From Thermodesulfobacteriota bacterium (GTDB lineage: Bacteria; Desulfobacterota; Desulfobacteria; Desulfobacterales; SURF-7): a DNA stretch of 64,000 nucleotides. The number at the start of each line of letters is the position of its first letter. The first letter of the stretch is position 1. The translations under genes and the position numbers were made by a program. The notes beneath the pieces are model-generated. The model searched no databases and had not been told where the DNA came from. It saw only the letters and a list, made by a program, of their open reading frames with translations. The DNA lies in the NCBI GenBank assembly GCA_049320885.1, contig JBMORA010000042.1, forward strand, positions 27,134 to 91,133, read 5' to 3'. Below, one piece after another: positions 1 through 64,000 of the stretch.

Positions 1-8
1 CGGCCGAA

Positions 9-572
9 GTGGAGAAGGCGCCGGATCGACTGCCGGAAAACGGTGTGGCCTATCTGCACCTTCCAGTGGTCAGCAGCGATTTCGACACCGTAACCGCCCT
101 GGAAAGGTTGAAAAAAGGGGACACCGGTTGGCTTACCCCGACTTTCATGATCGACGGCTACCGGAAAAACATCGACACATACGCCGGGATATGGGGCACC
201 GTCGTGAACAAGCTGGCCCGGCCCGAAAGTCGTCCGCTCCTGTTTCACTGCACGGCGGGGAAAGACCGCACCGGCGTCTGCGCAGCCCTGATCCTGTCCT
301 TGCTCCGCGTACCGGAAGAAACCATCATCGAAGACCATGCTCTTTCCAACCGGTATTTTGCGGAAACCGTCGTTTCCATCAATCAATACCTTCAGACCCT
401 CGGGATTGATCCCGACATCGTCGCCCCCTACCTCACCGCCCCAAAAGAAGCAATTGTATTTATTCTGGATTATATCCGGAAACAATTCGGCGACGCAGCC
501 GGTTACTTACGGCAAAAAGGAGGGGTCTCACGGGAAGCGATCACCACATTGACGACCGCACTGCTGGTATGA
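9..572 (+). CDS. Tyrosine/lipid phosphatase (PtpB/IphP-like), probably 5'-truncated by the window edge
   Basis: PTP signature HCTAGKDRTG; the frame is open from the window start, so the true start probably lies upstream. Confidence 0.85.
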   Translation: MEKAPDRLPENGVAYLHLPVVSSDFDTVTALERLKKGDTGWLTPTFMIDGYRKNIDTYAGIWGTVVNKLARPESRPLLFHCTAGKDRTGVCAALILSLLRVPEETIIEDHALSNRYFAETVVSINQYLQTLGIDPDIVAPYLTAPKEAIVFILDYIRKQFGDAAGYLRQKGGVSREAITTLTTALLV

Positions 573-723
573 GCCGTTACGGCGCTTGTCCATGGCAAGA
601 GGGGATTGCCACCGGCCGGCCGTCACTTGTCGGAGCACCCATGGAGGAATCGAAACAAGGCTTCCGGAAATGTTTCAGCGGAATCGCCTGGTAAAAACAG
701 GCGGCGGGTACCGCCACCGGTTA

Positions 724-924
724 TCACACAACGGTCACATTAACCGCCGTGGGACCTTTTTTCCCCTGCTCGATTTCAAATTTCACCCGATCGCCTTCCG
801 CCAGGGATTTAAAACCGGTGCCGTTGATGTTGGAATGATGTACAAAGACATCCGGTCCGCCTTCCTGCTCGATGAAACCGTACCCTTTCTTGTCGCTGAA
901 CCATTTTACAATGCCTTCCGCCAT
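724..924 (-). CDS. Cold-shock protein (CspA family), 66 aa
   Basis: [18 protein letters not shown]...DVFVHHS with RNP1/RNP2 motifs; GAGGAG RBS upstream of the ATG at 924. Confidence 0.95.
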
Positions 925-1149
925 TGGAAAAATCTCCTCTTCTTCAATTATGGGCTTCCATGCCATCCGGAAGGGCAAATGCCGGCAGCCCGGGCCCGTC
1001 TTTCCCCCCGGATGGATGGGAATATCCTTTTCTTACGGAATTACATTTGTCAAGTCATTTATACCAATGCTATAGGTATTTTTTTTCATTGGAACGCGTC
1101 AACCCGGGACGGCGCCGTCGAACCCGTTGCCGTATTGCATGGATAGCTT

Positions 1150-2907
1150 ATGAATTCAATCAGATCTTACAAACTCATTCAGCCCTTTCTATCGGAAGGC
1201 CGTCATGCCATTATCATCGGCATCGCCTGCCTGCTGATCGTGGACGGGCTGCAGCTTTTCATTCCCCGGGTGGTCAAATGGGCTGTGGATGATGTCACAT
1301 CCCTCACGGCCGACTTTTCGAAGCTAGGACGATATGCCGCCTGGATCGTGGGGACAGCCGTCGTGATAGCCCTGCTTCGCTATGTATGGCGGAGGTGTCT
1401 GATCGGCATGTCGCGGCGCGTGGAGGAAGGTCTGCGCAACCTTCTGTTCCAGCATGTCCAAACCCTTTCGGCATCCTATTTCGATCATACCAGAACCGGC
1501 GACCTGATGGCCCATGCCACAAACGATATCAATCACGTGCGGATGGCGGTGGGCATGGGAATGGTGGCGCTCACCGACGCTGTTTTTCTGGGTGTCGCAG
1601 CCACCGGTTTCATGATGTACATTCATGTGAAGTTGACCTTTTTCGCCCTGCTCCCCATGCCGCTGATCGTTTTCAGCGCGCGCTTTTTCAGCCGCAGGAT
1701 GCACCGCAATTACCAGCGGGTTCAGTCCGCTTTTGCGGAAATGACGGAAACCGTCCGGGAAAAATTCGCCGGGATCCGCATCGTCAAAGCCTATACCCTG
1801 GAAACCGCCTCCGCGGAAAAACTGGCGTCCATATCCGAAAAATACGTCCGCCGGAACCTGTCCCTGGTCCGCATCACCGGTTCCTTCTATCCCCTGATGA
1901 TCCTGTTCACCAACCTGGCCCTGGTCATGGTCATATTTCTGGGGGGACGACAGACCATCCGGGGCGACATCACCACCGGTGATTTCGTCGCCTTCATCAA
2001 CTATCTCCAGCTGATGACCTGGCCCATGATGGCCCTGGGCTGGGTGACCAATCTGGTTCAGCGCGGCGCAGCCTCCCTCGACCGCATAAACCATATCCTG
2101 CAAACCCGTCCGGAAATAGACGATCCTCCGGCGGCTTCGCCCCTGAAGCCGGTTGCGGGGCATCTTTGCTTTGAAAATGTATCCTTCTCTTATGAGGCGG
2201 GAAAACCGCCGGCCCTGACCGGAGTCAATTTCGCCATGGCTGCCGGGGAAACCCTGGGCATCGTGGGACCTCCGGGAAGCGGAAAGACCTCCCTGCTGCG
2301 ATTGATCCCGCGTCTCTACGATGTTTCCAGCGGACGCATCCTCATCGATGGCATCCCCCTCACGGAAGTGTCCCTTCCGGATTTGCGCCGTGGAATCGCT
2401 TTTATTCCCCAGGAACCGTTTCTCTTTTCGGGCACCATCCGGGAAAATATCTGCCTCGCCTGCGCGGATGCCCATCCGGACCGTCTCGACCGGGCTTTGG
2501 AAATCGCTCTTATGAAAGAGATGATCGCATCGTTTCCCGCCGGCCTCGATACCCTCGTGGGGGAAAGGGGCGTCGTGCTTTCCGGTGGACAGAAACAGCG
2601 CATCGCCCTGGCCCGGGCGGTTTTTTATGATGCGCCGGTGCTGGTTCTGGATGACCCCATCAGCCAGGTGGACGCCGCGACAGGCGCGGCCATTATCGAC
2701 AACCTGCGCGGACTCGGCCGGGAGAAAACCATCCTCATCGTCTCCCACCGATTATCGGCCGTTCGTCACGCGGACCGCATCATCGTCATGGAGAACGGCG
2801 CCATTATCGACAGCGGGGATCAGGAACTGTTGATGAGCCGGGAGGGAGGGTATTACGCCGCGACCTATCGTCTGCAACAACTGGAGGAGGCCTTCCATGC
2901 CGCATGA
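1150..2907 (+). CDS. ABC exporter permease/ATP-binding subunit (heterodimer subunit A)
   Basis: N-terminal TM domain, Walker A GPPGSGKT, signature LSGGQKQR, Walker B VLDD (catalytic Glu replaced by Asp). Confidence 0.92.
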   Translation: MNSIRSYKLIQPFLSEGRHAIIIGIACLLIVDGLQLFIPRVVKWAVDDVTSLTADFSKLGRYAAWIVGTAVVIALLRYVWRRCLIGMSRRVEEGLRNLLFQHVQTLSASYFDHTRTGDLMAHATNDINHVRMAVGMGMVALTDAVFLGVAATGFMMYIHVKLTFFALLPMPLIVFSARFFSRRMHRNYQRVQSAFAEMTETVREKFAGIRIVKAYTLETASAEKLASISEKYVRRNLSLVRITGSFYPLMILFTNLALVMVIFLGGRQTIRGDITTGDFVAFINYLQLMTWPMMALGWVTNLVQRGAASLDRINHILQTRPEIDDPPAASPLKPVAGHLCFENVSFSYEAGKPPALTGVNFAMAAGETLGIVGPPGSGKTSLLRLIPRLYDVSSGRILIDGIPLTEVSLPDLRRGIAFIPQEPFLFSGTIRENICLACADAHPDRLDRALEIALMKEMIASFPAGLDTLVGERGVVLSGGQKQRIALARAVFYDAPVLVLDDPISQVDAATGAAIIDNLRGLGREKTILIVSHRLSAVRHADRIIVMENGAIIDSGDQELLMSREGGYYAATYRLQQLEEAFHAA

Positions 2908-4873
2908 GCCCGGCGGATTCGGCGAGGAGCAGCTCGGCGACCGGCAGGACATCCGCCTGCTGGGCAGACTGTTGCCCTATGCGGCAGGGTATAAATTCCA
3001 TTTCCTGGTTTCCGTCCTGCTGGTGGTGCTGATCACCCTGCTGGAACTGTCCGTTCCGTATATCACCAAGCTTGCCATTGACCGCCATATCGTGCCCCGG
3101 ATGGCCGGTCCGGGGCATCCGGAGCGGAACGCTTCCGGTGAAACCATTCGCTCTTATTATGGAAATCTTTCCAACGAGGATGTCGCTGACGTCGCCGACC
3201 GCTACCCTGCCCTGTTCCACAGGGAAGGCGGATTCGCCGTCATCGCCCATGCGGACTTGCCGCGTCTCGCGGCGGATGATGTCGGAAAGCTGCGGCAGGA
3301 CGACCTGAAGGGTGTCACCCGCATGGCGGGTTTGCTGTTGCTCATCGTCTGCGGGAATTTCGGTCTTGTCTTCTGTCAGGCCATGGTCATGGAATACACC
3401 GGCCAGATGATGATGCACCGGTTGCGGGTGGATTTGTTCACCCATATCCAGAAACGCTCCGTGGCCTTTTTCACCCGCAACCCGGTGGGTCGGCTGGTGA
3501 CCCGGGTCACCAGCGACATCCAGAACATGCATGAAATGTTCACTTCCGTCGTTTCCTTCATCTTTCAGGATCTTTTTCTGCTGGCGGGCATTACCGTCAT
3601 CCTGCTGCTCATTCATTTCAAGCTCGCCTGTATCTGCCTGCTGCTCCTGCCCCTGATGCTCCGAACCGCCTACCGGTTCGCGGACGTGGCCAGGGGGGCG
3701 TTCCGCACCCTGCGGGTCAAAATCGCTGAAATCAACACCCGCTTTTCGGAAACCGTCCAGGGCATGCATATTGTTCAGCTTTTCCGTCATGAAACCGAAA
3801 ATTACCGCACTTTCGAAAGCCTGAACCATGAACACTATCTGGCGGGAATGAAACAGGTGCATGTATTCGCCGTTTTCATGCCCCTGATCGAATTGCTGGG
3901 ATCCGTGGCCCTGGCATTGGTCATTTATTTCGGCGGCATCGGCACCATGGAACGCACCATCAGTTTAGGAGATCTGGTGGCCTTCATTTCCTATATGCGC
4001 ATGTTTTTCCGGCCCATCCGGGATATGGCGGAAAAATTCAATATTCTCCAGAACGCCATGTCCTCGGCCGAACGGATCTTCCTGATTCTGGACAACCGCG
4101 ACCAGGAGGAACACCCGGTTATCGGCCATGGCGGCGCGGCCCTCGCCCACCTCAGCGAGCTGTCGTTCGAGGAGGTTCATTTCGCTTACAACCCACGGGA
4201 AACCGTTCTGACGGGTGTGTCCTTCACCATCCGCGCCGGAGAAACCCTGGCCATTGTAGGCCCCACCGGTGCCGGCAAAACCTCGCTGATCAATCTGATC
4301 GTCGGCTTTTACAAACCCGAGTCCGGAAGGATCCTGCTGAACGGCCGTGACATCCGCTCCTATCCCCTGTCCTCCGTCCGGAAACGGATCGCCCTGGTTC
4401 CCCAGGACCCCTTCCTGTTTTCCGGCACGGTAAGGGAAAACCTCTTCGCCGGACAAACCGGATTGACAAGACCGGAAATGGACCGAGTACTTGACGCAGC
4501 CAATTGCCGGGACCTGGTGGAGCGGTTGCCGGATGGAATCGACACGGAACTGTCCGAAAGCGGGGAATCCCTCTCCAGCGGCGAACGCCAGCTCCTGTCC
4601 ATCGCCCGGGCGTTTGCCGCCAACCCCGACCTGATCATCCTGGACGAAGCCACGTCGTATATCGATTCGGCCTCCGAACGGAGAATTCAGCTGGCCCTGG
4701 ACAATCTGTTGACCAACCGGACCGCCATCATCATCGCCCATCGCCTTTCCACGGCCCGGACCGCGAACCGCATCCTGACCCTTCACCATGGGCGGATCAT
4801 CGAATCCGGCACCCATGAGGAACTGATGAAAAGCGGTGGTTTTTATTACAATCTGAACCGAATGGAGCGCTGA
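2897..4873 (+). CDS. ABC exporter permease/ATP-binding subunit (heterodimer subunit B)
   Basis: TM domain, Walker A GPTGAGKT, signature LSSGERQ, Walker B ILDEAT; overlaps the upstream gene by 11 nt. Confidence 0.92.
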   Translation: MPHEPGGFGEEQLGDRQDIRLLGRLLPYAAGYKFHFLVSVLLVVLITLLELSVPYITKLAIDRHIVPRMAGPGHPERNASGETIRSYYGNLSNEDVADVADRYPALFHREGGFAVIAHADLPRLAADDVGKLRQDDLKGVTRMAGLLLLIVCGNFGLVFCQAMVMEYTGQMMMHRLRVDLFTHIQKRSVAFFTRNPVGRLVTRVTSDIQNMHEMFTSVVSFIFQDLFLLAGITVILLLIHFKLACICLLLLPLMLRTAYRFADVARGAFRTLRVKIAEINTRFSETVQGMHIVQLFRHETENYRTFESLNHEHYLAGMKQVHVFAVFMPLIELLGSVALALVIYFGGIGTMERTISLGDLVAFISYMRMFFRPIRDMAEKFNILQNAMSSAERIFLILDNRDQEEHPVIGHGGAALAHLSELSFEEVHFAYNPRETVLTGVSFTIRAGETLAIVGPTGAGKTSLINLIVGFYKPESGRILLNGRDIRSYPLSSVRKRIALVPQDPFLFSGTVRENLFAGQTGLTRPEMDRVLDAANCRDLVERLPDGIDTELSESGESLSSGERQLLSIARAFAANPDLIILDEATSYIDSASERRIQLALDNLLTNRTAIIIAHRLSTARTANRILTLHHGRIIESGTHEELMKSGGFYYNLNRMER

Positions 4874-5018
4874 AACGGGTTATATAATGCTTGCCAAAAT
4901 AATTTCCCCATGATAGGAAGCTAATTTTAATTTAGATTTGGATTTTAACTTATCAGATTTTAAGACAAAATAAACTCGATAGCCCTAACACCAAACCCTA
5001 TGAAGGAGGAGCAAGACT

Positions 5019-6782
5019 ATGCCGTATGATGCGACTAAAATGGCCGACTGGCAGATTTCCGAAGAGGCCGAAAAAAACATGCCGACGCCGGAGCAATGGC
5101 GTGACAAACTGGGTCTGAAATCCGACGAAATGCTGCCCATGGGCCGGCTTTCCAAAATCGACTTCCTCAAGGTCATCAACCGTCTCAAGGGAAAACCGGA
5201 TGGCAAATATATCGAAGTGACCGCCATTACCCCCACCCCCCTGGGAGAAGGTAAGAGCACCACCTCCGTGGGCATCATGGAAGGCCTGGGCAAACGGGGA
5301 AAAAACGTCGGCGGCGCCCTGCGTCAGCCTTCCGGCGGCCCCACCATGAACGTCAAAGGCACGGCGGCAGGCGGCGGCAACGCCCTGCTGATCCCCATGA
5401 CCGAGTTCTCCCTGGGACTTACCGGCGACATCAACGACATCATGAACGCCCACAACCTGGGCATGGTGGCCATGACGTCCCGCATGCAGCATGAGCGCAA
5501 CTACAACGACGAACAGCTGGCCCGCCTCACCGGCATGCGCCGTCTGGACATCGATCCCACCCGGGTGGAATTCGGCTGGATCATCGACTTCTGCGCCCAG
5601 GCTCTGCGCAATATCATCATCGGCCTCGGCGGCCGCACCGACGGCTATACCATGCAGTCCAAATTCGGCATCGCCGTGGGTTCGGAACTGATGGCCATCC
5701 TGGCTGTCGCCACCGACCTCGCCGACCTGAAGGAAAGAATCAACAACATCACCGTGGCCTTTGACAAGAGCGGCAAGCCGGTCACCTGCCGCGACCTGGA
5801 AGTGGGCAACGCCATGGCGGCCTTCATGCGCAACACCATCAACCCCACCCTGATGAGCACCGCCGAATATCAACCCTGCTTCGTGCATGCCGGCCCCTTC
5901 GCCAACATCGCCGTGGGTCAGAGCTCCATCATCGCCGACCGCGTGGGTTTGAAATTGTTTGATTATCATGTCACCGAGTCCGGGTTCGCCGCCGATATCG
6001 GTTTCGAAAAATTCTGGAACGTGAAATGCCGCTTCAGCGGCCTGAAACCCCATGTTTCCATCCTGACCTCCACCATCCGCGCCTTGAAAATGCATGGCGG
6101 CGGACCCAAGGTCGTGGCCGGCAAAGCCCTGCCCGAAGAGTACACCAAGGAAAATATCGGCCTAGTGGAAAAAGGCTGCGCCAACATGGTTCACATGATC
6201 AACATCATCCGCAAGGCCGGCATCAACCCAGTGGTCTGCGTCAACCGTTTCCACACCGATACGGATGCCGAAGTGGCCGCGGTCAAAAAAGCCGCCGAGG
6301 CCGCCGGCGCCCGTTGCGCCGAGTCCAACCACTGGCTCAAGGGCGGCGAAGGCGCCCTGGAACTGGCTGACGCCGTCATCGATGCCTGCAATGAAAAGAA
6401 CGACTTCAAATACCTCTATCCGCTGGAAATGAAACTGCGCGACCGCGTGGAACTCATCGCCAAGGAAGTTTACGGCGCCGACGGTGTGGATTGGTTGCCG
6501 GAAGCCACGGCCAAGGCCGAGATGCTGGAAAAAGATTCCAAATACGCCGATTTCGCCACCATGATGGTCAAGACCCACTTGAGCCTGACCCATGATCCGG
6601 TCCGAAAAGGCGTTCCCAAGGGATGGCGGCTGCCCATCCGTGACATCCTGATTTACTCCGGCGCCAAGTTCCTCTGCCCCTGCGCCGGCACCATCAGCCT
6701 GATGCCCGGCACCAGCTCCAACCCGGCTTTCCGCCGCATCGACGTGGATCCGGTCACCGGCAAGGTAAGCGGCCTGTTCTAA
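5019..6782 (+). CDS. fhs: Formate--tetrahydrofolate ligase
   Basis: [32 protein letters not shown] and [14 protein letters not shown] motifs; AAGGAG RBS; strongly biased codon usage. Confidence 0.97.
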
Positions 6783-6833
6783 CGAATAAGGTTCGCCGAT
6801 CGAATACCGGCGAGCGATATCGTCAGTACCATC

Positions 6834-6866
6834 ACAGCCCGGGAGGTTTCTCCCGGGCTGTTTTTT
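6834..6866 (+). terminator. Intrinsic terminator after fhs
   Basis: ACAGCCCGGGAG-GTTT-CTCCCGGGCTGT stem-loop followed by a T run. Confidence 0.85.
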
Positions 6867-6886
6867 GGGTCGATAAGGAGGAAACC

Positions 6887-7189
6887 ATGTTTCATCATGT
6901 TCACCATGTACATCTTTTTGCATCCGACATCCAAAAAAGCCTGCAATTTTATCAGGATTTTTTCGGCGGTGAGATCGTTCTGGATCTGGAAGTCGCCGAC
7001 GCCCGCAGCGTGTTCATGTGAGTGGGCGACGGCCGGGTTCATTTTTACGATCAATCGCCGAAAACGCCGGGGCCGGGAAGCATCCACCATTTCGGCATTC
7101 AGGCGGATGATATAGGGCGGGATACCACGACTATTTCCCCTGATGCCGCCCCTGACCTTCGTTCCCCCCATCCCCAACGAGAGGTTTGA
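6887..7189 (+). pseudogene. VOC/glyoxalase-family pseudogene (in-frame TGA at 7019-7021, C-terminal part apparently lost)
   Basis: TAAGGAGG RBS; MFHHVHHVHLFASDIQKSLQFYQDFFGGEIV...VFM*VGDGRVHFYDQ...GSIHHFGIQADD; family resemblance ends after DDI. Confidence 0.7.
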
Positions 7190-7214
7190 AGGACACACGC
7201 TTATAAAGGAATCC

Positions 7215-9542
7215 CTATTCGACCAGCCATGGGCTATCCACTCGTATCACGATGGGTTCAGAGGCGACTTCGCGTCCGGCTCCGTCCGTGACATACAAGG
7301 TGACAGAGTAACTACCCGGCGTACTGAAAAGAACATCCCGCGGGTTTACTGATCCCTTTGCTGTTGTTGCACCTCCGCCGAAGTCCCACATATAGCTGAA
7401 CGGAGCCAAACCGCCATCAACTTGTCCCTTGAAAGTCAATTTTCCGCCTGCCGTAATGGTGGTATCGTTGATCGGCGATGTAATAGAAACCTTCGGCGGA
7501 TCAGGAAGCTTTGACAACACCGTGACCACAATGAAACGGCTAGTGTCCATACCTTTATCATCCGTCACCGTGAAAGTTGCCCTATATGTTCCCCCATCTT
7601 TAAACAGGACATTGCCGGCTTCCTCACTGGTTATGCTGGCTGCTGCGCCTTGGAAATCCCATAAATATCGAAAAGGCGGATAAAAGCCAGACCCCGCGCC
7701 TTTGAAATCGACGGGTTGTCCAGCCTCAACGATGACATTACCTTTGGGATAAATAATGGAAGCGGAAAGATTATAAACGACGGTCGGATCATGGGTGTCT
7801 TCATCCGAACCGATTCCAAGCTGCCCGTAAGCATTGGATCCCCAAGTCCAGAGAGTGCCGTCCTTCTTCCGCGCCATTGAATGACGGCCACCACCAGCCA
7901 CAGCATCCCATTGATTATCATTTCCCACTTGCACCGGTGTGTAAAAATTCCGACTCGCCAGTTGCACACCGAGTTGTCCATATTGATTATCTCCCCAGGT
8001 CCAAAGGCTGCCGTCCGTCTTTATTGCGAGAGTATGAAGCCCTCCGGCTGCGATCATGCCCCAGTCGTTTTCCAATCCCACCTGAATGGGAACATTTGAA
8101 CCAGGGACGATCAGACTGCCGAGCTGTCCGGAACCATTGTAACCCCAAGTCCAGATTGTGCCGTTCTTTTTATGCCCTATGGAGTGATAGTAACCTGCAT
8201 CGACAAAATCCCAATCTTCGTCGAATCCGATCTGTATCGGGATCATGCTTTCATTTTCAGAACCGTTTCCAAGTTGTCCATACCGGTTTTCCCCCCAGGC
8301 CCAAAGCGTGCCGTCATTCTTGACCGCAACAACATGGCTCTTGCCAGCTGCGATATAACTCCAGTCTGCATCCGATCCCACCTGCACTGGATGATCGGCC
8401 TTCTTCATGTTGCCGATCCCTAACTGCCCGGAATCGTTGTACCCCCAAGCCCATAGTGTGCCATTTGTTTTCAGTGCGACGGAAAAATGTTCTCCGGTAG
8501 TAATGAAACGCCAATCCGTATCATTTCCAAACCTTACGGGATGATTACAAACCTCGATCGAGGTATCGCCGACTTGGTTATAAAAATTGCGCCCCCAGGC
8601 CCAAAGCGAACCATCAAACTTCATTGCAATACAATGATATTCGCTTACCGCAACAATTTTCCAATTGCTGTCATACCCAACCTGAAATGGAATAATGGAA
8701 TTTTCAAACGTATCATTGCCTATCTGCCCCGACCAGTTATCACCCCACACCCAAAGCGTGCCATCGATTTTTCGGGCCAAGGTGTTCTTGATCCCCGCTG
8801 AAATCGTACCATAGGCTTTAAAAAGGAAATCGGGCTCAGTTATAACTTCAGGGGCTTCATTAACTGTAATCTGTAATTCTTCCGAGTCGGCAGTGGCGCC
8901 TCCCGAATCATAAGCGGTAAAGAGGACAGAATAGGCACCCGGAATGTCAAAACGGATATTACGGGGGTTCAGTTCTGTGACATTATTCGCCCCATCACCA
9001 AAATTCCAGGAATACCGATAAGGAGGAACACCTCCAGAAACCAGTGCCTGGAAACTGATCGATTCCCCGGCGACAATGATCGTGCTCCCTGACGGAGAAA
9101 TGATTGATGCCTCAAGAGGATCCGGCACTTCCGGTAAAGCGACTACCACCACTACGATACTTGATTGGTCTCGAACTCCATCCGCATCGGTTACGGCAAA
9201 CGAAACCGTGTATGTCCCTGCCTCAAAAAAGAAAATATCTCCCGGGTCTTTAACAGCGAGATCTTCCGCATCGTTGTTGAAATCCCAGTCGTATTCAAAA
9301 GGAGCCACTCCACCTGAAATGGAACCTTCAAAATGGACCGACTGACCTTCTACGATGTATACTTGGCTTTTTGCGGGAGAAATAATTTCCGCGGAAAGGG
9401 ATTCGACTCCCGCCGGTCGTTCCTGGGGGGCGCTGCCCGCGCTTCCGGAATCATCCGAATCGTCCGAACAGCCGAAAAACAATGCCGACAATACCAGCAA
9501 AAGGATTACCGTCCTTGATAAAATGGCAGTCTGCGTCGACAT
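7215..9542 (-). CDS. Lipoprotein with PKD-like Ig domains flanking an RCC1-repeat beta-propeller
   Basis: Signal peptide with lipobox-like FFGC; about 7 repeats of H.VA.K.DGTLWAWG.N..GQLG; four PKD-like repeats (Y.WDF.G...GTYTV.F.VTD). Confidence 0.88.
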   Translation of the reverse strand: MSTQTAILSRTVILLLVLSALFFGCSDDSDDSGSAGSAPQERPAGVESLSAEIISPAKSQVYIVEGQSVHFEGSISGGVAPFEYDWDFNNDAEDLAVKDPGDIFFFEAGTYTVSFAVTDADGVRDQSSIVVVVVALPEVPDPLEASIISPSGSTIIVAGESISFQALVSGGVPPYRYSWNFGDGANNVTELNPRNIRFDIPGAYSVLFTAYDSGGATADSEELQITVNEAPEVITEPDFLFKAYGTISAGIKNTLARKIDGTLWVWGDNWSGQIGNDTFENSIIPFQVGYDSNWKIVAVSEYHCIAMKFDGSLWAWGRNFYNQVGDTSIEVCNHPVRFGNDTDWRFITTGEHFSVALKTNGTLWAWGYNDSGQLGIGNMKKADHPVQVGSDADWSYIAAGKSHVVAVKNDGTLWAWGENRYGQLGNGSENESMIPIQIGFDEDWDFVDAGYYHSIGHKKNGTIWTWGYNGSGQLGSLIVPGSNVPIQVGLENDWGMIAAGGLHTLAIKTDGSLWTWGDNQYGQLGVQLASRNFYTPVQVGNDNQWDAVAGGGRHSMARKKDGTLWTWGSNAYGQLGIGSDEDTHDPTVVYNLSASIIYPKGNVIVEAGQPVDFKGAGSGFYPPFRYLWDFQGAAASITSEEAGNVLFKDGGTYRATFTVTDDKGMDTSRFIVVTVLSKLPDPPKVSITSPINDTTITAGGKLTFKGQVDGGLAPFSYMWDFGGGATTAKGSVNPRDVLFSTPGSYSVTLYVTDGAGREVASEPIVIRVDSPWLVE

Positions 9543-9970
9543 ACAATCCCTCCCTTCGACCGTTTGGGTTGCATTTCAGAACACTGTATTTACATGATTT
9601 TATAGAATAATTTTTCTTTATACCAGATACCATCATAAGTCAAAAATAATATCCTATAATGCTGTAATAATTGTAAATAAGCTGACCAGCAAAGAAGCGA
9701 ACCGTGATTTAAGTAAGCATGGACGCAACATGAACCGCAAGCCATTGTTTTCCATCGGGTCCGTCTGAATTGTGATCGGTATTATCGGGCTCCGCGAGAA
9801 AATAAGCCCTTGCAATTCTGCCGAAGTACTTGTTTCCGTGCAGGAATTATTCTTTTGAATTTTTCTCTGATATTCGCTACTATTTTTTCTATCGCTGTCA
9901 GTGGCATCAAAACTCTCTCCTGGTTTTTTTGTTTGACCGCGAAACACCATATGATTGAAAAGGTGGAATC

Positions 9971-10540
9971 ATGCGCTGGAAAAAATGGCTGGTAGCGATA
10001 GTATCCTCCGTCTTATTTTTTCCCGTGAGTTGCGCCACCGGGCTTGTGGTGGGGACCAAGGTCATTGCCAAACTGGATGAACGGGATGCGCGCAAGGGCG
10101 ATCCAGTACACACACGCTTTTCCGTGGTGCTGGAATCATCCGGCGAGAGCGGCCCGCTGCAACTCCTGCGCCTGGAAGACGCGACCCGGCAGGAAAGCGA
10201 CATGAAAGGCAAGTCCTTCCGGATGTCCAGACCGGACGGCAGTCTGGATACCGGCCATTCCCATGTCACCTACCGGGTGCTCGATGATTTCGATACCGGG
10301 CAGTTGGTCGAAGTAGTCGAATCCTACCGGGACGGCGACCTCACCATCTGGAGCCGCTACCGGGCGACCCCGTCGACCGTCACCCCCGAATTTTCGAAAA
10401 TGTTCTATTTCGGCTATATGTTTCAGGCCGGCCCCTATGCTGTTGTCGCGGCCCTGCTGCTGTATCTCATCGGACGATACGCCAAGAGACGTCTCAATCA
10501 GCCCAATGCCAAAACTGTAATAGGAGAAAAGCGCCCATGA
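9971..10540 (+). CDS. Hypothetical membrane protein
   Basis: Hydrophobic N- and C-terminal segments; AGGTGG RBS; ATGA overlap with the next gene. Confidence 0.7.
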   Translation: MRWKKWLVAIVSSVLFFPVSCATGLVVGTKVIAKLDERDARKGDPVHTRFSVVLESSGESGPLQLLRLEDATRQESDMKGKSFRMSRPDGSLDTGHSHVTYRVLDDFDTGQLVEVVESYRDGDLTIWSRYRATPSTVTPEFSKMFYFGYMFQAGPYAVVAALLLYLIGRYAKRRLNQPNAKTVIGEKRP

Positions 10541-11319
10541 CGGAAGGAAACAGCACGCATGAAGCGATGGACAACCGACGGTTGATCGGTGACGGCACAT
10601 TCCGCTTCGCCTGCCACAGCGGGGTGGCCTGTTACAGGAGATGCTGCCACAACGTGGACATGTATCTCTATCCCATCGACATCGTCCGCTTGAAAAATCG
10701 GCTTTCCATGACCTCAACGGCTTTTTTGTCCGGCCATACGATCACGGCTTTTCGGGAAAATCCCTATTTCCCCAATGTGATGATGAAAATGAGCGACCAA
10801 CCTGGAAAACCCTGCGCTTTCTTGTCGGAGGACGGCTGCACGGTATACGCAGACCGTCCCTATTCCTGCCGCGCCTACCCAGTTGAGCCGGCCTTTTTCG
10901 GCGATACGGATGACCGCTTCCAGATTGTCTGCTACCTGTCTCGCCACGACTACTGCCTTGGTCACCATCAGGAACAGGAATGGACCGCCCAGAAATGGAT
11001 GGACAACCAGCAGATGACCGACTACAACGAATTCAACGCCATGTGGGCGCAAATGGATTCCTTGTTTCGCACCAACCCCTTCGGTCCGGAAGGCATCAAC
11101 AGCCCGGCGCTGAAAATGGCCTTTATGGCCTGTTACGACATCGACGCACTCCGCCGTTTTGTTTTCGAAAGCAGCTTCCTGGCACGCTTCCATGTTGCGG
11201 AAAACCGCCTGGAAACGATCCGCCAAAGCGATATCGAACTGTTGCGCCTGGGCTTCGACTGGACCCGGTGTTTCCTCTTCGGCCAGGGACCGCTTCGCAA
11301 ACGGCGCAGGCCGGAATAA
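10537..11319 (+). CDS. YkgJ/FliB-like cysteine-cluster (Zn/Fe-chelating) protein
   Basis: FACHSGVACYRRCC ... PCAFLSEDGCTVYADRPYSCRAYP motif. Confidence 0.85.
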   Translation: MTEGNSTHEAMDNRRLIGDGTFRFACHSGVACYRRCCHNVDMYLYPIDIVRLKNRLSMTSTAFLSGHTITAFRENPYFPNVMMKMSDQPGKPCAFLSEDGCTVYADRPYSCRAYPVEPAFFGDTDDRFQIVCYLSRHDYCLGHHQEQEWTAQKWMDNQQMTDYNEFNAMWAQMDSLFRTNPFGPEGINSPALKMAFMACYDIDALRRFVFESSFLARFHVAENRLETIRQSDIELLRLGFDWTRCFLFGQGPLRKRRRPE

Positions 11320-11445
11320 TCAATGCATTGAAAATTACGTCATCCCTGAACACAAAAATTCCAACCGGTTTGCTTGGCGGTTGACCTGCAGGTGTTTTTC
11401 CATTATACAAAACCAAAACGAAATACCAGCCATTCGATTGAGGTC

Positions 11446-11709
11446 ATGAAAAAACACACCCATCATTTCGTAGATACTTACCAGGGGCTGGGCGCTTTTG
11501 GAATGGACCGGGGAACCGACGAGGAAACCATCATTTTCTACCTCCAGAAATTTTCCGACGACACCCTGATCAGCGCCCTTATCAAACGCATGTCGGATAC
11601 GGAACTGAATGAGATCTACATGCTGATCAACCGCATGCTGAAAGCCCACCTCTCCGAGACGGAATACCACCGGCTGTTTTTGAAAGACGGAACCCACGAC
11701 CATCCATAA
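11446..11709 (+). CDS. Small hypothetical cytoplasmic protein, 87 aa
   Basis: GAGG RBS before ATG 11446; helical composition; co-oriented and closely spaced with the aminopeptidase gene. Confidence 0.75.
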   Translation: MKKHTHHFVDTYQGLGAFGMDRGTDEETIIFYLQKFSDDTLISALIKRMSDTELNEIYMLINRMLKAHLSETEYHRLFLKDGTHDHP

Positions 11710-11722
11710 AAAAGGAAAATTC

Positions 11723-12922
11723 ATGCTCACGGAAAAACAACTCGACCGCTATGCCGATGTATTGCTGTGGGGCCTCGAAACCGCGCGCACCGGCGGCACC
11801 AAACCAAACGACCTGGTGCTGATCCGTTATGACCTGCCCGCCGTCCGCCTGGCGGAAATCCTTCAGGCGAAACTGTACCGGATGAAACGGAATGTGGTCT
11901 TGCGGGCGACCTATACGCCGGAAATGGAAAAAAACCTTTACACCCTCTGCGACGACACCCAGCTGACGTTCCGGATGCCGGGAGACGACGCCCTCTACAA
12001 GGCCCTGAACGGCAGTATTTTTTTGCATGCCCCCGCATCCATTACCCATTTAAGCGACGTGGACCCGAAAAGAATCGGCCGGGCAGCTATTGCCCGGAAA
12101 TATCTGAAGGACATCCTCGACCGACGCGATGAGGCCGGCGATTTCAGCTGGACCCTGTGCATCGTACCCACGGAAGCCCTGGCCGAGCATGCCGGTCTCG
12201 ATTCCGCTGCTTACACCCATCAGGTCGTCAAGGCCTGTTTCCTCGGCGCCAGTGACCCGCTGGAACGCTGGCGGGGAATCTACGACAAGGCCCAGACCAT
12301 CAAAAAATGGCTGAACAGCCTTGCCGTCAAGCATTTCCATATCGAATCCGCGGGCACGGACCTGGAAATCACACCCGGCGAAAATCGCCGCTGGATCGGG
12401 ATTTCGGGCCATAATATCCCGAGTTTCGAGCTGTTTCTTTCACCGGACTGGCGGGGGACACGGGGATACTATTATGCGGATCAGCCTTCATTTCGCAGCG
12501 GCAATTACGTGAAAGGGTTGCGGCTGGAATTCAAAAACGGCAGGGCCCTGCAAATCCGGGCCGAAGCCGGCGAAATATTCGCGCGCCGGCAACTGGAAAT
12601 GGACCCGGGCGCCAATCGCATAGGAGAGTTCTCCCTGACGGACAAGCGGTTTTCCCGAATCGACCGTTTCATGGCCAATACCCTCTACGACGAAAATTAC
12701 GGCGGCAAGTTCGGCAACTGCCATATCGCCCTGGGTTCTTCCTATTCCGATACCTTTGCCGGCAATCCCGCGACATTGACCAAAGGAATGAAAAAGAAGC
12801 TGGGATTCAATGATTCGGCCCTTCATTGGGACGTGGTCAACACAGAGAAGAAGCGGGTCAGCGCTCATCTGAAAACCGGTGAGACGCTGACGATATACGA
12901 AAACGGCCTCTTCTCCATTTGA
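11723..12922 (+). CDS. Aminopeptidase, M29 (AmpS/AmpT) family
   Basis: NIPSFELF, IGEFSL, LYDEN, HIALG and SALHWD metal-ligand motifs. Confidence 0.9.
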   Translation: MLTEKQLDRYADVLLWGLETARTGGTKPNDLVLIRYDLPAVRLAEILQAKLYRMKRNVVLRATYTPEMEKNLYTLCDDTQLTFRMPGDDALYKALNGSIFLHAPASITHLSDVDPKRIGRAAIARKYLKDILDRRDEAGDFSWTLCIVPTEALAEHAGLDSAAYTHQVVKACFLGASDPLERWRGIYDKAQTIKKWLNSLAVKHFHIESAGTDLEITPGENRRWIGISGHNIPSFELFLSPDWRGTRGYYYADQPSFRSGNYVKGLRLEFKNGRALQIRAEAGEIFARRQLEMDPGANRIGEFSLTDKRFSRIDRFMANTLYDENYGGKFGNCHIALGSSYSDTFAGNPATLTKGMKKKLGFNDSALHWDVVNTEKKRVSAHLKTGETLTIYENGLFSI

Positions 12923-12937
12923 TCGGCCGGGGGGCCG

Positions 12938-14149
12938 CTATGGCGGGGGAACGGACGCCCTGTAAAGAACCGCGCGGCCCCGGATGGAATAGGTGCTGAC
13001 AACGGCCGGGACAAACACCGCGGCGCCTTTTGACATGCCAAGCGGCGGTTTCCGGTCGTCTTCCCGTATCTCCGCCGCTCCCTCGATGCACAGCAGGATT
13101 TCAGCACTGCCCCCTGCTCCGCTCAAATACGGAAGTCCTTCGCGGACGGTAATCACCGAAAGGGAGAATTCCACTGACGGAGTGGGATAGATCTTCTCCG
13201 TTTCCGATACCCTTTCCGGCAGCAGCAATTCCAGGGGGTGTTCTCCGAAATGAAGCGTTTTCATCAGTTCCGGCACGTCGATATGCTTGGGAGTCAGTCC
13301 GCCGCGCAGGACATTATCGGAATTGGCCATGATTTCCATGGCCGTCCCCCGAAGATAGGCGTGCAATCGTCCCGCGGGGAGGAACAGGGCCTGCCCGGGC
13401 TGCAAACAAGTCAGGTTCAGCAGGAACGGCGCAAATACGCCCATATCATCCGGATACTTCTCGTGAAGCTTCAGCATCCATTCGTACGCCGGATTTCCGG
13501 ATGCCAGCTTTCCCGCCTTTTCCACGGCCCCGGCGATGGCCGGTCGTCGTTCCCCGGGGGTCATGGACAGCAGGCCCCGGCAGAATTCCCGCAGACCGGA
13601 TTCGCCCGGTTGTTGCTCCAGGCGACCGAGGCTTGCGTTGATTTCCGCCGCGGCAACCGGAACAAATAAGTCCAGGATTTCCGGTATGGGCCTGAATCCG
13701 CACAGAACCCAAAACGGCGTCAGGGCGCAGATACATTCCGGCTTGTGATGATCGTCCTTATAGTTACGATGGGGCGAATCCAGGGGGATTTCTTCCCGGT
13801 TCTCACGTTCAAAACCCAGCCGGGCCTGGACACGGTTGGGATGGGCCTGAATGGACAATGGTTGTTCCACGGCCAGGACCTTGAAGAGATAGGGCAATTG
13901 CTGTGAAAAGCGGGCGGCCGTCTCCGGTCCAAGGAAAGTGACCGGATCCCCGGCGATCAGTTCGTTCAATTTCCGGCGGCTGCCGTCCGGGAGAATCACC
14001 TCGGAAGGCGCTTTGGGATGGGCGCCCATCCAAAGTTCCGCCTGGGGTCCGGGCGAAGGGACCGGCCCGCCCAACAGCTCCGCCAGGGCGGTCCGCGAAC
14101 CCCAGGCATAGGGTTGGATCGGATTTTCCAGGAAAAGGATGCGCCGCAT
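12938..14149 (-). CDS. manA: Mannose-6-phosphate isomerase, class I
   Basis: QPYAWGS, AELWMGAHP, LSIQAHP, HKPE, LHAYL and EIMANSDNVLRGGLT; start taken at MRRILF. Confidence 0.93.
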   Translation of the reverse strand: MRRILFLENPIQPYAWGSRTALAELLGGPVPSPGPQAELWMGAHPKAPSEVILPDGSRRKLNELIAGDPVTFLGPETAARFSQQLPYLFKVLAVEQPLSIQAHPNRVQARLGFERENREEIPLDSPHRNYKDDHHKPECICALTPFWVLCGFRPIPEILDLFVPVAAAEINASLGRLEQQPGESGLREFCRGLLSMTPGERRPAIAGAVEKAGKLASGNPAYEWMLKLHEKYPDDMGVFAPFLLNLTCLQPGQALFLPAGRLHAYLRGTAMEIMANSDNVLRGGLTPKHIDVPELMKTLHFGEHPLELLLPERVSETEKIYPTPSVEFSLSVITVREGLPYLSGAGGSAEILLCIEGAAEIREDDRKPPLGMSKGAAVFVPAVVSTYSIRGRAVLYRASVPPP

Positions 14150-14431
14150 GAAATATCTTTTAGCCGGTTTTCTCGCCGTTGACAACCGGGAAACGACGGC
14201 CTTCCTTATCCGGCGGCTGGTGCTGGCCGGGTCTCATGGCGCCGGAAGTGCCGGTCGGCCTGACAATCAAATCTTCCTGAACCATTTCAGTTTGTTCAGC
14301 TGTAAAATGAGACTTGCTTTTTCCCTGAAAAAGAATATGGTACATCTTTACATTACCCATACGAGATGTTCCCGTATTACATATTTCTAAAATTTTTTTA
14401 AACTATATCAAACCATTAAAGGAGGCTACAC

Positions 14432-15766
14432 ATGAACGAAATGAGATCTCGCTGGATTGTCGCCCTGACCGGTGCCATCCTGCTGGCCGCCGGTTGCGCC
14501 GCCCAGCAAAAAACCAGTTTGCCGGATTTCACCGCCCAGCCCATCAATACGGCCAAATATGAACCCAAGGTGGACAATTTGCTGGTGGTGCTGGACGCCT
14601 CGTCCTCCATGGAAGACGGCTACCAGGGAAACATCAAGTATGAATGGGCCAAGGGCATTCTGAACCGTTTCAACGCCACCCTGCCCAAGGACATGAACCT
14701 TCAGACCGCCTTGACCACCTTCGGACATCGTACCCAGGTGAGTCATAAAACGGTTTTGAGCCAACAGGAGCTGGGTAAATACGATCAAAAGAAATTCCAG
14801 GAAGCTCTGGATAAGCTGCCGGCGGCGGGCGGCTCCAGCCCCATGAGCCAGTCCTTTTCCGGGATGAAACCCGTCAGCGGGAAGTCCGCCCTGCTGATCA
14901 TCAGCGACGGCGAAGTTCTGGCGCCCCAAGCCTTGGCGGCCTTGAAAAAAGTGACGGATGAATACAAAGACCGCTTGTGCGTATACACGGTTCAGGTCGG
15001 CGACTCCCCGGCCGGAAAGGCAACCCTGGAGCAGATGGTCAAAGACGGCGCCTGCGGCAAATCCGTCCAGGCCAAGGATATCGCCTCCGGAACCGCCATG
15101 AACAGCTTTGCCACCACCGTCCTGTTCGATGAGCTGAAGGACAGCGACGGCGACGGCGTGGTGGACGAGGAAGACCGCTGCCCGAACACCCCCAAGGGAG
15201 TGAAAGTCGATTCCGTGGGCTGCCCCCTGGACAGCGACGGTGACGGTGTTTACGACTACCTGGATCAATGCCCGGATACCCCCCGCGGCATGAAAGTCGA
15301 TTCCGTGGGCTGCCCCCTGGACAGCGACGGTGACGGCGTGATCGATGAAAAGGACAAATGCCCCGGCACGCCCAAGGGTGTCGTGGTCGACAAGAATGGT
15401 TGTCCCATTGCCACGCTCACGGCAAAGGGGACCTATATCGTCAAGGGCATTCAGTTCGATTCGGCCAAATGGTCTTTCAAACCCTCATCCTATGAAGTGA
15501 TGGATCAGATCGTTACGGTTTTTGAAACCCATCCCGATGTGAAGTTTGAAATTCAGGGTCACACGGACAATCGCGGCAGCGCCGCTTACAATCTGAATCT
15601 TTCGGAAAAACGCGCCAATGCGGTAAAGGAATACCTGATCGGCAAAGGCGTGCCAGCCGACAGAATCACGGCGAAAGGATACGGGCTCACCATGCCGGTT
15701 GCATCCAACGATACGGAAGACGGCCGGGCCGCCAATCGCAGGGTGGAATTCAAACCCATCAAATAA
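14432..15766 (+). CDS. OmpA-family lipoprotein with a vWA domain and thrombospondin type 3-like Ca-binding repeats
   Basis: Lipobox LAAGC; MIDAS-like DASSS and LIISDG; three DSDGDGV.D..D.CP.TP repeats; OmpA C-domain (IQGHTD, LSEKRA, NRRVE). Confidence 0.9.
   Translation: MNEMRSRWIVALTGAILLAAGCAAQQKTSLPDFTAQPINTAKYEPKVDNLLVVLDASSSMEDGYQGNIKYEWAKGILNRFNATLPKDMNLQTALTTFGHRTQVSHKTVLSQQELGKYDQKKFQEALDKLPAAGGSSPMSQSFSGMKPVSGKSALLIISDGEVLAPQALAALKKVTDEYKDRLCVYTVQVGDSPAGKATLEQMVKDGACGKSVQAKDIASGTAMNSFATTVLFDELKDSDGDGVVDEEDRCPNTPKGVKVDSVGCPLDSDGDGVYDYLDQCPDTPRGMKVDSVGCPLDSDGDGVIDEKDKCPGTPKGVVVDKNGCPIATLTAKGTYIVKGIQFDSAKWSFKPSSYEVMDQIVTVFETHPDVKFEIQGHTDNRGSAAYNLNLSEKRANAVKEYLIGKGVPADRITAKGYGLTMPVASNDTEDGRAANRRVEFKPIK
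15201..15336 (+). repeat. 46-bp exact direct repeat with 90-bp period, encoding TSP3-like repeats
   Basis: TGAAAGTCGATTCCGTGGGCTGCCCCCTGGACAGCGACGGTGACGG at 15201-15246 and 15291-15336. Confidence 0.9.
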
Positions 15767-15787
15767 TTCCCGCTCGGTAAAACACAG

Positions 15788-15831
15788 GGGCCGCATTCAG
15801 GGTGTAACCGCATCCTGAATGCGGCCCTTTT
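15788..15831 (+). terminator. Intrinsic terminator after the OmpA gene
   Basis: GGGCCGCATTCAGG...CCTGAATGCGGCCC stem followed by TTTT. Confidence 0.8.
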
Positions 15832-16046
15832 CATCGTCGCCGCATAAACCCATCCAATCCGATAGCGATCAACGCATCGTCGCTGCCCGACTTTTCTGTA
15901 ACTTTACATCAGACGCCGGATATGATAGCGTAAAAATCGACGCTACCGGCTGTAGAATCCAACAGCACCAGACCGTTTCATTCCCGTGAAAAATCGACCC
16001 AATCGGTTTTATTGGCCGCATGATTCAAACACATGGCGGAGTCGAC

Positions 16047-17552
16047 ATGCAATTCGATTATCTCACCAGCAAATGCAACTGGTTCTGCCTGACAGCCCTC
16101 CTGCTCTGCCTGTCGCCGACCGCCGTTCCGCATGCCGGGGAAATGGGGGCGGCCTACTATGATTTCGGCGTCTTCGCTTTCGAGGAGAACGATTTTTCGG
16201 ATGCAGAGCGGAATTTTCAAAAAGCCCTGGCTGCCGATCCCCGGAATGTCAGCTACCGGTATTATCTGGGCAAAACCTATCTGAAAATGAAACGGTATGA
16301 AAAAGCCGAAGCCATACTGAATGAAGTCTTTCGGGAAAATGCTGACCTGAAAGGGCTGAAATACGATTTGGCCATGGCCAATTTTCATCTCGGCGATCTG
16401 GCCGAGGCCAGTTTTCTGCTTTCCATCGTCGTTGCGGAAAATCCCGCCGACGTTCTCGCGACGTATCATCTCGCCGTTTGTCAGTACAAACGGAAACGCT
16501 ATCGGGACGCCCTGGAATACTTCAACCGCGCGGCTGAAAAAAACCCCGGCATCGGACCGAACTGCTCCCTGTATGCCGGAATCTGTCATTACCGGCTGGG
16601 AGAACTGGAACAGGCTGTCCGGGAATTCGATGCCGCCGCGGTCCATGAAAAACCGGAAGAAATCCGGCAACAGGCGCGTCAATGGCGCAACGCCGTTCAG
16701 GCGGATATCAACGCCCAAAGGCCCTACCGGCTGTTCTGCAAGCTCGGGGGGCTGTATGACGATAATGTGTCGCTGCAACCCGTCGATGGGGATCTGGCTA
16801 CCAATGAAGAGGACTGGGGACTCATCGGTTTTCTGTCCGGCAGCTATCGTCTGCTGGGTGACAACCGCAACGGTCTTGGAATGGGATATCGGCATTATCA
16901 GATCGCCTACCGGGAATTGTCCGACTATAACCTCATTTCCTCGGCCCCGCATCTGTTCGCTTCCGTTTCCTGGGAACGCCTGGCTTTCATCCTTTCCTAT
17001 CAACCGACATTCTTCTGGGTGGGTTCGGACGAATACCTGCTCCGCCATCACGGCCGACAGGAAATCGCCTGGACAATGACGCCCCGTATCACCAGTCGTT
17101 TCGCCTTCAACTATTACGGAAACAATTACCTGATCAATTCCGGCAGAAGCGGGCGGACTCTGGGAGTGGAGGCCGAACTCCGCTATCGTTTCGGCAATGA
17201 CGCTCCGGCGGTTTTCGGCGGGTTTTCCTGCGAGGAAAATGACACCACCCATCCGGATTACGCCTACAAGCTGGGGGAAGCGCGGCTGGGCGCTTCCATG
17301 CCGATGCCCCTGGGCTTGCTGGTCACGGCAGGCGGACGATTTGCCCGTAAGCGATATGAGCATGTGGACTCGGTATATGGTGACAGAAGGGAGGACGACA
17401 AATACGCCATCGAACTGACGGTTGGACGGAATCTATACCGCGATTGGCTGGGAGCGGAGTGCTCCTATTACTTCACCCATAACGACTCCGACATCGAACC
17501 GTATGATTACCGGTCCAATGTAATCCATCTGACGGTTGTTGCGAATTTCTAG
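16047..17552 (+). CDS. TPR-repeat protein with a C-terminal outer-membrane beta-barrel (Slam/DUF560-like)
   Basis: Signal peptide, several TPR helix pairs, amphipathic strands starting at GGLYDDNV, terminal Phe; alternative start at 16020. Confidence 0.75.
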   Translation: MQFDYLTSKCNWFCLTALLLCLSPTAVPHAGEMGAAYYDFGVFAFEENDFSDAERNFQKALAADPRNVSYRYYLGKTYLKMKRYEKAEAILNEVFRENADLKGLKYDLAMANFHLGDLAEASFLLSIVVAENPADVLATYHLAVCQYKRKRYRDALEYFNRAAEKNPGIGPNCSLYAGICHYRLGELEQAVREFDAAAVHEKPEEIRQQARQWRNAVQADINAQRPYRLFCKLGGLYDDNVSLQPVDGDLATNEEDWGLIGFLSGSYRLLGDNRNGLGMGYRHYQIAYRELSDYNLISSAPHLFASVSWERLAFILSYQPTFFWVGSDEYLLRHHGRQEIAWTMTPRITSRFAFNYYGNNYLINSGRSGRTLGVEAELRYRFGNDAPAVFGGFSCEENDTTHPDYAYKLGEARLGASMPMPLGLLVTAGGRFARKRYEHVDSVYGDRREDDKYAIELTVGRNLYRDWLGAECSYYFTHNDSDIEPYDYRSNVIHLTVVANF

Positions 17553-17570
17553 ACAAGGCAGGGCCTCACC

Positions 17571-18623
17571 ATGCGCGTGGTAAAAATTTCAGCAGTCGTT
17601 GCCATCTGTGCAGTGCTTCTGACAGGACTGGATCGGGTCGCGGCTTCCGCTCCACCCCCGGATTTGCCGGTGGAAGATATTTTCGCTCCGGGATTCGGCG
17701 AACCTGTCGGAAACGTGCTCCTGGTGCAGGGGAAGGTCTATATCGTTCATGGGGGGATGAAGGCGGCCTATTCCATTTCAAAGCCGGTGCCGGTTTTCAA
17801 GGGCGATACCATCTATACGGACACTGGGGGGCGCATCCGCTTCCGCCTGAATGACGGCAGCATCATCGCCCTCTCCGCCGACACGGAATTGACCTTGACC
17901 AGAAGCATATACAACCCGGAACGGCGGGAACGCTCTTCCTTCCTGAAAATGATGGTTGGTCGGGCGAGATTTTACGTCATGAAACTGATGACCTATCGCG
18001 AGAACGCCTTCAAGGTGAAAACCAACACCTTTGTGGCCGGTGTGCGCGGGTCGGATTTCATCATCACCGCCACATCCGCTTCCGCCTCCGTCACGGCGCT
18101 GGAGGACACCACCCTTGAAATCGTCAGTCTGTCGGCCCCCGAAGCCGCCCCTGTGGTGTTGACCGATTTCCTCCGGACATCCGTTGACCTGGGAGCACTT
18201 CCCGGCCTCCCGGAAAAACTGGAAATAGAGGAAATCGAGGCTTTGAAGGAAGGGTTGTCACTGGATGGACATGTTTCCCGGGAGCCGGCCTCCGGAGTGA
18301 ATAAACCGGAAAAGGGCGTTTCCCCGTCCGGCGAACAAGCCGGCAACAAAACTGAAAAAACTGGAACCGCCGGCGGGGATGAAACCATTCCGGCGGCCCG
18401 GGAGGCCGCCGTAGTGATCCCGCCGGAAGACCTGCTCGTTCCCGAAGGTGTGCAGAACGGCCTGCCTCCGGAGGAACTTCCGGCTACCGAACCGGACAGA
18501 AGGGCTCTGACCGGCGACATGGATGAGGTCGAGGGTGAAATCAAGACGATCATGGCCGATAAGCGCGAGGACGATTCCGGCCGGCTTGCCGAACTCCCCC
18601 CCATGCCGGAGCCACCCCGGTGA
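17571..18623 (+). CDS. Exported FecR-domain protein with acidic/Pro-rich tail
   Basis: Signal peptide; GDTIYT...RFRLNDGSIIAL...FKVKTNTFVAGVRGSDF pattern. Confidence 0.85.
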   Translation: MRVVKISAVVAICAVLLTGLDRVAASAPPPDLPVEDIFAPGFGEPVGNVLLVQGKVYIVHGGMKAAYSISKPVPVFKGDTIYTDTGGRIRFRLNDGSIIALSADTELTLTRSIYNPERRERSSFLKMMVGRARFYVMKLMTYRENAFKVKTNTFVAGVRGSDFIITATSASASVTALEDTTLEIVSLSAPEAAPVVLTDFLRTSVDLGALPGLPEKLEIEEIEALKEGLSLDGHVSREPASGVNKPEKGVSPSGEQAGNKTEKTGTAGGDETIPAAREAAVVIPPEDLLVPEGVQNGLPPEELPATEPDRRALTGDMDEVEGEIKTIMADKREDDSGRLAELPPMPEPPR

Positions 18624-18676
18624 CAACCGGTGTAGAACAAAAGAGCAGGAAACCGACAAATCATCATGAGGACCCA

Positions 18677-21600
18677 ATGATCTCGATATCATTTCGTCAG
18701 ATAGGGGCCGTCATCATCCCGGCGATCTTCTGCCTGGCCGCGGTGACGGGGATCCCCGCGGCCCGGGCAGCCGATTATTATGTGAACATCACCAGCGGAA
18801 CAGATTCCTCCGGCGGCGGCTCCGCCGCCGCTCCCTGGAAAACCCTGCATTATGCCGTTCCCAGACTGACATCTTCGGACATCCTGCACGTGGCCTCCGG
18901 GTTCTACACCATCGCCAACGGCGAGACCGACGGGCCCATCGAAATCACCGCCGGCAATGTCACCATCCAGGCCGATGGCCCGGGAGTGGTGATCGAGGGC
19001 GACGGCGCCGCCTACTGGGTGGAAGGGTTGACTGTCAGCGGGGCCGCCAATGTCCGCATAACCGGATTGAATTTTCTGAATTTCGCCAATGCCGCCGCTT
19101 CTTTCCAGCACCTGACAGGGATGTGCATCCTATCCGACTGTACCTTGAAAGGCAATGCCACCGGCATCCAGGTGACCAATTCAAGTCCCGTCATCACCCG
19201 CAACCGACTTTTCGACAACGGCTACAGCATTTACATCATCGCGGATTCACCCACGGGACCGGCCTCACCCGAGATTTCGAACAACCTCATCGCTTCCCGG
19301 GCAGGCGGCATGCAGTACGGCATTAAAATCGAAGCGACCGTCACCGATGCCGTGGCCTCCCCCCTCATCTATCACAACACCATCGACGGCGCCTCCGCCG
19401 ACGGTATGTATATTTACAATGGGTTGGGAGCGACGGCGGAGGCGGTGACCCCCGACATCCGCTTCAACATCGTCACCAATTGTTCCCAATTCGGCATCAA
19501 CAACATTGAAGGGACCCCCTCCCAATTCGATTACAACGATGTCTGGAACAACAGCGGCGGCAATTACACGGGCATCACCGCCGGGACCAGCGATATCTCG
19601 GACAATCCTCTCTATCTGCCGCATGGCGACCAATACTACCTTCAATCCACCTCGCCCTGCATCAACAGGATCCCCATTGCCGGTCACCCGGTAAGCGCCG
19701 ATCTCCGCGGGAAAGCAAGGCCCCAGGGCTCCCTGATTGACCTGGGATGCTTCGAAATCGTCGAACCGTTCATTCTGCCGGGCGTCTATTATGTGGATGT
19801 CGTCAACGGCCGCAACGAACCGTCCGCAGGGACCGCACCCGGAACCGGCGCGTTCCGTAACCTGCATTTTGCCCTGGACCGCATCAATTACGGGGATCCG
19901 GGCGCTTTCACCCTGGAAGTGGCCCCCGGAATATACGGCATCGCCGGCGGGGAGGAAGACGCCGGTCTGGAGGTGATCACCGGCAGCCTGATCATCAAGG
20001 GGACGCCCTCCCTGGGAGCCGTGGTCGACGGCAGCGGCGCCCTTCAGTGGACAAGCGGTATGACGCTGAAGACTTCGGGCATCGGAATCTCCGGACTGCG
20101 GTTCCAACATTTCAGCAGGGCCGGAATAACGGTGGATAACTGCGGCCCCTCCATCCACCACAATGATTTCCTCAACAACCATACCGGCATCCTGGTGGAC
20201 AGTTATTCGGCCGAATCCGCCCCATCCGTCATCAACAACCTGCTCCGGGGAGATACCGCAAGCGGAATGAACAACGGCATTGTCCTGTATGCGGCCGGTT
20301 CGTCGGCATCGGCCGGCGGCTCCATCTATTTCAATACCATCAACGGCGGGGCCGGAAGCGGCATCTTCATCGGCAACAACGGCGGGAGCGCCGCCCCTGA
20401 AATTAAATACAATATAATCTCTAATTTCGGAAAATACGGGATTCAAAATACCAACGGCGGCCCGATCCTTTCTTATAACAATCTGTTCAACAACCTGGCT
20501 GCCGATTATCTGGATGTGCCCCCGGGAGAAATGGATATTTCTGCATCCCCGGCCTTCATAAGCGCAACCGACTTTCACCTGCAGGTCGGCTCGGCCTGCA
20601 TCGATCGCATACCGGCTGACAGCGTTTTCCCGTCGGATCTGCTCTCCGTCATCGGCTATGACCTGGACGGGAACCCCCGTCCGATGCCCTCTGGCGGCAG
20701 TTACGACCTGGGCGCCTATGAGCAGGCGGGTTCCGCCCTGACCATCGGTCTGGCCGTTTACCCCGAAGGCGCCGGTAGTGTCGTCGACAATCTGTCACAA
20801 ATCGACTGCCCCGGAGACTGCACCGGTTCCTACTCTTCATCGGACACCATCATCCTTCAGGCGACGGCCAATGCCGGCTTCCGTTTCGACCATTGGGAAA
20901 TCGGCGCCGAGTTCCATACCGAGAATCCGGTGTCCTTCACGCCCCATGCAAGTCAGACCGGCAAAGCGGTTTTCGCGGCCCTTACCAATCAGCCGCCGAT
21001 CGCACCCGCCGGAATCAGTCCCCGGGACGGCGCATCTTTTGACGGTGCAACGACACAGGTAGCTCTCCTTTCCAGTGTTTACGCCGATCCGGAAAACGAC
21101 GGCCACGCAAACACCCACTGGCTGGTACGCCGTCAGGACCGTGGTGTTTATTATTGCGACGATTACGATGTTTCCTTCACCCGGACAGCCTCCGCGGAGC
21201 CGGAGCTTACTTCCCACGAAGTCAGCGGGCTAGAGTCCGGCATGCAGTATGTCTGGAAGGTGGGGTATCAGGACACCGGCAGCGGACAGATCGCCTGGTC
21301 ACCGGAATATGTCTTCACCATCGGCGATCCGAGCGTGGACCGGGAAGTCAATTCCCCCGGGGGGGCCCTGCCGCAGGATTATCGGATGGTTTCCTTTCCG
21401 GTCTGGCCTTCTCATGCGGACTGTTCCACCGCTTTCCGCGACAGCTTCCCGGACGGGCTGTACGACCCCCGGACCATCCGCCTGGGGATCTACGATCCGC
21501 TTCAGAGTCGGTATCTGGAATGCCCCGACAACCTGGTGGTGACACCCGGAAAAGCCTACTGGCTCATATCCCGGGAAGGGCTGGACATGACCCTGCACGG

Positions 21601-22147
21601 CATCCCCGCGACCCTCACCCTTGACATGGAAATACCGCTCTCCTACGCCGAGGAGACCCGGGACGGCTGGAACATGGTGGCCTGTCCGAATTTCGCGGCC
21701 TACGAATGGTCCCGGTTGGAAATCCTGGAGTCCGACGGCGCCGGCGGTGTGTTGTATGGTCCCGCCGCCATCGAAACCCTTGGGAGCGACAATGCCTACA
21801 TCGATATCCGTTTATGGAGTTGGGAAAATGGGGCTTACGCCAGCACCACAACCCAGTTGCGTCCTCACCAAGGATATTGGGTCAAGGCCAGAAAAGCCAA
21901 CCTTTATCTGAAATTCCCCGCATCCGCCCGGTTGAGCCCCACGGACGTATCCGCAGCTTCCATGGCGCCGGTCGGCAATACAAACCAGCCCTCCCGAAAG
22001 GCTGTTCAGGAAAACAATGACAATGAGGAGGACGATGATGATGACTCGCCTCCGCCCCCCATGGAATCGGGTTTTTACTTCAAAAGCGACGGCCTGGCGG
22101 CCGCCGGCTCCTGTTTCATAGGCGCCTTGAACGGAAATCGCGACTGA
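18677..22147 (+). CDS. Large secreted/surface protein with two right-handed beta-helix modules and a C-terminal GSCFI tail
   Basis: GAGGA RBS before ATG 18677; signal peptide ending ARA; two YYV...G....PWKT/AFRN heads, Asn-ladder repeats, DLRGKARP...DLGCFE and DLDGNPRP...YDLGAYE caps; ends AAAGSCFIGALNGNRD. Confidence 0.85.
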   Translation: MISISFRQIGAVIIPAIFCLAAVTGIPAARAADYYVNITSGTDSSGGGSAAAPWKTLHYAVPRLTSSDILHVASGFYTIANGETDGPIEITAGNVTIQADGPGVVIEGDGAAYWVEGLTVSGAANVRITGLNFLNFANAAASFQHLTGMCILSDCTLKGNATGIQVTNSSPVITRNRLFDNGYSIYIIADSPTGPASPEISNNLIASRAGGMQYGIKIEATVTDAVASPLIYHNTIDGASADGMYIYNGLGATAEAVTPDIRFNIVTNCSQFGINNIEGTPSQFDYNDVWNNSGGNYTGITAGTSDISDNPLYLPHGDQYYLQSTSPCINRIPIAGHPVSADLRGKARPQGSLIDLGCFEIVEPFILPGVYYVDVVNGRNEPSAGTAPGTGAFRNLHFALDRINYGDPGAFTLEVAPGIYGIAGGEEDAGLEVITGSLIIKGTPSLGAVVDGSGALQWTSGMTLKTSGIGISGLRFQHFSRAGITVDNCGPSIHHNDFLNNHTGILVDSYSAESAPSVINNLLRGDTASGMNNGIVLYAAGSSASAGGSIYFNTINGGAGSGIFIGNNGGSAAPEIKYNIISNFGKYGIQNTNGGPILSYNNLFNNLAADYLDVPPGEMDISASPAFISATDFHLQVGSACIDRIPADSVFPSDLLSVIGYDLDGNPRPMPSGGSYDLGAYEQAGSALTIGLAVYPEGAGSVVDNLSQIDCPGDCTGSYSSSDTIILQATANAGFRFDHWEIGAEFHTENPVSFTPHASQTGKAVFAALTNQPPIAPAGISPRDGASFDGATTQVALLSSVYADPENDGHANTHWLVRRQDRGVYYCDDYDVSFTRTASAEPELTSHEVSGLESGMQYVWKVGYQDTGSGQIAWSPEYVFTIGDPSVDREVNSPGGALPQDYRMVSFPVWPSHADCSTAFRDSFPDGLYDPRTIRLGIYDPLQSRYLECPDNLVVTPGKAYWLISREGLDMTLHGIPATLTLDMEIPLSYAEETRDGWNMVACPNFAAYEWSRLEILESDGAGGVLYGPAAIETLGSDNAYIDIRLWSWENGAYASTTTQLRPHQGYWVKARKANLYLKFPASARLSPTDVSAASMAPVGNTNQPSRKAVQENNDNEEDDDDDSPPPPMESGFYFKSDGLAAAGSCFIGALNGNRD

Positions 22148-22165
22148 CCGAAGAAGGGCTGTCCC

Positions 22166-22558
22166 TCATGCATTGGGGAGGTTTTTCTTGAGGCTTTCCG
22201 TATATTGTTTCAGGATAAACCGCACGGGGAATGACGGCTTGGAAATATAGCTGCACGTATTGGTCAGATAATCATCGATAAAATCTTCGATCAACTGGTT
22301 TTTTTTGGCTTCAAGAATGAAGTTGCGCTCCCGGACCACTTCGAACAATACGGATTCACCAAGGGCGGCGACCAGCTCTTCAAAACGGATATCGGTTCCA
22401 TCAACGGCCTTCATCCTTTCCACGGTGACCGCGATGCGAATCCGGAAAATGATCCTGACGAGCCATGCGTCGCCCGCGACTTTCCGGGAAGCATCATAGA
22501 TCTTCAGGGTCTCACCGTTTCCAAGCAGGATGGTCTTGATCTTTTTTTCCAACGCCAT
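22166..22558 (-). CDS. Hypothetical protein
   Basis: GAGG RBS; 130-aa ORF filling the gap between convergent genes. Confidence 0.7.
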   Translation of the reverse strand: MALEKKIKTILLGNGETLKIYDASRKVAGDAWLVRIIFRIRIAVTVERMKAVDGTDIRFEELVAALGESVLFEVVRERNFILEAKKNQLIEDFIDDYLTNTCSYISKPSFPVRFILKQYTESLKKNLPNA

Positions 22559-22655
22559 GGGGTTTCCTCAATGGTTTTTGCGGCCGAACTTTGGCTCCTT
22601 GTATCATAATCCGGCTTGGGATGCGACCCTCTTGTGACAGAAAGCCCGTCGGCGG

Positions 22656-23150
22656 TCAGGTCACTGCCGTTCCGAACTCATATCGGCGTTTTTCGTAGGC
22701 CAGTATGATCCGGGTCTCGATATTCAGAACCCCGTCGATCCTGCTGATCCGGTTGAAAATCAGATCGTTCAGCTCATCCCGGGTTGTTACCACGAATTCG
22801 GCGTTGATACTGGTTTCGCCGGTGGTCAGCACAATATACCAGAGGGCCTGAATTTTTTTCAGTTCCTGGATCACGGTCTGGATTTTTCTCAGTTCAGCCC
22901 GGATATACAGATCCCCGGTGATTTCAAAGCCGAGTTTCAAGGGATTGCTTACCGCCACGATTTGAATGAACTCTTCTTCCATGAGCCGTTTCAGGCGGGA
23001 CCTGACGGTGGCCTCGGACAGGCCCAGCTGCTTGGCGATGTCGGTGTTGGACAGCCGGCCATCCTTCTGCAGGAGGGTAATGATCCGGGCATCGATCCGA
23101 TCTATGGCCCTGCGTTTCGGGTTTTTCACTGGATCATCAGCAGGCGGCAT
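22656..23150 (-). CDS. Lrp/AsnC-family transcriptional regulator
   Basis: IDARIITLLQKDGRLSNTDIAKQLGLSEATVRSRLKRL HTH plus RAM domain; AAGGAG RBS before ATG 23150. Confidence 0.92.
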   Translation of the reverse strand: MPPADDPVKNPKRRAIDRIDARIITLLQKDGRLSNTDIAKQLGLSEATVRSRLKRLMEEEFIQIVAVSNPLKLGFEITGDLYIRAELRKIQTVIQELKKIQALWYIVLTTGETSINAEFVVTTRDELNDLIFNRISRIDGVLNIETRIILAYEKRRYEFGTAVT

Positions 23151-23464
23151 CGGCGCTCCTTTCAAGCCGTGTATGCCACAAAGCACTCCGGAAGTCAAAA
23201 AATTTTCTGTCGCAAAATTGAATGTTATCGATATTTTTATAGATATATTTCACGATTTACGAAATTTTTACGATATTTTTTATCAAATATCGCACATTCC
23301 GTCTTGACTTTTTTGTTCATTCCCATTTATAGGATCATCAGCCAAACCCGAAAAACGGCACCCACGGCGGGCCTGGCGGATGCCGTCGACATCACCGCCG
23401 CCCCGTGGGCAACATCTTGATTTCGCGGCCTGCAACAAACAGTTTGGCCCGAAAGGAGGAGTAC

Positions 23465-24250
23465 ATGGGACAGATCACCGTAACCGACTTGCTGCGCATG
23501 AAACAGAAGGGAGAAAAAATCATTTCATTGACGGCCTATGACTACCCTTTTGCAAAGCTGCTGGATGAATCCGGTGTCCATGTCATGCTGGTGGGCGACT
23601 CCCTGGGCATGGTCGTCCAGGGGGAGACCAGCACCCTGCCGGTGACCATGGACGAAATGATTTATCACACCAAAATGGTGGCCAGGGCCGCCCGGAACGC
23701 CATGGTCATCGGCGACATGCCGTTTTTATCCTATCAATGCAGCATGGAGCAGGCAGTTCTGAACGCCGGCCGTTTCCTCAAGGAAGCCGGAGCGGCCGCG
23801 GTGAAACTAGAAGGCGGCGCCGCTGTCAGCCCCATCATCCGGGCCATTACCAGGGCGTCCATCCCGGTCCAGGCCCATATCGGCCTGACTCCCCAATCCA
23901 TCCACCAGATGGGCGGCTACAAAGTCCAGCGGGATGAGGAAAGACTGCTGGCCGACGCCAGGGAGGTGGAGTCCGCGGGCGCCTTTTCCGTGGTCCTGGA
24001 AGGCATCCCCGCCGACATCGCGGCCAACATCACCTCCGCCCTCTCCATCCCTACCATCGGCATCGGCGCCGGTCCCCGATGCGACGGCCAGATTCTGGTG
24101 CTGCACGATATGCTGGGTTTGAATGACCGGAAAATTCCAAAATTCGTCAAACGCTATGCCCAGCTGGGACAGGAGATTAAAAAAGCGGTTGCCGAATACG
24201 CCGGCGAGGTCCGCGGCCTGACATTTCCGGATCAGGAGCATTGCTATTGA
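23465..24250 (+). CDS. panB: 3-methyl-2-oxobutanoate hydroxymethyltransferase
   Basis: [33 protein letters not shown] and IGIGAG motifs; AAGGAGG RBS. Confidence 0.97.
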
Positions 24251-24278
24251 ACTGGAGCCGTCTCTTTTCAATTTCACC

Positions 24279-24307
24279 TTGACATGAATTCTCCATTCGC
24301 TTATGTA
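24279..24307 (+). promoter_or_regulatory. Putative sigma70 promoter for the riboswitch operon
   Basis: TTGACA (24279-24284), 17 nt, TATGTA, just upstream of the riboswitch. Confidence 0.5.
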
Positions 24308-24324
24308 AACGAAAAATTTGCTGT

Positions 24325-24497
24325 CGGCCTCAGGTGGCCCTGAAAACGGGCTGAAAAGGGAAACCGGTGAGAACCCGGTACGGTCCCGCCGCTGTGATCG
24401 GGGACGAAGATCGCGACATGCCACTGCTTCGCTTGAGCGGAACGGGAAGGCGCGATCCGCAGGATGATCCGAGAGTCAGAAGACCTGCCTGAAGCCG
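24325..24497 (+). promoter_or_regulatory. Cobalamin (B12) riboswitch
   Basis: Conserved blocks AGGTG...AAAAGGGAAACCGGTGAGAACCCGGTACGGTCCCGCCGCTGTGA...GCCACTG...GGGAAGG...GAGTCAGAAGACCTGCC (B12 box); flanks pair as P1. Confidence 0.95.
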
Positions 24498-24520
24498 GAA
24501 AAAAGACAAAGGGAAATGGT

Positions 24521-24557
24521 AAATCCCCAAGCGGTATTCGCTTGGGGATTTTTTTTT
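24521..24557 (+). terminator. Riboswitch expression-platform terminator
   Basis: AAATCCCCAAGCG-GTATT-CGCTTGGGGATTT stem with a long T run, directly before the RBS of the first gene. Confidence 0.9.
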
Positions 24558-24573
24558 GGGGGAGACGACCATT

Positions 24574-25614
24574 GTGAAAGCCGCGGTACTGATCAAGCCG
24601 GGAGAATTGACGGTTACGGACATGCCGGAACCGGATTGCCCCCGGGAAGGCGTGCTGGTTTGCGTGAAGGCCTGCGGAATCTGTTCCGCCGACGCCAGGA
24701 TGATCCGGAAGGGACACCGGGCCTTGACCTATCCCCGGATTCCGGGCCATGAAATCACCGGCACCGTCGCGGAATCCCGTCACCGTGATTTCATGGCCGG
24801 CGATGCGGTCCAGATCGCCCCCGGCCTCTCCTGCGGCGGCTGTCGTTCCTGCCGGGCAGGCGCCGATCATCGCTGTGACAACATTCAGATTCTCGGTTTC
24901 ACCCGCGACGGCGGTTTTGCCGAATATGTGGCCGTACCCCTGGCCGGCGCCCTTGCCGGAACAGTCACCCCCGTCCCCCGGGGACTGGGTACCGCCGTTG
25001 CCTGCCTTGCGGAACCCCTGGCCTGCTGCATCAACGCCCAGGATAAAATCCGGATCGGAGCCGGAGACACGGTCTGTATCCTCGGCGCCGGTCCCCTGGG
25101 GCTGATGCACGGCCTGCTGGCCCTCAGCCGGAGGGCGGAAACCGTCATACTCTGCGATCCCAGACCCGAACGGCTGCAACGAGCCCTTGCCGCCGGCATC
25201 CCGAACGTTCATGCCCCATCATCCACAGAAGACCTGCAGGAATTCCTTCCGGATACGAACCGGGGTCGCGGATTGGACGTCCTGATCGTGGCCGGCCCCG
25301 ACATTCCGCTGGAAGATCGTCTGCTGGAACTCATGGCCCCCGGCGGGCGGATCTCCGTTTTCAGCGGCTGCACTCCGCCGCTCGCCCTCCGCCCATGGGA
25401 TGCGAACCGCATTCATTATCGGGAACTCCTGATCTCCGGGGCCTATGGCTGCTCCGCGGAGCACAATCGCAAGGCCCTGAGATTCCTGGCGCACAGCCGC
25501 TTCGACTGGTCGACCCTGATCACCCATCGAAGCACCCTGACGAATATTCACGGCGCTCTCGATCATCTGATGATGGCGGACGCCTGCAAAGCCATTGTGG
25601 AGGTGAACCCATGA
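24574..25614 (+). CDS. Zn-dependent medium-chain dehydrogenase (iditol/threonine dehydrogenase-like)
   Basis: GTG start MKAAVL; CGICSAD, GHE, CGGCRSC...C structural Zn site, LAEPLAC, Rossmann GAGPLG. Confidence 0.9.
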   Translation: MKAAVLIKPGELTVTDMPEPDCPREGVLVCVKACGICSADARMIRKGHRALTYPRIPGHEITGTVAESRHRDFMAGDAVQIAPGLSCGGCRSCRAGADHRCDNIQILGFTRDGGFAEYVAVPLAGALAGTVTPVPRGLGTAVACLAEPLACCINAQDKIRIGAGDTVCILGAGPLGLMHGLLALSRRAETVILCDPRPERLQRALAAGIPNVHAPSSTEDLQEFLPDTNRGRGLDVLIVAGPDIPLEDRLLELMAPGGRISVFSGCTPPLALRPWDANRIHYRELLISGAYGCSAEHNRKALRFLAHSRFDWSTLITHRSTLTNIHGALDHLMMADACKAIVEVNP

Positions 25615-26732
25615 ATGACCGATTGAAACAGTTCGGTGATCTCATCAACCGCCTGATCGCCGGAAAATCCCTTTCCCGGGAGGAAGTCCGCCAGGCGGTT
25701 ATGCAAATCCTGAAGGACGCGACCACGGAAATCCACCAGGGCGCTTTTTTGGCCGCCGTCACGGCCAAGGGGCCGACGCCGGATGAAATCGCCGGTGCCT
25801 GGCAGGCCATCTACGAAGAGGATACCACCCGGGCCGATCCCCAAACCGAAACGCCCGTCCTGGACAACTGCGGCACGGGCATGGATGGGTTTAAGACCTT
25901 CAATATCAGCACCGCCGCGGCTGTCGTGGCCGCCGCCGGCGGGGTTCCCCTGGCCCGTCACGGCGCCAGGGCCATCACTTCCCGCTGCGGCACCGTCGAT
26001 CTGTGCGAGGCTGTGGGGGTGGACGTGGAATGTCCCGTTCCCGCCGTGACAGCCAGTATCGAAAGGGTGGGGATCGGCCTGTACAACGGCATGAGCCCCT
26101 TCGTCCACCCCCGGGCCTTGTTCCGCATTCTTTCCCGAATGTCCTTCGGCAGCATCCTGAACATCGCCGCCTCCTTGGCCAATCCCGCCCGGCCCCGTCT
26201 GGGCGTCAGGGGGGTTTATGCCGGCGACATGGCCATGCCGGTGGCCCAGGTCATGCGGGAAATCGGCTACCGAAAAGCCATCGTTCTGCACGGCTCGGCC
26301 GCCGAGGGTGTCGGCGGCATGGACGAACTGACGCCGGTGGGCGACAATCTGGCGGCCGAACTCATGCCCGACGGCCAAATCCGTTCCTATACCATCGCGC
26401 CCGCCGCCGTCGGCGTCCGGTTCAACGGTTCCATCCGGGATATCGCCGCCGGACCGGATCCGCAAACCGAAGCCCTACGATTGATCCGAGTGTTTGCCGG
26501 AAAGGATCACGGCGCACTCTTTGAAACCATCTGCTTGAATACGGCTCCGATTTTTTATCTGGCCGACAACACCGAAGACCTGAAATCCGGTTTTGAAAAG
26601 GCAAGGGAACTGATCCAGGGCGGCCAGGCCCTGAAACGCCTCCGGCAATGGGTCAAGGCCCAGAATACCGCTCCCGAAGCCGGTGCAAAGAGGTTCGACG
26701 ATCTGGCAAACCTGGTTGAAAATGAAACATGA
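25611..26732 (+). CDS. TrpD-like (anthranilate phosphoribosyltransferase fold) protein with divergent substrate motifs
   Basis: DNCGTGMDGFKTFNIST, RHGAR, CGTVD and GMDE; ATGA overlap with the upstream gene; not in a trp context. Confidence 0.85.
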   Translation: MNDRLKQFGDLINRLIAGKSLSREEVRQAVMQILKDATTEIHQGAFLAAVTAKGPTPDEIAGAWQAIYEEDTTRADPQTETPVLDNCGTGMDGFKTFNISTAAAVVAAAGGVPLARHGARAITSRCGTVDLCEAVGVDVECPVPAVTASIERVGIGLYNGMSPFVHPRALFRILSRMSFGSILNIAASLANPARPRLGVRGVYAGDMAMPVAQVMREIGYRKAIVLHGSAAEGVGGMDELTPVGDNLAAELMPDGQIRSYTIAPAAVGVRFNGSIRDIAAGPDPQTEALRLIRVFAGKDHGALFETICLNTAPIFYLADNTEDLKSGFEKARELIQGGQALKRLRQWVKAQNTAPEAGAKRFDDLANLVENET

Positions 26733-26786
26733 TTTAAGGGGGATTTACGGCTGCTGGAAACCGCCCGTTTCCCTGATGGAGGTTAA

Positions 26787-27872
26787 ATGGCAATGGAACA
26801 GATTACCCTGGACCGGATTATCTCCGGCATTCATCCCGTCGACAACGAATGGCTCCGGAAAGCCCGGCAGCGGACCGCCGAATTGCTCATGCCCCCCAGG
26901 GCGCTGGGCAGGCTTCACGACCTGTCCGAAAAACTCTGCGCCATTCAACGGACTCTCAAACCGTCCGTCGACCGGAAGGCCTTTTTGGTCATGGCCGGCG
27001 ATCATGGCGTGGCGGCTGAGGGTGTCAGCGCCTTTCCCCAGGAGGTGACCGGTGAAATGATCCGGTCCTTTCTACGGGGAGGAGCCGGCATCAATGTATT
27101 GGCCGCCCAGGTGAACGCCGATGTATTTGTGGTGGACATGGGCATTATCCCCCGGCTGATTCCCGCTGAAATAACGGGGGGGGACAGGCTGAGCGTCGTA
27201 AAAATCGCCCCGGGAACCCGCAATTTCACCCGGGGACCGGCCATGTCCCGGCCCGAAGCGGAAAAAGCGGTTCTGGCCGGCTTTCAACAGGCGGCCCGCC
27301 TTTTTGAAAGCGGTCTGGACATCATCGGCACCGGCGACATGGGCATCGCCAATACGACCCCCTCGGCGGCCATCGGCACGCTGCTCACGGGCACGGACCT
27401 CGATGACATGGTCGGTCGCGGCACCGGAGTGGATGACGCCGGACTGCAAAAGAAAAAGGACGCCATCCGCCGCGGCCTGGACATCAACCGGCCGGATCGG
27501 ACGGACGGCCTGGACGTGCTGGCGAAAATCGGTGGCTTTGAAATCGGCGGCATTGCCGGCGCCATTCTGGCCGCGGCGTATTGCAGGAAACCGGTGATGG
27601 TGGACGGGTTTATCTCCACCGCCGGCGCCTTGGTCGCCCAGGCCCTTTGTCCGCTAAGCGTTGAGTACATGTTTGCCGCCCATTGCTCCGAGGAGCGGGG
27701 GCATCGCGCCATGCTGCGCAGCCTGGGACTGACGCCGATTCTGGATCTCGGTCTGAGATTGGGCGAAGGAACCGGCGGCGCGCTCGCCATGGGCATCCTG
27801 GAGGGCGCCGTTCGGATTTTCCGGGATATGGCTACCTTTACGGAAGCGGGGGTATCCGGGACACCATCATGA
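26787..27872 (+). CDS. cobT: Nicotinate-nucleotide--dimethylbenzimidazole phosphoribosyltransferase
   Basis: ALGRL, MAGDHGV, GDMGIANTT, GRGTG, GGFEIGG, VDGFIS and LGLRLGEGTG; GGAGG RBS. Confidence 0.96.
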   Translation: MAMEQITLDRIISGIHPVDNEWLRKARQRTAELLMPPRALGRLHDLSEKLCAIQRTLKPSVDRKAFLVMAGDHGVAAEGVSAFPQEVTGEMIRSFLRGGAGINVLAAQVNADVFVVDMGIIPRLIPAEITGGDRLSVVKIAPGTRNFTRGPAMSRPEAEKAVLAGFQQAARLFESGLDIIGTGDMGIANTTPSAAIGTLLTGTDLDDMVGRGTGVDDAGLQKKKDAIRRGLDINRPDRTDGLDVLAKIGGFEIGGIAGAILAAAYCRKPVMVDGFISTAGALVAQALCPLSVEYMFAAHCSEERGHRAMLRSLGLTPILDLGLRLGEGTGGALAMGILEGAVRIFRDMATFTEAGVSGTPS

Positions 27873-27917
27873 CCCCCCTGTCGCTGATCATCACCCGCAA
27901 AACCCATTGCGATTGGT

Positions 27918-28616
27918 TCAGCGAAACCGATACCGGACACCAAAAACGCCGTTGATCGACTCCGGACCGATGCAGGCCGAATTGGTCAGATAGATCTGGC
28001 CGCCGTTGGAAAAATGTTCCCAGCTGCAATCCAGAAAGGCGGACCATTGTTTGGTGATGTCCGCTTCCAGGCCACCGCCGCCGGAAAAGTTGAAATTATG
28101 CAACGTGCCGTCCTCCAGGATGGTCTCGTTCAGCAGGGAAATGCCGAATCCCAGATGGAGCGTCGGGCGGATCCAATACTCCGGCAGAAAAATCCAGCGG
28201 CGGACGGCCATCAGGGAGACCAGATATTGGTCAAGCGTCGTATAATACGGCCCGCCGGTCCTTTTTTCCGGGGGCACCTGATCCTCGGTGATCTCGATGG
28301 TTCCCGATAACCGGGAATAACGCAGATCGACCCGCAGCGTTCTTTCGGTATCCACCGGCAACGGAAGCCACTGGCCGGTCTCCCATTCCATGAACACTCC
28401 AAAGGCCTTGTTTTCATATCCCTTGTAATCCGAGGCGCTCCAGATATGGTGATGCTTTCCGAAAGAACCGAAAGCCCCGGCCCATTTTTTTTTCAGATCC
28501 GTTTCCGCAGCCGCCGTATCCGAAGATACCGCCTGGTCCGCGAAAACCGCCTCCCCTGCCATGAGGCACAGGAGAAAGATGCCGAATGCCACCGGCAACC
28601 AGCGAAAACCTCTCAT
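27918..28616 (-). CDS. Outer-membrane beta-barrel, acyloxyacyl hydrolase/PagL-like
   Basis: Signal peptide MRGFRWLPVAFGIFLLCL...; C-terminal EHFSNG (HxSN) motif; terminal strand GVRYRFR. Confidence 0.75.
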   Translation of the reverse strand: MRGFRWLPVAFGIFLLCLMAGEAVFADQAVSSDTAAAETDLKKKWAGAFGSFGKHHHIWSASDYKGYENKAFGVFMEWETGQWLPLPVDTERTLRVDLRYSRLSGTIEITEDQVPPEKRTGGPYYTTLDQYLVSLMAVRRWIFLPEYWIRPTLHLGFGISLLNETILEDGTLHNFNFSGGGGLEADITKQWSAFLDCSWEHFSNGGQIYLTNSACIGPESINGVFGVRYRFR

Positions 28617-28829
28617 GGGTTCCGTCCTTCGATACGGCTTGCGGCCACCTTCGGGTATCCCGCCCATGGCCATCCGAAGCCGATCCGTCAAATCCATTCC
28701 ACCATCGGGTTGCCTGGATGCCGTCATCCGCAACCGAATCGAGTGGTGACCATATGGCATTCCGAAATCAAAAGTCAATACTCAATACGGGATATACCGG
28801 GATACGGTCGCGGTCGGCCCGAAACTTGA

Positions 28830-30407
28830 TCAGACAGTGATGGATTCCCCCAGGCGGGGGACGGTGACGGGAAAACCCGCGCGCCCAAGATGGTCGCCAA
28901 AAGCGACGGCCTGCTCCTCCTCTCCGTGCACCACGGCGATTTTCCGGATGTTCAGATTCGACTCCTTCAGCAACCGCATCAATTCATTGCGGTCACCGTG
29001 AGCACTGAATCCTCCTAGTTGGACGACATGCGCCCGCAGGGGATATTCCTTGTCCAGAAATCTCAGGACCGGCGGCGCGCCGCTGCGTTTGGACTCTTCA
29101 TAAGCCGTGCCCGCTTCCAGCAACCGCCGGCCGAGGGTATTCCGGGCCATGAAACCGACGATCAGGATTGTATGCTTCTCATTATGAATCCGATAGCGTA
29201 GATGATGCAGGATCCGTCCGCCTTCGCACATTCCGGATGAAGCGATGATAATGGAAGGGCGCTCATCCCTCATCAGGGCCATGGATTCGTCGACGCTGCC
29301 GATGTAGGTCAGCTGTCGGAAGGCAAAGGGATTCTTCCCGTTTTCCAGGAAGGTCTTGTGGGTATCGATGTCATAGACTTCCGGGTGTTCGCCGAACACC
29401 TTGGTCAGATTGGCGGCCAAAGGGCTATCGATGTAGATCGGGATTTTTGGAAGCAAGCCTTCCTCATAAAGCTCGTGCAGTACGTAGATCAGTTCCTGGG
29501 CCCGGCCGAAAGCAAACGCCGGGATCAAAACCGTCCCGCCCCTGCCCACGGTTTCCTGAACAACCTGCAGCAATCTTTCCTTCAGGCTCGTGATGGGTTC
29601 ATGCTCCCGGTTTCCATAGGTACTTTCCATGATCAGCAGATCGACATCCCGATCCTCTTCTTCGAACATCAGCGTCGGATCCCGCAGGATGGGTTTACAA
29701 AACCGGCCGAAATCACCTGTAAAGCAGATATTGTAGCGCCGCTCGTTTTCCACGGCCTTGATCAGGATGATGGCCGATCCGATGATGTGCCCGGCGTCAT
29801 AAAATCGACAGGTCATCTTGTCACCGATGGTCACGGCATGGTGATAGGGGTATCCGTCAAAATATTCCAGGGATTTTTCCGCTTCCTCGCTCGTATATAG
29901 AGGGGTGACTTTTTCAAGACGATAGCGATCGAGCAGATCTTGAATCAGCTCGCGGTTCAATTCATTGCCGGCGCGCTTGATTGTTTTTTTCATTTCCTTG
30001 ATTTCCCGGGGGGTTATCCGATCCTCCTGGCTGGACGATTTCAATCGGTTGAGCTGCCATCGAACGGTTTTGTAATTCAGATAATCCGCATCGGCCTCCT
30101 GAATCCTGGCGCTGTCCAGAAGCAAATACCGGCAGGCGTCCGCCGTGGCGTCCGTGCAGACAATGCGTCCGAAAAAATTTTCCTTTGTCAGGAACGGTAT
30201 CCTCCCGGAATGATCCATATGGGCATGCGACAGCACCACATTGGTGACGATTCCCGGGTCGACCGGCAGAACCCGGTTTTTCCCTTCCGCCTCCTTCCGC
30301 TTCCCTTGAAAAAGGCCGCAATCCAGCATAATTCGATTCGAACCGACGGTTAGCAAATGAAGGGAACCGGTGACTTCCCGGGCAGCGCCGCAAAAGGTGA
30401 CATGCAT
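28830..30407 (-). CDS. MBL-fold beta-CASP ribonuclease-like protein
   Basis: GAAREVTGS, SHAHMDHSG, AGHIIG, MESTYG, SSGMCEGGR, FSAHGD and VHGE. Confidence 0.92.
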   Translation of the reverse strand: MHVTFCGAAREVTGSLHLLTVGSNRIMLDCGLFQGKRKEAEGKNRVLPVDPGIVTNVVLSHAHMDHSGRIPFLTKENFFGRIVCTDATADACRYLLLDSARIQEADADYLNYKTVRWQLNRLKSSSQEDRITPREIKEMKKTIKRAGNELNRELIQDLLDRYRLEKVTPLYTSEEAEKSLEYFDGYPYHHAVTIGDKMTCRFYDAGHIIGSAIILIKAVENERRYNICFTGDFGRFCKPILRDPTLMFEEEDRDVDLLIMESTYGNREHEPITSLKERLLQVVQETVGRGGTVLIPAFAFGRAQELIYVLHELYEEGLLPKIPIYIDSPLAANLTKVFGEHPEVYDIDTHKTFLENGKNPFAFRQLTYIGSVDESMALMRDERPSIIIASSGMCEGGRILHHLRYRIHNEKHTILIVGFMARNTLGRRLLEAGTAYEESKRSGAPPVLRFLDKEYPLRAHVVQLGGFSAHGDRNELMRLLKESNLNIRKIAVVHGEEEQAVAFGDHLGRAGFPVTVPRLGESITV

Positions 30408-30539
30408 GATTTCCTCCTGTAATAATTAATAATCTTCTTTATGATACCACACCGGGAAACAAAACGGAAGCAGGCGTTGCTTGTCTTTTCCTCCGGCAAA
30501 GCGTATGATCCGGCGACTATTTTGACTGGAATTGAAACC

Positions 30540-31382
30540 ATGCCCGAACTTCCGGAAGTCCAGACCATCGTCGACGACCTGTCAACAGCCGGCATCGTCA
30601 ACGCCCCCATTCAACAGGTAGAAGTCCGCTGGCCGAAGTCCATCGCCGGGGTCAGCCCGGATGTTTTCTGCGAAAGGCTCACCGACATTCATATCAGAGG
30701 TGTTTCCCGCCGGGGAAAGTATATCCTGTTTTTCCTGTCTTCGGGGGATACCTTGTTGATCCATCTGCGGATGTCCGGCAGGCTTTGCCTGTCCACTGTC
30801 GATGCGCCCTGTTCGAAACACGAACATGTGATCCTGACCCTTGACCATGGCCGTCAGCTTCGTTTTCATGACACCCGTAAATTCGGACGCTGGCTTTTGA
30901 CGGATACGCCCGGCAAGGTTCTGTCCCGCCTGGGGCCGGAACCCCTGGCGCCGGATTTCGATGTCGCGGTGCTCATGAACGCCTTGGGGGGTAGACGCCG
31001 GATCTTGAAACCACTGTTGCTGGATCAGACCGTTATCGCAGGGCTGGGGAATATCTACACGGATGAAGCCCTCTGGGAGGCGGGCCTCCATCCATGCAGG
31101 CCCGCCTCCACGCTGACCAGGAAGGAGATTCGTCATCTTCATCGCGGAATCATCAAGGTGCTGGCCCAAGGCCTTCAAAACAGAGGTACGACCCTGGGTG
31201 AGGGTAAAGCCAATTTCGAATCCGTCTGCAGAAGCCGGGGCCGCAACCAGAACGCCTTGAAGGTGTTCGGCCGTCAAGGCCTGCCCTGCCCCCGTTGCCG
31301 GACGATCATCCAGCGACTGCTGGTTTGCCAAAGGGGAACCCATGTCTGCCGAAAATGCCAACCGCTGCCCACCGAAGGATGA
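30540..31382 (+). CDS. mutM: Formamidopyrimidine-DNA glycosylase
   Basis: MPELPEV start, RRGKY, HLRMSG, GLGNIYTDE and C-terminal zinc finger CPRC...CRKCQ. Confidence 0.96.
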   Translation: MPELPEVQTIVDDLSTAGIVNAPIQQVEVRWPKSIAGVSPDVFCERLTDIHIRGVSRRGKYILFFLSSGDTLLIHLRMSGRLCLSTVDAPCSKHEHVILTLDHGRQLRFHDTRKFGRWLLTDTPGKVLSRLGPEPLAPDFDVAVLMNALGGRRRILKPLLLDQTVIAGLGNIYTDEALWEAGLHPCRPASTLTRKEIRHLHRGIIKVLAQGLQNRGTTLGEGKANFESVCRSRGRNQNALKVFGRQGLPCPRCRTIIQRLLVCQRGTHVCRKCQPLPTEG

Positions 31383-31543
31383 TTTTTTCTCCAAAAATGC
31401 CGGCAACCATCCGAAAACCGTTTGACAACGTCACGTTAATTTACGATAACAGGAAAATGATTTCCCATAATCCATTTTGATTCTTCAAGAAACAGCCAGC
31501 ATCCAGTTCTTCATGCAACCCGCGCGAGACGCGCGAAAGCGGG

Positions 31544-33526
31544 GTGAACGAAACGATGAACCCGGGCCTGGGAACAGAATCCATATCCATAGAACCATTC
31601 CTTGACAAGGATTTTATCCTCGCGATCCTTCACAACCCCCATGAAGGAATTGCCGTCATAAGGCCGGACGGCGGAGTGAAATACCTGAATCCCGGCATGG
31701 AAAAGCTCTGCGGGTATTCCGCCGCTGAAGTCCCGCGGGTGGAACAATTGGCGACTCTCGTTTTTCCGGACCCTGTTGACAGAGAAGCCGTCCTTGACGA
31801 TCTGCTCCGAAGCATTGAGACGGCCCTGCCGGTGGAACGGGAATGCCGCTTCACCCACCGGGACCGGTCCGTCAGGTGGTCCCGCCTGCGGCTGGCCGTG
31901 ACACCGAACGGCGATTTTATCCTTTCGGCCCATGACATCACCCAGCGGGTACAGGCGGAAACCACACTTCATGAAAGCGAGGAAAAATATCAGCGACTTT
32001 CCGCGATGGCGCCGGTGGGTATTTATGAAATCGATTTCATCCGAAAAAAATTCATCAGTGTCAACGATGTCATGTGCACCCATTCCGGATATACGCGGGA
32101 GGAATTCCTTTCCTTGAACCCGGCCGAACTTTTGAGTGAAGACAGCCGGCGACTCTTCTGCGAACGCTTGAAAAAACTGCTGGCGGGACAAAAAGTCTCT
32201 GAAAATGTCGAATTCGAATTCATTAAAAAAGACGGCTCCCTGCTCACCGTGCTGCTGAACAACAACTTCATTTACAAGCAGGGCGTCCTCACCGGCTCCC
32301 GGGTAATCCTCCACGATATAACCGAAAAGAAGAGGGTTCTGAAGGAAAGGCGTGAGCTCCAGAAAAGATTGGCGCTTTCCAAGAAGATGGAAACGCTTGG
32401 GCTGCTGGCGGGAGGCGTCGCCCACGATTTGAACAATATTTTGTCCGGAATCATCAGTTACCCCGAACTCCTGCTGATGGATCTGCCGGAGGACAGTCCG
32501 CTCCGCAAACCGCTGGAAACCATCCAGGCCAGTGGCTGGCGGGCAGCGGCGGTGGTGGAGGATCTGCTTACCATCGCTCGGGGTGCCGCCAGCAGAAAAT
32601 CGGCGCTGTGCCTGAACCAGATCATCCGGAGTTATTTGGGTTCGCCTGAATACAAAAAACTCAGCGAGAACCACCCGGATGTCGCGGTGAGCGCGGAATT
32701 ATCCGAGGACTTGATGCCCATTGCCGGTTCACCGATTCACATTAAAAAAGTGTTGATGAATATCGTTTCAAACGGCATGGAGGCGATCCCGGATGTCGGC
32801 CGAATCGTCATTTCCACGCGAAATCACTGTCTGGAAAATCGTGTGAAAGGCTACCAGGAAATCCCCCCGGGTTCATATGCGGTGGTATCCATCACCGACA
32901 GTGGCTCCGGTATCGCCGCCGAGGACATGGAAAAAATTTTCGAACCTTTCTACACCAAGAAAGTGATGGGGAAAAGCGGCACCGGATTGGGGCTGGCAGT
33001 GGTCTGGAATACCATGCAGGACCATGAGGGCTATATCGACGTCGGCAGCATGGCAACCGGCACCCGTTTCGATCTGTATTTCCCTACGACCCAAACCGAC
33101 GCTCCGGAAACCGCCGGGAAAACACCCATCGAAAAATTGATGGGGCACGGGGAACAACTCCTGATCGTCGATGATGAAGCGACACAGCTGGAAATCACCT
33201 CCAGAATTCTCAGCCGTCTCGGTTACCGGGTGGCGACAGCCGAAAGCGGCGAATCGGCCATTCACTATATGGAAAGACAAACCGTGGATTTGGTGCTTCT
33301 GGACATGATCATGCAACCGGAAATGGGCGGCCTGGAAATATATCAGCGCATCATCCGCCAGTTTCCCGGCCAGAAGACCATCATCGTCAGCGGATTCACC
33401 GAAACGGAAGAAGTGGCCCGGGCAAAACAATTGGGCGCCAGGGCGTTTCTTAAAAAACCATATGATATCGAAACAATCGGGACGGCCGTACAAACGGTCC
33501 TGCAATCCGGCAACCAACCGGACTAG
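31544..33526 (+). CDS. PAS-PAS hybrid sensor histidine kinase/receiver
   Basis: Two PAS domains, GGVAHDLNNIL H-box, FEPFYTKK...GTGLGL, C-terminal receiver; alternative ATG at 31556. Confidence 0.92.
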   Translation: MNETMNPGLGTESISIEPFLDKDFILAILHNPHEGIAVIRPDGGVKYLNPGMEKLCGYSAAEVPRVEQLATLVFPDPVDREAVLDDLLRSIETALPVERECRFTHRDRSVRWSRLRLAVTPNGDFILSAHDITQRVQAETTLHESEEKYQRLSAMAPVGIYEIDFIRKKFISVNDVMCTHSGYTREEFLSLNPAELLSEDSRRLFCERLKKLLAGQKVSENVEFEFIKKDGSLLTVLLNNNFIYKQGVLTGSRVILHDITEKKRVLKERRELQKRLALSKKMETLGLLAGGVAHDLNNILSGIISYPELLLMDLPEDSPLRKPLETIQASGWRAAAVVEDLLTIARGAASRKSALCLNQIIRSYLGSPEYKKLSENHPDVAVSAELSEDLMPIAGSPIHIKKVLMNIVSNGMEAIPDVGRIVISTRNHCLENRVKGYQEIPPGSYAVVSITDSGSGIAAEDMEKIFEPFYTKKVMGKSGTGLGLAVVWNTMQDHEGYIDVGSMATGTRFDLYFPTTQTDAPETAGKTPIEKLMGHGEQLLIVDDEATQLEITSRILSRLGYRVATAESGESAIHYMERQTVDLVLLDMIMQPEMGGLEIYQRIIRQFPGQKTIIVSGFTETEEVARAKQLGARAFLKKPYDIETIGTAVQTVLQSGNQPD

Positions 33527-33574
33527 ACGCGAAAACGCATTTTCTTACCAACCAAATCGCCGGGGCTGATGAGG

Positions 33575-34585
33575 TCATTCGGAAAAATTCCACGCTAAGT
33601 ACTTTTGCTTCAACCGGAGAATTCGACGGACGGCGGCCGCGCTCTTTTCCGCTGCCGCAGCGGATTGTTCCGCCTGCCGGATCATCTCCCCGTGAGCCGC
33701 CGCGATATCCGGGCCCCGATGGCAAATCAGCGCGATATCGACATCCGCCTGGAAAATGCGGCCAATGGAGGTCTCGATGCCATAATGCTTTCGGATGGCA
33801 CCCATATCGAGGTCATCAGTTATAATAACGCCGCCATACCCCATTCTGTTTCGTAACAACTCACTAGCGACAGCCGCGGAAAGACTCGCCGGCCATTCCG
33901 CATCGATGGCCGGATAACGGATATGGGAGAGCATGATCCCAGCCACGTCCCTCTGGATCGCTTCCCGAAATGGTATTAAATCCGTCGTTTCCAGGACTCC
34001 CAGGGAAGCGTCCACAAAAGGGGTTTCGATATGGGAATCCAGTGTCGTCCTGCCGATGCCGGGGAAATGTTTCGCCACCGCCATGATGCCACCCCGCTGC
34101 AGTTCCTCGATGACGACGCCACCCAGGGACGCCACCCAATGCGGATCCTTCCCGAAAATCCGCCCGTCCATAACGCCCTGAAACCCATCGGGCGAGACAT
34201 CCAATACCGGCGCCATGTTCATGTTCACACCGATACCGGACAATTCCCCGGCGGTGATTCGACCGAAATACTCGGCGTCCGTCACTCCCTGCATGGCGGG
34301 ATTGCCGGCGAATTGGGTAAACGGCTCTTTCAGACGCGCCACCTGCCCTCCCTCCTGGTCAATGGCGATCAAAAGAGGCGGCTGACCGGCGGACCTGGCG
34401 CAATCCTGAACGGCAGAGCATAAATTCCGTATCTGGGAAGGAGATTCCAGATTGCGGGAAAACAATATCAAGCCGCCGAGGCCCCATTCCCTTATCATGA
34501 TATCGAGTTCCCGGTTGAACGCCGTGCCGTCAAAACCGATCATCAACCGCTGACCGGCGATTTGTTCCTTTGAAAACGGATTCAT
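33575..34585 (-). CDS. nagZ: Beta-N-acetylhexosaminidase (GH3)
   Basis: IDQEGGQVAR, APVLD, KHFPGIG..TLDSH and ITDDLDMGA. Confidence 0.92.
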   Translation of the reverse strand: MNPFSKEQIAGQRLMIGFDGTAFNRELDIMIREWGLGGLILFSRNLESPSQIRNLCSAVQDCARSAGQPPLLIAIDQEGGQVARLKEPFTQFAGNPAMQGVTDAEYFGRITAGELSGIGVNMNMAPVLDVSPDGFQGVMDGRIFGKDPHWVASLGGVVIEELQRGGIMAVAKHFPGIGRTTLDSHIETPFVDASLGVLETTDLIPFREAIQRDVAGIMLSHIRYPAIDAEWPASLSAAVASELLRNRMGYGGVIITDDLDMGAIRKHYGIETSIGRIFQADVDIALICHRGPDIAAAHGEMIRQAEQSAAAAEKSAAAVRRILRLKQKYLAWNFSE

Positions 34586-35631
34586 TTCGTCTTGGCTTTC
34601 TTGTTGTCATGCGTGGCCTTCCGATCGTTCCCCTCGATTTGATACTTGTAGACCGCACGCTGGTGATCGCTGTAGGTGGTGGAAAATTCGTGGGTTCTGT
34701 CACGCTTTGAAACAAAGTAAAAAAACGGTGTATCGGCCGGGAAAAGCGCCGCTTTCAGGGCTTCCTTTCCAGGATTGGTGATGGGTCCCTCGGGAAGACC
34801 GTCGATGGTGTAGGTATTATAGGCGGTAACCGTTTTCAGATGCTCCTTGGTCAGATTGCCGTCGAATTCCGGAACACCATAAATCACCGTCGGATCGCTT
34901 TCCAGGCGCATGTTTCTCCGCAACCGGTTGTGAAAAACCGAGGAAACAATCGGCCGCTCGCTTTCAGTGCCGGTCTCTTTTTCAATGATGGACGCCAACG
35001 TCACGATTTGATGCAGGGAAAGATTCAGGGTCCGGGCGCGTTCCTGCCATTCCGGAATGAAAACATCCCAAAAGCGATGGACCATGGTTTCCACGATCTT
35101 CCGCGGATTCAAGCCCCTGGGGAAGAAATAGGTGTCCGGGAAAAGGTACCCCTCGCATCCGGAGGCCTGTATCCGGAGAGATGCGGCCGTAGCCGCGTCG
35201 GTCGCGATCCGGATGAACTCTTCCCCGTCACCGATTCCCGCTTCGGCGATCAGCCTGGCCACTTGCCGTATATCCGATCCCTCCGGCACGGTCAGACGGT
35301 GCAGATACACTTTTCCATGGACCAGCCTGTCGATGATCTGAATCGGCGACATGGTGGCGGCGAAATCATATTCCCCGGACTGGATTTTTTTATCCAACCC
35401 CTTGACCCGCACCATGATCATAAACCATGAGGGATGCCGAATCACCTTGGCTTCGGCAAGCAGGCGGGTTGTTGCGGCAAGCGTCTGCCCGGGCGGAATC
35501 AATAGCATCCGCCGCGTTTCATCTTTCCCGGCCGGCTGTTTTCCATACTGCGAGATCCTGACCACCGTCAGGGCTCCCGCAGCCACAAGTACAGCTGCCA
35601 CAACCATCACACCGGTCGCAATCCTGTTCAC
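34582..35631 (-). CDS. mltG: Endolytic transglycosylase MltG
   Basis: N-terminal TM anchor, EGYLFPDTY, LASIIEKE, LESDPT and YNTY...GLPEGPI. Confidence 0.95.
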   Translation of the reverse strand: MNRIATGVMVVAAVLVAAGALTVVRISQYGKQPAGKDETRRMLLIPPGQTLAATTRLLAEAKVIRHPSWFMIMVRVKGLDKKIQSGEYDFAATMSPIQIIDRLVHGKVYLHRLTVPEGSDIRQVARLIAEAGIGDGEEFIRIATDAATAASLRIQASGCEGYLFPDTYFFPRGLNPRKIVETMVHRFWDVFIPEWQERARTLNLSLHQIVTLASIIEKETGTESERPIVSSVFHNRLRRNMRLESDPTVIYGVPEFDGNLTKEHLKTVTAYNTYTIDGLPEGPITNPGKEALKAALFPADTPFFYFVSKRDRTHEFSTTYSDHQRAVYKYQIEGNDRKATHDNKKAKTK

Positions 35632-35921
35632 CCGAATAGTCTCTCTCCTTTTGGTCGATCATCGCCGAATAAATGCGGTGCCTTACATTCAAGACCATAA
35701 ACCATATCGCCGATAGCGGCAAGCTCAAAAATCATCGCCGCCTACCCGGCCTTCTGATGGCTATCCAGCATGCGTTGCCCCATTGCTTCGATTTTTGTTT
35801 GACACCTTCTTTCCCTTTCCTTATGATCGATTGGTTTACCAGCACACATCCACCCGGTGGATCTGAAGTCGAACGGCATGCCGGCAATTACCGGCCCTCT
35901 ATTCATTAAATTGCAGACAAG

Positions 35922-38057
35922 ATGAGCAAGCCGCCTATGGAGAATGAAGCTTTATCCCTGCGAATTCCAAACAGTCCGGAAGGAACCGCTGATCAGGTGT
36001 ACAGCCTTCCGGACGTTCAGAAACCGGGCACCTGGAAAGTTCTGATTGTCGACGATGAGGAAGAGGTTCATCGGCTTACCCGTATGGCCCTGGACGATTT
36101 TTCATTCGAGGGAAGAAACCTGACGATACTCAGTGCCTTGTCGGCACAGGATGCGGAGACGATCCTGCGGAACAATCCGGATATTTCACTGATTCTGCTG
36201 GACGTCATCATGGAAACGGATGACGCCGGCTTGAAACTGGTGCGCGATATCCGCGAAAAAATGAAAAACAATATTGTCCAGATCGTATTGCGCACCGGGC
36301 AACCGGGGTTGACGCCCCAAAAGGAAGCCGTTTCGGAATACGAAATCAACGGCTATACCTCCAAAATCGAACTGACCGCGGAAAAAATGTTTTCCACGGT
36401 CACCGCATCTCTGCGGGCCTATTGGCTTTCCTATTCCCTCCAACGGCTGAATCTGAAGCTAAGGGAGGAACTGCTGGAAAGGAAGCGGGCGGAGGAGGCG
36501 GTCCGCCGGCTCACCCAATTCCAGGAGGCGGTGATCGATAACGCCAGCATCTGGCTGGACGTTAAAGATACAATGGATCGCGTTATCATCTGGAACAAGG
36601 CGGCGGAGCAGATCAGCGGTTATTCACGTCAGGAGGTCCTCGGTCAAGACCAGGTTTTTCAGTGGCTGTACCCGGAACCGGAAAAGCGCGAGTCCGTCCG
36701 CAGCCATATCGAAACCTTGCTGCAAAGTGAAAATCCGACAGACGACTATGAAACCACGATTCAACGAAAAGATGGACAGCCCAGAACCGTTTCCTGGGCC
36801 TTCCGGGAAATTAAACATACCAGCGACAGAAGTGTTGTGCGGATATCGTTGGGACGTGATGTCACCGAGCACCGCCAGTTGGAGAGCCAACTGCGTCAAT
36901 CCCAGAAAATGGAGGCCGTGGGACGCATGGCGGGAGGCCTGGCTCATGATTTCAACAATCTCTTGACCGTTATCCGGGGATATTGCGACATCGCGATTTC
37001 ACGTCTGAATCCCAAGGATCAGGTCTACGGCAAAATCAAGCAGATTGAAAAAGCGGCCAGCCGGGCAGAAGCCCTCACCCGGCAATTGCTTGCCTTCAGC
37101 CGTCATCAGGTAATGACGCTTCGGCCGGTCAACCTGAATACCCTGATCCGCGATATGATCAAAATGCTGGCACGGCTCCTGGGATCAGACATCGACCTGC
37201 GAATCAGCCTGGACGAACACCTTGGCAATATCAAGGCCGATTATGGTCAAATTGAACAGGTAATCATGAACCTGGTCGTCAATGCGCGGGATGCCATGCC
37301 AGACGGCGGCACATTGATCCTGGAAACCAGAAATTTGAATACCCCTCCCCAGCCGGTTCCGCAAAACGAATCATGGACCGGAGATACCATTCTGCTCTCC
37401 ATCGGCGACACGGGGTGCGGCATGGATGTCGATACCCTGGAGCACATTTTTGAACCTTTTTTTACCACGAAAGAAAAGGGGAAAGGAACCGGCCTTGGCC
37501 TTTCCACCGTCTACGGAATCGTCAACCAAAGCAAGGGTCGGATCGAGGTTAACAGCGAAAAGGATAAAGGAACCAGGTTCGATATCTATTTCCCTGGAAT
37601 CAGTGGAAAAATACCTCATCGGGAAAGCCGTGAGGAAATCCCGGATCAGCTTCACGGAACGGAAACGATTCTGATCGTCGAAGACCAGCCCGACGTTCTC
37701 AAGCTTACCAGCGAAACCCTACACATGTACGGCTACAAGGTACTGGAGGCGCCCAATGCAGGAATCGCGCTGCTGATCTGCGAGGAATACAGGGAAAAAA
37801 TCGATTTGCTGTTGGCGGATGTCGTCATGCCCCAAATGAACGGGGTACAGCTCGTCAAACGACTTTGGAAAATGCTACCCTCCCTGAAAGTCCTGTTTAT
37901 GTCCGGCTATACATACAATATCATTGAACAGCAAGGGTTGCTGGAACCGGGGCAGAATTTCATCCAGAAACCCTTTACAGCTCAGGACCTGCTGCAATTC
38001 GTCCGCAGGGCGTTGGATATCCCGCTCAATAAGGGGCGGCGAAAAGTGGATGGATGA
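35922..38057 (+). CDS. Receiver-PAS-histidine kinase-receiver hybrid
   Basis: N-terminal receiver (VDDE, LDVIMETDDAG, RTGQPG), PAS, GGLAHDFNNLL, GTGLGL and C-terminal receiver. Confidence 0.92.
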   Translation: MSKPPMENEALSLRIPNSPEGTADQVYSLPDVQKPGTWKVLIVDDEEEVHRLTRMALDDFSFEGRNLTILSALSAQDAETILRNNPDISLILLDVIMETDDAGLKLVRDIREKMKNNIVQIVLRTGQPGLTPQKEAVSEYEINGYTSKIELTAEKMFSTVTASLRAYWLSYSLQRLNLKLREELLERKRAEEAVRRLTQFQEAVIDNASIWLDVKDTMDRVIIWNKAAEQISGYSRQEVLGQDQVFQWLYPEPEKRESVRSHIETLLQSENPTDDYETTIQRKDGQPRTVSWAFREIKHTSDRSVVRISLGRDVTEHRQLESQLRQSQKMEAVGRMAGGLAHDFNNLLTVIRGYCDIAISRLNPKDQVYGKIKQIEKAASRAEALTRQLLAFSRHQVMTLRPVNLNTLIRDMIKMLARLLGSDIDLRISLDEHLGNIKADYGQIEQVIMNLVVNARDAMPDGGTLILETRNLNTPPQPVPQNESWTGDTILLSIGDTGCGMDVDTLEHIFEPFFTTKEKGKGTGLGLSTVYGIVNQSKGRIEVNSEKDKGTRFDIYFPGISGKIPHRESREEIPDQLHGTETILIVEDQPDVLKLTSETLHMYGYKVLEAPNAGIALLICEEYREKIDLLLADVVMPQMNGVQLVKRLWKMLPSLKVLFMSGYTYNIIEQQGLLEPGQNFIQKPFTAQDLLQFVRRALDIPLNKGRRKVDG

Positions 38058-38086
38058 CCCCGGACTGAAAAAACCGCCGGGGTCAT
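38054..38086. terminator. Hairpin between convergent genes (possible terminator)
   Basis: ATGACCCCGG...CCGGGGTCAT inverted repeat; no clear T run. Confidence 0.4.
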
Positions 38087-38114
38087 GACGAGTCACTTTC
38101 TTCAGTTTTTCCTG

Positions 38115-38717
38115 TCAGAAGCTGAAGCGTACCCCGATAAAAACCGCATCATCCGCGTCTTTGGCCTCGTACCGGTTGGTCTCAAAGCGCATTTCCGTGT
38201 AGCGATAACCCAACAACACCGCGGCATTCTTCATGAAGTGTCCGTAAACCGTCACATTCCCGTCGAGATATCGATCCGTGTCGGCAAAACTCAAAACCGA
38301 CGGCGCAATCGTGAAACCCGTGGAAACACTCACCGGCCATTGGGTATAATCCTTGCGAAAATCGTATTCACCCAAGGCCATGAAGCCCAAGGCATAAGCC
38401 GAGAAATCCGCATAATCAAAATCCGAGCGCCCCATGACGCCCTTCAGTCCGAGTCCAAGAGTCAGGGCCGGCGAAAGGACGCTTTCCCTCAGGGAAAAAT
38501 TGATGTTCCCCACCCAATAGTCATTTTTGCTGTACAGCAGCCCGGCTCCGGCAAACAGATCCGCCTGGTATTGATAAACCTGACCTTCAATCTTTCCCTC
38601 CAGATCCGAAGAGTTGACATTCAGCTCACATTTCAACATCTCGGCCGCCCCAAGCGATGGTACCAACAGGAGCAGCAAACAGGCGACCGCTATCGTTCGT
38701 TTCCCATTTCCTTTCAT
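38115..38717 (-). CDS. Outer-membrane beta-barrel protein (YfaZ-like)
   Basis: Signal peptide, amphipathic strands, APSVLSFAD, LGYRY, terminal FSF. Confidence 0.75.
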   Translation of the reverse strand: MKGNGKRTIAVACLLLLLVPSLGAAEMLKCELNVNSSDLEGKIEGQVYQYQADLFAGAGLLYSKNDYWVGNINFSLRESVLSPALTLGLGLKGVMGRSDFDYADFSAYALGFMALGEYDFRKDYTQWPVSVSTGFTIAPSVLSFADTDRYLDGNVTVYGHFMKNAAVLLGYRYTEMRFETNRYEAKDADDAVFIGVRFSF

Positions 38718-38934
38718 TGTTCACCTCATCTTGAATAATCGTCGGTCATCAATGGATCGTGGCATCATTGAACTATGATCCGCTCCGCGGAACAAATCCG
38801 GTAATCGGTGGGTAACCTATCAATGATAAGCGGGAATGTAAAGAGTGCTTTAACAGGCTTGGGAAAAAAGGCGGCGGACGGAAAAGGCCCGATCATCCGA
38901 ATGGAAGGGGAAACAGATTAATAGACCGATATGT

Positions 38935-38963
38935 AAAAAAAAAGCAGGAAGTTACCGCCTGCT
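38935..38963 (-). terminator. Possible intrinsic terminator downstream of the pilin gene
   Basis: On the minus strand AGCAGG...CCTGCT stem followed by a long T run. Confidence 0.55.
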
Positions 38964-39036
38964 ACGGCGTTGGCATTCGTATGGCATTTATTCCATTATC
39001 CGGGCAGGAATTGGGCTCGGTTTTCCTGCGGCCCGA

Positions 39037-39525
39037 TCAAAACATGATGTATTCATAGACCCTGGTATCTTCGTCGATAAACAATTGCACCCCCCGCCGG
39101 TTGTTGCCCGTCGGATCGAAAGGGCTTTCGCTGCCGTTTGCATGATACAGATAGGCCACGAATGAACTCGGATTGGTTCCGCGATAGCTCATATTGTTGA
39201 AACCCGGCATGAACACAATCCGAACTCCGGGGGACAGCGAATGTATCGGCGATCGCGGCGTGCCGTCCTCCTCCGCTACGCCGATCTGGATTGTGGAACC
39301 GGTCGAACGGGTCGCCTGGTAGTCGACGCTCCGCTTGTCCAAAATATTGTTGGTGATGATTTTCATCAAATGATCGGCATTGGAATAAACGACCGAGTCC
39401 CGGCTTGTTTTCATCAAATCATTGAAGTACACCATCGCTATTCCGGAAAGAACCGTCAGGATCGCCATCACCACGGACAGTTCCACCAGACTGAAGCCCT
39501 GCTGGTTTTTCCATGTGGACATCAT
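39037..39525 (-). CDS. Prepilin-type N-terminal cleavage/methylation protein (type IV pilin-like)
   Basis: QQG/FSLVELSVVMAILTVL class III signal peptide with Glu at +5. Confidence 0.9.
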   Translation of the reverse strand: MMSTWKNQQGFSLVELSVVMAILTVLSGIAMVYFNDLMKTSRDSVVYSNADHLMKIITNNILDKRSVDYQATRSTGSTIQIGVAEEDGTPRSPIHSLSPGVRIVFMPGFNNMSYRGTNPSSFVAYLYHANGSESPFDPTGNNRRGVQLFIDEDTRVYEYIMF

Positions 39526-39617
39526 CGCTCATGCTCCCTGTTCATCCAAACAATAGAACCTTGAAATATTAATAATTCCGAGCCATCCGGTCGATCACCC
39601 GTTTCTCCGGGCGGCCG

Positions 39618-40739
39618 TCAATTCAGCACCTTTTGCCAATTCCCGTCCACACAAACGGACTCGACCTCCCGGGTCTGGGGATATTGTATGTTCCCATAAC
39701 CCAGATGGCCCCTTTTGTCTTTCCACACAAGGTAGCGATCGCTGTATTCGGCGGCAAGCTCATCCGGCTGCCGGCTTTCCGCCGCCATTCCTTCGGTCTG
39801 AGCAATGAGCGGGGGGAACTCCCCGTCCCGGAGATCTTTCACGTCGATCCATTCGTCGTTCTGGAAGATCTTGACTGGTTCTTGTTCCGGCAGTGCAATA
39901 TTCCCGAAACCCTTGACTCCGTTTTCATATCGCCATACATAGGTGCCCGGATAGACCTCCCGCTCTCCCGGGGACCTGTCGCTTTCGCTGAATTCCGCCT
40001 CGCTGTCCGGGGATTTCGGAAGCGGACGCCGGATGGTGATCCACTTGTTGTTCCGGTAGACCGACAACCGGCTGTCTTCCGGATAAATGACATTTCCAAA
40101 ACCCAGTGTACCCCTGTCATCTTTCCAGACCAGAATGGAGCGCCCCATTCCCCCGGTGATTCCGGGCTTGATTTCGCCGTCTTCAACGGAAACAATCTCC
40201 GGTGTCTCGATAAGGCTCTCCGTTGCCGCTCCTTCCGAACCAGGGCCGAAGGCAAGAGGTTTTGGAGGCAACAACGGTCTGGGCTCGGGAATCTCGAACA
40301 TTTCCTTCCGCGAGGGGTTTTGGCTTTCCGCGGTCGCGACCAGCATTTCTTCCGCCATCCGGGGAATGAGTTCCTTGTCCACCGACACCACCACCCGCTC
40401 CTGGCTTTTGGTAATGGTCTTGGTCAGCAGAAAGTCATCCCCTTTGGCCTGGTACTGCCAATCAATCTCATCGATGAATTCCCTGCTGGGAATGAATTCC
40501 GGGTACAGATCCGCCAGTTTTCCGGGGAAATTACCATTCTTCTCATGATATTGTTTGATGGCCAGACCCATCTGGGTGAGGCCGGCCTGGGGAATTTTTT
40601 TTGAAATTTCGGTCAGCTTCATAAACGCCTGCTGACCGACCATTTGATTATTTTCATTTTTTCGCATATTTCGAAAATGAAAAAAAACAGCGGCGGCAAC
40701 CATCACCAAAACAAAAACAGCTATGATTTTCTTATTCAT
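39618..40739 (-). CDS. Membrane-anchored hypothetical protein: pseudopilin-like N-domain plus three ~35-aa repeats
   Basis: N-terminal TM; LAIKQYHEKNGNFPGKLADL; three VW....G..G(F/Y)GN...P repeats; GGAG RBS. Confidence 0.75.
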   Translation of the reverse strand: MNKKIIAVFVLVMVAAAVFFHFRNMRKNENNQMVGQQAFMKLTEISKKIPQAGLTQMGLAIKQYHEKNGNFPGKLADLYPEFIPSREFIDEIDWQYQAKGDDFLLTKTITKSQERVVVSVDKELIPRMAEEMLVATAESQNPSRKEMFEIPEPRPLLPPKPLAFGPGSEGAATESLIETPEIVSVEDGEIKPGITGGMGRSILVWKDDRGTLGFGNVIYPEDSRLSVYRNNKWITIRRPLPKSPDSEAEFSESDRSPGEREVYPGTYVWRYENGVKGFGNIALPEQEPVKIFQNDEWIDVKDLRDGEFPPLIAQTEGMAAESRQPDELAAEYSDRYLVWKDKRGHLGYGNIQYPQTREVESVCVDGNWQKVLN

Positions 40740-41089
40740 CGCATTTCTCCGCAGGAGGAATAAACCAGCGCTCTTCCGTCACCTTTACAACCGACACTAT
40801 TCCTTTGTAACTATACAGCTTTTTAGTAAATATTGTCAAGAACAAACGCATGAGGGCGGCAGAATGCGGGGGGCCGAGCAAAACAGAACACCGGCGGGCA
40901 ACCTTTCCACGACATTCGCGCCCGACAATTGAATTCTTGACATAAATGCATTTGTTCTATATTTTAAGTATATAGCACACCCAGCATCCCAAACAATCGT
41001 CCGCATTGCACTGATTTCATCAAACGATGTCTTGACTTTGCTGACCGACAACGCGGGGAATTGAAACCGGACCGAAACAGGAGTTTAGC

Positions 41090-42412
41090 ATGAGTGATAA
41101 TAGCAGCGTTGGGTCCAACCAAGAAGACGATCTGCTGTTTCCCGAGGACTTGGCCGAAAAAACCGATGAAATCCGGAAACGTCCGCCCTGGAAAATCATC
41201 ATCGCCGATGACCAGGAAGAAATCCATAGCGTTACAAAATTAGTCCTCGACGATTTCACGTTTCAGGAGCGTTCCCTCCAATTTCTGAGCGCCTACTCCG
41301 GCGAAGAGACAAAGCAATTGATTCTAAAGCATCCGGATGTCGCTTTCATCCTGCTGGATGTTGTCATGGAGACCGATGACGCCGGTCTCCAGGTGATTCA
41401 TTTCATCCGGGAGGAGTTAAAAAACAGCATTGTCCAGATTGTTCTCAACACCGGACAGCCGGGACAGGCTCCGGAACACGAAGTCATCACCAAATATGAT
41501 ATCAACGACTATAAATCAAAGACCGAATTCAACGCCCGGAAACTACTGACCTCCATAACCGCTTCACTGCGTGCATATAATCTTTCCCGAAACCTCCAGC
41601 AGGTGAATCAGCAATTAAACCAATATCGTAACCATTTGGAGGACCTTGTAAAAGAACGTACAGCCGCACTGGAGTCCGCCAATGGGAAATTGAAGCTTGA
41701 AATTGATGAACGCAAACGAGCTGAAAAAGCGCTCCATCTATCCTATGAAATCCAGAAAAATATTCTGTCCGCCTCACCCATCGGGATCTGCCTGGTCAAG
41801 GAAGGTAAAATCGAATGGGTGAACGATGAAATGATGAGCCTGTTCGGTTTTACGGCCGATACCGATTATCGACAGCTCGATACGAGGCTGTTCTTCTCCA
41901 CCGAAGCTGAATTCGACAGGGTCGACCAGATATTCCGAAATCACATCCTCGAAAACAAACCCCTGGAAGTTGATGCGGTGCTCCAGCGCAAAGGCGGTTC
42001 CACTTTCCCGGGCAATCTCCGCCTGAGCTGCAAGGATCCCGAAGACTACAACCGTCAAGCCATTCTCACCATCACGGACAATACCTGGCGTATGCAGGCG
42101 GAGCAGGACAGAATCCAGAAGGAAAGACTCCAGGGGGCCCTTGAAATGTCGGGCAGCATCTGCCATGAACTCAACCAGCCCCTTCAATATGTTTCCGGTT
42201 CGGCCGAGATTTTATTGATGGACCTTGCGGAAAACGATCCCTTCTTTCCAACCATCTCAAAAATGAAGGCCCAGATTGATCGCATGGGCGACATTACCAA
42301 AAAGCTCATGGGCATTACCAGCTACCGCACGCGCGATTACGTTGGCGGAAGAAAAATCATCGATATCGATAAGGCTTCCGAAGGCTACCGGAATAATCCC
42401 AATCCGCAATGA
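41090..42412 (+). CDS. Receiver-PAS-HisKA protein lacking a HATPase domain
   Basis: Receiver (ADDQ, LDVVMETDDAG, NTGQPG), coiled coil, PAS and ICHELNQPL H-box; ends without N/G1/F/G2 boxes. Confidence 0.85.
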   Translation: MSDNSSVGSNQEDDLLFPEDLAEKTDEIRKRPPWKIIIADDQEEIHSVTKLVLDDFTFQERSLQFLSAYSGEETKQLILKHPDVAFILLDVVMETDDAGLQVIHFIREELKNSIVQIVLNTGQPGQAPEHEVITKYDINDYKSKTEFNARKLLTSITASLRAYNLSRNLQQVNQQLNQYRNHLEDLVKERTAALESANGKLKLEIDERKRAEKALHLSYEIQKNILSASPIGICLVKEGKIEWVNDEMMSLFGFTADTDYRQLDTRLFFSTEAEFDRVDQIFRNHILENKPLEVDAVLQRKGGSTFPGNLRLSCKDPEDYNRQAILTITDNTWRMQAEQDRIQKERLQGALEMSGSICHELNQPLQYVSGSAEILLMDLAENDPFFPTISKMKAQIDRMGDITKKLMGITSYRTRDYVGGRKIIDIDKASEGYRNNPNPQ

Positions 42413-42442
42413 CGCCGACCGGTCCATGCAGTCAATAATGAC

Positions 42443-42496
42443 TTGACAAAAAGAAGACCTGCGTGCTACGCTCATCTGATCGAGCGCTCGATCAGA
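42443..42496 (+). promoter_or_regulatory. sigma70 promoter with a perfect 22-bp palindromic operator (probable TetR site)
   Basis: TTGACA 42443-42448, TGcTACGCT extended -10, then TCTGATCGAGCGCTCGATCAGA at 42475-42496. Confidence 0.8.
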
Positions 42497-42537
42497 AGCG
42501 TCGTTTTGACATCTAAATTTATACATTAAGGTGACCA

Positions 42538-43215
42538 GTGCCGCCTTCATCCAAGAACAAAAAGCCGGAAAAGCCGGCATCGAATCGGATCATCGAGATC
42601 CCGACCCATATAAAGGATGCCAACCTGGTTCGGCAGCGAAGAAGACAGATCGTGGACGCATCCGTGAAATTATTCATCGAAAACGGTTTTCACAAGACCA
42701 CCACCCGACAGATAGCGCGCGCCACAGGGTTTTCCATCGGTTCACTCTATGAATATGTCGCTTCGAAGGAGGATGTTCTCTACCTAGTTTGCGACGCAAT
42801 TCACGCGGAAGTGGAGGAGAGCGTCGCCAAAATCCTCGCCGGCGTGACGGTGGGCCGCGAAGCCTTGGCGCAAGTCATTCGCGAATACCTGATGATTTGC
42901 GACCGCATGAGCGATCATATACTGCTCATGTACCAGGTGACCCAGTTTCTTCCGCCACAATGGAAAAAGAAGGTCCTCGAAAACGAAATCCGCATCACCG
43001 ACATCTTCAAGGATGTTCTGCGGCATGCGGCCTCCTCCAGAGATCTGCCCGAACTAAAGGAGGATTTCACCGTATTGATGGCGCACAATATTTCGGTTCT
43101 GGGACAGGCCTGGGCGTTTCGACGCTGGTTTTTTACCCGAAACTATTCCATCGAGGAATATATTGAGTTTCAAACCCGTACCATTTTTGGAATATTCAAC
43201 CGCCAAGCCGATTGA
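42538..43215 (+). CDS. TetR/AcrR-family transcriptional regulator
   Basis: LFIENGFHKTTTRQIARATGFSIGSLYEYVASKEDVL HTH. Confidence 0.92.
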   Translation: MPPSSKNKKPEKPASNRIIEIPTHIKDANLVRQRRRQIVDASVKLFIENGFHKTTTRQIARATGFSIGSLYEYVASKEDVLYLVCDAIHAEVEESVAKILAGVTVGREALAQVIREYLMICDRMSDHILLMYQVTQFLPPQWKKKVLENEIRITDIFKDVLRHAASSRDLPELKEDFTVLMAHNISVLGQAWAFRRWFFTRNYSIEEYIEFQTRTIFGIFNRQAD

Positions 43216-43284
43216 ATCCGGTTCAGGTCATCCGGAGTTTCGGTTTCCCGCGATGACCCAGGGGACCCAATCATAGGAGACAGA

Positions 43285-46200
43285 ATGACCACCGCTCCCT
43301 ACAAGCCAAGGAATGCGATCCGCGTCGTCACGGCGACTTCCCTATTCGACGGTCATGACGCCGCCATCAACATCATGCGCAGAATTCTTCAGGATTCCGG
43401 GACGGAAGTGATCCATCTCGGGCACAACCGCTCGGCCAAAGAGATCGTTCGGGCGGCAGTAGACGAAGACGCCCACGGCATTGCTGTATCGAGCTACCAG
43501 GGCGGACACATGGAATTTTTCAAATACATGGTCGATCTGTTGAAAATGGAATCCGCTTCGCAGATTAAGATTTTCGGCGGCGGGGGCGGCGTCATTGTTC
43601 CGGACGAAATCCGGGAACTAGAAGAGTACGGAGTGATAAAAATTTATTCCCCGGAAGACGGCGCCAAGATGGGACTGCAGGGCATCATCAACCACATGCT
43701 GGAACGGTTGGATTTCGCCACCGTCGATGCGGATAAACTGGACATCCAGTCGCTTTCCGTTTCCAACCACGCAGCCATCGCCGGATATATTTCCGCTGCC
43801 ATGCTGCTGAAAACCGGACAGGATCCTCGATTGTCGTCCCTGCAGGCCCGGTTGCATCAAAAAATAGATGGCCGCAAGGTGCCGGTTATCGGCATAACCG
43901 GCACCGGCGGTGCCGGCAAGTCTTCCCTGACGGATGAGTTCATTCTCCGGCTGCTGATGGATCTGAAGGATATCCACATCGCCGTCATCTGTGGCGATCC
44001 GTCGCGCAGAAAGACCGGCGGCGCCCTTTTAGGGGATCGCATTCGCATGAACGCCATCGACAGTCCGCGTGTATACATGCGGAGTCTGGCCACTCGGAGC
44101 TCACAGACGGAAATACCTCCGGCCATGGCCGAGGCCATCGACGTAGCCAAGGCGGCGGGATTCGACCTGATTATTGCGGAAACCGCCGGAATCGGACAGG
44201 GGGATTCACGGATCTTCGATCTGACCGATGTCTCCGTCTACGTGATGACCAGTGAATTCGGGGCGGCCTCACAGTTGGAGAAGATCGATATGTTGGACTT
44301 CGCCGATCTGGTGGCGGTAAACAAATTCGACAAGCAGGGCAGTGAAGACGCGCTCCGCGATGTCCGCAAGCAAGTCCAGCGGAATCGGAAGGCCTGGGAC
44401 TCCGCCCCTGAAAAAATGCCGGTTTTCGGAACCATTGCGGCCAAATTCAATGACGAGGGCGTGACCGCTTTGTATCAGGCTTTGTTGAAAATCATTCATC
44501 AAAAAACCGGTGTTGAATTCCATTCCAAGCTGCCACCGAGCGAGCACAGCTATTCCACGATGAAAGCGATCATCATCCCGCCGGAACGGAATCGGTATCT
44601 ATCCGAAATCGCGGAAACCGTCCGCAAGTATCATCAGGAAACCCTAACAGAATCCGAAGCGCTTCGCAAAGTCTGGCATCTCCGGGAGGCGGCCGCGATG
44701 GTGGGAAGGGTTTCCGCAGCAGCGGACAAGAACCCGGTGCCAGTCTTGTTGAAACAGGAAGCCGACCGAGCGGAAACCTCGCTTTCACCCGAGACCAGCC
44801 GAGTCATGAGGGAATGGGAAGCTTTGCGGGAGGCCTATCGGCAGGACCAACTGGTCTTTGAAATCCGCGATCGCCAGATCAAGCTCCCGCTTTTCAGCGA
44901 ATCGTTATCGCATGTGCGAATACCGCGTGTCGCCATCCCCTCCTTCACCGATCCGGGTGAAATCTATCGTTTCATGAGGGAGGAAAATGTCCCGGGCAAC
45001 TTCCCGTACACCGCAGGGGTGTTTCCGCTGAAGCGGGCCGATGAAGACCCGACCCGTATGTTCGCGGGTGAAGGCGGCCCGGCGAGAACCAACAAACGTT
45101 TCAAACTCCTGTCGGCGGATTCCGCAGCCACCCGGCTTTCCACGGCCTTTGATTCCGTTACCCTCTATGGTTACGATCCGGATATCCGTCCGGATATTTA
45201 CGGCAAGATTGGGACCTCCGGAGTCAGCATCTGCACCCTGGACGACATGCGGGTATTGTATGACGGTTTTGACCTGTGCGCCCCGGACACTTCCGTTTCC
45301 ATGACCATCAACGGACCGGCGCCCATCATCCTGGCTATGTTCATGAATGCCGCCATTGATCAGCAGGCGGCCAAATGGCAGGCCGAAAAAGGCGCTCCGC
45401 CTTCTCCCGCTGAATACGACCGCATCCGTTCCATGGTGCTTTCCAATATCCGCGGAACGGTCCAGGCGGACATTCTCAAGGAGGACCAGGGTCAGAACAC
45501 CTGCATCTTTTCCATCGAATTCGCCCTGAAAATGATGGGCGACATTCAGGATTTTTTTATCAAAAACAATGTCCGCAATTTTTATTCGGTATCCATATCC
45601 GGATACCATATCGCCGAAGCAGGAGCCAATCCCATCACCCAGCTGGCCCTGACCCTGGCCAATGGATTCACTTATCTTGAATATTATCTTTCCCGCGGCA
45701 TGCCGGTCGACCAGTTCGCGCCGAATCTGTCCTTCTTCTTTTCCAACGGCATGGATCCGGAATATACGGTGATCGGCCGGGTGGCCCGGCGGATCTGGGC
45801 CGTAGCGCTGCGGGATAAATATAAGGCCGCCGCACGCTCCCAGATGCTCAAATATCATATCCAGACTTCCGGCCGATCCCTCCACAGCCAGGAAATCCAG
45901 TTCAATGACATCCGTACGACCTTGCAGGCCCTGTGCGCCATATACGACAACTGCAACAGCCTGCATACCAACGCCTACGATGAGGCCATTACGACACCGA
46001 GCGATGAATCGGTCAGGAGAGCGCTGGCCATCCAGCTGATCATCAACCGTGAATGGGGACTGGCCAAAAATGAAAACCCCAATCAGGGGAGTTATATCGT
46101 CACGGAATTGACCCGTCTGGTGGAAGAGGCGGTCCTTCTGGAATTTGATCGCATCACGGCGCGCGGCGGGGTCCTCGGTGCCATGGAAACCGGATATCAG

Positions 46201-46557
46201 CGCAGTAAAATCCAGGAAGAATCCATGTTTTACGAACAGAAAAAACACACCGGCGATCTCCCCATCATCGGCGTCAACACGTTCCTGAACCCGAAATCCT
46301 CCCTTGCCCAAGTGGCCTCCTGTCTGCAGCTGTCCAGGGCCACGGAGGAGGAGAAGCAGTCACAATTGAGCCGTTTGGCGGATTTCAAGCAACGCCACGA
46401 ACGGGAAGCACCGGCCGCTCTGGCCAGACTCCAGCAAATCGCCTTGTCGGGCGGCAATATCTTTGCGGAGTTGATGGATACGGTGCGGGTGTGCTCCCTG
46501 GGCCAGATCACCCAGGCCCTGTATGATGTCGGCGGGCGCTACCGCAGAAACATGTAA
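43285..46557 (+). CDS. icmF: Fused isobutyryl-CoA mutase/MeaB-like GTPase (AdoCbl-dependent)
   Basis: B12-binding FDGHD, GTPase [17 protein letters not shown], mutase [23 protein letters not shown] and SISGYH. Confidence 0.95.
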
Positions 46558-46630
46558 GGAGTTCGTCATGTGAACAGTAACATGATCTTTGACGGATAAT
46601 TCGTAATTCGTAATTATTATTGGGGTGCAT

Positions 46631-47806
46631 ATGAGACAAGCGGTCATCGTCAGTGCGGTAAGGACACCTCTGGGCGCATTCAATGGCTCGTTGAGCAGGA
46701 TTGACGCGACGCGGCTCGGCGCCGTCGTCATCGAAGCAGCCGTCCAGCGGGCAGGAATCGTAAAAAAATCGGTGAATGAAGTCATCATGGGTATGGTTCT
46801 CCCCTGCGGATATGGCCAGAATCCCGCCAAACAGGCGGCCGTAAAGGCCGGTTTACCCTGGGAGACTGAATGCATCACGGTGAACAAGGTCTGCGGATCA
46901 GCTCTCAAGGCCGTCATGTTGGCGGCCCAGGCTGTTCAGACCGGAGATGCCGATGTCGTTGTCGCCGGCGGCATGGAAAACATGAGCATGGCCCCCTATT
47001 ATCTTGAAAAAGCCCGCTTCGGTTACCGCATGGGTCCCGGGATGATTCAGGACCACATGGTGCATGACGGACTCTGGGACATCGTCAACGATTTCCACAT
47101 GGGCATATCCAACGAGCTCTGCTCCGAAAAATACAACATCAGCCGGGAAGACCAGGATCGCTATGCCGCCGAATCCTATCACCGCGCCATGCAGGCGATA
47201 TCCAGCGGACGCTTTGTGGATGAGATCGTCCCCGTGGAACTGCCGCCGCAGAAAGGCAGGTCAACCCTTTTCCTCCAGGACGAATGCCCCCAGGAAACCA
47301 CTTACGAAACCCTTGCCAAAATGAAAGGCGCCTTCCAGCAGGACGGCGTCGGCACCGCCGGCAACGCCTCCATCATCAGCGACGGAGCCGCCGCGGTGGT
47401 GGTAATGTCCCGGGAAAAAGCCGCCGAGCTGGGATGTACGATTCTGGCGGTCATTGGTGCCCAAGCCTCCTTCGGCATCGATATGAAATATGTGCTGGTG
47501 GCCCCCATCTGGGCGATCCCGAAATGCCTTCAAAAACAAGGCATCCGGAAAGACCAGGTGGATTTGTATGAAATCAATGAAGCCTTCAGCGGTTCCACCG
47601 TGGCGGTCCTGAGGGAACTCGAACTGGACCACGCACGGGTGAACGTGAACGGTGGCAGCGTCGCCCTGGGCCATCCCATCGGGGCCAGCGGATGCCGCGT
47701 ACTGGTCACCCTGTTGCATGAAATGATCAAACAGGATAAAAAGACGGGGCTGGCTTCCCTGTGCCTCGGCGGCGGCGAGGCCGTGGCCATGGTCGTTCAG
47801 CGATAA
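46631..47806 (+). CDS. Acetyl-CoA C-acetyltransferase (thiolase)
   Basis: NKVCGS, EINEAF, GHPIGASG and CLGGG. Confidence 0.95.
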   Translation: MRQAVIVSAVRTPLGAFNGSLSRIDATRLGAVVIEAAVQRAGIVKKSVNEVIMGMVLPCGYGQNPAKQAAVKAGLPWETECITVNKVCGSALKAVMLAAQAVQTGDADVVVAGGMENMSMAPYYLEKARFGYRMGPGMIQDHMVHDGLWDIVNDFHMGISNELCSEKYNISREDQDRYAAESYHRAMQAISSGRFVDEIVPVELPPQKGRSTLFLQDECPQETTYETLAKMKGAFQQDGVGTAGNASIISDGAAAVVVMSREKAAELGCTILAVIGAQASFGIDMKYVLVAPIWAIPKCLQKQGIRKDQVDLYEINEAFSGSTVAVLRELELDHARVNVNGGSVALGHPIGASGCRVLVTLLHEMIKQDKKTGLASLCLGGGEAVAMVVQR

Positions 47807-47842
47807 CCCGTTTGAATCATCCCAACGGAAAGGAAAACCGTA

Positions 47843-48691
47843 ATGGATATTAAAACAGTAGGCGTTATCGGCAGCGGCCAGATGGGCGGTGGAATCTCCC
47901 AGGTCGCGGCGGCCAAGGGTCTTTCGGTCATCATGAACGATATCCGGTCGGAATTTGTCGCGCGGGGCATGGAGGTCATCACCGCCAATCTTCGGCGCGA
48001 GGTTGACAAAGGAAGACTGTCGAAGGAGGAACAGCAGGCCGTAATCGACCGCATCCGGCCCAGTATCCAGCTTGCAGACATGGCCACAGCCGATTTTGTC
48101 GTGGAAGCCGCAACGGAAAATGAACCGGTTAAACTCCAGATTTTCAGGGATCTGGACGCCATTTGCCGCCCGGAAGTCATTCTGGCGACCAACACCTCGT
48201 CCATTCCCATCGGCCGGATCGCCGCCGCAACGAAGCGGCCGGATAAAATCATCGGCATGCACTTCATGAATCCCGTGCCGGTGATGAAATTGGTGGAAGT
48301 CATCCGGGGGCTGGCCACCTCGGAAGACACCTTCCGGGTCACCTGGAAGCTGAGCGGACATCTCGGCAAAACACCCGCCGAAGCCGGAGATTATCCGGGG
48401 TTCATCGCCAATCGCATCCTCATGCCCATGATCAACGAAGCGATTTACTGTCTGTATCACGGGGTGGGGAAGCGGGAAGACATCGATACGGTCATGAAAC
48501 TCGGCATGAACCATCCCATGGGCCCCCTGGCACTTGCCGACCTGATCGGACTCGATACCTGTCTGGCCATCATGGAAACCCTTTTTGACGGATTCAAGGA
48601 TTCCAAATACCGTCCCTGCCCGCTCCTCCGGAAATACGTGGAAGCCGGCTGGCTGGGAAAGAAGACCCGAAAAGGGTTTTACGACTATTGA
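47843..48691 (+). CDS. hbd: 3-hydroxybutyryl-CoA dehydrogenase
   Basis: GSGQMGGG, TNTSS, GMHFMNP, GFIANR and HPMGPL. Confidence 0.93.
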   Translation: MDIKTVGVIGSGQMGGGISQVAAAKGLSVIMNDIRSEFVARGMEVITANLRREVDKGRLSKEEQQAVIDRIRPSIQLADMATADFVVEAATENEPVKLQIFRDLDAICRPEVILATNTSSIPIGRIAAATKRPDKIIGMHFMNPVPVMKLVEVIRGLATSEDTFRVTWKLSGHLGKTPAEAGDYPGFIANRILMPMINEAIYCLYHGVGKREDIDTVMKLGMNHPMGPLALADLIGLDTCLAIMETLFDGFKDSKYRPCPLLRKYVEAGWLGKKTRKGFYDY

Positions 48692-48704
48692 TAGGAAACA
48701 CCAT

Positions 48705-49865
48705 ATGCCGTTTGAGTTGACGGAAGAACAACGCCTGATCCAGAAAACCACCCGGGAATTCGCCCGGAAAACCCTGATGGCCACCGCGGATGAACGCGAC
48801 AAGACCAAGGAGTTTCCGGCGGAAAACCTGAAGAAGATGGGCGAACTGGGCCTCATGGGGATGCTGGTGCCGAGCGAATACGGGGGCGATGATCTGGACA
48901 CCCTGAGTTATTCCCTGGCCCTGACGGAAATCGCCTATGCCTGCGCATCAACCGCGGTGATCATGTCCGTACACGCGTCCATTGTATGCGGCAGTCTGAC
49001 CCGTTTCGGGACTCCGACACAAAAAGAAGCTTATTTACGGCCGCTGGCTTCGGCCGATCTGATCGGCTCCTTTGCCCTGACCGAGCCGGATGCGGGTTCG
49101 GATCCTTCCGCCCTCCAGACCACGGCGGAACGAGAGGGTAATTCCTATCGCCTGAACGGCATCAAGCGGTTTATAACCGGCGGGGCCACGTCCGGTCTGT
49201 TTATCGTGCTGGCGCGCGATCCTTCATCGTCAGGCCACAAAGGGATCAGCGCATTTCTGGTGACTCCCGACATGCAAGGGTTTCAAACCGGCAGGATCGA
49301 GGATAAAATGGGACTCCGGGCCTCCGATACCTGCGATCTCATTTTCTCGAATTGCCGGGTGCCGGCCGGAAATCTTCTGGGACGGGAAGGCGAAGGCTTC
49401 AAGATCGCCATGTCCGGACTGGATGCCGGAAGAATCGGTATCGCCAGTCAATCCCTGGGCGTCGGCATGGCGGCCCTGGATGCCGCCGTTAAATACGCCA
49501 AAACACGCCGACAATTCGATCAACCCATCGCCGCCTTTCAGGGATTGCGCTGGATGCTGGCGGAAATGGCCCTGGATGTGGAATGCGCCCGCCTGCTGGT
49601 GTGGAATGCAGCCGCCATGAAGGACAGGGGGGAAGCCTGCGCGGCTCAGGCTTCCATGGCAAAACTGTACGCCTCCGAAATGGCCAACCGGGTCACGGGA
49701 CAGGCGATCCAGATCCATGGCGGTTATGGGGTTACCAAGGAATATGCGGTGGAACGTCTCTACCGGGACGCCCGGGTATTCACCATTTACGAAGGAACCT
49801 CCCAGATCCAGAAGATCGTCATTGCCAACGACCTGCTGAAGGACAAACAGCGTAAAAAGCCATAG
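48705..49865 (+). CDS. Short/branched-chain acyl-CoA dehydrogenase
   Basis: FALTEPDAGSD, KMGLRAS, QIHGGYG and IYEGTSQIQ; AGGA RBS before ATG 48705. Confidence 0.93.
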   Translation: MPFELTEEQRLIQKTTREFARKTLMATADERDKTKEFPAENLKKMGELGLMGMLVPSEYGGDDLDTLSYSLALTEIAYACASTAVIMSVHASIVCGSLTRFGTPTQKEAYLRPLASADLIGSFALTEPDAGSDPSALQTTAEREGNSYRLNGIKRFITGGATSGLFIVLARDPSSSGHKGISAFLVTPDMQGFQTGRIEDKMGLRASDTCDLIFSNCRVPAGNLLGREGEGFKIAMSGLDAGRIGIASQSLGVGMAALDAAVKYAKTRRQFDQPIAAFQGLRWMLAEMALDVECARLLVWNAAAMKDRGEACAAQASMAKLYASEMANRVTGQAIQIHGGYGVTKEYAVERLYRDARVFTIYEGTSQIQKIVIANDLLKDKQRKKP

Positions 49866-49909
49866 CGCCCCCGAATTCCGTTCTTCGTAAACCCAGAGGA
49901 GGAGACGCC

Positions 49910-51112
49910 GTGAGGGAATCCGATCAGCAATACACACCCCTGCCCGAAATCCGGTCCCGCGTGGACCGGCTTCAAGACCGGCTGCGGCGGCAAGACATTA
50001 CGGGCGCCCTGATTCTGCAGAATTCCGATCTTTTCTATTTCAGCGGCACCGCTCAACAGGCCCAGCTTTATATTCCAGCGGACGGTGAACCCATATTGAT
50101 GGTCCGCAAGGATCTGAATCGCGCCTCCGTGGAATCACCCTTGGCCCATATCGAGCCCATCAACAGCCCCCGGCAGATACCGGCAATTCTGAAGCGATAC
50201 GGATTCGACCTTCCCGCCCGGCTGGGGCTGGAATGCGATGTCCTGCCGGCCAACCTATACCTGGGATTTCAGGACCTGTTTGCTCCGGGGAAGCTGCTGG
50301 ACATCTCCACGGACATCCGTATGCTCCGGGCGGTTAAATCCGAATATGAAATCGAGCGGCTGAGGAAGGCGGTGCGCTTGTCGGACCGTCTGGCCGATGC
50401 GGTTCCGGCCTTGCTGCGGGAAGGCATGACCGAAATCGAACTGGCCGGGCTTATCGAGGCCACGGCCCGCAAATGGGGCCATCAGGGCATCATCCGCATG
50501 CGCCTGTGGGGCAGTGAGCTGTTCTATGGCCATGTCATGGCGGGAGCATCCGCGGCCGCTCCCAGCTATCTGTCTTCGCCCACCGGCGGAATCGGCGTGA
50601 ACCCGGCCGTAGCCCAGGGTTCCAGCCTGCAACCCATTGCACCCCATGTGCCGGTGCTGGTCGATTTTGTATTTGCCCTGGACGGATATCTCTCCGATCA
50701 TACCCGAATTTTTTCCATCGGTGAACTTCCGGATGATCTGGTCACGGCCCATAAGGCCATGCTCACCATACAGGAGCTGATCAAACAGACAGCCAGACCC
50801 GGAATCTCCTGCGGCCGGCTTTACGAGGCCGCCCTTGAAAAAGCCGCCGACCTGGGGCTGGCCGACCATTTCATGGGATCAGGAAAGCAACGCATCCGTT
50901 TCGTGGGCCATGGAATCGGTCTGGAGCTGGATGAATTTCCCTTTTTGGCCAAAGGCCAGGAAATGACGCTGACCGCCGGGATGATCATCGCCCTGGAGCC
51001 CAAAGCCGTTTTTGAAAAAAGAGGCGTGGTCGGCATCGAAAACACCCATCTGGTGACCGAATCCGGCCTGGAGCAATTCGGCAGGTTCCAGGAGGATATC
51101 GTCATCGTCTGA
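49910..51112 (+). CDS. M24 Xaa-Pro peptidase-family protein
   Basis: Creatinase-like N-domain; D...SD.TR, GHGIGL, EP and GIEN metal ligands. Confidence 0.88.
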   Translation: MRESDQQYTPLPEIRSRVDRLQDRLRRQDITGALILQNSDLFYFSGTAQQAQLYIPADGEPILMVRKDLNRASVESPLAHIEPINSPRQIPAILKRYGFDLPARLGLECDVLPANLYLGFQDLFAPGKLLDISTDIRMLRAVKSEYEIERLRKAVRLSDRLADAVPALLREGMTEIELAGLIEATARKWGHQGIIRMRLWGSELFYGHVMAGASAAAPSYLSSPTGGIGVNPAVAQGSSLQPIAPHVPVLVDFVFALDGYLSDHTRIFSIGELPDDLVTAHKAMLTIQELIKQTARPGISCGRLYEAALEKAADLGLADHFMGSGKQRIRFVGHGIGLELDEFPFLAKGQEMTLTAGMIIALEPKAVFEKRGVVGIENTHLVTESGLEQFGRFQEDIVIV

Positions 51113-51131
51113 CCCCTTGCAGGGACTGCAT

Positions 51132-54100
51132 TCAAATCATTTGTTGGATTTCCGTCCAAAGGGTTTCCAGACGCTTGGCGGAAACCGGCACCGGTGTTTT
51201 TAATTCCTGGGCGAAGACGGATACTTTGAATTCCTGGAGCAACCAGAAAAAATCTTCGATCTTTTGCCGTTTTTCCCGGGAAGTTTTTGGGGAAATCGAT
51301 GGAAGCAGGGTGTTCAATTGCTCCTCGTATGGTCTGATTTCCGCCTCCTTGCTCCGTTCTTTTTCAAAGTTGGCGAGACCGCGCCGGAATCGGATCGCCA
51401 GGGCCTTCATATATCTGGTCAGATGGTTCATCCGCTGGGCGTCATACAGATGGACAAAATTTTCCGGCATCAGCCGGTCGAGGTCCCGCCGCATGGTATT
51501 GACAAACGCCTCCATCAGTGGGGATCGCGGCCGGTTTTGCTCATTGGAGAGGGCGGCGGCGGTTTCACCGTATTCCCGCAGTACCGGTATCACCCGATCC
51601 AGCAGCTGTTTTCCGGCCTCCTGTATGGAAGGTTTTACGGTTTCGGCATGGGTCTCGAACGCAACCCGGGACCGGATATTCCGGGCGAACAGGTCGTCGC
51701 AGATCCGCTCGAACAGTTGGGAGGTAAGCGGCTTGACGCCGCCGAAAGCGGTTGCCGCCGCACCCACCATAGACGGCAGCACCAGATTTCTTCTCAAAAA
51801 TTTCAGTTCCTTTGAAAAATGAAGCTGAAAAAGTAACCGGGTCCCTTGCAGGTGGGAGTCCATGGCGGCATCCGGATGCTCAAACAGACGGAGGTTGACC
51901 GATGCATCCGCTTTTTCCAGGCCCGGGTAGAGGATCATCTCCATACCGTCTTCCAGCTCCAGGCGGATGCTTTCAGGCAGATCAGGAAAATCCCAGCCGA
52001 TGCATCCGGTTTGCTCCCATTTCCTTTTCGCCTCGCTCAGCGCATCACATTCCAGATCCAAAGGAAGGCTCTGCCGCAGGAGCTGCTTATCCCTGCCGCT
52101 GAGCAGCTCTTTTCCGGAAGGAGCGGTCAGGGCGATGCGCATTTCCAGATGTTCGGGAAGTTTCACTTCCGACCAGACGGAAGCCGGAATTGCCAAACGA
52201 AAACGCTCCCGCACGAACCGGCTGAGCATCGTCGGAAGCGCCCCGGTCCCGCGGGGCATTTCCCGAAGAATCAGATTCACGGTTTCTCCCACCGGCACCA
52301 GCAAGCGGCGGTGCTCTTTGGGGAGTCCTTTGATCATGGCGGTGATTTTTTCCTTCAGCAACCCGGGAACCAGCCAGTCGATGGCATCGGGAGACACGCG
52401 GGAAGAGAGTTGAGCCGGAATTTTCATGGTGACTCCGTCATCCGGCCTTCCCGGCCGGAAACGGTATTCACAGGCAAACCGTGATTGTCCGATCCGCACC
52501 TGCTCCGGGAAAAGTGCCAGCTCTTCCGGATCCGGAGCCCTGCGAAGCAGATCATCCATGGTCAGCATCAGAAAATCATCGCCCCCCTTCTCCCGGATCA
52601 TCCGCTTCAAACTGCGGATATCGCAAACCCCTTCCAGGCGATCCTGATAAAACTGGAACAAATCCTCGGGATGAATCAGCAATTCCCTGCGCCTGATCCG
52701 GTCCTCCATGTTCCGCACGGCTTCGACCTGCCGCCGGTTATGTTCCATGAACGGAAAAGATGAGCGCAGATCCTCTTCCACCAGCGCGCTGCGGATAAAG
52801 ATCCGGGACGCCTCCTCCGGCTGGATCGGACCATAGGAAACCGTCCGGTTGGCGACGATGATCAGACCGAAAAGGCTTACCTGCTCACTGGCCACGACCT
52901 CTCCGCGACTCCGCTCCCAGTGAGGATCCTGGTAGACACGGCGGCATTGGTCGCCTCCCAGGGTTTCCAGCCATTCGGGTTCGATACCCGCCACGGTCCG
53001 GGCAAACAAGCGCGATGTTTCGATGATTTCCGCCGCCACCATCCAGGATGGCCCTTTGTTGTAGAGGGACGATCCCGGGAAAATCATGACTTCCCGCCCC
53101 TTGGCCGCCCGGTAGCTGTTTTTTTCCTTCTTTGTACCAATGTTGGCGAGATATCCGCTCAGAATGGACTGATGGACGGCCGTATAACGGGCATTGGGAG
53201 AATGGGACCGCGGGGTTTCCGTTTCCCGCCCGTTTTCCGAAGGCAGTTCAAATCCTTGTTCCTGGAGCAGGGCGCCGATCTGTTCCTGCAGGTCGCTCCA
53301 TTCCCGCATGCGCCTGTAGGAAAGAAAATGAGCGCGGCAAAACCGTCTTATCTGGCTCACGGACGCGCCCGCTCCGGCTATTTTCCGCCAGGCATCCCAG
53401 ATATTCATCAAGGTAAAAAAATCAGAGGCCGGATCCGCGAATACCGCCTGGGCCCGGTCGGCTTCCTCTTCTTTATCCGCCGGCCGTTCCCGGGGATCCG
53501 AAAGGCTCAGCGCCGAGGCGATGACCATCATTTCCCGGAGGCATCCTTTCCGGCGCGCTTCGATGAGCATAGCCGAAAGCCTCGGATCCAGCGGGATATC
53601 GGCCATCATGCTGCCTTTCGGAGTCAGGCGATAGCGGTTTCCCTGTTTCCTTCCCCCGGTGTTATCCTTCAAGGCAACGGCTCCGAGTTCGGTGAGCAGA
53701 TCATATCCGTCCTGAATGCTTCGCGGGGGAGGAGCGTCGATAAACGGAAAACCGGATATGTCACCGATTTTAAGCGCCATCATGCGCAGGATTACCTCCG
53801 CCAGATTGGCGCGCAGGATTTCCGGAAGCGTATAGAGCTCCCGTTGCTCATAATCTTCCTCCGTAAACAGGCGGATGCAGGTGCCGTTTGCCACCCTGCC
53901 GCAACGGCCTTTGCGTTGATCCGCGCTGCTCCTGGATATCGGCAAGACCGGCAGGGAGGTCGTCCGGGAGCGCGGGGAGTATCTGGATATCCGCGCCAGG
54001 CCGGTATCCACGACGAAACGGATGCCGGGGATGGTGATGGAGGTTTCCGCCACATTGGTGGCCACGATGATCTTCCGGTTTTCCGAAGACCGGAAAACTT

Positions 54101-55106
54101 GGCCCTGCTCGGCGGCCGAAAGACGGGCGAACAGCGGCAAAACCGTGGCCCGGGCGCCTGAATTTCCGGACAGGATTTCGCAGGTTTCCCGGATATCGCG
54201 TTCAGTGGGCATGAACACCAGGATATCGCCGACGCGGCTCTCCTGGAGCAACCGGTTTACCGCCTTGACGGCGAGGTCGATATATGAAACCTCTTCGTCC
54301 ATATCATCCGCCGTTGGAGATTGGTAGCGGACTTCCACCGGATAGAGCCGGCCGGACACCTCGATGATCGGCGCGTTGGCGAAGGCGGCGGAAAACTTTT
54401 CCGTATCGATGGTGGCCGAAGTAATGATCAGCTTGAAATTCCGCCGGCGCTCCAGAATCGTTTTCAGGATGCCCAGGCAGAAATCGATATTCAGGCTGCG
54501 TTCGTGGGCTTCATCCACGATGATGGTGTCATATTCGTTGAGATACCGATCCTGCTGGGTTTCCGCCAGCAGGATGCCGTCGGTCATGATCTTGATGCAG
54601 GTGTCCCGGTGCAAGGTCTCATGAAACCGGATTTTATACCCCACCGACTTGCCGACGGGTTCCTTCAACTCCTCGGCGATTCTTTTGGCCACGGTGACAG
54701 CGGCAATTCTTCTCGGCTGGGTGCATCCGATCCTCCCCTGCACCCCTCTTCCGGCCGCCAGGCAGAATTTCGGAATCTGGGTGGTTTTGCCGGAACCGGT
54801 TTCCCCCGCGATGATCACCACCGGGTGGTTTTGAATGGACTGGACAATGTCGTCCATCCGCCGGATTATCGGTAAATCCGGGGGATAGCTCAATTCCGGC
54901 AGGTTTCGCCGCCTTTCATCCCTCCTCTTTATGGAGGCCAGCATCCGCCGTTTAGCGGCTTCAACGGCTTTCAGCGCATCCGAATGTTCTCCCCGGTCAA
55001 TCATGTTGCGGATCAACGCCAGTTCCCGTTTCATTTTGGGGAAGTCCGAACAGAGCACCTCCGGGAGGAGTGCTGCCAATTTTTTCATTGCGGCGGAGGT
55101 CGCCAT
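51132..55106 (-). CDS. hrpA: ATP-dependent RNA helicase HrpA
   Basis: GETGSGKTTQ, TQPRR, DEAHER, SAT, ATNVAETS, QRKGRCGR; C-terminal FAQELKT. Confidence 0.95.
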   Translation of the reverse strand: MATSAAMKKLAALLPEVLCSDFPKMKRELALIRNMIDRGEHSDALKAVEAAKRRMLASIKRRDERRRNLPELSYPPDLPIIRRMDDIVQSIQNHPVVIIAGETGSGKTTQIPKFCLAAGRGVQGRIGCTQPRRIAAVTVAKRIAEELKEPVGKSVGYKIRFHETLHRDTCIKIMTDGILLAETQQDRYLNEYDTIIVDEAHERSLNIDFCLGILKTILERRRNFKLIITSATIDTEKFSAAFANAPIIEVSGRLYPVEVRYQSPTADDMDEEVSYIDLAVKAVNRLLQESRVGDILVFMPTERDIRETCEILSGNSGARATVLPLFARLSAAEQGQVFRSSENRKIIVATNVAETSITIPGIRFVVDTGLARISRYSPRSRTTSLPVLPISRSSADQRKGRCGRVANGTCIRLFTEEDYEQRELYTLPEILRANLAEVILRMMALKIGDISGFPFIDAPPPRSIQDGYDLLTELGAVALKDNTGGRKQGNRYRLTPKGSMMADIPLDPRLSAMLIEARRKGCLREMMVIASALSLSDPRERPADKEEEADRAQAVFADPASDFFTLMNIWDAWRKIAGAGASVSQIRRFCRAHFLSYRRMREWSDLQEQIGALLQEQGFELPSENGRETETPRSHSPNARYTAVHQSILSGYLANIGTKKEKNSYRAAKGREVMIFPGSSLYNKGPSWMVAAEIIETSRLFARTVAGIEPEWLETLGGDQCRRVYQDPHWERSRGEVVASEQVSLFGLIIVANRTVSYGPIQPEEASRIFIRSALVEEDLRSSFPFMEHNRRQVEAVRNMEDRIRRRELLIHPEDLFQFYQDRLEGVCDIRSLKRMIREKGGDDFLMLTMDDLLRRAPDPEELALFPEQVRIGQSRFACEYRFRPGRPDDGVTMKIPAQLSSRVSPDAIDWLVPGLLKEKITAMIKGLPKEHRRLLVPVGETVNLILREMPRGTGALPTMLSRFVRERFRLAIPASVWSEVKLPEHLEMRIALTAPSGKELLSGRDKQLLRQSLPLDLECDALSEAKRKWEQTGCIGWDFPDLPESIRLELEDGMEMILYPGLEKADASVNLRLFEHPDAAMDSHLQGTRLLFQLHFSKELKFLRRNLVLPSMVGAAATAFGGVKPLTSQLFERICDDLFARNIRSRVAFETHAETVKPSIQEAGKQLLDRVIPVLREYGETAAALSNEQNRPRSPLMEAFVNTMRRDLDRLMPENFVHLYDAQRMNHLTRYMKALAIRFRRGLANFEKERSKEAEIRPYEEQLNTLLPSISPKTSREKRQKIEDFFWLLQEFKVSVFAQELKTPVPVSAKRLETLWTEIQQMI

Positions 55107-55453
55107 TGTTACATTTCCCGTTCTGACCTATGTCTTGTCGCCGTCCATGTCCTAACGGCGGATCGATGGAATTGATCGAAAATTCGCAGTTGCTTTATAA
55201 AACCGCCGTGGAAAAAATCAAGCCAAAGTTGACGGTCGGCATGCAAGGCAAAAGAGTCCCTTTTGTTATTCGGGAATATCGGCACGCTCCGGCAGGAATG
55301 CTGGCATTTCAAGCTCCCACTCATGCCGCGGGAGAAGAGGTCCTGCCGGGGAGAAGGAATCGAAACCAACTGAACACATGACTTTTTGACAAGAATATAA
55401 TATGATATATATCATTTTGCCATAAGGATTACAACTCCGGCAAAGGAGTATCT

Positions 55454-56587
55454 ATGCGCCTGGCAAGGCGGGGACAGGGAAAAAGTTTGGTGCTGGCGGG
55501 CGGAGGACACGCCCATCTGGCAATCCTGGCCGACCTCGCTGGAATCCTTTCCAGGGGGCATTCCGTGACAGTCATCGGCCCATCGCCGTATCATTATTAT
55601 TCCGGTATGGGCCCGGGCGCCCTGGGAGGATCTTACCGCCCGGAAGAAATCCGCTTCGCCATCCGTCGGATCGTGGAAAAACAAGGCGGCAGATTCCTGA
55701 CCGGCGAAGTGCTCCGCATCGACCCCGAGGTACGGACGGTTTTCATGGAAACCGGAGAGACCTGCGCCTATGATGTCATTTCATTCAATACCGGCAGTCA
55801 TGTCCCCCCAACAAATCTGACCGTCGAAAATACGCCGGTCATCGCCGTCAAACCGATTGAAAACCTGATCCGGGCAAGGCAGCTGTTGTCCGAGCAGCTG
55901 GATCGGAAACAACTCGCAGTTGGAATTGTCGGCGGAGGGCCATCCGCAGCGGAAATCGCCGGCAATGTTCTGCAATTGGGGAAATCCCAGGGAAAACGAT
56001 TTTCATCCGTGCGGATATTCTCCGGAACCCGCTTCATGGACCGTTTCCCCGCGGAGGTTCGCAAAAGAGTCGAAACCGCCCTGACCCGACGCGGCATCGA
56101 TCTTGTCGAGTCCGGCCATGTCTCCGTCATTGAGAATGGTAACGTGTTGCTGGATTCCGGCAGGCGATATCCGGCGGATATCGTCTTCCTGGCCACCGGG
56201 GTCAAGCCGTCCCCCATCTTTTCCCGATCCGGTCTGCCCACCGGACCGGATGGCGGCCTGATAGTCAACCGCTATCTTCAATGTCCCGCTCATCCGGATA
56301 TTTTCGGCGGAGGGGACTGCATTCATTTTCAGGAACAACCCCTCGAAAAAGTGGGGGTGTACGCGGTGCGTCAAAACCCGGTGCTGCTGCACAACCTGAC
56401 GGCACAGCTGGATGGACGGGAACTGCGGCCTTTCGATCCGGGCGGAGCCTATCTGATGATTTTCAATCTGGGCGAAGGTCTGGGAGTGTTGCACAAGAAG
56501 CGTCTGGTTTTCAGCGGTAGAACGGCCTTCTGGATCAAAGACCGAATCGACCGCGGTTTTATGAAAAAATGGAAGGCCATGGAATAG
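55454..56587 (+). CDS. FAD-dependent pyridine nucleotide-disulfide oxidoreductase (type resembling the SelD-associated domain)
   Basis: LAGGGHAH, YYSGM, VGGGPSAAE, GGDC, GVYAVRQ and WIKDRIDRGFM; AAGGAG RBS. Confidence 0.85.
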   Translation: MRLARRGQGKSLVLAGGGHAHLAILADLAGILSRGHSVTVIGPSPYHYYSGMGPGALGGSYRPEEIRFAIRRIVEKQGGRFLTGEVLRIDPEVRTVFMETGETCAYDVISFNTGSHVPPTNLTVENTPVIAVKPIENLIRARQLLSEQLDRKQLAVGIVGGGPSAAEIAGNVLQLGKSQGKRFSSVRIFSGTRFMDRFPAEVRKRVETALTRRGIDLVESGHVSVIENGNVLLDSGRRYPADIVFLATGVKPSPIFSRSGLPTGPDGGLIVNRYLQCPAHPDIFGGGDCIHFQEQPLEKVGVYAVRQNPVLLHNLTAQLDGRELRPFDPGGAYLMIFNLGEGLGVLHKKRLVFSGRTAFWIKDRIDRGFMKKWKAME

Positions 56588-56600
56588 TTGTCATTCGGTT

Positions 56601-57365
56601 TCAGCGCATGTCCGATGGTATTTTCCTTTGATGCCGCAACGTGACCGGCGCAGCGGTTTGTTTGCGAATGCGCAGGTTCAAGACTTCCACAAAAACCGAG
56701 AAAGCCATGGAAAAATAAATATAGCCTTTGGGAATGTGAAAATCGAATCCCTCGCCCACCAGGGAGAATCCGATCAGCAGCAGAAAGCTCAATGCCAGAA
56801 TTTTGATCGTGGGATGTTTTTCCACAAAGCTGCTGATCCTGCCCGCCATCAGAACCATCACCAACACGGCGATGACGATGGCGGCCACCATGACGCCGAC
56901 CTGTTCCGCCAGACCGATGGCGGTTATAACGGAATCAATGGAAAAAACGATATCCAGCAGCCCGATCTGGAATACCACTCCGGCAAAGGAGTGAATGGTC
57001 TGCCGGCTCTTTCCCGCGCCGTGGGACTCCTCGCCCTCGAGATTGTTGTGGATCTCCAGGGTGCTTTTCCCCAGCAGAAAGAGACCACCGAGAATCAGAA
57101 TCAAATCCCGCCCGGATATGGTCATCGTGAAAACCGTAAAGAGGGGCTCCGTCAGCTTCATGATCAGCGTGATGGAGAGCAACAGGATGATCCGGGTGAG
57201 CATGGCCACCGCGAGTCCGACGTTGCGCCCCCGGGCCTGCTGATCCGGGGGGAGCTTGGCGGCGATGATGGCGATGAAAATGATGTTATCGATTCCGAGA
57301 ACAATTTCAAGGGCCGTCAAGGTAACCAGCGCCAGCCAGACATGGGGGTCCGTCAGCCAGTGCAT
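56601..57365 (-). CDS. TerC-family membrane protein
   Basis: LEIVLGIDN, GRDLIL.GGLFL, DIVFSIDSVITA and HIPKGYIY; start at MHWLTDP. Confidence 0.93.
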   Translation of the reverse strand: MHWLTDPHVWLALVTLTALEIVLGIDNIIFIAIIAAKLPPDQQARGRNVGLAVAMLTRIILLLSITLIMKLTEPLFTVFTMTISGRDLILILGGLFLLGKSTLEIHNNLEGEESHGAGKSRQTIHSFAGVVFQIGLLDIVFSIDSVITAIGLAEQVGVMVAAIVIAVLVMVLMAGRISSFVEKHPTIKILALSFLLLIGFSLVGEGFDFHIPKGYIYFSMAFSVFVEVLNLRIRKQTAAPVTLRHQRKIPSDMR

Positions 57366-57583
57366 TTGAGTCCTCTTTCGATCTGTTGGTATCCCGGACC
57401 GGGCATGCCGTGACCGGGGGATTGGGTTATTTTTCAAGGGAAGCGGCGGACATCGGAAGACACGATAGCGGAACAAGGGGCAAGTTGACAAGTGCAAATT
57501 CGGCAGAATCGTCAGAAAACAGCCGGCAATACCCATCCCCGGCGCCGGGCGACGATCTATCCCAGTTCAGCGATCCCGCCGCA

Positions 57584-57612
57584 TTGACAGGAGTCCGGAT
57601 CGTTGATAGGTT
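57584..57612 (+). promoter_or_regulatory. Putative sigma70 promoter for the selenoprotein gene
   Basis: TTGACA, 17 nt, TAGGTT with TG extension. Confidence 0.45.
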
Positions 57613-57700
57613 TATGTTGCTCTGCCGCCCTGATGCTCAGTCAAATCGGCGCGGCCGGGGCCCGAAACCATTCCATAATTTGGTGAAAGGAGTAATCGCC

Positions 57701-57928
57701 ATGACCCAATCGGTTCAGATTTTCGGTAAAAATACCTGACCATTCACAACGGCGGCCCGGGAGGCGCTCGCCAAGCAAGGCAAGCAGGTGCTGTATCACA
57801 ATGTCCTTGAGGACGAGGAAAAAATGCAACTGATGCTGCGCTATTCGGACGGACGGCGTAAAGTGCCCGTCATCGTGGAAGGAGACCAGGTCACCATCGG
57901 TTTCCACGGGAAAGCCTGAGGGGTATGA
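57701..57928 (+). CDS. Glutaredoxin-like selenoprotein with two Sec codons (UXX-star-type), 75 aa
   Basis: AAAGGAG RBS; MTQSVQIFGKNT-U-PFT...RKVPVIVEGDQVTIGFHGKA-U-GV-stop; TGA at 57737 and 57917, each followed by a stem-loop; absent from the ORF track. Confidence 0.85.
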
Positions 57929-58011
57929 TGATCACGGTTGGATACCGTGGATGGGAATCGAAATCATTTAACGTCAAGTTCTGCGTTGTTTCGCAGGGGA
58001 ATTGAAGCACC

Positions 58012-58665
58012 ATGAGGGAAAAGCAGTTTCTGATCGATGAACTGAAAGTCGAAGAGTCCTGGCGGCTGTTCAAAATCTTGGGAGAGTTCGTCGAAGGCAT
58101 TGAAAGTCTGCACGATATCGGGCCGGCTGTCAGCATTTTCGGGTCCGCCAGGATCAAGCCCAAGGATCCGGTTTACAAAAAAACCGAAGCCCTCGCCTCC
58201 CTGCTGGCCCAAAACGGTTTCTGTGTGATCACCGGCGGAGGCGGAGGCGTGATGGAAGCGGCCAACAAGGGGGCTGCCGCCGCGGGTGGAAAGTCCATTG
58301 GACTGAATATCGTGCTGCCGTTTGAGCAAAAGCCCAATCCGTATGCCAATCTTCAACTCGAATTCAAATATTTTTTCATCCGCAAGGTCATGTTTGTCAA
58401 ATACGCCCAGGCCTATATCATCATGCCCGGGGGGCTCGGGACCCTGGACGAACTTTTCGAGGCGGTTACCCTCATTCAGACCCGCCGGATCAAACCCTTC
58501 CCCGTCATCCTGGTGGGTTCCGATCACTGGTCCGGTTTGATGGACTGGATCAAGGCCCAGCTGATCAGCCATCAGTTGATTTCAAAAGAGGATCTGGATA
58601 TATTTCAAATCCTGGATGAGCCCGAGGAAATCGTCAAAACCCTGAAAAAGACCGTCATTGTCTGA
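58012..58665 (+). CDS. LOG-family nucleotide phosphoribohydrolase (Rossmann fold)
   Basis: IFGSAR, TGGGGGVMEA, FFIRK.MF and PGGLGTLDE. Confidence 0.92.
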   Translation: MREKQFLIDELKVEESWRLFKILGEFVEGIESLHDIGPAVSIFGSARIKPKDPVYKKTEALASLLAQNGFCVITGGGGGVMEAANKGAAAAGGKSIGLNIVLPFEQKPNPYANLQLEFKYFFIRKVMFVKYAQAYIIMPGGLGTLDELFEAVTLIQTRRIKPFPVILVGSDHWSGLMDWIKAQLISHQLISKEDLDIFQILDEPEEIVKTLKKTVIV

Positions 58666-58680
58666 CATCCAGGGGATTCC

Positions 58681-59853
58681 ATGGAAACAACCCATCAGAT
58701 ATATTATACTTCCTCCATCGACATGCGGATGGTGAAACCGGAAAGCATCGATCTGCTGGTCACCTCCCCGCCCTACCCAATGATCGAGATGTGGGATGAG
58801 GTGTTCATTTCCCAGGACAAGAATATCCGCACACAGCTGAAAGATTGCCAGCCCTGGACTGCTTTTGAAAACATGCACCGGCTCCTCGACAAGGTCTGGG
58901 ATGAAGCCTGGCGCACCCTGAAACCCGGCGGATTTGTCTGCATCAATATCGGCGATGCCGCGCGCACCATCGCCGACCATTTCGCACTGTACCCGAACCA
59001 TGCCCGCATCCTGACCTGCCTGATCCGGCTGGGATTCACCCCCCTGCCGGTGATCCTGTGGCGCAAGCAAACCAACGCCCCGAACAAATTCATGGGATCG
59101 GGAATGCTGCCGGCCGGGGCCTATGTCACCCTGGAACACGAATACGTCCTCATCGCCCGCAAGAAAGGCAAACGACTGTTTGCCGACGACGATCAGAAAG
59201 CCGCCCGCAGCGGCAGCGCCATTTTCTGGGAGGAACGCAACGACTGGTTTTCGGATGTCTGGATGGATCTCAAAGGAACGGTCCAAAAGCTCGGCGATGA
59301 CACGGTCCGCAAGCGCAGCGGCGCCTTTCCCTTCGAGTTGCCCTACCGGCTGATCAGCATGTTTTCCGTGAAAGGCGATACGGTCCTGGACCCCTTCATG
59401 GGGTTAGGCACCACCATACTGGCGGCCATGGCCGCGGCCCGCAACAGCATCGGTTACGAACTGGCCGCCGACTTCCGGAGCACCGTCGAATCCCGGGTTG
59501 AAGGCGTCCTCGCCCTGGCCAATGAACGTATCGAAAAAAGACTGGAACAGCATCTCCGGTTTGTCCGGGAACGCCGGGAAAAAAACGGCGACTTCCGGCA
59601 TCAAAACCGGCATTACGGCTTCCCGGTGATCACCGGCCAGGAAAAAAACCTATTGATTCATTCTTTGAAGTCCGTGCGGCAGGAAAAGACCGACCGGTAC
59701 CGCGTCATTTACGACGAAACCCCCCAGCAGCGGTTTTGCGGTGATCCAGGCCCCAAGCCGGAATCCCCTTCCCCGGCGCAACCGCTGAAGCGGAAAGGCA
59801 GGCCGGTCCGATCTTCGGCCTCGAAACAACAGCAGCTGACCTTGCTGGATTGA
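58681..59853 (+). CDS. Beta-class amino DNA methyltransferase (N4-C/N6-A), apparently orphan
   Basis: Catalytic TSPPY near the N-terminus precedes SAM-binding DPFMGLGTT. Confidence 0.9.
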   Translation: METTHQIYYTSSIDMRMVKPESIDLLVTSPPYPMIEMWDEVFISQDKNIRTQLKDCQPWTAFENMHRLLDKVWDEAWRTLKPGGFVCINIGDAARTIADHFALYPNHARILTCLIRLGFTPLPVILWRKQTNAPNKFMGSGMLPAGAYVTLEHEYVLIARKKGKRLFADDDQKAARSGSAIFWEERNDWFSDVWMDLKGTVQKLGDDTVRKRSGAFPFELPYRLISMFSVKGDTVLDPFMGLGTTILAAMAAARNSIGYELAADFRSTVESRVEGVLALANERIEKRLEQHLRFVRERREKNGDFRHQNRHYGFPVITGQEKNLLIHSLKSVRQEKTDRYRVIYDETPQQRFCGDPGPKPESPSPAQPLKRKGRPVRSSASKQQQLTLLD

Positions 59854-59913
59854 AACGGGGAGGGCATACCGGCGGCGAAAAAATTCCCCATGGACCTGAA
59901 AGGAAGATCACTG

Positions 59914-62900
59914 ATGATCAAATCCAAGGCATTGGAGGTCAATATCGCCGACTACCGGGTCGATGTGGTCATCGACCCCCGATATGCGCTGCTCCAGAAT
60001 ATCATGTCCAGGTACTACGGGCTGATGGAGGGGTTGAATACCTTTCTCACGGAACTTTCCCATCCCTACAAAAACTGGCAGTTCATCGTGGATGAAGCCC
60101 GGACCTACTCCCTGAATTATTTCCACCTGTTTCAGAAACACCCCCAGGGTCCCGAAGCCGCCCATCTGTTGGTTGCCGTTTTTTTTGACGCCCTTATATC
60201 AGCAGGCGCCCGACCGGTTCAGACCGAAGCGGCGGATAATCTGCTGCTATTCCTTCATAAAATCATCAAGGAAGCCGGGGCGGAAATCGGCGTGTTCATG
60301 CCGGTGCTGGGCAGGGCCTTTGACCGCATCCGCGACCTTCCGGGCGACAAATTTTCTCTGTTTGTCAAAAGTTACTACCAGCTGAAACGCCTGGGGGACG
60401 ATCTGTTGAAATACGAAGACGAACAGGCGGGCGGATTTCAGGGGCTCAACCTTCTGCTGATCCGGTATTTTCAGGCTATTTATGATTATTGGCTGAACGA
60501 GGAAGACCCGCTCGACTGGTTTTTGCGGGAGGCCGGGGACATTCCGGTGCATCTGGATCTGCGGACGGTCTTCAACGATATCTCCCTTCACCGCATCCGG
60601 CAAATGCGGGCCGGTCTGGAATCCATCCCCGGACGGGAAGACTTCGGGACACCCCGGACGACCAGAGAGCTTTGCACCTTCCCCGCCTACTCCCATTTTG
60701 TGAACCACTATCTGAAAATCCCCCAGCGGCTCTTTGAATTGGGCCAGGATAGCGGCGAAGGCAACCGCTGGAAACTGGTGTTCCTCTTCCGGATCATGAA
60801 CATTTCCGGCCTGGCCCTGATCCATGAAGAGGCCCTGCGGGGCATCAACCGCACGCTCACCTGGCTCATCGCCCACGAGGACCAGAACCGGGTCCGGAAA
60901 TTGATTCAACACACTTTTTCCATCCTGAAAAAACGCGCGGATGATTTCCCGGCCACCGCCCTCAACTGCGTCTTGAATATGGGCGAAGGCGTCTACAAGC
61001 TCGATGACAACGATTTTGTCAATTTCTTCACGGATTTCGTTATCGATCTGGGGTTTCAGTTGCCCATGATTCAAGGTGTGGGCGATGACTGGCAGATCCG
61101 GGTCAATCATGACCATATTCAGAACATCCGCACCTGGCTCAGACTCATCGAGCGCAAGCCCCAATGGTCCACCCGGCTGTTGTCGGCCCTGATCATCCAC
61201 CTGTCCATCAGCGGCGTATTCATCAAGGATACGGATTTGTTCCCGAGGGACATCACGCGGTTTCTGAACAGCGATATCGAGCCGGTCTATAACCTCTGCA
61301 AGCAATTGAATCGCCTGTTCCCGGCCTTTTTCAACAACATCGGCGCCGAGGGCGAGCTGCGTGACATTTCCACCCGGATCGACGAGATCAACAACCGCAA
61401 AGACATCCTGGTTCATTTTCTGCGCAAGCAAAGCCATGTGGAAAGCAGCAACCGGGTGATCAATCTCATGGAAGCGGTCTTCCATTTCTGGAAAACCAGG
61501 GACAAGCGCCACCTGCACCACTTTATACCCGCAGGCATATACGATCAGATCGATTCCGCAGGACCCTATATCGACGGCATCCATTGGATCGTTTCCTTTC
61601 TGGGCGAAACCGGGGTCACCACCCTCAACGATTTGCTGGCTCTTCCCCAGGAGGAACTGGAAGCCCGCCTCGACGGGCTTCCCGACGCACTGCAGATTGA
61701 TCGACAACGAATCATCCTGGCCCGTTCCTACTACAAACTGCTCAACCAGAAATACAACCTGAACTTCCTCGAAATCGATCAGTACATCACCCAGCTCAAT
61801 ACCGAGGCATTTCCAGACCTGGAGCAGCTGAAAAAGGCCCTGGCCGAAACGGAGTTGAAGCAGAAAATCAAAGCCCTGTTGGCCTACCTCGCCCGGTTGA
61901 AGGAGCTGATACTGTCCCCGGTGGAATATGAAATCCGTGAGGATATCTACCAGAAGCGCCACATCACCGTGGACATTCCCTCCATGTACGGAAGCTATCA
62001 TGAATTGAAATTCGACGCCCTGGGACTTACGTTCCGGATCGAATCCCTGCTGAATGTCCTGTTTGAGGAACTGGTGGAGACCATGGACCTGACCCTGATC
62101 ACCAAGGCGACGTTCTTTCAGATTTACACGCGCTTTGAACTGTTCGGCCAGGCCCTGGAACTGGATGGGATCGGCTCCAACGAGTTCGGTCACCAGATGG
62201 ACTTCCTGGCCCACGCCTTACAGACCCGGGGATTCTCCTATACCCAGTATCTGGATATCTTCAAGGGGTTCGCCCTGGCGGTAAAAAATATTTTCATGGA
62301 TCATTTCAACAACATCCATGAACGAAATCTCGATCATATCCTGACCAAGATTCCCCCTGACCAGCTCCTGCCCAAATATCTGCCGCTGGATCCATCCGTG
62401 GATACCGAAAAACTTCGGCACCGGGTATCGGAAATTTTTTTCCGTGAAAAAATCGCCCTTTCCCTGGGTCTGACCCAGCTGGATCGGCTGCTGAGCCGGG
62501 TCCTGAACATCCTGTTCACCCAGGCGGAAAAACTTTCCAAGGAAAACCTGCATCTATTGCTGAACTATGACCCCCAGCACGCCATGACCGCCATCGACGA
62601 CACGGGTCATATCCATTATGGAATTATCCTGCTGGGCAACAAAGGTCTGAATCTCATGAAACTGCAAGGCTACGGCTGGCCCATCCCGCCCGGCTTCATC
62701 ATCACCACCGAGGTGTTCCGCTGCCGCAGAATCATCGCAACCTACAAGGCGGCGGATGAGAATTTCCGGCACCAGGTCATGGGCCATGTCCGCCTGATTG
62801 AAGAAAAGACCGGGAAACGGCTCGGCTCCCCCCAAAACCCCCTGCTCTTTTCCGTCCGCAGCGGCTCGTCCATTTCCCAGCCCGGCATGATGGACACCCT

Positions 62901-64000
62901 GCTGAACGTCGGCATCACGGAGACAATCGCCGAAGGAATCGCCGCCCAGACGGGAAATGCATGGTTCGCCTGGGACAATTACCGCCGATTCCTTCAATGT
63001 CACGGTATGGCTCACGGTCTTGAGCGCAACGCCTTTGACGCTGTCATCAACGAATACAAGGCCCGGCTTGGAATTCCATATAAAAGCGATTTCAGCGGCG
63101 AACAGATGAAAACCGTGGCCCTGGCGTATAAAGAACTAGTCCTTGGCTCCCGCATCGAGATCCTTGAAGATCCATTTGAGCAACTGCTCCTCAGCATCAA
63201 GAACGTGTTTGACTCCTGGGAATCCCCGAAAGCCAAGGCCTATCGTAAAATCATGGGCATTTCCGATGACTGGGGGACCGCGGCGACTGTCCAGTCCATG
63301 GTCTTCGGTAATCTCTCGGCCCAGTCCGGAACCGGTGTTCTCTTCACCCACAGCCCCCGGCTGTCCCGTGATTCCCTGCGGTTGTGGGGAGATTTCACCA
63401 TCGGGAACCAGGGGGAGGATGTGGTGGCCGGACTGGTCAAGACCCTGCCCATTTCCCGGATTCAGCAGGAAATGGAGCAACGGGAAACGGACATTACCCT
63501 TGAAACCCATTTCCCGGAGGTATACAATACTCTTAAAGCATACGTTTTTCAGTTGATCTACGATAAGGGCTGGAGCCCTCAGGAAATGGAATTTACGTTC
63601 GAGCGGCCTTCCCGGAACGATCTGTATCTCCTGCAAACCCGCGACATGTCCATGCGGGAGCGCAAAAAAGAGTATATTTTCGACCTGTATGACGTGCTGG
63701 GCAAGGACATTTTCCTGGGACACGGCATCGGCGTGAGCGGCGGCGCCCTCAGCGGCCGGATCGTTTTCACCCTGAAAGAGATCGATGACTGGCGGAGAAA
63801 AGAACCGGAAAGGCGATTAATCCTGGTGCGCGGCGATACAGTGCCCGACGACATCCTTGAAATATCCGCCAGTGACGGCTTGCTGACCGCCAGGGGCGGG
63901 CTGACTTCCCATGCCGCCGTGGTGGCCCATCGCCTGGAAAAAACCTGCGTGGTGGGATGCGGCAATCTGATCTGCAATGAAAAACAGAAAACAGCCCTGT
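59914..64000 (+). CDS. Giant PPDK/PEP-synthase-like dikinase with a ~900-aa N-terminal extension; runs off the window
   Basis: AAAGGA RBS; MIKSKALEVNIADY...; ATP-grasp motifs LGNKG, PPGFIITT, SVRSG...PGMMDT, VQSMVFGN and QGEDVVAG; phospho-His motif GGLTSHAAVVA near 63900 in the same frame as the start. Confidence 0.88.
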   Translation, partial: MIKSKALEVNIADYRVDVVIDPRYALLQNIMSRYYGLMEGLNTFLTELSHPYKNWQFIVDEARTYSLNYFHLFQKHPQGPEAAHLLVAVFFDALISAGARPVQTEAADNLLLFLHKIIKEAGAEIGVFMPVLGRAFDRIRDLPGDKFSLFVKSYYQLKRLGDDLLKYEDEQAGGFQGLNLLLIRYFQAIYDYWLNEEDPLDWFLREAGDIPVHLDLRTVFNDISLHRIRQMRAGLESIPGREDFGTPRTTRELCTFPAYSHFVNHYLKIPQRLFELGQDSGEGNRWKLVFLFRIMNISGLALIHEEALRGINRTLTWLIAHEDQNRVRKLIQHTFSILKKRADDFPATALNCVLNMGEGVYKLDDNDFVNFFTDFVIDLGFQLPMIQGVGDDWQIRVNHDHIQNIRTWLRLIERKPQWSTRLLSALIIHLSISGVFIKDTDLFPRDITRFLNSDIEPVYNLCKQLNRLFPAFFNNIGAEGELRDISTRIDEINNRKDILVHFLRKQSHVESSNRVINLMEAVFHFWKTRDKRHLHHFIPAGIYDQIDSAGPYIDGIHWIVSFLGETGVTTLNDLLALPQEELEARLDGLPDALQIDRQRIILARSYYKLLNQKYNLNFLEIDQYITQLNTEAFPDLEQLKKALAETELKQKIKALLAYLARLKELILSPVEYEIREDIYQKRHITVDIPSMYGSYHELKFDALGLTFRIESLLNVLFEELVETMDLTLITKATFFQIYTRFELFGQALELDGIGSNEFGHQMDFLAHALQTRGFSYTQYLDIFKGFALAVKNIFMDHFNNIHERNLDHILTKIPPDQLLPKYLPLDPSVDTEKLRHRVSEIFFREKIALSLGLTQLDRLLSRVLNILFTQAEKLSKENLHLLLNYDPQHAMTAIDDTGHIHYGIILLGNKGLNLMKLQGYGWPIPPGFIITTEVFRCRRIIATYKAADENFRHQVMGHVRLIEEKTGKRLGSPQNPLLFSVRSGSSISQPGMMDTLLNVGITETIAEGIAAQTGNAWFAWDNYRRFLQCHGMAHGLERNAFDAVINEYKARLGIPYKSDFSGEQMKTVALAYKELVLGSRIEILEDPFEQLLLSIKNVFDSWESPKAKAYRKIMGISDDWGTAATVQSMVFGNLSAQSGTGVLFTHSPRLSRDSLRLWGDFTIGNQGEDVVAGLVKTLPISRIQQEMEQRETDITLETHFPEVYNTLKAYVFQLIYDKGWSPQEMEFTFERPSRNDLYLLQTRDMSMRERKKEYIFDLYDVLGKDIFLGHGIGVSGGALSGRIVFTLKEIDDWRRKEPERRLILVRGDTVPDDILEISASDGLLTARGGLTSHAAVVAHRLEKTCVVGCGNLICNEKQKTAL

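What the first reader, a model, noticed from the sequence alone, without database searches (positions are those of the whole stretch)
24279..27872. B12-riboswitch operon: Zn dehydrogenase + divergent TrpD-like phosphoribosyltransferase + CobT, a candidate undescribed cobamide lower-ligand or nucleotide-loop pathway
Seen: a promoter, a full cobalamin riboswitch and a terminator precede three co-oriented genes; the first two overlap by ATGA and cobT follows after 54 nt. Established: CobT activates the lower-ligand base to its alpha-ribotide, and the characterised base-making routes are BluB (aerobic) and BzaAB/BzaF plus BzaCDE (anaerobic). None of those genes is here, and I know no characterised cobamide pathway that uses an MDR dehydrogenase or a TrpD-fold enzyme. 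Inference: B12 control and linkage to cobT imply both unknown enzymes act in cobamide completion. Options are (a) building or modifying an unusual base, (b) releasing a base from a beta-ribotide or salvaging an aromatic amine for CobT, or (c) the dehydrogenase supplying the aminopropanol linker via threonine/aminoacetone. The B12-dependent IcmF in this window shows corrinoid demand.
Basis: partly seen in the sequence, partly recalled or inferred. Interest (0 to 1): 0.88.

Follow-up and report, generated by a model that had tools for sequence, protein, structure and literature searches.

The report
B12-switched enzyme pair feeding CobT
A vitamin-B12-sensing RNA switch sits ahead of two uncharacterised enzymes (a zinc dehydrogenase and a remodelled copy of the tryptophan enzyme TrpD) that recur beside, or fused to, the enzyme that activates B12's lower base in many anaerobic bacteria and archaea, so they probably supply that base by a route not yet described.

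Summary
Observation confirmed: cobalamin riboswitch, terminator, MDR dehydrogenase, TrpD-like gene, the genome's only cobT. The 98%-complete genome has a separate trp-operon trpD and corrinoid-remodelling genes, but no BluB, Bza, PduX or CbiD was found. The TrpD-like protein is a distinct clade that keeps the PRPP/Mg site but lost both anthranilate-carboxylate ligands in 79 of 79 members. In 80 GTDB loci the dehydrogenase is adjacent in 74, bacterial or archaeal-type cobT in 31, and a riboswitch in 38 of 47 bacterial loci. Dehydrogenase::CobT fusions occur in 8 genomes, a dehydrogenase::TrpD-like fusion once. A CobT-coupled lower-ligand role is likely (~0.85); the chemistry is inferred. Best reading (0.4): PRPP-dependent ribosylation of an aromatic (di)amine plus NAD-linked oxidation yields a benzimidazole-type base. 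Rival: base release from ribosides (0.25). NaMN supply and linker supply are disfavoured (NadC in 39 of 43; PduX in two carriers). The cassette is independent of bzaF. This scan reported the same module on other genomes; ten library searches found no description.

The parts
24279..24284 (+). Putative sigma-70 -35 hexamer (TTGACA); -10 element weak
   Evidence: Sequence; TTGACA upstream of the riboswitch in 12 of 13 relatives shown; not called by the consensus scan
24315..24506 (+). Cobalamin riboswitch aptamer (RF00174)
   Evidence: 120.9 bits, E 8.6e-30, model 1-189 of 189
24521..24557 (+). Intrinsic-terminator-like hairpin and U tract; expression platform, OFF switch inferred
   Evidence: 14-pair stem plus T run; hairpin in MFE and centroid folds
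24574..25614 (+). Zn-dependent MDR dehydrogenase of the polyol/threonine-dehydrogenase type, its own orthologous family
   Evidence: PF08240 + PF00107; below all 21 NCBIfam cut-offs; Zn ligands C37, H59, E60, E147 and C87/90/93/101 conserved; pLDDT 92.3, TM 0.85-0.91 to TDH/SDH-like folds
25611..26732 (+). TrpD-fold phosphoribosyltransferase of a B12-linked clade (GTGMD, [RK]HG[AS]R) with a remodelled acceptor site
   Evidence: PF00591 + PF02885, TIGR01245 247.7 bits; model pLDDT 92.1, TM 0.86 to 1ZYK; residue census; tree
26787..27872 (+). CobT, NaMN:base phosphoribosyltransferase, the only copy in the genome; benzimidazole-type pocket (F83, M91), catalytic Glu kept (E327)
   Evidence: TIGR03160 429 bits against cut-off 319.3; single copy; alignment to Salmonella CobT

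Best explanation
A B12-repressed module that supplies CobT with a benzimidazole-type lower base from a scavenged precursor. Shown: riboswitch, gene set, folds, residue changes, linkage, fusions. Inferred chemistry: (1) the TrpD-like enzyme uses PRPP to N-phosphoribosylate an aromatic amine other than anthranilate, most simply an ortho-diamine; (2) the Zn/NAD dehydrogenase oxidises the ribose-derived part of that labile adduct, so that C1' becomes C2 of the imidazole ring and the rest leaves as a C4 sugar phosphate, an oxygen-free counterpart of the last steps of BluB chemistry; (3) CobT makes the alpha-ribotide from NaMN for CobS, before or after the cleavage. The fusions put the dehydrogenase between the other two enzymes. 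That the module serves the CobT step at all is about 0.85 likely; this particular chemistry about 0.4.
For: Dehydrogenase adjacent in 74 of 80 loci; bacterial cobT adjacent in 21 and archaeal TIGR00303 cobT in 10; riboswitch within 450 nt in 38 of 47 bacterial loci; Rfam 10 of 10 loci tested. MDR::CobT fusions in 8 of 20 carriers in a 111-genome order sample; one MDR::TrpD-like fusion, P0123. Three of the four carriers with a bzaF-like gene keep a second, fused cobT. PRPP/Mg residues kept; R193-equivalent is R in 77 of 77 canonical proteins but L in 79 of 79 clade members, N138-equivalent is A/S in 79 of 79 (roles from PMC9835598 passages). The sister clade sits with trpF (39 of 58 loci) and a RibD-C reductase (42 of 58), enzymes that act on N-phosphoribosyl-arylamines, which favours the forward reaction on an amine. 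All 24 cassette CobTs aligned have F/Y/W and M at the S80/Q88 positions, the pattern that disfavours adenine (PMC4657239 passages). 16 of 20 order carriers, this genome included, have no bzaF-like gene, and this one has no BluB yet encodes CbiZ/CbiR remodelling. Non-enzymatic DMB formation from a dimethylphenylenediamine and ribose 5-phosphate is recalled (Maggio-Hall 2003; title only, in a reference list).
Against: No substrate is identified and I know no natural supply of o-diamines in anaerobes. The clade has two new invariant arginines (R172, R200) that could bind an anionic acceptor such as nicotinate, so loss of N138/R193 does not prove a carboxylate-free amine. The cassette is independent of bzaF (4 of 20 carriers against 25 of 111 genomes, Fisher p=1, kin not independent) and 28 of 58 CbiD-positive genomes have neither, so it is not the general stand-in for Bza. 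It coexists with riboswitch-bzaAB-like genes in G136. D. mccartyi carries the clade yet needs added benzimidazoles (recalled), so it cannot be de novo synthesis from core metabolites there. Six of 80 loci show no adjacent dehydrogenase (at least three with enough flank), 49 of 80 no adjacent cobT, and 0 of 33 archaeal loci a riboswitch. The F/M CobT pocket is also in the bzaF-linked CobT, so it does not single out the cassette.
Confidence: 0.4

Rival explanations
1. Base release: the pair frees a benzimidazole from a riboside or ribotide (alpha-ribosides left by CbiR/CbiZ, or wrong-anomer beta-ribotides), by pyrophosphorolysis and/or oxidation of a ribose hydroxyl that labilises the N-glycosidic bond; CobT re-activates the base.
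For: Same linkage and fusions. cbiR, cbiB, cobD and btu genes recur near the cassette. Carriers include salvagers: 17 of 57 have no CbiD match. Fits a patchy spread and coexistence with bza genes. The dehydrogenase is of the polyol type with invariant basic residues (K/R42, R55).
Against: 40 of 57 carriers have CbiD. A kinase (CblS, recalled) is a simpler way to salvage alpha-ribazole. The sister clade points to the forward reaction. Needs both enzymes to act on one substrate without an obvious order.
Confidence: 0.25
2. Donor supply: the TrpD-like enzyme (with the dehydrogenase) regenerates NaMN, or another beta-ribotide donor, from PRPP and the nicotinate that CobT releases.
For: Two inversions (alpha-PRPP to beta-donor to alpha-ribotide) fit the stereochemistry; new invariant R172/R200 could bind a relocated carboxylate; base-independent, so compatible with bza coexistence.
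Against: NadC found in 39 of 43 carriers, against 17 of 18 non-carriers; this genome has both NadC and a nicotinate PRTase above cut-off; 28 of 40 non-carriers have CobT without the cassette; leaves the dehydrogenase without a clear role.
Confidence: 0.12
3. Quality control or bypass: the pair diverts unwanted bases away from CobT, or replaces a B12-dependent reaction when B12 is scarce.
For: Riboswitches also control B12-independent isoenzymes (established knowledge); a divergent GTGSD/dehydrogenase pair in 6 more order genomes shows no riboswitch or cobT within about 4 kb.
Against: Fusion to CobT and adjacency to two very different CobT types argue for shared intermediates; archaeal carriers keep cobT linkage without a riboswitch.
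Confidence: 0.12
4. Linker supply: the dehydrogenase is a threonine/aminoacetone oxidoreductase that makes (R)-aminopropanol.
For: TDHs are among the nearest solved structures; this genome has cobD/cbiB-like genes but no PduX hit; cobD and cbiB lie near some loci.
Against: Scores 139.5 and 147 against TDH cut-offs 458 and 380; fused to CobT or the TrpD-like enzyme only; PduX-like kinase directly before cobD in carriers G135 and G136 (PduX named from motif and position, no family model hit); does not explain the PRTase.
Confidence: 0.04
5. A second, ordinary anthranilate phosphoribosyltransferase that lies here by chance.
For: Passes the TIGR01245 cut-off; databases name it so.
Against: Canonical trpD sits in a trpE-G-D-C-F operon on another contig; anthranilate ligands lost; conserved B12 context.
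Confidence: 0.02

Closest known systems
Anthranilate phosphoribosyltransferase TrpD (EC 2.4.2.18; TIGR01245; PDB 1ZYK, 1ZVW, 9UCW)
   Same: Fold (TM 0.79-0.86 by query), two-domain layout, PRPP/Mg residues (G107, S119, D251, E252 equivalents).
   Different: GTGGD becomes GTGMD, N138 becomes A/S, R193 becomes L, new invariant W64, N159, R172, R200; separate clade; no trp genes nearby; B12 riboswitch, dehydrogenase and cobT instead.
bza operons (riboswitch - bzaAB or bzaF - cobT - bzaCDE) and BluB / BluB-CobT2 fusion
   Same: B12-regulated base-supply genes next to, or fused with, cobT; works like these in the best reading.
   Different: No ThiC-like radical SAM enzyme, methyltransferase or nitroreductase fold; PRPP- and NAD-dependent enzymes instead; distribution independent of bzaF.
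MDR polyol/threonine dehydrogenases (TDH, sorbitol DH, IolM, galactitol-1-P DH)
   Same: Catalytic and structural Zn ligands, EP motif, GxGxxG with an acidic residue (NAD type), fold.
   Different: About 30% identity or less to solved members, below all 21 family cut-offs, own invariant set (K42, R55, HYxE, GxYG), fused to CobT or the TrpD-like enzyme.
Sister cassette trpC-trpF-ribD_C-trpD-like-Mo/W enzyme (L104 and 58 metagenome loci; itself uncharacterised)
   Same: Nearest TrpD-like clade; shares N138-to-A, R193 loss, N159, R172.
   Different: GTG(A/G)D, no R200, no riboswitch hit, no cobT and one dehydrogenase hit in 58 loci (many short).

Membership tests
Cobalamin riboswitch RF00174 | Covariance-model score above gathering threshold, full length | tested here: met
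   120.9 against 31.5 bits
Cobalamin riboswitch RF00174 | Ligand-dependent repression | not testable with these tools
   Terminator downstream; no expression data
TrpD | Fold and family HMM | tested here: met
   TIGR01245 247.7 > 199.05; Foldseek E 1e-25 to 1e-22
TrpD | PRPP and Mg2+ binding residues | tested here: met
   G88, S100, D238, E239 invariant in 79 of 79 (roles)
TrpD | GTGGD loop | tested here: not met
   GTGMD in 118 of 119 homologues and 79 of 79 locus proteins
TrpD | Anthranilate-carboxylate ligands (Mtb N138, R193) | tested here: not met
   A/S119 and L174 in 79 of 79, against R in 77 of 77 canonical proteins; the canonical set was picked by the GTGG/KHG[NS] motifs, so only the R193 column is an independent contrast; mapping is by sequence alignment
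TrpD | trp-operon context or sole copy | tested here: not met
   Separate canonical trpD in the trp operon
TrpD | Anthranilate + PRPP gives PRA | not testable with these tools
   Needs an assay
MDR superfamily | Zn ligands and Rossmann motif | tested here: met
L-threonine 3-dehydrogenase | Equivalog HMM cut-off | tested here: not met
   139.5 of 458.35 and 147 of 380
CobT (TIGR03160) | HMM cut-off and catalytic Glu (S. enterica E317) | tested here: met
   429 > 319.3; E327 aligns to E317
bza pathway | bzaAB or bzaF (ThiC paralogues) | tested here: not met
   One ThiC-family gene, inside the thi operon; Bza-like queries hit only it
BluB pathway | BluB above cut-off | tested here: not met
   Best 48 bits against 150

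The most novel reading that the evidence does not exclude
A third route to benzimidazole lower ligands, besides BluB and Bza: a TrpD-derived enzyme loads ribose phosphate on an aromatic diamine, an NAD-linked zinc dehydrogenase replaces oxygen in closing the imidazole ring, and CobT (often fused) makes the alpha-ribotide. It would run in sulfate reducers, Dehalococcoidia, Peptococcaceae and methanogens, and could account for 5-methylbenzimidazolyl cobamides of sulfate reducers and Methanothrix (recalled; Krautler 1988 seen as a title only), for which the bza genes give no route that I know of.
Probability: 0.25. Interest if true: 0.92.

Novelty: new variant of a known kind. Interest (0 to 1): 0.74.

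Why it matters
Lower-ligand supply decides which cobamide an anaerobe can make, and it limits organohalide respirers such as Dehalococcoides. Only BluB and Bza are characterised base-making routes. In this order sample about half of the CbiD-positive genomes lack bzaF, so routes are missing. The module gives two soluble, well-folded candidate enzymes, one being a TrpD repurposed for a new acceptor and currently annotated as TrpD in the databases, and a short list of in vitro tests.

Tried and rejected
Complex prediction of the TrpD-like protein with the dehydrogenase: no verdict (score 0.00, mark 0.32); no evidence either way. RNA runs: none was listed; no evidence on expression. No direct TrpD-like::CobT fusion among longer proteins (weak negative). 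Complementarity with bzaF rejected; counting the six divergent pairs gives 6 of 26, same result. NaMN-gap idea not supported. 'bzaF-like' is my label from riboswitch-cobT context and identity; NCBIfam listed no BzaF model and the protein was under the BzaB cut-off. Methanothrix-type ThiC paralogues (2-3 matches in 9 of 13 genomes, some partial) were not classified. My genome-wide ORF caller missed the dehydrogenase itself, so absences rest on six-frame searches; the paralogue control was uninformative. The tree is the quick IQ-TREE run; the careful one did not finish. Identity matrices of the two proteins correlate (rho 0.60, 67 loci), but kinship alone can give that. Plasmids: one canonical trpD only. 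ESM Atlas added no functional name. PMC3993147 was not held, so recalled D. mccartyi transcript data on these genes are unchecked. Papers read without a mention of the pair: PMC4230183, PMC6461909, PMC4285132, PMC5102406, PMC12452182, PMC8123684, PMC3781023, PMC7617358 (passages only).
Full report
OBSERVATION. The window carries a full cobalamin riboswitch at 24315-24506 (120.9 bits), a 14-pair hairpin with a U tract at 24521-24557, and three co-oriented genes: an MDR zinc dehydrogenase (24574-25614), a TrpD-fold protein (25611-26732, ATGA overlap) and cobT (26787-27872, 54 nt on). TTGACA at 24279 is also seen before the riboswitch in 12 of 13 relatives displayed; the -10 is weak and the scan did not call a promoter. 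The IcmF-type mutase is real.

HOST GENOME (5.6 Mb, 98.2% complete). A canonical trpD lies in a trpE-G-D-C-F operon on another contig (34% identical). The single ThiC-family gene is in the thi operon. No BluB above cut-off, no CbiD and no PduX hit. Present: CbiZ, homologues of cbiP, cbiB, cobD, cobU, cobS, cbiR and btuB, NadC and a nicotinate PRTase, four cobalamin riboswitches, one cobT. It looks like a corrinoid salvager and remodeller with no known way to make a benzimidazole.

CONSERVATION. They span Desulfobacterales and related groups, Dehalococcoidia, Peptococcaceae/Desulfosporosinus, Methanotrichaceae, Methanomassiliicoccales and Syntrophoarchaeum; D. mccartyi members are named. The dehydrogenase is adjacent in 74 of 80; bacterial cobT within 1.5 kb in 21; archaeal-type cobT (TIGR00303, one representative scanned) in 10. 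A riboswitch lies within 450 nt upstream in 38 of 47 bacterial loci (5 too short, 4 without) and in 0 of 33 archaeal loci (profile built from the Rfam hits; Rfam itself 10 of 10 chosen loci). In an even sample of 111 genomes of the host's order, 20 carry the clade, all 20 the dehydrogenase and 18 a cobT, against 28 of 40 non-carriers tested. In 8 of the 20 the dehydrogenase is fused to CobT (703-781 aa, three scanned with Pfam), seven right behind the TrpD-like gene, six with a riboswitch hit. One dehydrogenase::TrpD-like fusion exists (P0123, one contig). Linkage to bacterial, fused and archaeal CobT types is the strongest sign that the pair works at the CobT step.

TRPD-LIKE PROTEIN. The model (pLDDT 92.1) matches anthranilate PRTases (TM 0.86 to 1ZYK). 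By the passages read in PMC9835598, G107/G110, S119, D251 and E252 bind PRPP and Mg, while N138 and R193 hold the anthranilate carboxylate. In 79 locus proteins the Mg/PRPP residues are invariant, G110 is always Met, N138 always Ala/Ser and R193 always Leu, against Arg in 77 of 77 canonical representatives. New invariants are W64, D71, N159, R172 and R200. The B12-linked sequences form one clade (SH-aLRT 99), apart from canonical TrpD (100) and from a sister clade (100) (quick tree). The sister lies in a trpC-trpF-ribD_C-trpD-like-Mo enzyme cassette with no riboswitch or cobT hit in 58 loci. Its partners act on N-phosphoribosyl-arylamines, which suggests that the non-canonical branch still ribosylates an amine (inference).

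DEHYDROGENASE. Catalytic Zn ligands C37, H59, E60, E147, four structural cysteines and an NAD-type Rossmann motif are kept in free and fused forms, so it is probably active. Family marks are K42 (R in this copy), R55, H281-Y282-x-E284 and Y291. Nearest solved structures are TDH- and polyol-dehydrogenase-like at about 30% identity or less; all NCBIfam cut-offs are missed.

COBT. Above cut-off, catalytic Glu kept. All 24 cassette CobTs aligned have an aromatic residue and Met at the S80/Q88 positions, which disfavours adenine (PMC4657239 passages). The bzaF-linked CobT shares this, so it says 'benzimidazole-type', nothing more.

PROFILING. CbiD is found in 40 of 57 carriers: producers and salvagers both use the module. 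NadC is in 39 of 43 carriers, which removes the need for a donor-making enzyme. A bzaF-like gene is in 25 of 111 order genomes and 4 of 20 carriers (Fisher p=1; kin are not independent); 28 of 58 CbiD-positive genomes have neither. Three of the four double carriers have one cobT beside bzaF and another fused to the dehydrogenase: the module keeps its own CobT. G135 and G136 have a PduX-like kinase before cobD, and G136 a riboswitch with two tandem ThiC-like genes. Six further order genomes have a more divergent pair (GTGSD in the four copies where the motif was read) without riboswitch or cobT nearby, one close to a corrinoid adenosyltransferase; these fell under my cut-off and are not in the 20.

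MECHANISM. Shown: regulation element, gene set, folds, residue changes, linkage, fusions. Inferred: the module hands CobT something that NadC, PduX and Bza do not provide, most likely a base from a scavenged precursor. I favour PRPP-dependent N-ribosylation of an aromatic (di)amine, NAD-linked oxidation that closes the imidazole ring with C1' as C2, and alpha-ribosylation by CobT (0.4). Supporting chemistry is recalled, not checked: BluB takes C2 from the ribityl C1', a diamine and ribose 5-phosphate give DMB under air (Maggio-Hall 2003; title seen), and Salmonella CobT accepts aromatic amines. Against: no known diamine source, two new arginines that may bind an anion, and D. mccartyi's need for added benzimidazoles (recalled). 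Base release from ribosides is the main rival (0.25); donor supply 0.12; quality control or bypass 0.12; linker 0.04; plain TrpD 0.02.

WHAT IS KNOWN. It works like a bza or bluB-cobT unit in the best reading but is a member of neither, and the PRTase fails three defining TrpD features. Searches of the open-access library gave no description of the pair; subscription papers are not covered and no supplements were read. I recall that D. mccartyi 195 transcriptomes list a B12-repressed dehydrogenase/anthranilate-PRTase pair (Johnson 2009, title only; the 2014 paper was not held), so the regulation may be in print without a function. A figure legend in PMC8620254 lists a trpD and a dehydrogenase among variable Chlorobium genes that include cobalamin genes; I did not check whether that is this module. 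This scan's own notes report the same module on other genomes; their remark on CobT fusions was a lead that I then verified.

VERDICT. A real, widespread, B12-linked enzyme module with new enzyme families at a known step; function inferred, chemistry open, readily testable. New variant of a known kind; interest 0.74.

Noticed in passing
L104:1487-7099 / L112 (G064) and L143-L200: Sister TrpD-like clade in a fixed cassette: small Lrp/AsnC-type protein, trpC, trpF, RibD-C reductase, trpD-like, molybdopterin oxidoreductase; no B12 link; function unknown.
   Followed up: partly
L095:5128-5400, L097:4124-4339, L098:3431-3658, L100:5253-5534, L103:5592-5885: Small conserved ORF (70-95 aa, DKASVFP motif, no Pfam hit for the two scanned) between the TrpD-like gene and the dehydrogenase::CobT fusion; no such gene in this window's operon.
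   Followed up: partly
L228, L230, L232, L234, L235, L236: Divergent dehydrogenase + TrpD-like (GTGSD) pair without riboswitch or cobT nearby; L228 lies next to a corrinoid adenosyltransferase gene.
   Followed up: partly
L021, L022, L023, L025, L033, L015, L100: An outer-membrane 'MetA-pathway of phenol degradation' protein (PF13557) follows the cassette in about 8 loci, twice between the TrpD-like gene and cobT; it could import an aromatic precursor.
   Followed up: no
G000:C14:74279-77525 and G000:C64:63588-64169: cobU-cobS-cobD-like-cbiR cluster, and CbiZ inside a 745-aa open frame in the btuB riboswitch operon: two remodelling enzymes in one genome; no PduX and no close CobC.
   Followed up: partly
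window 23405-24250 (+) and 22656-23198 (-): panB directly upstream of the promoter region, and a divergent Lrp/AsnC regulator; not seen as recurring neighbours in related loci.
   Followed up: no
window 43285-48691 (+): IcmF-type mutase followed by thiolase and 3-hydroxyacyl-CoA dehydrogenase.
   Followed up: partly
window 16020-22147 (+): TPR/Slam-like protein, FecR-domain protein and a 1175-aa beta-helix surface protein in a row.
   Followed up: no
L040, L058, L059, L072, L074, L079-L082, L087: In Methanomassiliicoccales the pair has no cobT beside it (TIGR00303 cobT elsewhere in 4 of 4 tested) and faces a DHPS-like / Fe-S oxidoreductase / LarA-family cluster on the other strand.
   Followed up: partly
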